Shown: positions 1-64,000, counted from the first letter of the stretch. The stretch: DNA of 64,000 bases from Eledone cirrhosa (GCA_964016885.1 CAXHJY010000212.1:1-64000); one strand, 5' to 3'. Numbers and translations: made by a program. Notes: generated by a model not told the origin, from the letters alone.

Positions 1-15
1 CATATACATATATAC

Positions 16-46
<31 letters not shown>

Positions 47-161
47 CATATATATATATACATATATACATACATATATATATACACATATATATATATA
101 TACATATATATATACATACATATATATATATATGTATGTATATATATATATATATACATAC

Positions 162-192
<31 letters not shown>

Positions 193-496
193 CATATGTA
201 CATACATATATATACACATATATATATATACATATATATATACATACATATATATATACACATATATATATATACATATATATATACATACATATATACA
301 TACATATATACATATATATATATACATACATATATATATACATATATATATATACATATATATATACATATATATATACATATATATATACATATATATA
401 TACATATATATATACATATATATACATATATATATACATATACATATATATATACATATATATATACATACATATATACATACATATATACATACA

Positions 497-536
<40 letters not shown>

Positions 537-657
537 CATACATATATATATTATATACATATATATATACATATATATATATACACATATATATATATAT
601 ATACATATATATACACATATATATATACATATACATATATATATATACATATACACA

Positions 658-707
<50 letters not shown>

Positions 708-739
708 CATATATACATATATATCTACATATTTATATA

Positions 740-777
<38 letters not shown>

Positions 778-978
778 ATATATACATACATATATACATA
801 TATATATATATACACATATATATACATATACATATATACATACATATATACATATGTATATATACATATATATATATACACACATATATACATATACATA
901 TATACATACATATATACATATGTATATATACATATATATATACACATATATATATACATATACACATATATATATATA
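1..978. repeat. (TA)n/(TACA)n compound microsatellite
   Basis: Continuous TA dinucleotide with interspersed CA; the YI/YT 'ORFs' are artefacts. Confidence 0.97.
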
Positions 979-1219
979 AATCGTCTCAATCTGGATTAGT
1001 CTGGAAGCCTATCAACAACAACAATAATAACGGTACAAACCACCCCCTCCACCACTCACAACACTCCAGCACGATTAAGTACAACAACAACAACAGCAAC
1101 AATTACAACATCAGCAGCATTTACAACAACAACAGCAATAATAACAATTAAACAGCACCAAATCGAACTGCTGAGCAGGACAGACCGTGTTGCACCGAAT
1201 AACCCCAGTCAGAACTGCT

Positions 1220-1590
1220 GTCATCACCACTACTACCACTACCACCACTGCTACTACCACTACAACCACCACTACCACTACTGCCACCGCCACCACAATC
1301 ACTATACTACTACCACTATCATCACGACCACCAACATTATCACCACCACCACCACCACCACCACTATCACCACCACCACCAATATCACCACCACCACCAC
1401 CACTATCATCACCACCACCACTATCACCACCACCACCACCACTATCACCACCACCACCATTATCACCACCACCACCACCACTATCATCACCACCACCACT
1501 ATCACCACCACCACCATCACCAACACTATCACCACCACCACCGCCACTACCACCACCACCACTACCCCCACTACCACCACCGCCGCCGCT
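1220..1590. repeat. (CAC/CAT/TAC)n trinucleotide tract
   Basis: caccaccactatcaccac... repeats. Confidence 0.9.
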
Positions 1591-1632
1591 GCTGTCATCT
1601 TTGCTAGCATTAGCAGCCGAGCCGCCGCCGCT

Positions 1633-1665
<33 letters not shown>

Positions 1666-1879
1666 ATAGCAATTACATTGCAACACCTTCAAAATGGCCG
1701 CCGTCCTGCACTCAATGACCTCGGGACTAGGCCGCCATCGCTGTTGCTTCACTCCGGATTAGCGATAGAAACCGTTCGTTCGTTGTGAACCGTAGCCTCA
1801 CTGACACACATATGTGTGTGTGTATGTGGTGTATGTGTATGTGTGTGTATGTCAGTGTGTGTGTGCGTGCTTATATGCA

Positions 1880-1927
1880 TATATACATTTATATATATAT
1901 ACATACTTTATATATATATATACACAT

Positions 1928-2007
<80 letters not shown>

Positions 2008-2185
2008 ATATATATATATACATATACATATATACATTGATATATATATATATATATACATATATACATTGATATATATATATATATATACATTGATATA
2101 TATATATATATATATATACATTGATATATATACATATATATATATACATTGATATATATACATATATATGTGTATATATATACAC

Positions 2186-2268
<83 letters not shown>

Positions 2269-2272
2269 CACA

Positions 2273-2310
<38 letters not shown>

Positions 2311-2359
2311 CATATATATATACATATATATATACATATATATATACATATATATATAC

Positions 2360-2408
<49 letters not shown>

Positions 2409-2409
2409 C

Positions 2410-2486
<77 letters not shown>

Positions 2487-2523
2487 CATACATATATATA
2501 TATACATACATATATATATATAC

Positions 2524-2570
<47 letters not shown>

Positions 2571-2643
2571 CATATATATATATATACATACATATATATA
2601 TATATATACACACACACATTGATATATATATATATATACACAT

Positions 2644-2685
<42 letters not shown>

Positions 2686-2905
2686 ATAAACAACACAGTA
2701 AACACACACATATATATATATACATAACATAGTACACACACACACATATGTATATATATATACATATATATATATACATTGATATATATATATATATATA
2801 CATTGATATACATATATATATATACATTGATATATATACATATATATATATACATTGATATATATACATATACATTGATATATATACATATATATATATA
2901 TACAC

Positions 2906-3002
<97 letters not shown>

Positions 3003-3007
3003 CATAC

Positions 3008-3038
<31 letters not shown>

Positions 3039-3083
3039 CATATATATATATATACATATATATATATACATATACACACACAT

Positions 3084-3145
<62 letters not shown>

Positions 3146-3260
3146 ATAAACAACACAGTAAACACACACATATATATATATACATAACATAGTACACACA
3201 CACACATATATACATACATACAAACTATTTATATTTATATATATATGTGTGTGTGTATAT
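1880..3260. repeat. (TA)n microsatellite with a duplicated unique block
   Basis: TA tract; block gtataaacaacacagtaaacacacac...ataacatagtacac occurs twice (~2684 and ~3144). Confidence 0.9.
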
Positions 3261-3625
3261 ATACAATGGTGTATATGAAATAGTATACATATTTATGTTT
3301 AATAAATATGCATTTAGTCACGCTATGAAAATATACTGGTCTCATAACACAAACACACACACACATCTATATCTATATTTATCTATCTATGAATACATAT
3401 GTTTATATATATATATATATATATAAACTTGAATGTATTTGTGTTACATTATGTGAGTGGGGTGGGCGTATGTATGTGCGTGTGTGTTGAGTGTGTATAT
3501 GTATGTACGCACGTATGTATGTATATATGTACATATGTATGCACATACATATATACGTACGTACGTACATACATACATACGTACGTACGTATATACATAC
3601 ATACATACGTACGTACATACATATA

Positions 3626-4010
3626 TGGTGGCTGCCAACTCGTTTTCGAGTACGGCCACTACTTTATATCCATGTAGGAGAACCCCTACCGATGCGCTGA
3701 ACGAGTGTGACTTTTTAGTCCAGCCAGCGACTTGAAAACTCTGGTACAAACACTACACTTGTGACAATTATTGACATAGTGCTGGGCCCATGGTACCATG
3801 TGACGACAAGTGCAGAGAGATCTCCAGATATAAAGCAATGCCTGTGTCATGAAGCTTTTATAGTGAGCAAAGGCACTGCACAAAGCCAGTCCCACTCTCT
3901 TAACCAAGATGATATTTACCAAAAAGAAGAACAAGTCAACATCATTGGATACCATCAGAGTTGCAGGTGTTATATCAGAGTTTTCCTTCTCCTAGAATTC
4001 TGCCTTGACA
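3626..4010 (-). mobile_element. Bipartite non-autonomous RTE-clade element, copy A
   Basis: Minus strand has the RTE 5'UTR-type motif ctaggagaaggaaaactctga, then a C-terminal C2H2-like [22 protein letters not shown] and a short 3' tail ending in a TA/TACG microsatellite; near-identical to copies at 15526, 31482, 49162. Confidence 0.75.
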
Positions 4011-4402
4011 TACATATATACGTACGTACGTGCATACATATATACATACATACGTGCATACATATATACATATATACTTACGTACATACATATATACATA
4101 CATACGTATGTATATATGTACGTACATACATACATACATATGTATATATGTATGTACGTATATATGTATGCACGTACGTACGTATATATGTACGTACGTA
4201 TGTACGTACGTACGTATACATGTACGTACGTACGTATATATGTACGTACGTACGTATATATGTATGTATATATCTACGTATGTATGTATATATATAGATA
4301 CATACGTATATATGTATGTACGTATGTATCTATATATGTATGTATATACATACATATTTACATTCGTTCGTTTTAGTTTTGAAGAATATGTATAGCTAGA
4401 AA

Positions 4403-4515
4403 TGGTGGAATGGCCAGAAGCTCGTTAGAACCGTCGGATAGAACGGGTTGCTGTGTTTGTTATGGGTCTCTATGTTGCCAGAAGAAGCCCCTACGACGTC
4501 AACTTTGCCTTTCAT
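4403..4515 (+). mobile_element. Degenerate SINE head (Meta-domain family)
   Basis: ggtggaatggccagaa...gtcaactttgcctttcat resembles the SINE copies at 6015 and 19396. Confidence 0.5.
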
Positions 4516-4524
4516 AAACTCTCC

Positions 4525-4750
4525 AGATACCGGCCACCCTGCGATAAGTTTGCGGTCGAGCCCGTAGCAGTGGCGACATCCGGTGTCCTTGGTCCACCTC
4601 CCTACTCACCACCATAGGCGCAGAGTTGGCTAGCCGCATGTCTGAGCCTCACCAGCTCGAATGGTGGCTCTTCCAGCGCGTCTCCTTCACCATCCACTGG
4701 GGAACCACCTCCCTATTCTGGCCGCCGGTGTCGCGTGGCAGCTAGCGCAT
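4525..4750 (+). mobile_element. Degenerate 3' fragment of CRE-type non-LTR retrotransposon
   Basis: Homologous to 8160-8400 (aaactc...ataccgg...tttgcggt...gcagtgg...ggtgtcct...accataggcgc..gag.tggc.agccgca..tg..gagcc). Confidence 0.6.
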
Positions 4751-4804
4751 GGGCCCTCATTTGCTCACAATAGTGAGAGATGGGGAGAGCGGAAGAGACG
4801 GGGA

Positions 4805-5700
4805 TAGTGACAGTGGGAGTTTGGTTCCTTTGTGCTCGGATCTGGTGTATATGTGAGAGATAGAGAGACAGAGGCAGTGACAGTGGGAGTTTGGTTCCTT
4901 TGTGCTCGGATCTGGTGTATATGTGAGAGATAGAGAGAGGCAGTGACAGTGGGAGTTTGGTTCCTTTGTGCTCGGATCTGATGTATATGTGAGAGATGGA
5001 GAGACAGAGATAGAGGCAGTGGGAGTTTGGTTCCTTTGTGCTCGGATCTGATGTATATGTGAGAGATGGAGAGACAGAGATAGAGGCAGTGGGAGTTTGG
5101 TTCCTTTGTGCTCGGATCTGATGTATATGTGAGAGATGGAGAGACAGAGATAGAGGCAGTGGGAGTTTGGTTCCTTTGTGCTCGGATCTGATGTATATGT
5201 GAGAGATGGAGAGACAGAGATAGAGGCAGTGAGAGTTTGGTTCCTTTGTGCTCGGATCTGATGTATATGTGAGAGATGGAGAGACAGAGGCAGTGACAGT
5301 GGGAGTTTGGTTCCTTTGTGCTCGGATCTGATGTATATGTGAGAGATGGAGAGACAGAGATAGAGGCAGTGAGAGTTTGGTTCCTTTGTGCTCGGATCTG
5401 GTGTATATGTGAGAGATAGAGAGACAGAGGCAGTGACAGTGGGAGTTTGGTTCCTTTGTGCTCGGATCTGATGTATATGTGAGAGATGGAGAGACAGAGA
5501 TAGAGGCAGTGAGAGTTTGGTTCCTTTGTGCTCGGATCTGGTGTATATGTGAGAGATAGAGAGACAGAGGCAGTGACAGTGGGAGTTTGGTTCCTTTGTG
5601 CTCGGATCTGATGTATATGTGAGAGATGGAGAGACAGAGATAGAGGCAGTGAGAGTTTGGTTTTTGGTTCCTTTGTGTTCGGAGCTGGTGTATATGTATG
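4805..5700. repeat. 60-bp minisatellite, about 15 units
   Basis: Unit gtgggagtttggttcctttgtgctcggatctgatgtatatgtgagagatggagagacagagatagaggca repeated in register every 60 nt, with two alternating variants. Confidence 0.95.
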
Positions 5701-6014
5701 TTTCATAGACACACTCACAATTTTTATCGATATTCTAAATATCCGGGAAATCTGTAGCAGAATTTCAAGGTCGTTCATATATACATACATGATGGCTGCA
5801 AACTCTGGTAAGACTATTGCAGTCGTTTATCAGATTACAGAAAATGGTGCACCTTTAGGCTACGGCCAGCCACATGATCCTATAACAGATCTTCAACAAG
5901 CAATGTCTGTGCTTTTAAGGGTTTTTTTAAGTGGTGAAAGGCCTTGCACATACATACATACATATCCAGAACTGTTAACAAATTTCTCTCTCTCCCATTA
6001 TTTAAGACGATATG

Positions 6015-6165
6015 TTTTGCAGCATAGAGTTATGGCTCTTTACGTTCTGAGTTCAAAATACGCCGAAGTTAACTTTGCCTTTCATCCTTGCGGGGTCGAT
6101 AAAAGAAAGTACCAGTAATACACTGGGTAATTTGCTGGCCTTGTGCCAAGGGTAGAAACAATTCT
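6015..6165 (+). mobile_element. tRNA-derived SINE with Meta-type central domain (octopus OR/OK-like)
   Basis: B-box-like gagttcaaaatac, then gcctttcatccttgcggggtcgataaaagaaagtaccagt and tail ctggccttgtgccaa...gaaacaatt. Confidence 0.75.
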
Positions 6166-6172
6166 CTCTCTT

Positions 6173-6223
<51 letters not shown>

Positions 6224-6229
6224 TTATAC

Positions 6230-6387
6230 ACACAAAGAAAATGTGGTAAGATACCAGGTGGACCATAATGCACCAGAGTACTCAATACTTAGGGTAGTAG
6301 AGTGGGTAATAGGAAAAGAGAGAGGACCGCGACCGGATCTAGCTGTCGAAACGGCCGGAGCTCAGTCGTCGGGCTCCTGACTCTTTT

Positions 6388-6392
<5 letters not shown>
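6230..6392. mobile_element. Short dispersed fold-back repeat (probable Penelope pLTR remnant)
   Basis: Shares tgtggtaagataccaggtggaccataa.gcaccagagtactcaatacttaggg and gtcgaaacggc with 11191-11370, 28841-29002, 29085-29223. Confidence 0.6.
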
Positions 6393-6443
<51 letters not shown>

Positions 6444-6483
6444 TAACAGATTAAAGTTTAAGCAAAGAATCGCTGCTTTCACC

Positions 6484-6519
<36 letters not shown>

Positions 6520-6650
6520 TCATATATTTATATACACTCATATATATATATACACTCATATATATATATATATATACACACTCATATACATATATACACA
6601 CTCATATACATATATACACACTCATATACATATATATATATATATACACA

Positions 6651-6685
<35 letters not shown>

Positions 6686-6968
6686 TCATATATATATACA
6701 CTCATATATATATATATATATATACACTCATATATATATATATTCATATATATATATATACATACACTCATATATATATACACTCATATATATATATATA
6801 CATACACTCATATATATATACACTCATATATATATACACATATATATATATACACTCATATATATATACACTCATATACATATATACACTCATATATATA
6901 TACACTCATATATATATACACTCATATATATATATATATATATACACTCATATATATATATATATACA

Positions 6969-7008
<40 letters not shown>

Positions 7009-7289
7009 AACACACGCACAACGTATTTATATATGTGTGTGTTTACAATCACACACACACATATACACACATTTTGCTTCGTGGGTGATCGTGAGCAGTA
7101 GAAAGAGGTGGTAAAGCTACAGGCTGCATTGTGCCAGGTCACTGAGTGCATTTCGGAAATGCAAGCAGCTGTGGCTTGTTCGTACTTATTGATTTCTTCC
7201 ACCTCACTCTCTCGATATCTATCTATCTATCTATGAGTGTATGTATGTGTGTGTATATATATAAATATATATATATATACATATATATA

Positions 7290-7388
7290 CAGGGTGTCCC
7301 AAAAATGTATACACACTTCCACAACATTCTAATAAATATTGCCTGTACAGGTACTCAAAGTGTGTATACATTTTTTGGGGACACCCTG
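7290..7388. mobile_element. Tc1/mariner-type MITE
   Basis: TIRs cagggtgtcccaaaaatgtatacacact / agtgtgtatacattttttggggacaccctg flanked by TA; a half copy lies at 7561-7605. Confidence 0.8.
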
Positions 7389-7395
7389 TATGTAC

Positions 7396-7448
<53 letters not shown>

Positions 7449-7487
7449 ATTAGCAGTTGAAAATTGCGAACAAATATCGTCCGCACC

Positions 7488-7553
<66 letters not shown>

Positions 7554-7619
7554 GTACATACAGGGTGTCCCCCAAAAATGTATACACACTTTGAGTACCT
7601 GTACAGTATATATATATAT

Positions 7620-7722
7620 ATGGTTTCTACAGGACTAGAACTGTTTCATTGGAAGTAAATCACCAGGAAGGCTTTCCTGGTGATTTCCTTCAAATGAAAC
7701 TGTTCTAGTCCTGTAGAAGCCA
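7620..7722. repeat. ~100-bp near-perfect palindrome, related to 51011-51082
   Basis: atggtttctacaggactagaactgtttcattggaag..aatcaccaggaa / ttcctggtgatt..cttcaaatgaaactgttctagtcctgtagaagccat. Confidence 0.8.
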
Positions 7723-7799
7723 TTTCTATATTAAATATATATACTCTGCTATGTATTGAGTACTTTACTTAGTGTGGTTACCCCCGATTGAACCTGGGA

Positions 7800-8401
7800 T
7801 ACACGCTGCGCATTGGCGTTTCCTTGAGGCTCGGCCTCTGCGTCTGTCAGCCACACCAATGTCGCTGCGGATCCACCATGGACTCTTTCGGCCTCCACCC
7901 GCTTTCCTGTCGCCACAGTGCCGGCCGCCTTCCACGCCATGCTGCCCTCAACGAGGTCATAAAGCATGGCTTGGACGCTGCGGGCTTTCCTTCCCAGCTC
8001 GAGCCGGTGGGGCTGGACCGAGTGGACGGCCAAAGGCCAGATGGCATGACCATCTTCCCGTTCCGCAGGATGATACTTGCACCGACACTTTCTGCAGCTG
8101 CAACCTGGTGCAGTCTGCGACTAACCCAAGTTCTGCTACACGTCGGGCTGAGGAGGCCAAACTCCTCAAATACCGGTCGCTCTCCGACAGGTTTGCGGTT
8201 GTACTCCTGGCAGTGGAGACTTCTGGTGTCCTCGGCCCTAGGGCTACCTCACTACTAACCACCATAGGCGCTGAGCTGGCCAGCCGCAGGTGTGAACCCT
8301 GCGAGTTGGAGTGGCTTTTCCGGCGCGTTTCCCTTGCTGTCCTCTGGGGAAACGCCTTCTCCATCCTGTCCACCGGGGCTGTGGGGGCCCCCATCGCGTA
8401 A
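7800..8401 (+). mobile_element. 3' fragment of CRE-clade non-LTR retrotransposon (zinc knuckle + restriction-like endonuclease), frameshifted
   Basis: [17 protein letters not shown]...RHAALNEVI...[10 protein letters not shown], then in another frame TCTDT...AEEAKLLKY...AVETSGVLG...RVSLAVLWGNA, the typical CRE RLE C-terminus. Confidence 0.8.
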
Positions 8402-8579
8402 CATTCCATATTTAAGTATGTGCACTATCATATAGAAGCACAGTATTGTGTTTACATGCATAGATGTTAGTGGAAAATATAATTTTATATTGTCACGGAA
8501 TCTAAAGAGATTTAATTTCAATTACATTAAAATATAGGCCAGTATCTCTTCTATCACACACACACACACACATACACAT

Positions 8580-8610
<31 letters not shown>

Positions 8611-9384
8611 CGTATGTAATTGACAGCTGAGAGAAATGAGTACTCAATACTGAAGTAGAGGTTTAATATTCATTTTATTAACACTGTGTCATAAGAGAAC
8701 TCTTTTGCTGTTTAGTCATAGAGGGAATGACAGTACCTTTGGCCCTTTTACAGGGACACCCGGGATTATTTTGATGGCAAAGTAGCTATCTGAAAACGGA
8801 GTCCGACCTGGTCCGAATGCCTGGACCCAACGACCAGCGTTAAAACCGAGTGACCGATTAGGTCTACCTCATAAGAATACTTGTCAAAATGTGTTCTCTT
8901 TCTCCATAAAATTATTTACAAGATGGATTAGATCTCTGTTTTGACAATGAGAGAGTAACTTAGTTTGAAGAGCTGGCTGGGAAGTGTTGTGGTGTAAATA
9001 CATTTGATGTAATCGTTCATAGTACTTAGAACAGGAACTAAAGAGGATCATAACTTCAGGTGGTCATAGGATGGTGTGGGGGTAGATGGATGCAGGAGGG
9101 GTGGTGTTCCGGGGCATTTTGAATCTGGTGGAGGCCATCAGTTTCTAGGTCAAGAGAGAAGGGGAGAGAAGGGGAGAGGGAGTGGGAGAGGGAGAAAGGG
9201 TGAGGGAGGGATAGTGAAGGAGGGGTGAGGGAGGGAGGGAGAGTGATGGGGGTATGAAGGAGGGGGGGGGGGGGGGTGAAGGAGAGAGAGAGAGAGAGAG
9301 AGAGAGGGTGAAGGAGAGAGAGAGAGTGAAAAGAATGGAGGGAGAGAGAAATGAGAGAGAAAGAGGAGAAGAATCAGCCCCATA

Positions 9385-9640
9385 ATATTGAACAGATATT
9401 GTATTTATCGATTTATCGATCTGGCTGAAAAAGCTGAACGACAGAGTTGATCTCGACAAGATTTGAACCCAGAACACAATGGACCGAACCCAATATCAAA
9501 GCATTTAATCCAGTACCCTGATGACTCTGCCAATTCGTCACCTTTTCCGCAGTACTTGACTGCTACTTATATTATCGTCCTCCCCCGGAAGAACGAAAGA
9601 TAAAATGAATCCCCACTGGAAGTTGAACTCAGAACGTTAA
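9385..9640 (-). mobile_element. Two degenerate Meta-type SINE fragments
   Basis: atttatcga..., atttgaacccagaac and tgaactcagaacgt match the reverse complement of the SINE body. Confidence 0.5.
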
Positions 9641-10709
9641 GAAACTATAATGAGAATAATGAAGAAAATAAATAGAGAAATAAATAAAGGCGGATTTCCT
9701 CCACTTCCGGTGTCGATTTAAACAGAAGAGGTGCACTTATACATGGGGTGGAAGGCGGAGTGGAGGGAGGGATGGGTGGAGAGAGGGAGAAAGGGTATTG
9801 GAGAGGGGTTGGCTTACAACTCGAGAAGAATAAAAAGAAAAAGACATAGACGACGAAGAACAAGAAGAAAAGAAGAAAAACGAAGAAAACGAAAAAGAAA
9901 ACGAAACCGAAAAAGAAGAAAAAGAAGAAAAAGAATGAGAAGAGAAGGAAAAGAAGAAAAGAAGAAAAAGAAGAACAATAACAATAAGGAGGAGACAAAA
10001 GAAAATAAGAAGAGATGAGAAGAAGGTAAGTAATTGTGTTGCACCCCCTCCCCTCCCACTCACACACTCCACACACACACTCCCACACACACACTCCCAC
10101 ACATACACACATATATTTTAAGTTATGTTTTCTGATCATGTCCGCTCATGTGAATTGGAAGATCTAATTGACCTGAATAATGGCGCTACATCCGGCTACA
10201 TCCGGCTCCGGACGTTCATCTTAGTTTATTTATTTATTTATTCATTTATTTATTTGCCTTTTTAATTCCATATAAGGAAGAAGAGAGGAGGCGGAGGGGG
10301 GAGGAGGAAATGAAGTGATAAGATGAAAGTAAAACAAGAACAAACAGAAGAAAACCAAAATGACGACGATGATAAAAAAATAAATAAATAAAAAAGACTA
10401 CTACTACTAGTAGTAGTAGTAGTACTAGTAGTAGTAAACGGTCGTCACTACTGCAAGGCATTTTGTTTGATGGTCTATCGATTCTTGCAATCCATTACAT
10501 ACTACTAAACTCTGAAACGATCGTAAAACAATGAACTAATGAACTATCTACCTCTGAGCTCTGTCTTTTTCTTTTCATTGTTCTAACCACTACCTTGCTC
10601 GTCGATATATCGATCTTCCACGATCAATCGACTCTTTGAAACGATCGTAAAGCAATGAACTAATTAACTAATTACCTACCTCTGACATCTTGTCTTGTGT
10701 TCATTGCTC

Positions 10710-10799
<90 letters not shown>

Positions 10800-10812
10800 T
10801 AAAAATATTAAA

Positions 10813-10948
10813 TTATCTTGACTCTGTATTCCGTTTATCTTTCACCGAAAGTGATATTTCATTGCATCTCTTCTTTCCATGATATCCGGATTACGTTGAG
10901 TTCTTCATACGGATTGGACACTAGCGTAAACTCTTGGTAGATTTATCT

Positions 10949-10950
<2 letters not shown>
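10813..10950. repeat. Dispersed ~135-bp repeat, also at 48223-48360
   Basis: ttatcttgactctgtattccgtttatctttcaccgaaagtgat...ctcttggtagatttatctac near-identical at both sites. Confidence 0.85.
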
Positions 10951-11021
<71 letters not shown>

Positions 11022-11158
11022 ACAATGACTCCGTACCCGGCCCGGGCGGATTCTTCTTCGAGGAAACCTTAAGCAGGGGTCATCTATTACAAACACCACC
11101 TCATATCGCTGTAACCATCTTTCAAAGGACACATCAGACCCATCACAGCCAGGTGAAA

Positions 11159-11190
<32 letters not shown>

Positions 11191-11196
<6 letters not shown>

Positions 11197-11368
11197 GTCA
11201 GGAGCCCGACGGCTGAGCTCCGGCCGTTTCGACAGCTGGATCTAGCTGTCGAAACGGCCGGAGCTCAGCCGTCGGGCTCCTGACTCTTTTCCTATTACCC
11301 ACTCTACTTCCCTAAGTATTGAGTACTCTGGTGCGTTATGGTCCACCTGGTATCTTACCACACCTTTG

Positions 11369-11370
<2 letters not shown>
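11191..11370. mobile_element. Fold-back repeat with 100-bp palindrome (probable Penelope pLTR remnant)
   Basis: 47-bp perfect arms 11191-11237 / 11244-11290 around ggatct, followed by the shared family body. Confidence 0.75.
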
Positions 11371-11423
<53 letters not shown>

Positions 11424-11451
11424 TGTATATTATGTATGTATGTATATATAT

Positions 11452-11488
<37 letters not shown>

Positions 11489-11652
11489 AATTAGTATATC
11501 TAATAACATATATATACACAGATGCATACTTATGCTAGCAAATATATAGGTTTTGTCTTAGTAACTTTGTGGTTCAATGCCAGGGGATGCAGAACAATAA
11601 TATGAGAGACGTAAAATTTAGTAAGTTAATTTTATAATTTTCTTATTTTACG

Positions 11653-11699
<47 letters not shown>

Positions 11700-11700
<1 letters not shown>

Positions 11701-12604
11701 TAGCAGAAGTGCCCGGCGTTGCTCGAAGTTTAATTGTTTTAAAGTACTCTTAATGATTCCACTTAATTATGATTATTGCGACAAAGAAAGTAAATACGGG
11801 TGAGCAAGGAAGGGGGAGTAGCGAAAAATTTCAATTGAACAGTGAATAAGTGGAAAGTGAGTACTAAGTAAGCACGTGAAATAGTAGGTGAAACCTGTAA
11901 GCCAAGCCCGTCTGAGTTATAGCACAAAAGAGCGTAAACAGGGGCGATATTTTGGAGCGATATTTTAGAGCGATATTTTAGAGCGATATTTTGGAGCGAT
12001 ATTTTGGAGCGATATTTTAGGGCGATATTTTAGAGCGATATTTTAGAGCGATATTTTAGAGCGATATTTTGGAGCGATATTTTAGAGCGATATTTTAGAG
12101 CGATATTTTAGAGCGATATTTTAGAGCGATATTTTAGAGCGATATTTTGGAGCGATATTTTGGAGCGATATTTTAGGGCGATATTTTGGAAACAAAATCA
12201 TCAAAATCGGACGTTCCTGAAAAAAGTTTTCGCATTATTTTTTGTCTCATATTGCTAAAAACAAAGAAAAAATGGACAACAATAAAATATGTCTGTTGAG
12301 ATTCAAGTAAATAAATGCTTAAGCGTCGTTATGACTACGTTTCTTGTTGTATAAATTCACCTGTTGCTTTTGAATATTTGTTATTTGATGTAAAATATGT
12401 ATATATATGTATATTAGAAAGTGAGGTTTTTTTACAAAATGAAAAATAACCGAGGTGTCCTACGCTATCTTGTTTTTGTGTGACACACAAAAACAAGATG
12501 GCGTAGGACAGAACAAAGGAGAGGCACAAAAAACAAAGAAAAGAACCCCCAGTCACTGAAGAGGTCACAGAATGTGTGACGAAAGAACTTTGACAATATA
12601 TAAA
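11700..12604 (-). mobile_element. Non-autonomous Helitron-like element
   Basis: Minus-strand 3' end cgagcaacgccgggcacttctgCTAG-t (hairpin plus CTAG), similar to 30310-30339; contains a 14-bp tandem array. Confidence 0.6.
11944..12190. repeat. 14-bp tandem repeat (gagcgatatttt[a/g]), about 17-18 copies
   Basis: Direct inspection. Confidence 0.95.
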
Positions 12605-12611
12605 CAACCAT

Positions 12612-12956
<345 letters not shown>

Positions 12957-12990
12957 CGTCTTAAATGAGTACTAGTGGAGAGAGAAAATA

Positions 12991-13021
<31 letters not shown>

Positions 13022-13037
13022 GTATGTATATATATAA

Positions 13038-13160
13038 GGTGAAGGCGTGTGGCTGAGTGGTTAGAGAATTGGATTCGCAATCGTAAGGTTGTGAGTTCGA
13101 TTCCTGGACCAGGCGATGCGTTATGTCCTTGAGCAAGACACTTTATTTCACGTTGCTCCT
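13038..13160 (+). mobile_element. tRNA-derived SINE 5' part
   Basis: A box tggctgagtgg, B box gagttcgattcc, followed by tgtccttgagcaagacactttatttcac. Confidence 0.75.
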
Positions 13161-13944
13161 TCTACCTGGAGTTGCGACCGATAGATAGTATTAGCAATTG
13201 GAAAGACCAACGGAAACATTGTTCCCTCGGTCCGATTTGACGAAAGTCGATCGTTCCTTTATATATATAAGATGACATGAAATTGAAAGCGTTTTCGACG
13301 TGATCTGTAGATGGAATTTCTCTGCTACTTGTCTCGTCATGTGTGTTGTTGTTGTTGTTACTGTTACAGTTATTGTTCTTGTTGTCATAGATGCTGGTGT
13401 AGAATTAGATTAAACCAATTACATTGGCTCTAGCATGTGTCCCTGCGGTACACCTTACGTCTCTCAGAAATGGCCGACAACCGAACAATTACATTTCAAG
13501 GCAACCGACATATTTAGAGAAAAAAAACGTATTTATACTTTCCAAGACACTCCTTTTTCTAATACACCCCCCCCTCTCTCTCTGAGTATATATATTTATA
13601 TACACACACACATATATATATATATATATACACACACATATACATATATGCACACTCACATACACACACATATATATATACACATATATACATATACGCA
13701 CACACTCACACATATATATATATACACACACATACATATACGCGCACACACACACATATATATATATAGACACATATACATACATATATACACACATATA
13801 TATACACACATACAAATATATATATATACACATATACATATATATATTTACACATACATATATATATATATATACACACACACATATATATATATACACA
13901 CACATATACACACATCTACATAAATACATATATACATACATATA

Positions 13945-14240
13945 TCATCATCATCATCGTTTAATGTTCATTTTTCCACGCTAGCATGGGTTAGACGAGT
14001 TATCCAGTTATGAGCAATGCTATGTCACATGGCCATGTCTTGCTCATACAGAACTGATTTTGGCTTGGTTTCTACAGCTGGATGCTCTTCCTAACGCCAA
14101 CCTCATTTACAGTGAGTAATAGGGTGCTTTTTGTCGTGACACCAACACAACCACTGTTATATGTATTGTTGGTGCCACAATAAATTCTCCTAGTACATTC
14201 TGTAAAGGGGTTGCCATTAAGATCAGTATAATGTCATAGA
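13945..14240 (-). mobile_element. SINE with RTE-type (GAT)n tail
   Basis: catcatcatcgtttaatg...gctagcatgggttagacg tail and ggtttctacagctggatgctcttcctaacgccaacc body. Confidence 0.6.
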
Positions 14241-14881
14241 AACAAAGCCAAAAATGGAACTTGGTCAATTGACATGTCTTGCCTCAGGAAGTTATGAGTG
14301 TGATGTTACAAGGGAGTGATTGTTATAAAAAGACTATTCCCACTATTGGACTTCTCCAGGAGGATCTGACATGGTACTAAAATGGCTGGTCAGGTGCATT
14401 TGTTTCCTCTTGACACATTTGTCGAACTTCAGGCTTTTAATTTCACTTATCTGAAAGTTATGACTACTGAAATAGCGCGTGATATCTTTAATAGAAAGTC
14501 CGAGTTGTTGTCTAACTGTCCTCACAGGCGGAAGTTTCTCCGATAGAATTTCCAATCGGATGTAGATATTGCGACAGGCCCAAGTGATACAAATTTGCGA
14601 TTGAAACCTGCCAGAAGCCACGCAATATAGTAGTTGGGTCACCTCCCTTAGATCTTAGTAGTTTTATCTATAGGTTTACCACGTGATTTCAACCACGTGA
14701 TCTGGCAATCTCCGAGAAGGGACTTTACCAGCCACTTGCAATTATATCTCTATGTAACGGAACAATCTCACACGTGGTTTGTGTGGGGAATCAATATAAA
14801 CACACACACACACACTTCCTTTCAATACATATACACACATACACACACGCATAAATTTGAATGTACACACAACTATATATA

Positions 14882-14914
<33 letters not shown>

Positions 14915-15525
14915 CTGTACATGTGTGTGTGTCTGTATATATATGTGTATATGTGTGTGTGTTGTGTGTGTGGCTGCACACAGTTATTCCCACACACTAT
15001 CATTAACCCCTTCCCTACAAATATGTACGTTCTTCCTGTGTGTCCCTCTCTCTCTTCGATTCCTTATCTTCCTCCCCCACCCCTCTCTCTGAATCTCTGC
15101 CTTTCTCTCTCTCTATCTCTCTACCCCAATCTCTTATGTAACTCCTCGCTCCCTTCTTCCACACACTCTTCTTTCTCTCTCAATCTCTGCCACTCTCTCT
15201 CTGCTTCGCTATCTCTTATGTAACACCTCGCCCCCTTCTACACATTTCCCCCTCCCCCCTCTCTCTCAATCTCTCCCTCTCTCCCACACAATCTCTTATG
15301 TATTAACCCCCCCCCCCACATTCTTTCCTCCCCCCCCCCCTCTCGATCGCTATCATCCACTCCGTGTCACTCCACTAGTATTACCATTATCATTCGCGGC
15401 TTTACGTGTATGACGTCACCGACCTACGATTCGCGCCTCTGCCCCCCCCCCCCCGCCATCTCATTGAAAACTCCTCCACCTCAACCTTCACCTTTTTCAC
15501 CCATCACTCTCTCTCTATATATATA

Positions 15526-15978
15526 TGGTGGCTGCCAACTCGTTTTCGAGTACGGCCACTACTTTATATCCATGTAGGAGAACCCCTACCGATGCGCTGA
15601 ACGAGTGTGACTTTTTAGTCCAGCCAGCGACTTGAAAACTCTGGTACAAACACTACACTTGTGACAATTACTGACACATAGTGCTGGGCCCATGGTACCA
15701 TGTGACGACAAGTGCAGAGAGATCTCCAGATATAAAGCAATGCCTGTGCCGTGAAGCTTTTATAGTGAGCAAAGGCACTGCACAAAGCCAGTCCCACTCT
15801 CTTAACCAAGATGATATTTACCAAAAAGAAGAACAAGTCAACATCATTGGATACCATCAGGGTTGCAGGTGTTATATCAGAGTTTTCCTTCTCCTAGAAT
15901 TCTGCCTTGACAAAGGCTAAGGGGTCATCTCTCCCGGTGATTTTGGATGGCCATTGACTCTTAAGAGCTCCTTTGCCC
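15526..15978 (-). mobile_element. Bipartite non-autonomous RTE element, copy B
   Basis: Near-identical to 3626-4010 and longer at the 5' end. Confidence 0.75.
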
Positions 15979-16294
15979 TATATATATACATATATATACA
16001 TACACATATATATATATATACACATATATATATATTTATATATACATATATACATACACACAAATATATACATATATATATATACATATACACATATATA
16101 CATATGCAGACATACATATACATATATATATATATACACATACATATATACACACACACACAAATATATATATATATACATATACATACACACAAATATA
16201 TATTTATACATCTACCTATATATATATATATATATATACAGATATATATATATATAGACATACATACACATACATATATACACACACACACAAT

Positions 16295-16375
<81 letters not shown>

Positions 16376-16530
16376 CATACACACACACACACACACACAT
16401 ATATATACATACACACACACACATATATATACATACACACACACACATATATATACATACACACACACACATATATATACATACACACACACACATATAT
16501 ATACATACACACACACACATATATATACAT

Positions 16531-16587
<57 letters not shown>

Positions 16588-17610
16588 TATATACACACAC
16601 ACACATACGCACTCTCTCTCTCTCCCCCTCTTTCTCTCTCAGCCCCGTTCATTTGCCAACAGATGGCTCAGTAGAAATATTTTGACGGACTCGTTGACAG
16701 CAGATCTGGCATTTGCCAGTCCACCAGCAAGTCCACGTGGTCGTGCTGGCAAAGTATCAGAGTTTGGAGAAGGCAGTCGCTGGTTCGAACCGCCAGGGGG
16801 CGCAGTCGGTTGTAATTATGTTTTTTTTTTTTGTTTTTTTTTTGTTTTTTAATAGTTAATACCCGCCACCAACACTACACCACGGCAATCACCGTTAACC
16901 ATCATCATCACCATCGTCATTGCTATCATCATCATCATCATCACCATCATCTTTATCAACACACCATATCACAACACCATAATCATCATCATTCTGATTT
17001 CATTGATGAAATCATTTACTCGTAGTAGTAGTAGTAGTAGTAGTAGTAGATTAGAGAAGTCATCTACTACTACTACTATTACCACTACCAAAACCTCCAA
17101 CGCCATCACCACCACTATCACCACCGCCACCATCACCCCCGCCATCACGCCCCCCATCGCTACCCCCCCCTCCTGTATTATTAATGTACCATTCCCACAA
17201 TAAGCTGGTATCCGAAAACGTGATTATATAGGTAGGTACCACTTGGGTAGAGCTAGAGGTGTGGTGGTTGTGGGCGTGTGGGGTGGGGTGGATGTGTGTG
17301 AGTGTGTTGTGTGGCGGTTGTGTGTGGGGGTGGAGTGGGGTGAGGTGTAGGGGGGGTTGTAGCGATGTGGGTGGGTGGGTGTAGAGGTGTGGGTGAGATA
17401 TAGAGGTGTGGAGAAGGGGTAAAGCAATTTGGAGTGGGGATGTAGGAGGTGTGAGCGTAGGAATGTAGAGTGGAGGTGTGTGGGTGGAGTGGAGGTGTAA
17501 AAGGGGTGGGTGGAGTGGAGGTGGGTGGCGGTGGGACTGAAGTAAGAGTCAAGGCACTTATTGACTCGGGAATGCCCACTTGCATTCTGTTGGCACGACA
17601 GGATGGTGGA

Positions 17611-17611
<1 letters not shown>

Positions 17612-17652
<41 letters not shown>

Positions 17653-17670
17653 TGCAGTAAAACAGCAGCA

Positions 17671-17702
<32 letters not shown>

Positions 17703-17842
17703 AGCAACAGCAACAACAACAGCAACAGCCACTGCAGCAGCAATAACAACAACAGCAACAACAGCAGCAGCAGCCACAGTAGCAGCCAAAGTAACAACAA
17801 CAGCAGCAACAGCAACAACAACAACAACAACAACAGCAGCAG
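17612..17842. repeat. (CAG/CAA)n tract
   Basis: Direct inspection; no splice or coding context established. Confidence 0.9.
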
Positions 17843-18569
17843 TGACGATATACAGTCCTTAATTCTAAACCCCAGGATTACAGAAAACCAGGTTTCTAAG
17901 ACACGAATCTACGACGGAGCATCAACGTTTGTGGGCCCCTAACATTTTCACTATCAATGACCCCTTTTTTAAATTAAAGGGATTTTCCCACGGACAGTCC
18001 ACCCCAGTCCAGTATAGCCCCTTCCCTCCCAGTGAGAATGACAAACAAAAGAGATCAATGTTTATATTGAGAGAGAAGAGAAAAATAGACATCCAATAGT
18101 GTGAAGATCAGAGGTTCTCAAACGTTTTGGGGGTCACCGCGCCCCTCACGGCCAGGTAACACCCCCAACCCTATTTCCAGAGAGACCTGCCTACACGCAA
18201 ATTGTAAATAATATATAATAAATAAATCGTTAATTTATATATAATAAATAATATAATATATACTATGTATAGATAAATATATATATTTTTTACTATATCT
18301 ATATGTAATATGTATCATTTGATATATCTATATATTACTAAAAGTATGTGATTGCTTGCTTGTCTGTAATGTAATACAGCCAAAAGGGCAGATGATGGAA
18401 AAATACTTTGAAAGGAAGTTGACCCTGAAATGGGAATACAAATGGAATAAAACAAGTTTCGCTTAAATCGGAGCACGGGTTCCCGAGATATGGGGCTTTT
18501 TCCGGGTACCTTCATAGAGAGAGAGAGAGAGAGAGAATGATAGATAGAGAGAGAGAGAGAGAAATGATA

Positions 18570-18667
<98 letters not shown>

Positions 18668-19179
18668 ATAGAGAGAGAGAGAAGGTAGTTCTGAAGTCGC
18701 CACCACGGCAGTAGGCCAGGCAAAGAGGACGATCATGAGTGAGATTGAGAGACGACCTCACTCGTCATTTGGGATTGGGACCTGAGTGGTGACCAAGGAT
18801 GGCCCCTGACCGATGTCACTGGAGACAGTCCACGCTTGGGGAGGGGGCGGTGGGGCTCCTTCTCCAGGAGTGATAACGACCTGATGAAATGAAATGAAGT
18901 GAAATTTAGCGAGTGGTGTAAGGGCGGAGCACATAACGGTTTTTTGGGGGTCTTCCAAGACGGGTGAGAAAAAGGGAGGGAGAAAGGCACCCACAAACTC
19001 CGAAAACCCCGTCCAAATGCTTGCAAAAGAATAATAGACACTGTTAAACGTACCCAATGACCTGTTAGGTCTGGTGCTACCATTAACGCCAACAAGGCGC
19101 AGACATCAGAGAGGGACATTACTAAATCACAAAAGATGGTAGTTATATATAAATTTGTGTAATTGAATTAAATATATAA

Positions 19180-19590
19180 TAATTGTTTCTACTTTTGGCA
19201 CAAGGCCAGCAATTATCCCAGTGCATTACTGGTACTTTATTTTATCGACCCCGTAACGATGAAAGGCAAAATTAACCTCGGTGGGATTTGAACTCAGAAC
19301 GTAAAGGACCATAACTCTATGCTGCAAAGCTTGGCGTCTGAGACTCTACCGATACTGCCAATCCAAATTTCCTTCGATTAATATATAAACTATAGGGCGA
19401 TGGATTGGCGGTACCGCTAGAGGGTCAGACCCATGCTTTGCAGCAAAGAGTTACGGCTCTTTACGGTCAGAGTTCAAATCACGTCGAGGTTAACTTTGCC
19501 TTTTATCCTTACGGGGTCGATAAAATAAAGTACCAGTAATGCACTGGGGTAATTGCTGGCCTTGTGCCAAAAGTAGAAACAATTATTATA
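19180..19590. mobile_element. Head-to-head pair of Meta-type SINEs (19180-19365 minus, 19396-19590 plus)
   Basis: Both contain gcctt..atccttacggggtcgataaaataaagtaccagtaatgcactggg and the tail gccttgtgccaaaagtagaaacaattatt in opposite orientations. Confidence 0.8.
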
Positions 19591-20064
19591 TATCACCGCT
19601 ATAAACTAAACCAGTAAATCTCTTTACCGCATGGTGGTGGTGGTGATGGTGGGTGGTGGTGGTGGTGGTGGTGGTGGTGTGGAGTCGGATGGTTTTCGGA
19701 CCTGTTACGTGGTCTGGCATGGGGGGGGGGGGAGTGTGGACTATGTAGTAAAAAAAAAAGGTTTAGTAATTTGTTTAGTGTGGTCAGAGCAGAAAGTGTC
19801 AAAACAAACTAGGTCCGTCTGTTTGCCTAGCAATAACTGAGAGACGGGAGACACACACATTGTAGAGATAACTTAGAGGGATAAGAGAACCACCCCCTCA
19901 CCCCGACCCACCCCCGGCGCCAACCCTCAGGCCAGACAGCGATGTGAAACCGGAATACGTCTAACGTATTAATTATTCGTAGTTTCAGGCTGGGTGACTT
20001 CTCCGCTAGATTAAAGTCACGACCGTATATTCAGGCTGGATTTTCGAGATGCAATAATAAATGT

Positions 20065-20435
20065 TTACTGATTTCAACACAAGATCAGCCATTTGAAGAG
20101 GGTTGGGTGACAAATTAAATGATAACGGCCCCAGCATTTGACTGGTACTTTATTTTATCGACCCCCGTAAGGATGAAAGGCAAAGCTAACCTCGGCGGGA
20201 TTTGAATTTAGGTCGTAAAGGCCCGTAACTATGCTGCCAAGCATGACGTCCGACCCTCTACCGATACTGCCAGATTTCTACTATAGGCACAAGGCCAGTA
20301 ATTTGGGGGGAGAGGCAAGTCGATTAAATCGACCCCAGTGCGTGACTGGTACTTTATTTCATCGACGCCGTGAAGATGAGAGGCAAAGTTAACCTCGGAG
20401 GGATTTGAATTCAGAACGTAAAGGGATGTAACTAT
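20065..20435 (-). mobile_element. Two tandem Meta-type SINEs
   Basis: actggtactttattt.atcgac.cc..gatga.aggcaaag.taacctcgg.gggatttgaa occurs twice. Confidence 0.75.
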
Positions 20436-21423
20436 ATATGTGTGTGTGAGTTATACTATTCCTTATACATACAAACACACTGTCTAAACAGCTTAACATT
20501 ATATATATATATATATATACACGTATATATATATATACACGTATATATATACTCTCTCACACACACACGAAAATATATATACTCTCACACACACGTGTAT
20601 ATATATATATATATATATATTCACACACACACATATATATTCACACACACATATATACTCACACACACATATATACTCACACATTCTCACACACACACAT
20701 GTATATATATATATATAAACACGTAGACAAGCATCACGAGAGGGTATCGGGAGGTTCAAAAATAAAGTGTAAAAGCCCACAACATTATCTTACCACGATA
20801 TTTGGTGGCGGGAAGAGATGGAATCTTGTACTGAATGACCTCAAGACAGACGCCAAGTTCCTCCACAAGAATGAATTCATACCGCTCCGAAAGATGCACC
20901 CCACCCTTCACTTTCACCTCCTCCTTTACCTTACCTCTACATGCTGCTCCGAAAAAACACCTCCCTCTCTCCCTACCAACCTACTTACCTCTCCCTACCT
21001 CTCCAATGAACTTCACCCTCCACCGCCGCTCTGCTCTTCCCTTCACCCCTTCCCTCGTCTTTATACCTCTCCTCTCCCCTCCGTCGTATCTCTTGCTAAC
21101 ATATTTCCATGCCTCCCACTTCGACTCTCTCGACTTTAGTTCTCTCTGTCTCTTTCTTCCCCTCACACACTCCCGTATACACATATATACATATATATGT
21201 ATATATGTATGTATATATATATATATGTATGTATATATATATATATGTATGTATGTATATACATATATATACATACATATATATATACATACATATATAT
21301 ATATATACATACATACATACATATACATACATACATATACATATATATACATACGCATATATATATATATATACATACGTATATATATATATACATACAT
21401 ACGTATATATATATATACGTACG

Positions 21424-21455
<32 letters not shown>

Positions 21456-21717
21456 CATACATATATATATATACATACATATATATACACACATACAGAG
21501 TGCTTCTCTATCCTTTCTCTAATTATTTACTCTCTATCTTCTTACACTCTTCCTATCTATCGATCTGTCTCTCCCCCCCCCTCTCTCTCTGCATATATAT
21601 ATATGTATATATATATATGTATGTATATATGTACGTATATATATATACATAAATACATAAACACATATATACATATATATATATATACATAAATATATAT
21701 ATATGTATGTCTATGTG

Positions 21718-21749
<32 letters not shown>

Positions 21750-22017
21750 TATATATATACATACATACATAAACAAATACATATATATATACATAAATAC
21801 AAACAAATATATACACACATATAGATATATGTATATACACACAATCATACATACACACGCATATATACATAAACAAAAGCATATACACACTCACACATAT
21901 ATACACACATCTATCTATCTATCTATCTATATATATATATATATATAGATGCATATTTATATCATTGTTATGTTTTTTCTCCCTCCCTCCCTCCCCTACA
22001 CACACGCGTGTGTGTGT

Positions 22018-22136
<119 letters not shown>

Positions 22137-22452
22137 CGTGTGTGTGTGTGTGCGTGCGTGTATGTGTGTGTGTGTGCGTGCGTGCGTGTATGTGTGTGTC
22201 AGTGTGTACATATTCACACGTATGTCTGAATATATTACATAGCATTTTTCCTAAGTAGCTTCAAGCTGCTTCTTCTTCTCTGTCGAACGAGCTTCAGTTG
22301 ATTATCTTGATTAGAAGAACGAGTGGAAACTAGTGGCGTTCCTCCCCGCTTCTCTCCACGGAACGAACCTCTCTTGAAATTCTTAAAGGTAATCGTATAA
22401 TTCTATTCTGATAGTTTCTTCCCTCGTATTTCTCTCCTATGGAACTCTCTTC

Positions 22453-22770
22453 CAGAAGAAGAAGAAGACGTAGGAGGGGGAGAAGACGTAGGAGGGGGAG
22501 AAGAAGAAAAAGGAGAAGAAAAAGAACGAAGAAGAAGAAAAAGAACGAAGAAGAAGAAAAAGAACGAAGAAGAAGAAAAAGAACGAAGAAGAAGAAGAAG
22601 GCGAAGAAGAAGAAGAAGAAGGCAAAGAAGAAGAAGGCAAAGAAGAAGAAGAAGGCAAAGAAGAAGAAGAAGGCAAAGAAGAAGGCAAAGAAGAAGAAGA
22701 AGGGAAGGCAAAGAAGAAGAAGAAGAAGAAGAAGAAGAAGGCAAAGAAGAAGAAGGCAAAGAAGAAGGCA
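22453..22770. repeat. (GAA)n-rich purine tract
   Basis: gaagaagaaggcaaa repeats. Confidence 0.9.
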
Positions 22771-23073
22771 AAAAATAAGAAAATCAACAACCACCACCAC
22801 CACCACTAAGCCCTATATCGACAAACCACGTTTTCCCCATTCGGCATTTGCACCCTCACTCTCTGCCCCTCTTCGCGAAACCCCATGACCCCGATCATTC
22901 TTACCCCTCCCCCTCTCATACCATCGTCACCTGTTCACCATGCACCACCAGAAAAGTCACCATAAAAATAAACTAAAATATAACCGAACGACAGGAAAAC
23001 CTATTTCTCCCAGCCTCATCGTAACTAAACGTTGCACACTCTCCTCTCCTCACTCACACAAACGTATACATAC

Positions 23074-23104
<31 letters not shown>

Positions 23105-23106
23105 GG

Positions 23107-23492
23107 GCGGCTAAAATTCCCGAGATCCAGGGACGAGTTCTCTCCAGCGGTCTCTGTCCCTCATTATCGCTGCCATATCCTGCGTCTCCAACAGACCAAT
23201 GTCTGTCCTTAGGGCATCAACATACGTTAACCTTGGTCTTCCTCTTCCAGTGTATCCATGCAGGGGCTCCCACAGGAGCACAATGTCAACTCTGGATGTC
23301 GGTGAGGTGTACGGGTCTGAGACTTGGACACTGACCAAGAAACTCACTGAGATGTTGGAGGGGTGCTACACGAGAATGCTGAGGATGGCTCTGAACATTA
23401 ATCAGTATACACTGAGGATGAAAAACTCAGAGCTGTATGGGAGCCTCCCAAAAGTCAGCTCAAAAGGGACACAGAGGAGACTGAGGTTAGCT

Positions 23493-23495
<3 letters not shown>
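23107..23495. mobile_element. 5'-truncated, 5'-inverted RTE-type LINE fragment
   Basis: Minus strand 23107-23300 encodes LLWEP..GRGRPRLTYVD...RDRDRWR*; plus strand 23305-23495 encodes YGSETWTLTK...YTRMLR...RRLRLAG. Both are RTE post-RT C-terminal motifs. Confidence 0.8.
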
Positions 23496-23550
<55 letters not shown>

Positions 23551-23892
23551 AAGGTTTATATTGAGTTAGAAACTCAAAATAGTCTCTTACAATAAAATAG
23601 CTCTAGGAAAGAGATGTTTCCGAGACGTATATCATATTTGAATATAAAAGAGAGATAAACACAGATATATACATATATGTGTTCAAATTGTAAGGGACCA
23701 GATTCGCTAAGGTGAAAAAAATACTAACTATGGACAATAGGGTTTGCCAGACACAATTTAAGAATAAATAAATAAAATAAATACAAATATATATAAATAT
23801 ATATATAAATACAAATATATATAAATATATATAAATATATATATAAATACAAATATATATAAATATATATATAAATACAAATATATATAAAT

Positions 23893-23983
<91 letters not shown>

Positions 23984-24085
23984 ATTAGAAATTGAACAAC
24001 ACAAAATATAACTACTCCATTACCACAGGTAAAAGATATGAAATGAGATTTAAAATCATCATTTCATATCTTTTATCTATAATAT

Positions 24086-24153
24086 CTCTGTCTGACGACT
24101 GATCCAGTCGTATATTATTATTGTCTGTGATCCAGAAACCTTTGGTAATGGAG
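24086..24153 (+). ncRNA. Type I hammerhead ribozyme (putative)
   Basis: Stem I ctctgt/atggag (with G-U pairs), core CTGACGA, stem II tgatc..gatcca, GAAA, stem III acc-ttt-ggt, GUA cleavage triplet. Confidence 0.6.
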
Positions 24154-24249
24154 TAGTTATTGTTTGTGTTGTTCACTTTCTAATTATATAACTCTGTTCT
24201 ATATATAGAGCACTCTTTTTCCTTTGCTTTTCCTTCGGAATTACCTAAC

Positions 24250-24313
<64 letters not shown>

Positions 24314-24484
24314 TCTGAATTTGTTTAGCAAGATTCTTTATCTAAAAACGTGTGTTGAAACCGATATTGTTATACTTTGGGAGGGTCATGTTGCCAATAA
24401 GAAACACACGCACCATTGATTTCACTTCAATTTATTATAAATTTAGGAATTTATAAATTTCCGGTTGGTTGGTTGGTTCCACAA

Positions 24485-24541
<57 letters not shown>

Positions 24542-24720
24542 AATGTATGTATAGTATATTTGGCAATATAGTGTATGTTTAATTAAAAACATTTTGAAGA
24601 CGATTCGCTATGAGTTTTAAAGTAGTGACTATGTCACTTACTTATTCTCGGCAAATAAACAAACGCAGGAGTGCATGGTGTTATTAGCTTCACGCTTTGG
24701 TGACAGTTAGGGGTGTTGTT

Positions 24721-24752
24721 TACGACGTTTCGGACATAACTTCTTCATCAGG
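24721..24752 (-). ncRNA. Minimal hammerhead-like motif of Penelope type
   Basis: Minus strand cCTGATGAagaagttatgtccGAAAcgtcgta; stem I not convincingly paired. Confidence 0.4.
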
Positions 24753-24770
24753 AAATGTAGGAGGGGAGGA

Positions 24771-24816
<46 letters not shown>

Positions 24817-24948
24817 AAGGTTAAACAAGGTTCAATGAATAAATCAAAGATTGAGTTTTACAATAGATTGAGTTTTGTCATATCTTACTCACTACCATGA
24901 CTGAATCTTAACCATCTACTATGTCAGGGTATGTCATGCATCATCTTT

Positions 24949-25011
24949 TTTTATCTGATGAGGACGTATTGTTGAAGTTAGCTCAGTACCTCTGAAATAT
25001 GTATAATAAAA
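24949..25011 (+). ncRNA. Type I hammerhead ribozyme (putative), paralogue of 37091-37156
   Basis: ttttat-CTGATGA-ggacgtattg...cagtacctct-GAAA-tatgtata-ataaaa. Confidence 0.65.
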
Positions 25012-25055
25012 TATACTTGATCACATGAATGCTATTTTTGTTAATATTTTGAATA

Positions 25056-25107
<52 letters not shown>

Positions 25108-25409
25108 TAAACCGACGGTAGTCGGTTTAGTAATATTGTTGTCTTAGTGATTTCGTTGGCAATCGTCTCTTTACAGCATTATTAGAATGTCTTCCGATTA
25201 TCAAAATCACATGAAAGTTATATGAGCATGGAGAGTAAATCATTGCACATCTCTTAAGCTATATAAAAATCTCGAAATTTCGTTCAGCACAAAAAAAGTT
25301 ATGATCAAAGTTTGCTGAAAAAAACTTTGTTCAAGTGAGTAAGTGAGTGAGTAAGGGTGACGCTCTGTGCATTTGATGCATCTCTTGGGACCGGTCAGAG
25401 GAGGATAAG

Positions 25410-26070
25410 GGGTTATTCGGGGTGCGGCGCTTATTCGAACCCTCCCCCAGTGACTGCGATTATTCGGGGTGAGACGCTTATTCGAACCCCCCCCCCCCCG
25501 CTTATTCGAACCCTCCCCCCAGTGACTGCGATTATTCGGGGTGCGGCGCTTATTCGAACCCTCCCCCCAGTGACTGCGGTTATTCGGGGTGCGGCGCTTA
25601 TTCGAACCCTCCCCCCAGTGACTGCGATTATTCGGGGTGCGGCGCTTATTCGAACCCTCCCCCCAGTGACTGCGGTTATTCGGGGTGCGGCGCTTATTCG
25701 AACCCTCCCCCCAGTGACTGCGATTATTCGGGGTGCGGCGCTTATTCGAACCCTCCCCCCAGTGACTGCGGTTATTCGGGGTGCGGCGCTTATTCGAACC
25801 CTCCCCCAGTGACTGCGATTATTCGGGGTGAGGCGCTTATTCGAACCCCCCCCCCCCCCCCCACAGTGACTGCGGTTATTCGGGGTGCGGCGCTTATTCG
25901 AACCCCCCCCCACAGTGACTGCGATTATTCGGGGTGAGGCGCTTATTCGAACCCTCCCCCAGTGACTGCTGTTATTTGGGGTGAGGGTCTTATTCGAACC
26001 CCCCCTAGTGACTGCGGTTATTCGGGGTGCGGTGGTTATTTGAACCCCCCCCCCCCAGTGACTGCGGTTA
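25410..26070. repeat. 45-bp GC-rich minisatellite, about 14 units
   Basis: Unit cagtgactgcg[a/g]ttattcggggtgcggcgcttattcgaaccctccccc with alternating variants. Confidence 0.95.
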
Positions 26071-26397
26071 TTTTTTTGAATTTGAATTTTAAATGTTGAT
26101 ACAATGTGGCAGTAAACATTAATCATTGAGCTAATTAGGAGCTATTATGTTCTCCTATCTCGCGATAAGTGGTCACACGTTGCAAACTAGTTGAGGTTGT
26201 CTTCTATTTATATTCAAATGAGTAATCACTCACTGCATTGTTCTCTTTCAAAGCAGTCGCTGATTGATATACTAGAAATTCAGAAAATCATTTGGATTTG
26301 TACTAATAGTTGTGAATAGTTGTGCTATTTTTTGTACCGATAGGTGCGAGTAGTGAACTCATTTGCGATAGGTGCGAATAGTGTGCTCATTTGACAT

Positions 26398-27060
26398 ATG
26401 AAAATGACGTCTCTCGGCTTTTTTATCGGCTTATTTATTTTGACTATTACAAATGAAAAATTTGTTTCCCTGCAAAAGTCTCGCCAAAATGGTCGCAAAA
26501 AAAATCGCAAAAGGTCACTTCATACGTTTCGCGGCTTTCGAAAAAAGTCACCATATACGTTTCGCGGCTTTTTGATCGGCTTATTACTTTTTTGCCTGGC
26601 GCGAAAATGCAATATTTCCATTTCGAATGAAACAATTCCACAATCGGGCAATTCGAATGATGAAATTCACATTCAGGCGGCTTTTTACAAATCCAATAAA
26701 CGAATTTACCCGATTTCCAATCAGAAATATAGAACACGTGCACTGATCTTATCATTGCTTATTATCGGTTGTGTTGAATTAAATCCTGGACCTGAATTTG
26801 AATTCAATGAGACTGATAGTGCTTCCGAATGTCCCAAAGATCAAAAAATTCATAAAGAGAATGAAAAACGGAGAAAAAATGCCATTAGGAATAGGGAGTA
26901 TAAAAAACGGAAAGCTGCTGAAATAAAAGAAAAAAGACAATCAGAACAAGCAAAACATATGAATAATGCATACCAAAAAGCGCGTGAAGAAAATACAAAA
27001 ATCCAAAAAAAATTATCATGTGAAAAATTGACAAAAAATCGACAAAAATGGCGTGCGTGA
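26398..27060 (+). CDS. 220-aa ORF of probable transposon origin with 2A-like LLIIGCVELNPGP and a K/R/E-rich helical tail
   Basis: ATG-initiated non-repetitive ORF; NPGP motif ends at 26793; runs into ~75-bp tandem repeats at 27000-27240. Confidence 0.45.
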   Translation: MKMTSLGFFIGLFILTITNEKFVSLQKSRQNGRKKNRKRSLHTFRGFRKKSPYTFRGFLIGLLLFCLARKCNISISNETIPQSGNSNDEIHIQAAFYKSNKRIYPISNQKYRTRALILSLLIIGCVELNPGPEFEFNETDSASECPKDQKIHKENEKRRKNAIRNREYKKRKAAEIKEKRQSEQAKHMNNAYQKAREENTKIQKKLSCEKLTKNRQKWRA

Positions 27061-42482: not shown

Positions 42483-43199
42483 AATGTGTAGCAACAAGGG
42501 CGGTGCCCCAGCATGGCCTCAGCCGGATGGCTGAAACAGGTAAAAGAGTAAAAGAGTATACCAAACACATATATATGCCGTTTTCAGAAATAATGAAATA
42601 TATTTATTGATAATAACAACAATTCAAAATTGCAGGTCTGTTTGGGAACAGAGTTCAAATTGACCAATCAAAATACAAAAAGTTTATACAGTTAGGTGTG
42701 TGTATATATATGTAAGTAACTTCGTTCCCAGATATGCATAAATATATATATTCACATGCATACGCATGCCAAAAAGATGTATGTAAATACAAAAATTCAA
42801 GGCTAATGTCTCTGTATGTTTATAATCTACAGATAAAATACGTATACACATATAAATATAAAATAAATATATACACACATTCATATACTCACACATATAC
42901 GTACATTCACACACACACACACGCGTATACGCATAAACATACACACAACCACGAACATACATACACACATACACCCCCACACACATATATATGTGTGTAT
43001 ATACTATTATCATAAGCATATGGACATTAATGCGCGCACATAAACACTGCCACACATATTTAGATCCAGATACAGAAAGTAGGTGGGGGGGGGGGAGAAG
43101 AGGTCAGTATTCACTGGTGTCAACAGACTGCCTATTTATAAATGTATCTATAAACTTAGAAATAAAAAGAAAAGAAAAAGAAAAAAGAAATATATCAAG

Positions 43200-43279
<80 letters not shown>

Positions 43280-43328
43280 CACATATATATAAACAAGTAA
43301 AATATAAAATATACATCGATATACATAC

Positions 43329-43360
<32 letters not shown>

Positions 43361-43577
43361 ATACACATACATGCATATACATACATACACATATACACAT
43401 ACACATACATATACAGACACACACCATATAAATACATATACACATACACACACGCATATATATAGAGACACATACATATACACATATAAATACATAGACA
43501 TATACACATATACACACACATATATATATATTTACACATACACGCATACATATATATATATACACATTCACAACACA

Positions 43578-43618
<41 letters not shown>

Positions 43619-43715
43619 CTACACACATATATAAACACACTCATGTATATACACACATACACATACATACCCACATATAAATATATATATATATACATAC
43701 ACATATACACATATG

Positions 43716-43761
<46 letters not shown>

Positions 43762-43847
43762 CACACACATACATATACACACACACACATACACACACAT
43801 ACACATACACATATATAAAGATATATATACACACACACCCACATATA

Positions 43848-43884
<37 letters not shown>

Positions 43885-44189
43885 CACACACATACATATA
43901 TATACACACATACATACACACATACATACTCATACATAGACATACATATATACACACACACACATACACACATACATATACGCATATATACACATACATA
44001 CACATCAATGTATGCGTATATACATACAAACAAACACCACCACACGCTCACACAACTCAGACATACATAGATAAAGGGATATACATACACATATATACAT
44101 ATATAAATAGAGATACATATATAAATAGAGATACATATACATATATAAAAATATACACACGTACACACACAAACACACATACATATACA

Positions 44190-44221
<32 letters not shown>

Positions 44222-44242
44222 CACACACATACACACATATAC

Positions 44243-44273
<31 letters not shown>

Positions 44274-44284
44274 CATATATATAT

Positions 44285-44317
<33 letters not shown>

Positions 44318-44405
44318 CATATATATAAAAAAATAAATAAATAAGATAAATAAATAAATAAATTAATACACACAGTCAGACAAATATGCACACACATACA
44401 TATAC

Positions 44406-44442
<37 letters not shown>

Positions 44443-44526
44443 TATATATATATACATATATATATATATACACACATACATACATATATATATATATACA
44501 CATACACACATCAACTACAAATATAT

Positions 44527-44558
<32 letters not shown>

Positions 44559-44723
44559 CACACACTCACATATACATGCGCACATACGTACACATATACA
44601 CATATACACATATACACATAGACATATACATGTGCATACATATACATACACACATATACCCACATAAATACATAGATACATATACATATATACACATATA
44701 TATACACACACATATATACACAC

Positions 44724-44754
<31 letters not shown>

Positions 44755-45438
44755 ATCATACACCCTTATTTACATGCGCACATATGTATTTTTATACTCA
44801 CATACAAACACCCAAACATACATACCTACCTACATATACATACATACATCCACGCTTACAAATACAAATAATAATAGTAGGGGGGGAGGGGGGGAGGGGA
44901 TTATAGTAAATATAGGTTTCAAGAAACATAGAATATTAATCTGCATTTAGATCATAATATGTGTTTACATAGTTTCAGTATTAGGAAATGTAAGAAAGAA
45001 GGCAAAATTATGCATTTCAATATAAGTATACCATTAATTATAGGTTAACTAAACTAAAGATAGCTAATATATTGATTTCTAAGGTGTATACTACTTAGGT
45101 TTATAATATTTGAAGCGGAATTTTGAAGTTAAATAGTAGTAGAGTATTAATTATAGTATAACTAAATTAAAATTATTAACGTTATGGTATCAATATTAGG
45201 AAATGAATTTAGTAATAGGGAAAAACAAATAAAGTATTACATCGGTAGTAGAATATAAATTATAGGTTAACTAAATTAAAAATTATATATTAATTTCTAT
45301 AGTATATGTTAATTAGGTTTATAATAATTAAAATAGATATTGTATTTTATCTATAGTAGAATATAATTATAGGTAAACAGAAATTAAAATTAAAATCAAA
45401 ATTAATACATACACATATACATATACATATATATATAC

Positions 45439-45469
<31 letters not shown>

Positions 45470-45936
45470 CATATTTTTTCAAAAATTGCAAAGAATATAT
45501 TAACTAGGTATACATCCAAAACCTATCTCAGTCTATGATTACATGACACTCTGCAATCCATCTGTATTAGGATATTAATTTTAAGCCAATTAAATTAAAT
45601 TTTTAGGTTGACCAAATTTAAAACCAAATTATAAATATAGTTCTAAAAATGTACATTAATTAGGTCTATAATACTAAAAATTATTTCTCTGTCATTGAAT
45701 ACACGATATTTTGCTATATTTTATCTGTAAAGGAATTTAAATAAAAGGTTAAATAAATTAAAATTAATCTATAAATTAATTTACGAAGTATATATTAGTA
45801 ATATTTAAAAGTTTTTCACAATTTATGATTACGCAATATTTTATAATCTCATCTGTAGTAGAATTTTAATTAAATTAAATTTATAGGTTAACTAACATTT
45901 AAATTAAATTATATATTAATTTCTAAAATAATGTTA

Positions 45937-46497
45937 TTAATTAGGTTTATAATATTTAAATGTTTTTCTTAGTTTATGATTACACGATATAATTAATTCC
46001 TGTCGTTTATTTAATAGGATATACTTAGATTTCATCATTTCAAATAGTTCTTGGGAACATAATCTACATTCATTTCTATTATTTTGATAAGGGGTGGCTC
46101 TTTTGAGCACACTCCAGGTCAAATCATATTCTATATTCTTATTTTTATAACTATTGATTTTTTCTGCTAGAGATGTTGTATTAGCCAGTGCGGCATTTTT
46201 AAAACTATGTTTGTGGGTATTAAACCTTGCCTTAAAATTGTTAGAAGTAGCTCCTATATATGAGCAAATAGAATCTTTAGTTTTAACATTACATTTATAA
46301 ACTATGTTGTTAACAAGACAATTTCCTTTTAATGGGCAGTTTGCTTTGTTTCTACAGTTACAACCTTTCGTTAATTCTGTATTTGAGGAGATATTATGGT
46401 TAGTTTGATGTATTGGTGGTATACTTATGGTATTCTTACATTTATATGCATTATAGGCACTTATATTTTGTTTTATGTTATTTGTTGTTGAGTATGA
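45937..46497 (-). pseudogene. GIY-YIG endonuclease C-terminal domain of a Penelope-like element
   Basis: Hand translation: SYSTTNN...CNCRNKANCPLKGNCLVNNIVYKCNV...YIGATSNNFKARFNTHKHSF...W...CRLCSQE...LLNKRQE...CNH; no RT present. Confidence 0.9.
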
Positions 46498-46745
46498 GTA
46501 TATTTTTATATATGTATATGTATCTCTATTTATATATGTATATATGTGTATGTATATCCCTTTATCTATGTATGTCTGAGTTGTGTGAGCGTGTGGTGGT
46601 GTTTGTTTGTATGTATATACGCATACATGGATGTGTATGTATGTGTATATATGCGTATATGTATGTGTGTATGTGTGTGTGTGTATATATGTATGTCTAT
46701 GTATGAGTATGTATGTGTGTGTATGTATGTGTGTATATATATGTA

Positions 46746-46792
<47 letters not shown>

Positions 46793-46858
46793 TATATGTG
46801 GGTGTGTGTGTATATATATCTTTATATATGTGTATGTGTATGTGTGTGTGTATATGTA

Positions 46859-46908
<50 letters not shown>

Positions 46909-46999
46909 TGTGTATATGTGTATGTATATATATATATATTTATATGTGGGTATGTATGTGTATGTGTGTATATACATGTGTGTTTATATATGTGTGTTG

Positions 47000-47035
<36 letters not shown>

Positions 47036-47267
47036 GCGTGTGTTGTGAATGTGTATATATATATATGTATGCGTGTATGTGTATATATATATATGTGTGT
47101 ATATTTGTATATGTCTATGTATTTATATGTGTATATGTATGTGTCTCTATATATATGCGTGTGTGTATGTGTATATGTATTTATATGGTGTGTGTATGTA
47201 TATGTATGTGTATGTATGTGTTTGTGTATATGTGTATGTATGTGTATGTATATGCATGTATGTGTAT

Positions 47268-47299
<32 letters not shown>

Positions 47300-47356
47300 C
47301 GATGTATATTTTATATTTTACTTGTTTATATATATGTGTATGTATATATATATATA

Positions 47357-47412
<56 letters not shown>

Positions 47413-48008
47413 CTTGATATATTTCTTTTTTCTTTTTCTTTTCTTTTTATTTCTAAGTTTATAGATACATTTATAAATAGGCAGTCTGTTGACACCGGTG
47501 AATACTGACCTCTTCTCCCCCCCACCTACTTTCTGTATCTGGATCTAAATATGTGTGGCAGTGTTTATGTGCGCGCATTAATGTCCATATGCTTATGATA
47601 ATAGTATATACACACATATATATGTGTGTGGGGGTGTATGTGTGTATGTATGTTCGTGGTTGTGTGTATGTTTATGCGTATACGCGCGTGTGTGAGTGAA
47701 TGTACGTATATGTGTGAGTATATGAATGTGTGTATATATTTATTTTATATTTATATGTGTATACGTATTTTATCTGTAGATTATAAACATACAGAGACAT
47801 TAGCCTTGAATTTTTGTATTTACATACATCTTTTTGGCAAGCGTATGCATGTGAACATATATCTTTATGCATATCTGTGAACGAAGTTACTTACATATAT
47901 ATACACACACCTAACTGTATAAACTTTTTGTATTTTGATTGGTCAATTTGAACTCTGTTCCCAAACAGACCTGTAATTTTGAATTGTTGTTATTATCAAT
48001 AAATATAT

Positions 48009-48163
48009 TTCATTATTTCTGAAGACGGCATATATATGTGTTTGGTATGTATATTTAATTTTGATAGTTTGTATAATTTTGTATAATTTTGTACATAGAT
48101 CTGTTGAATATGCATGCCAATTCTAACACATATATATCCTAGAAACGATCGTTAAATAATGAA
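48009..48163 (+). ncRNA. Type I hammerhead ribozyme with ~115-nt extended stem II
   Basis: Stem I ttcattattt/aaataatgaa (10 bp), CTGAAGA, stem II atatatatgtgtt/aacacatatatat plus tggtatgtatatttaa/ttgaatatgcatgcca, GAAA, stem III ac-gatc-gt, GUU triplet. Confidence 0.75.
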
Positions 48164-48412
48164 CTTTTTTTGTTTAATATAAGGAACTGTTTCATTGTTT
48201 TATTCATTATTTTTTTAATATTTTATCTTGACTCTGTATTCCGTTTATCTTTCACCGAAAGTGATTTTTCATTGCATCTCTTCTTTCCATGATATCCGGA
48301 TTACATTGAGTTCTTCATACGGATTGGACACTACCGTAAACTCTTGGTAGATTTATCTACATATATTCATATATATATATATACATATATATATATACAT
48401 ATATATATATAC

Positions 48413-48457
<45 letters not shown>

Positions 48458-49102
48458 CATATATATACATATATATATACATATATATATATACATATAT
48501 ATACATATATATATACATATATATACATATATACATATATACATACATATATACATATATATATACATATATATATACATATATATATACATATATATAT
48601 ATATACATATATATATACATATATATATATATACATATATATATACATATATATATACATATATATATATATACATATATATATACATATATATATATAT
48701 ACATATATATATACATATATATATACATATATATATACATATATATATATATACATATATATATACATATATATACATATACATATATATATACATATAT
48801 ATACATATATATATACATATATATATACATATATATACATATATATATATACATATATATATACATATATATATACATATATATATACATATATATACAT
48901 ATATATATATACATATATATATACATATATATATACATATATATATACATATATATATACATATATATATACATATATATATACATATATATATACATAT
49001 ATATATACATATACATATATATATATATACATATATGTATACATATATATATATACATATATATATACATATACATATATATATATATACATATATGTAT
49101 AC

Positions 49103-49154
<52 letters not shown>

Positions 49155-49161
49155 GTATATA

Positions 49162-49610
49162 GTGGCTGCCAACTCGTTTTCGAGTACGGCCACTACTTTA
49201 TATCCATGTAGGAGAACCCCTACCGATGCGCTGAACAAGTGTGACTTTTTAGTCCAGCCAGCGACTTGAAAACTCTGGTACAAACACTACACTTGTGACA
49301 ATTATTGACACATAGTGCTGGGCCCATGGTACCATGTGACGACAAGTGCAGAGAGATCTCCAGATATAAAGCAATGCCTGTGCCGTGAAGCTTTTATAGT
49401 GAGCAAAGGCACTGCACAAAGCCAGTCTCACTCTCTTAACCAAGATGATATTTACCAAAAAGAAGAACAAGTCAACATCATTGGATACCATCAGGGTTGC
49501 AGGTGTTATATCAGAGTTTTCCTTCTCCTAGAATTCTGCCTTGACAAAGGCTAAGGGGTCATCTCTCCCGGTGATTTTGAATGGTCATTGACCGTTAAGA
49601 GCTCCTTCCT
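49162..49610 (-). mobile_element. Bipartite non-autonomous RTE element, copy D
   Basis: Near-identical to copies A-C. Confidence 0.75.
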
Positions 49611-49670
49611 AGTAAATAATGAAAAAGTTTCAAAATAAATTTTTAAAAATTGACTTTACCTACTATAGTT

Positions 49671-49754
49671 AACTTTACCGATCGGTTTCGAATCCCAAAA
49701 ATAAAACGGAGACCATACGGCCTTCGTTGCAAAGAGAGATTCTCGTCAGAAGGT
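49671..49754 (-). ncRNA. Hammerhead ribozyme, inverted copy
   Basis: Reverse complement of 50109-50192 with one stem I mismatch. Confidence 0.75.
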
Positions 49755-50108
49755 TCTTTTCATTCAAAGAATATAAAATTCCTGAATTTAAATCACAAAC
49801 TAACGCTATCAAAAACTGTTCCTGGGATGGCACTTGGTTGGACAATACATGCGTACCTTGGCGCCTTGTGCGTGAAGGGACGTATTTCATATTACTACTA
49901 CCTCCACTAACGTTGAGAACAAACCGGGTCATTCCGATTGCTGCTGGCAACAGCGGTGGCTAGTTTGACCTACCTCCTTTTGCCTCTATCTTTGCTACGG
50001 CCCTTGATAAACCTGTTCTACATCATCCACTCTCATCCCAGGAACAGTTTTTGATAGCGCTAGTTTGTGATTTAAATTCAGGAATTTTATATTCTTTGAA
50101 TGAAAAGA

Positions 50109-50192
50109 ACCTTCTGACGAGAATCTCTCTTTGCAACGAAGGCCGTATGGTCTCCGTTTTATTTTTGGGATTCGAAACCGATCGGTAAAGGT
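50109..50192 (+). ncRNA. Type I hammerhead ribozyme
   Basis: acctt-CTGACGA-gaatctc...gggattc-GAAA-ccgatcgg-TA-aaggt; all three stems pair; GUA triplet. Confidence 0.9.
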
Positions 50193-50591
50193 AACTATAG
50201 TAGGTAAAGTCAATTTTTTAAAATTTATTTTGAAACTTTTTCATTATTTACTAAACCTTGTTTATATTTGTTCTGGCTCGTTAATTTATTAACCCGCCAT
50301 TGAACCACATTGGCACTAGGTTGGACAATACATGCGTACCTTGGCGCCTTGTGCGTGAAGGGACGTATTTCATATTACTACTACCTCCACTAACGTTGAG
50401 AACAAACCGGGTCATTCCGACTGCTGCTGGCAACAGCGGTGGCTAGTTTGACCTACCTCCTTTTGCCTCTATCTTTGCTACGGCCCTTGATAAACCTGTT
50501 CTACATCATCCACTCTCATCCCAGGAACAGTTTTTGATAGCGCTAGTTTGTGATTGAAATTCAGGAATTTTATATTCTTTGAATGAAAAGA

Positions 50592-50675
50592 ACCTTCTGA
50601 CGAGAATCTCTCTTTGCAACGAAGGCCGTATGATCTCCGTTTTATTTTTGGGATTCGAAACCGATCGGTAAAGGT
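50592..50675 (+). ncRNA. Type I hammerhead ribozyme, second tandem copy
   Basis: Same core 483 nt downstream. Confidence 0.9.
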
Positions 50676-50919
50676 AACTATAGTAGGTAAAGTCAATTTT
50701 AAAAATTTATTTTAAAACTTTTTCATTATTTACTAAAACTTGTTTATATTTGTTCTGGCTCGTTAATTTATTAACCCGCCATTGAACCACATTGGCACTT
50801 GGTTGGACAATACATGCGTAGCTTGGCGCCTTGTGCGTGAAGGGACGTATTTCATATATATATATACATATATATATATACATATATATATACATATATA
50901 TACATATATATATATACAC

Positions 50920-50950
<31 letters not shown>

Positions 50951-52471
50951 CATATATATACATATACATATATATATATATACATATATATATACATATA
51001 TAGATGAGATTCTACAGGACTAGAACTGTATGTATTGAGTACCTTACTTACTGTGGTTACCTCCGATTCAACCCGGAATAACGTATATATATACATATAT
51101 ATATACATATATATATACATATATATATATACATATATATATATACATATATATATACATATATATATATACATATATATATACATATATATATATACAT
51201 ATATATATACATATATATATATACATATATATATATACATATATATATATACATATATATATATACATATATATATACATATATATATATACATATATAT
51301 ATACATATATATATACATATATATATACATATATATATACATATACATATACACATATATATATACATATGTATATACACATATATATATACATATACAT
51401 ATATATATACACATATATATATACATATACATATATATATACACATATATATACACATATATATATACATATATATATACATATATATATACATATATAT
51501 ATATACATATATATATATACATATATATATATACATATATATATATACATATATATATACATATATATATATACATATATATATATACATATATATATAT
51601 ACATATATATATACATATATATATATACATATATATATACATATATATATACATATATATATACATATATATATACATATATATATACATATATATATAC
51701 ATATATATATACACATATATATATACATATACATATATATATACACATATATATATACATATACATATATATATACACATATATATACACATATATATAT
51801 ACATATATATATACATATATATATACATATATATATACATATATATATATACATATATATATACATATATATATATACATATATATATATACATATATAT
51901 ATACATATATATATACATATATATATATACATATATATATACATATATATATACATATATATATACATATATATATACATATATATATACATATATATAT
52001 ATACATATATATATACATATATATATACATATATATATACATATATATATATACATATATATATACATATATATATACATATATATATACATATATATAT
52101 ATACATATATATATACATATATATATATACATATATATATATACATATATATATACATATATATATATACATATATATATACATATATATATATACATAT
52201 ACATATATATATATACATATATATATATACATATATATATACATATATATATATACATATATATACATATATATATATACATATACATATATATATACAT
52301 ATATATATATACATATATATATACATATATATATATACATATATATATATACATATATATATATACATATATATATATACATATATATATATACATATAT
52401 ATATACATATATATATACAATAAAATAAAGTTAAATAAAAGTCAAATGATTAAAATTTAGCTTCGTTTATT

Positions 52472-52526
52472 ACTGCTATATATATTTCAGTGACAGCCAT
52501 CTTTGGCTGTGACCTCTTCAGGCAGT
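52472..52526 (-). ncRNA. Type I hammerhead ribozyme (left pLTR)
   Basis: Reverse complement of 55585-55639. Confidence 0.75.
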
Positions 52527-53721
52527 TTGAATTAGTATGGTATAGACAAGTACATATGTTGTTTAGGTGTATGATATTGTCAATACTCTGATATGCCCAG
52601 TTCCTTGCTGGGTTGTTAATTCACTGGGGAATTGGAGTCATATGAATTCAAACAAACGAATTTTCGTGTCACAGGTCCCCTTCTCCTCTCATCGGTCAGT
52701 TATTAGTGTTGTCATTGTTGGAGTTAGCTTAAAAATTGATAAAATGGTAGAAGGGACGAGGTGTTGAAGGAACAAAATATCAAAAAATGTGTCAAACTTC
52801 CCATTGTTCAGTTCTGAGAGCATTCCTCAGTCAGAAGTCTATAGAATTCTTTCTGGGGTGAGGCTCCCTGTAGTGTTTATGCCTGCTATTGTTCAGTACA
52901 TTTGACCTCCACCATTATTTTGGTACTGTTGTTGTTGTAGTGGTCAGCTTATATCTTGCTGCTGCTAACAATTTAGAAGTATTCAGTTTGTGTTTTCTCT
53001 TCATCCCACCCGCCACCATCGTAGTGGTGGTGGCGGGGGGGGGGGGGGGGGTTATTTCATGTATATGAAGAAATATAAGGCAATAAATGAAGAAAACAGA
53101 AGATAAATAAATAATATAATAAAATAAAATAATTAATATAATTTGTGTAATTTGAAAATAAATAAATAAATAAATAGAGAATAAAGAATAAAGAGTAAAT
53201 GAGAGATTGGTGAAAAAGTAATGATAATGTATATGGAGAAGTGAGAAATAATGTAGGATAAAGTGTGTGTGTGTGTGTGCTATAACCAATCTCAAGGTCA
53301 GAATATGTTGGATAGATTGGTATGATACAAGATGTTAAGATGAGATATTCAATGTGTTTGTGTTATAATCTATCTCAACTTAAAATAAATATAAGGTTAT
53401 ACAGTGAAGAGGGCAGAAAACAAATAACAAATTAATATAGAGAAATCAAGATTTAAGATTGGAACTTTAAAGTCAGAAATCTGGTAAATTAAAAGTGTTT
53501 GTGTTATAGATGTTGGCCAGATTATTATGGCTGTGTCCGATTCTGTCTCTAGGCTATCATGGTGTCTGCTCCGCCTGGGTTGTTCCCTATGGCTTGAGGG
53601 GAGTTCACAACCTAGGGTGTTGTAATTGTCCATATAGCTTGAGGGAGGTCTGGCCGAGAGGTGTTTTCATGTTCTGTAGAAGTCCCTATAGCTTGAGGGG
53701 AGTTCACATCTTCTTGTGTTG

Positions 53722-54212
53722 CTACTGTCCATATATTTTGAGAAAGGTCCCAGCTCTAAGGTGTCTGCATGTCCCGAAGAAGTCGGTTCTGAGGTTTATC
53801 AGGCCGCTTCCACCTCTTAGTATCTCGAGGGTCTCGTTCAGGCATAGTTTGCATATGCAAGATCCCCCTTTATCGGGTGGTACTTTCCTGATTATGTACC
53901 AGGCCAGAGAGTATGGGGTCCTGTCCAGCTTAAGCTTCCAGATCAGGTCGGAGAGAGCTGTGCTTTTCCTTTTGGCCTCCTTCTTGAATGAATGGCGATG
54001 GTTGTACCAGCGGTCCTTAAAGCTCGTTGATGTGGCTCCTATGTAGAGGTGTTCGGAGTTGGGGGTTTTAACCCTACAACCGTACACTATCTTCTTCTTG
54101 AGACATTCATTACCAAGGGGGCATGATTCGGGGTTTCTACAGTTGCAGAGGGTGGGCGGCCTCTGCGTGCTTAGATTAGGGTTCTCATTATGTGTTACAT
54201 GTTGGTCTTCCC
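53722..54212 (-). pseudogene. GIY-YIG endonuclease domain of a Penelope-like element, 5'-truncated
   Basis: CNCRNPESCPLGNECLKKKIVYGCRV...YIGATSTSFKDRWYNHRHSF...TALSDLIWKLK...CKLCLNE...INLRTD...CRH. Confidence 0.92.
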
Positions 54213-55584
54213 AACATAATCAGGAAAGTACCACCCGATAAAGGGGGATCTTGCATATGCAAACTATGCCTGAACGAGACCCTCGAGATACTAAGAGGTG
54301 GAAGCGGCCTGATAAACCTCAGAATCGACTTCTTCGGGACATGCAGACACCTTAGAGCCGGGACCTTTCTCAAAATATATGGACAGTAGCAACACAAGAA
54401 GATGTGAACTCCCCTCAAGCTATAGGGACTTCTACAGAACATGAAAACACCTCTCGGCCAGACCTCCCTCAAGCTATATGGACAATTACAACACCCTAGG
54501 TTGTGAAATCCCCTCAAGCCATAGGGAACAACCCAGGCGGAGCAGACACCATGATAGCCTAGAGACAGAATCGGACACAGCCATAATAATCTGGCCAACA
54601 TCTATAACACAAACACTTTTAATTTACCAGATTTCTGACTTTAAAGTTCCAATCTTAAATCTTGATTTCTCTATATTAATTTGTTATTTGTTTTCTGCCC
54701 TCTTCACTGTATAACCTTATATTTATTTTAAGTTGAGATAGATTATAACACAAACACATTGAATATCTCATCTTAACATCTTGTATCATACCAATCTATC
54801 CAACATATTCTGACCTTGAGATTGGTTATAGCACACACACACACACACACACTTTATCCTACATTATTTCTCACTTCTCCATATACATTATCATTACTTT
54901 TTCACCAATCTCTCATTTACTCTTTATTCTTTATTCTCTATTTATTTATTTATTTATTTTCAAATTACACAAATTATATTAATTATTTTATTTTATTATA
55001 TTATTTATTTATCTTCTGTTTTCTTCATTTATTGCCTTATATTTCTTCATATACATGAAATAACCCCCCCCCCCCCGCCACCACCACTACGATGGTGGCG
55101 GGTGGGATGAAGAGAAAACACAAACTGAATACTTCTAAATTGTTAGCAGCAGCAAGATATAAGCTGACCACTACAACAACAACAGTACCAAAATAATGGT
55201 GGAGGTCAAATGTACTGAACAATAGCAGGCATAAACACTACAGGGAGCCTCACCCCAGAAAGAATTCTATAGACTTCTGACTGAGGAATGCTCTCAGAAC
55301 TGAACAATGGGAAGTTTGACACATTTTTTGATATTTTGTTCCTTCAACACCTTGTCCCTTCTACCATTTTATCAATTTTTAAGCTAACTCCAACAATGAA
55401 AACACCAATAACTGACCAATGAGAGGAGAAGGGGACCTGTGACACGAAAATTCGTTTGTTTGAATTCATATGACTCCAGTTCCCCAGTGAATTAACAACC
55501 CAGCAAGGAACTGGGCATATCAGAGTATTGACAATATCATACACCTAAACAACATATGTACTTGTCTATACCATACTAATTCAA

Positions 55585-55639
55585 ACTGCCTGAAGAGGTC
55601 ACAGCCAAAGATGGCTGTCACTGAAATATATATAGCAGT
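55585..55639 (+). ncRNA. Type I hammerhead ribozyme (right pLTR)
   Basis: actgc-CTGAAGA-ggtcacagcc(aaagat)ggctgtcact-GAAA-tatata-TA-gcagt. Confidence 0.78.
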
Positions 55640-55786
55640 AATAAACGAAGCTAAATTTTAATCATTTGACTTTTATTTAACTTTATTTTACACTACTCCG
55701 GAGTAACCAAACCAACCTGCGCACTTCGTCGAGTGCTCCAGCCTGCATACTGAGGTGTTGGTATACAACCAACATAAACTCAAAAA

Positions 55787-55865
55787 CATATATATATACA
55801 TATATATATATACATATATATATATACATATATATATACATATATATATATACATATATATATAC

Positions 55866-55936
<71 letters not shown>

Positions 55937-56255
55937 CATATATATATAGATATATATATACATATATATATAGATATATATATACATATATATATAGATA
56001 TATATATACATATATATATACATATATATATAGATATATATATACATATATATATAGATATATATATACATATATATATACATATATATATATATATACA
56101 TATATATATAGATATATATATACATATATATATACATATATATATATATATACATATATATATACATATATATATATACATATATATATACATATATATA
56201 TACATATATATATACATATATATATACATATATATATACATATATACATATATAT

Positions 56256-56288
<33 letters not shown>

Positions 56289-56347
56289 TATATACATATA
56301 TATATATACATATATATATACATATATATATATACATATATATATAC

Positions 56348-56410
<63 letters not shown>

Positions 56411-56411
56411 C

Positions 56412-56480
<69 letters not shown>

Positions 56481-56709
56481 CATATATATATACATATATA
56501 TATACATATATATATACATATATATATACATATATATATATACATATATATATACATATATATATACATATATATATACATACATATATATATACATATA
56601 TATATACATATATATATACATACATATATATATACATATAAATATATATATATATACATATATATATACATATATACATATATATATACATATATATATA
56701 CATATATAC

Positions 56710-56754
<45 letters not shown>

Positions 56755-57665
56755 TATACATATATATATACATATATATATATATATACATATATATATA
56801 CATATAACATATATATATATACATATATATATATATACATATATATATACATATATATATAATATATATACATATATATATATACATATATATATATACA
56901 TATATATATACATATATATATATACATATATATATACATATATATATACATATATATATACATATATATATATACATATATATATACATATATATATATA
57001 CATATATATATATACATATATATATACATATATATATACACATATATATATACATATATATATACATATATATATACATATATATATACACATATATATA
57101 TATACATATATATATACACATATATATATACACATATATATATACACATATATATACATATATATATACACATATATATATACATATATATATATACATA
57201 TATATATATACATATATATATACATATATATATATACATATATATACATATATATATACATATATATATATACATATATATATATACATATATATACATA
57301 TATATATACATATATATACATATATATATACATATATATATATACATATATATACATATATATATACATATATATATATACATATATATATACATATACA
57401 TATATATATACATATATATATACATATATATATACATATATATATACATATATATATACATATACATATATATACACATATATATATACATATATATATA
57501 TACATATATATATACACATATATATATACATATATATATACATATATATATATACATATATACATATATATATACATATATATATATACATATATACATA
57601 TATATATACATATATATATATATACATATATATATACATATATATATATATACATATATATATAC

Positions 57666-57742
<77 letters not shown>

Positions 57743-58261
57743 TATATACATATATATATATATACATATATATATATACATATATATATATATACATATA
57801 TATATATACATATATATATACATATATATATATATACATATATATATACATATATATATACATATATATATATACATATATATATATACATATATATATA
57901 CATATATATATACATATATATATACATATATATATACATATATATATATACATATATATACATATATATATACATATATATATACATATATATATATACA
58001 TATATATATACATATATATATACATATATATATACATATATATATACATATATATATACATATATATATATACATATATATATATACATATATATATATA
58101 CATATATATATATACATATATATATATACATATATATATACATATATATATACATATATATATACATATATATATAGATATATATATATACATATATATA
58201 TAGATATATATATATACATATATATATATACATATATATATACATATATATATACATATAT
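55787..58261. repeat. (TA)n/(TATATATACA)n microsatellite, 2.5 kb
   Basis: Direct inspection. Confidence 0.97.
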
Positions 58262-58740
58262 AGTTGAATATACAGTTGAGCAGTTGAAGTATAAGGACGT
58301 GTTTTTACTTCTCTCCCCGAGTAAGCAGCAAGTCACACAGCCACAAAACAAAACCACAAGACAAAACCAAACAAACAAAAATTGACCGGTTAATACATTT
58401 ACATACATCTATATTATTATATATTTGAAAATTAACCGGTTAATACATTTACATACATCTATATTATTATATATTTGAAACCACGTGTTTTCGAACTTGT
58501 GAGTACATTTTCCTTTAACTACAAATTATTATTATATACTTTCGTCTTTTCATTAACTTAATTAATTTCAAATAACCAGAATATACATATATATATATAT
58601 ATACTCATATTTATATATATACTCTTCTCACTCACACACAAGAAAAACAAAAAACAAAAATAAATCAAAAAATAAATTTAAAAAAAATATATATATATAT
58701 TGAAATACTTAACTAAAACACACACACACTCAAAACTAGA

Positions 58741-59859
58741 ATGGCTAACCAGCCAAAATCCAAACAGAACTGGTCTGATAATGAAATCGACATTCTAATA
58801 AACACATGGCATTGCCTTTCCCAAACAGAAGACATAGATGCTTCATCTCTGAACGCCATTGCTAAACGTACAGTTCAATTTTTGAAAACTCGATCTGAAC
58901 AACAGATTCAAAATAAATTAAAGCAAATCGAAATTGCTTTTAAATTAATCAATAAACATTTGGATAAACTACGGTGTGTTTTTTCTTCTTCGAATGCTGT
59001 CCAGCAGCAGCAACAGCAGCTACAACAACAACAGCAACAACAGCAACAACAACAACGACAACAACAGTGTGAACCACTCCTTGATTCATCAACAATGGCC
59101 GATCTACTAAATGAAACTATTGACCCCCCAGTAGCCTCTGTCTCACAGCATGAAACGCCACATCCTATCTCTCGCCCAGCAGTCCAATCATCACCACTGC
59201 CAACATCTCTGCCTACTACTACTACTACTACTACAACATTTTTGTCTACTGCTATGTCAAGGAATTTACCTTCTAATACCAGAACAAGAACTCTCCCTCC
59301 CACAGTCCACAAAGGTCGTCAAATCCTACCCAAACCATCATCTACACCTCTCACAACACACACACCCACATACCCACCCACTCGAAACCCCATCATTTGC
59401 CGCTACTCTCTACGCTATAGAATATGTACGGATAGTGGCTGCAAATTCACCCATTTACCTAAGACAAAACGATCTATCCCCACAAACAGCCACCACCATA
59501 ATACATACTCTAATTTAACACCAACACAACCACCAATAACTCAAACAAGGAATCCACAAATCTGCCGCTTTTCCCTGCGAGACAGATTGTGTTTAGACCG
59601 GGATTGTCCCTTTACCCATCTCCCGGGGACCCGTCGGACAAATGAAAATAAAATTAAAAATAAAAGCAAAAACAAAAACCATAACCTACATAAAAATAAC
59701 CACTACCACAGTCACCAACAGTCTTCTAAACAGGAAACTTCTTCCTCTTTTTTAGCCATAATGAATCTGGCAAAAGAACTGGAAAAAAACATTCGAGCTA
59801 TCACCCAGCACCACCCTCCACTATCACCCCACTGCACAAACTCCCATTGCTGCCATTAA
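58741..59859 (+). CDS. LINE-B ORF1: Myb/SANT-like N-terminus, polyQ, two CCCH fingers
   Basis: WSDNEIDILINTW...RSEQQIQNKLKQI; CRYSLRYRICTDSGCKFTH and CRFSLRDRLCLDRDCPFTH. Confidence 0.85.
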   Translation: MANQPKSKQNWSDNEIDILINTWHCLSQTEDIDASSLNAIAKRTVQFLKTRSEQQIQNKLKQIEIAFKLINKHLDKLRCVFSSSNAVQQQQQQLQQQQQQQQQQQRQQQCEPLLDSSTMADLLNETIDPPVASVSQHETPHPISRPAVQSSPLPTSLPTTTTTTTTFLSTAMSRNLPSNTRTRTLPPTVHKGRQILPKPSSTPLTTHTPTYPPTRNPIICRYSLRYRICTDSGCKFTHLPKTKRSIPTNSHHHNTYSNLTPTQPPITQTRNPQICRFSLRDRLCLDRDCPFTHLPGTRRTNENKIKNKSKNKNHNLHKNNHYHSHQQSSKQETSSSFLAIMNLAKELEKNIRAITQHHPPLSPHCTNSHCCH

Positions 59860-62800
59860 CAAACAAACAAATTAACAACACACCAAAACAATTAAAACCA
59901 TCCACTCTCGCCTCTACATTTTTGCTTAACGCCCAAGGCATCAGCCCTTCCACCAATACTCAAAAGTGGAAGATCAAATTCACGGAGGACTGGATTGATG
60001 TCCATCCAAACCACATCCCTTTCTTCGTCCTCACTGAAACCCATCTCAGTAACCTCCACTTGGAAGCCGAGGTGAAAGTGAAAAATTTCAAAGCCATCCG
60101 TGCTGATCGCGCTGGCAGAAGAAAGGGCGGAACTGCCATTTATGTCCATAATTCTTTCTCAACAGAGGCTATGAACATATTCACTAATGGATACTGTGAG
60201 GCAGTCACTGTATTCAGTCAAATCAACAACCTATTAGTAGTTGGGCTCTATAGGCCACCCCAAACGCCTGTACCATGCTTCAAGGAATGCCTCAACAGCA
60301 TAAAGTGTTTCATCCAAGAGTGTCACCCTGACAACATCTTAATGATGGGGGACTTCAACCTCCCCGGAGTTGACTGGTCCACAAACAGCCTGCCACCAGG
60401 TTCTTCTGCCTCAACCTCTGACAGGGAAGCTGTGGAATCGCTTCTTGACTTCATGGATGATTTCTTCCTATCCCAACTGGTGCTCGAACCAACGAGGTGC
60501 CACAAAAACGTCCTAGACTTAATTTTCAGCAATCACACTGACAATATCCACAATATTGCAGTGGAGAAAACTCTACTCTCTGATCATGACATGGTTCTCT
60601 GTGATCTGAGATTCCACCGTCCAATATACAAACCCAATGTCCATCCGTTTGACGCTATGGATTTCCACAATGCAAACTGGGAAGCGATCAGTCATGATCT
60701 TGCACATGTCGACTGGTCCTTCACGCACACTCATACACCCACTAACATCAAAAAGTCCTGGCAGACATTTGTGGACACTGTTACAAACATATGTGCTAAA
60801 CACACCCCATTAAGAACTATAAACAAATCTAAGAGCAGAATCCCTAGAAATAGAAAAACGCTCATCAGAAAAATTAAGAGAACAAACAAAAAAATCAACA
60901 AGCTGAAATACTATCAGCAGCAACACATCAACTTGACTGCCATTTCATCACTAGAGATTAAAAAACATAACCTCCAAAACAACATAATGTCCCTCATCAA
61001 CAATCAGAGAAGAGCTGAAGAGGCCTGGGCCATTGAGAAGATCAAACTCAATCCCAAAGTGTTCTTTTCATTTGCAAAAAAACACAAAATCACTGGCTCT
61101 ACTGTTGGCCCTCTAATTGATGAAAATGGCACTCTTCAAGACAATGCTAAAACCATGGGTGAGATACTGCAGAAACAATACTGCTCTGTTTTCAGCAATC
61201 CTGATATGGCCGATCTGGGCTGTATCGGCGATGTTACTCCCCATTACGCCTTATCGGACATAACGTTTGGCGCCCCTGATGTATTGGCGGCAATAAAGGA
61301 AATCAAGCATAATTCAGCAGTAGGTCCCGATAGGTTCCCTGCTTGTGTCTTGAAGGCGTGTCAACACCAACTTGCATCTCCTCTTGCCAATCTGTGGCGG
61401 AACTCACTGGATGCTGGATATGTGCCAGAAAACCTTCTATCCCAGTCTGTTGTCCCAGTTTTCAAAAAGGGAAACAAATCCCTTGCCGTGAATTACCGTC
61501 CAATCTCACTCACCTCTCATATCATTAAGGTATTTGAGAGAGTGGTGAGATCGCGAATGACCCACTTCCTTGAGAGTAACAATATGCTGAACTCCAACCA
61601 GCATGGATTCCGTAATGGAAGGGATTGCCTGACGCAGCTACTGCATCACTTTGATGACATTTTGAGAGCCTTGGGAGAGGGTTCCAACACTGATGTTATC
61701 TACCTTGATTTCAGCAAGGCCTTTGACAGGGTTGATCATAACATTCTACTGAGAAAGCTGTCCAATATTGGTGTCACTGGAAAGCTGCTGCAGTGGATCA
61801 AGAGCTTCCTGTCAAACAGAACCCAACATGTTGTAGTTGAGGGAGTCAAATCAAGCCCAGCCAAAGTCAGTAGTGGGGTCCCACAAGGCACTGTGTTGGG
61901 CCCACTTCTCTTCATCATCTATATTAATGACATCATTGACATCATCAAACACAGCAACATTAAAATTTTCGCTGATGATTCCAAGCTCCAAAAGGTCATC
62001 AATGGCGTGGATGACCGGATAAGCCTTCAGTCAGACCTACTGGCTGTTACCCAATGGGCGGAAAAGAACAACATGTTACTGAACGAAGACAAATTCGAAC
62101 TGATCCACTTTGGAAAAGAGGATGCTCTGAAACTCCCGTACTCCCTTCCCTCCGGGGAAACTCTCGTGGCATCTAACAACATCAGAGACTTGGGAGTAAC
62201 CGTGGACAGCAAAATAAGCTGGACCACGCATATAAGCAGCAAAGTTGACATGGCCCGCAGAATGTGTTCCTGGATCCTCAGAACCTTCCAGTCGAGAGAT
62301 TCCCGCACCATTATCCTTCTCTTCTCTACTTTTGCCCGACCACACCTTGAATACTGTTGTCCACTGTGGTCTCCCCACACGAAACAAAGTATCATGAAAC
62401 TTGAAGCTCCTCAAAGGGCAATCACGAAAAAGATAGATGGCATGTCAGACCTTGACTACTGGGGTCGATTAGAAAACCTGAAACTTTACTCACTCCAACG
62501 TCGCCGTGGGCGTTATATTATCTGCATGATGTGGAAAATGTTCCATCATCACTGCCCAAATGATGTTGGCATCGCCTTCAAGATACACCCAAGGCTTGGG
62601 CCCCGTGCTATCCGTCCCATTCAAAAATCTAAATCGCAACTCATAACAACAATACGGCACAATTATTTCACCTCAATCGGCACAATTATTTCACCTCAAT
62701 CGGCCCTGCTCTCTTCAACATCACACCAGGACACGTCAAAACAGAAACTGACCACACAAAATTCAAGAAGTCTTTGGACAAATTCCTCCAAGTAATGCCG

Positions 62801-62878
62801 GACAAACCACCCACACCCGGATATGTCTCCGCAAACAGTAATTCTCTTCTCGAATGGGCCATGGTGCCCAAATCCTGA
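59847..62878 (+). CDS. LINE-B ORF2, APE + RT; frame open from 59730; C-terminus frameshifted by a 23-bp duplication
   Basis: NAQG, TETHL, YRPP, GDFN, LDL, SDH; [34 protein letters not shown]; ancestral stop at 62876-62878. Confidence 0.95.
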
Positions 62879-62965
62879 ATTGAAAGACTTCGCCAGGTGG
62901 TGCTATTAAGTTAGACATGGCCTGGGCCAATACTGGCCAAAACATTTCAAAGTTATTCAAAGTTA

Positions 62966-63034
62966 TACATATATATATATATACATATATATATACATAT
63001 ATATATATACATATATATATACATATATATATAC

Positions 63035-63121
<87 letters not shown>

Positions 63122-63426
63122 CATATATATATACATATCTATATATATACATATATATACATATCTATATATATACATATATATATACATATATATATAT
63201 ATATACATATATATATACATATATATATACATATATATATATATATACATATATATATACATATATATATATACATATATATATACATATATATATACAT
63301 ATATATATACATATATATATACATATATATATACATATATATATACATATATATATACATATATATATACATATATATATAAATACATATATATATACAT
63401 ATATATATACATATATATATATATAC

Positions 63427-63479
<53 letters not shown>

Positions 63480-63504
63480 CATATACATATACATATATAT
63501 ATAC

Positions 63505-63552
<48 letters not shown>

Positions 63553-63566
63553 ATATATACATATAC

Positions 63567-63645
<79 letters not shown>

Positions 63646-63652
63646 CATATAC

Positions 63653-63751
<99 letters not shown>

Positions 63752-63760
63752 CATATATAC

Positions 63761-63792
<32 letters not shown>

Positions 63793-63860
63793 ACATATAT
63801 ACATATATATATACATATATATATATACATATATATATATATACATACATATATATATAC

Positions 63861-63893
<33 letters not shown>

Positions 63894-64000
63894 CATACAT
63901 ATATATATACATATATATATATATACATATATATATACATATATACATATATATATACATATATACATATATACATACATATATATATATACATATATAT
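62966..64000. repeat. (TA)n compound microsatellite
   Basis: Direct inspection. Confidence 0.97.

What the first reader, a model, noticed from the sequence alone, without database searches (positions are those of the whole stretch)
59727..60173. LINE-B: ORF2 reachable through a retroviral-type -1 slippery site (T_TTT_TTA)
Seen: ORF1 reads tcT TTT TTA gcc (heptamer 59748-59754, correctly phased as X_XXY_YYZ). The -1 frame has a stop at 59727-59729, then stays open through the heptamer into APE-RT. The first ORF2 ATG (60171) lies downstream of the NxxG, TET and GG endonuclease motifs, so initiation there would delete catalytic residues. Established: U_UUU_UUA is the HIV-1 gag-pol slippery sequence, whereas studied LINEs (L1, SART1) make ORF2 by reinitiation or translational coupling. 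Inference: this family makes an ORF1-ORF2 fusion by programmed -1 frameshifting. No strong 3' stimulator is visible here. Alternative: cttcctcttttttag is a splice acceptor.
Basis: partly seen in the sequence, partly recalled or inferred. Interest (0 to 1): 0.85.

Follow-up and report, generated by a model that had tools for sequence, protein, structure and literature searches.

The report
HIV-type frameshift site in animal LINEs
A family of jumping genes (LINE retrotransposons) and six distant relatives all keep the same seven-letter slippery sequence that HIV uses, exactly at the entry to a second gene that mostly has no usable start codon, so the copying enzyme is likely made by ribosomes slipping back one base, a route not yet tested for animal LINEs in the papers searched.

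Summary
In detail: T_TTT_TTA (59748-59754) is in phase in ORF1, the -1 frame opens six codons earlier and runs into endonuclease-reverse transcriptase, and its first ATG lies 81 codons past the first endonuclease motif. It is not a chance feature of one copy. Seven LINE families whose endonucleases are only 27-52% identical (three in this genome, one being the other LINE in this window; four from metagenome contigs) all carry T_TTT_TTA_G in the same phase with the -1 frame open to the endonuclease; 2 of 39 distant LINE loci do. Among 147 related ORF1 proteins, 140 have Phe-Leu here; the residue before is never one lacking a T-ending codon (0 of 140) and the one after nearly always has a G-starting codon (130 of 140). 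Spliced or T-slipped retrocopies are not enriched: 599 of 630 copies keep the exact site. No 3' RNA stimulator is conserved. Best reading: programmed -1 frameshifting at an inherently slippery U6A heptamer gives a minor ORF1-ORF2 fusion (about 80%). This is inferred from conservation; no RNA, ribosome or peptide evidence was obtained. Precedent: Dictyostelium TRE5-A/TRE3-A are stated in a review to need a -1 frameshift.

The parts
58255..62965 (+). LINE-B element (5' limit approximate, flanked by microsatellites); member of a young family of at least 630 copies
58741..59859 (+). ORF1 (372 aa): weak Myb/SANT-like N-terminus below Pfam cut-off, poly-Q, two CCCH fingers, C-terminal amphipathic helix starting at Phe-Leu
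59398..59454 (+). first CCCH finger of ORF1, matching the third finger of the triple-CCCH ORF1 family
   Evidence: hhalign probability 94%
59563..59619 (+). second CCCH finger of ORF1
59727..59729 (+). last stop in the -1 (ORF2) frame before the heptamer
59748..59755 (+). slippery heptamer T_TTT_TTA plus conserved G; predicted -1 frameshift site
59754..59927 (+). -1 frame linker (low-complexity, no ATG) between heptamer and endonuclease; overlaps the last 36 codons of ORF1
59928..60596 (+). APE endonuclease domain from the NxxG motif on
60171..60173 (+). first ATG of the ORF2 frame, inside the endonuclease
61470..62201 (+). reverse transcriptase (Pfam RVT_1, E 1.7e-31)
62657..62702 (+). 23-nt tandem duplication that breaks the C-terminal frame of ORF2 in this copy
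62946..62965 (+). 3' tail of two 10-nt tandem repeats
38764..39522 (+). LINE-A ORF1 (5'-truncated), one CCCH finger matching the first finger of the family
   Evidence: hhalign probability 96%
39330..39337 (+). LINE-A slippery heptamer T_TTT_TTA plus G, same phase
39252..42482 (+). LINE-A ORF2 frame (-1), 37% identical to LINE-B ORF2; first ATG 39552 lies after the NxxG motif at 39522

Best explanation
LINE-B and six diverged relatives keep a phased U_UUU_UUA_G at the entry to a -1 ORF2 that mostly lacks a usable AUG, and they likely make their endonuclease-reverse transcriptase as a minor ORF1-ORF2 fusion by programmed -1 ribosomal frameshifting. Shown: the site, its phase, its conservation, the open -1 frame, the missing ATG. 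Inferred: most ribosomes read Phe-Leu in frame and finish ORF1p with its C-terminal helix; a few per cent slip back one base (Phe-Leu-Ser or Phe-Phe-Ser here), read a 60-217 codon low-complexity linker and continue into APE-RT, giving a fusion of roughly 1,350-1,400 aa in family B that keeps the zinc fingers but loses the helix. Because no 3' structure is conserved, the slip would rest on the heptamer's own slipperiness and possibly on slow decoding of the rare UUA codon, which would set the high ORF1p:ORF2p ratio a LINE needs.
For: (1) 7 of 7 testable families have T_TTT_TTA_G in phase, APE identities 27.5-52.3%; 2 of 39 distant LINE loci do (Fisher p 3e-6 with the discovery family left out). 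(2) Given the amino acids, pooled codon use (TTT 36% of Phe, TTA 9.7% of Leu) gives 0.010-0.018 per family, 8e-12 over the six non-discovery families. (3) The -1 frame is stop-free from heptamer to endonuclease in all seven, while upstream in ORF1 it has 6-43 stops in six of them (the seventh has only 45 codons of upstream sequence, none a stop); codon-shuffle chance of all six non-discovery overlaps staying open about 1e-5; the last -1 stop lies 0, 2, 2, 5, 6 and 26 codons before the site. (4) No ATG before the NxxG motif in 6 of 7; no CTG/GTG/TTG/ACG either in 2 of 7. (5) Protein fingerprint: 140 of 147 ORF1 cluster representatives with a parsable CCCH have Phe-Leu after the fingers; 0 of 140 have K/Q/E/M/W before it against 33 of 90 for other Phe-Leu pairs in the same proteins, 130 of 140 have G/D/E/A/V after it against 18 of 90; the other hydrophobic helix positions vary freely. 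(6) 599 of 630 family-B copies keep the exact site; 5 have one more T, 4 one fewer. [quoted passage not shown]
Against: No direct evidence at RNA, ribosome or protein level. No conserved 3' stem-loop or pseudoknot: only L065 (z -3.8) and L069 (z -2.2) fold better than shuffles, family B does not. One family (L062/L063) has an in-frame ATG 14 codons before the NxxG motif. ORF1's stop lies 2-71 nt before the NxxG codon in all seven families, which also suits reinitiation. S/D/N before and E/D after Phe-Leu are also what a helix N-cap favours, and the 150 proteins were ranked by a profile that contained the Phe-Leu columns (in the 40 whose best stretch stopped short of it: 0 of 40 and 35 of 40). 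Ten of 15 close metagenome loci did not reach the site and could not be tested; DNA for the 150 proteins was not obtained. The families share ancestry, so the p-values overstate independence; the group's tree support is weak (90/45). The 4-6% figure is from another sequence context in vitro.
Confidence: 0.8

Rival explanations
1. ORF2 is made by termination-reinitiation at a non-AUG codon close to the ORF1 stop, as proposed for L1, and Phe-Leu is kept only as protein sequence.
For: ORF1 stop lies 2-71 nt upstream of the NxxG codon in 7 of 7 families; 4 of 7 have CTG/GTG/TTG within four codons of it. L1 tolerates replacing the ORF2 ATG by sense codons (PMC1965478 passage); SART1 and L1 ORF2 depend on ORF1 translation (PMC2881922 passage).
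Against: Does not explain T-TTT-TTA codon choice (8e-12), the exclusion of K/Q/E/M/W before Phe-Leu, or a stop-free -1 frame of 60-217 codons from the heptamer. The stop position is expected anyway once the overlapping frame enters the constrained endonuclease (inference). Two families have no near-cognate codon among those scanned.
Confidence: 0.08
2. TTTTTTAG is a 3' splice acceptor; a minor spliced RNA joins an ORF1 donor to the ORF2 frame.
For: The site with its conserved G is a good acceptor, and family B has 10 pyrimidines in the 15 nt before it. RNA-level splicing was not tested.
Against: LINE proteins tend to copy the RNA that made them (PMC1965478 passage; not tested for this group), so spliced copies should be common: 599 of 630 keep the site, 1 of 630 has a non-T four bases before the exon start, none of 8 inspected of the 31 others is spliced (point changes, shorter T runs, 5' truncations into unrelated DNA), and 58 of 58 copies align unbroken over the junction. 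The other six families have 3-8 pyrimidines in those 15 nt, a YTNAY branch motif occurs in 1 of 7, and no C is tolerated in the six T positions across families, which an acceptor would allow.
Confidence: 0.05
3. RNA polymerase II slips on the T6 run and adds one U, giving an in-frame fused mRNA without any ribosomal slip.
For: Homopolymer run at the right place; 5 copies with seven T exist and 4 of these 5 read on far into ORF2.
Against: With cis preference the seven-T form should dominate new copies; it is 5 of about 630, matched by 4 five-T copies. Fixed phase and the fixed terminal A are ribosomal features.
Confidence: 0.04
4. An IRES-like element or leaky scanning starts ORF2 inside the overlap; the heptamer is part of that element.
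For: IRES-type starts have been suggested for non-LTR ORF2 in general (PMC3894237, parts 1-2 read); L062/L063 has a usable ATG.
Against: No conserved structure up- or downstream; linker length varies from 60 to 217 codons and is not conserved in sequence.
Confidence: 0.03

Closest known systems
HIV-1 gag-pol -1 frameshift (U_UUU_UUA + stem-loop)
   Same: Identical heptamer followed by G, RNA-binding zinc-finger protein upstream, RT-bearing frame at -1, rare UUA codon (PMC6547452 passages).
   Different: Non-LTR element with APE endonuclease, no protease or integrase; CCCH rather than CCHC fingers; no conserved 3' stem-loop.
Alphavirus 6K/TF -1 frameshift (Semliki Forest virus)
   Same: Same U_UUU_UUA site conserved across a whole group; FLS/FFS products as predicted for family B (PMC6771820 passages).
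   Different: RNA virus structural protein; has a probed 3' stem-loop; about 15% efficiency.
Dictyostelium TRE5-A / TRE3-A
   Same: APE-type non-LTR elements stated to require a -1 frameshift for ORF2 (one sentence in the review PMC5911963).
   Different: Amoeba, tRNA-gene-targeted, other clade; the primary paper (PMC364087) was not held, so I could not see whether a slippery site or an experiment backs the statement.
SART1 (UAAUG coupling) and mammalian L1 (AUG-independent reinitiation)
   Same: Bicistronic LINE RNA, ORF2 dependent on ORF1 translation (PMC2881922, PMC3894237, PMC10275272 passages).
   Different: Separate ORF2p started at or after the ORF1 stop; here ORFs overlap by 36-201 codons from the heptamer, no stop-start overlap with an in-frame AUG, fusion predicted.
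CR1/L2 lineages of the Jockey superfamily (Metcalfe and Casane 2014, PMC4120745)
   Same: APE + RT ORF2, PHD finger in many ORF1s (weak PHD hits in 3 of 10 proteins), short tandem 3' tail (recalled as a CR1/L2 trait).
   Different: The words CCCH, frameshift and overlap occur 0 times in that paper's main text; a PHD + triple-CCCH + helix ORF1 is not among the types in the passages read.
Drosophila HeT-A
   Same: Non-LTR element whose gag needs a frameshift (PMC5009743 passage).
   Different: Frameshift lies within gag; no RT encoded.

Membership tests
Programmed -1 ribosomal frameshift signal | X_XXY_YYZ heptamer in phase with the upstream ORF | tested here: met
   T_TTT_TTA in 7 of 7 families
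Programmed -1 ribosomal frameshift signal | -1 frame open from the heptamer into a functional ORF with no other evident entry | tested here: met
   open in 7 of 7; no ATG before NxxG in 6 of 7
Programmed -1 ribosomal frameshift signal | site conserved beyond amino-acid needs | tested here: met
Programmed -1 ribosomal frameshift signal | 3' stimulatory stem-loop or pseudoknot 5-9 nt downstream | tested here: not met
   hairpins in 2 of 7 families only, none in family B; U6A can slip 4-6% without one
Programmed -1 ribosomal frameshift signal | measured frameshifting or trans-frame peptide | not testable with these tools
   needs reporter, ribosome profiling or MS
APE-type non-LTR retrotransposon (LINE) | ORF2 with APE endonuclease then RT | tested here: met
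APE-type non-LTR retrotransposon (LINE) | dispersed copies with variable 5' truncation and a simple-repeat 3' tail | tested here: met
CR1 clade (versus L2, Crack, Daphne and kin) | RT phylogeny with named reference elements | not testable with these tools
   no named LINE references on hand; 'CR1-group' is recalled from motifs, and the tree holds unnamed loci only
SART1-type translational coupling | ORF1 stop overlapping an in-frame ORF2 AUG | tested here: not met
   no ORF2-frame ATG at the ORF1 stop in any of 7
Spliced LINE transcript (3' acceptor) | retrocopies or reads lacking an intron that ends at the AG | tested here: inconclusive
   no spliced retrocopy found; RNA reads not examined

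The most novel reading that the evidence does not exclude
A whole, widespread group of animal LINEs (2,475 ORF1 clusters at 50% identity match its triple-CCCH profile at E<=0.001) has independently arrived at the retroviral Gag-Pol strategy: a bare U_UUU_UUA_G, with no RNA stimulator, yields an ORF1-ORF2 fusion that is the working retrotransposition enzyme, and the rate may be tuned by tRNA-Leu(UAA) supply or by the element's own CCCH protein.
Probability: 0.6. Interest if true: 0.85.

Novelty: new variant of a known kind. Interest (0 to 1): 0.76.

Why it matters
How LINEs translate ORF2 is a long-standing open question, with worked examples only for reinitiation-type routes (SART1, L1) and 2A skipping. 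A conserved, seven-base, directly mutable signal makes a third route testable with a simple reporter. It would mean that ORF2p in this group carries ORF1's zinc fingers (and PHD where present), which bears on RNP assembly and targeting; that ORF2 annotations starting at the first ATG lack catalytic residues; and that U6A can serve as a natural frameshift signal without a stimulator across many animal genomes.

Tried and rejected
Word-indexed protein search with ORF1 found nothing and with the endonuclease only 2 proteins. Viral and prokaryote collections held no relatives. Sequencing-run search: no RNA holder listed (6 runs); no read-level view of the junction was obtained, so splicing and expression are untested at RNA level. 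Own-genome protein searches returned only families A, B and C; other families may exist. Atlas: ORF1 gave only sub-0.9 leads to unnamed zf-CCCH clusters; ORF2 gave generic APE-RT clusters; neither names the clade. A conserved 3' stimulator was sought and not found. Trans-splicing with a leader-supplied AUG was considered and dropped: in family B the first codons after the AG in that phase are CCA TAA (from the sequence; the leader idea is recalled). Locus L067 was dropped as truncated just 3' of the expected site, and nine more close loci did not reach it. 23 of 79 rows were left out of the tree for short APE matches. Primary papers on SART1 (PMC1190309), L1 (PMC1356112) and DRE/TRE5-A (PMC364087) were not held. 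Earlier-findings searches by place and by the first word set returned nothing.

Full report
Observation. The window holds a LINE from about 58255 to 62965 between microsatellites. ORF1 runs from ATG 58741 to TAA 59859; a second frame, -1 to it, is open from 59730 to 62795 and encodes APE endonuclease and reverse transcriptase. ORF1 reads tcT TTT TTA gcc, so TTTTTTA at 59748-59754 is phased as X_XXY_YYZ; the -1 frame has its last stop at 59727-59729; NAQG, TET and GG precede the first ATG at 60171. This copy has a 23-nt duplication near the end of ORF2 and is probably dead.

The family. The host assembly is about 3 Gb; the junction query had 1,481 candidates, 40 scored, at 99% identity. All 30 loci fetched share the junction, and so do 30 of 30 loci picked by the zinc fingers alone. 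So the arrangement is the family's own, not a mutation in one copy; because the family is young this says little about selection.

Diverged relatives. The other LINE in the window (family A, ORF2 37% identical) has AAT TTT TTA GTG at 39330, the same phase, a -1 ORF2 and its first ATG after the NxxG motif; 60 of 71 loci with the anchor keep the site, older copies and some repeated places included, and the codon before Phe varies (AAT, CAT, AGT) while its T stays. A third family, C, found with a triple-CCCH query, has it in 30 of 30 loci with the -1 frame opening two codons earlier. A metagenome scan gave 76 loci. Of 15 close ones, five (four families: L062/L063, L064, L065, L069) reach the expected place and all have T_TTT_TTA_G in phase; ten are cut or truncated before it. 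In L069 the -1 frame begins exactly at the heptamer. Of the other 61, 39 had enough upstream sequence and 2 have a phased TTTTTTAG. The seven families are 27.5-52.3% identical in the endonuclease and fall in one weakly supported group of 15 rows (90/45) in a tree of 56 of 79 rows. The single fingers of A and B match the triple-CCCH profile.

Is it more than protein conservation? With pooled codon use the chance of NNT-TTT-TTA given the residues is 0.010-0.018 per family, 8e-12 for the six non-discovery families; the -1 frame stays open for 60-217 codons to the endonuclease, about 1e-5 by codon shuffling of the six overlaps. These numbers treat related families as independent and so overstate. 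A full-library profile search found 2,475 ORF1 clusters at E<=0.001, best 150 listed. Three had no parsable finger; 140 of the other 147 have Phe-Leu after the fingers, and of the seven without, several are short or fused remnants and two look intact. Before Phe-Leu, residues with no T-ending codon (K, Q, E, M, W) occur 0 of 140 times, against 20-36% at the five positions further up and 33 of 90 at other Phe-Leu pairs; after it, residues with G-starting codons occur 130 of 140 times against 18 of 90. A helix N-cap could explain part of this, and the profile contained these columns; His, Tyr, Ala, Val before and Gly after fit a codon constraint better.

Rivals. Splicing: 630 exact matches to the 24 nt after the AG, 599 preceded by TTTTTTAG, one with a non-T at -4; the 8 inspected of the 31 others are point changes, shorter T runs or 5' truncations; 58 of 58 copies align unbroken across the junction, though half were chosen by a junction-spanning query. 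The argument leans on cis preference, stated for L1 and perhaps most such elements (PMC1965478, passages) and untested here. Polymerase slippage: 5 seven-T against 4 five-T copies. Reinitiation: the ORF1 stop lies 2-71 nt before the NxxG codon in all seven, one family has a usable ATG, and several have near-cognate codons; this route is not excluded but leaves the heptamer and the open linker unexplained.

Against or missing. No 3' stimulator is conserved. U6A gave 4-6% baseline -1 frameshifting without added stimulator in lysate (PMC3458567, passages), and UUA decoding modulates the HIV and SFV sites (PMC6547452, PMC6771820, passages); TTA is 9.7% of Leu codons in these elements. No RNA, ribosome or peptide data were obtained.

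What is known. Ten full-text searches found no paper describing a slippery site in an animal LINE of this kind, judged from listings and abstracts plus the passages read. The frameshifting review PMC5009743 (passages; first 300,000 of 449,034 characters held) names only HeT-A, TART and L1 among non-LTR elements. PMC2881922 and PMC10275272 (passages) and PMC3894237 (parts 1-2 of 3) discuss reinitiation, IRES and 2A. PMC4120745 (passages) never uses CCCH, frameshift or overlap in its main text; its supplements were not looked at. PMC5911963 (passages) states that Dictyostelium TRE5-A and TRE3-A require a -1 frameshift; the primary paper was not held; PMC5006619 (passages) added nothing on this. 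Subscription journals and Repbase Reports were not searched, so an earlier mention is possible. The label 'CR1-group' is recalled, not tested against named references.

Verdict. Real feature, conserved at the nucleotide level across a large LINE group; it works like a retroviral gag-pol signal by the sequence criteria, lacks the usual stimulator, and has not been measured. Probability of programmed -1 frameshifting about 0.8; new variant of a known kind; interest 0.76.

Noticed in passing
window 42500-42560 and 62890-62965: LINE-A and LINE-B share a 3' motif (GGYGGTGC...CATGGCCT...TGGC..AAACA) before different short tandem tails, a likely conserved recognition element for the RT.
   Followed up: no
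window 58741-59000 and P0005-P0154: ORF1 N-termini differ within the group: weak Myb/SANT-like region in family B (E 0.0035, below cut-off), weak PHD hits in several relatives, while the CCCH fingers (1, 2 or 3) and the Phe-Leu helix are kept. The triple-CCCH module has no good Pfam model although 2,475 clusters match it.
   Followed up: partly
L115:530-545, L113, L101, L107, L097, L099, L109: Distant LINEs with another ORF1 type also overlap ORF2 at -1; L115 and L113 have a phased TTTTTTAG and 18 of 39 have some phased X_XXY_YYZ, but the phase excess is small (20, 14, 11) and sister loci do not share the site.
   Followed up: partly
L306-L310: Five family-B copies have seven T at the site; in four the ORF1 frame then reads 176-510 codons on into ORF2. 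Could be copying or assembly errors.
   Followed up: partly
window 53725-54219 (-) and 45940-46788 (-): Frames resembling the GIY-YIG end of Penelope-like elements (motifs recalled, not searched).
   Followed up: no
window 7760-8400 (+): Broken frames with an RPDG motif resembling the restriction-like endonuclease end of CRE/R2-type non-LTR elements (recalled).
   Followed up: no
window 27944-28604 (+): Fragment resembling a gag of an LTR retrotransposon (recalled).
   Followed up: no
L065:138-790: Unusually long dual-coding overlap: 201 codons open in both frames, with a hairpin pair starting 7 nt after the heptamer (z -3.8); the best candidate in the set for a classical stimulator.
   Followed up: partly
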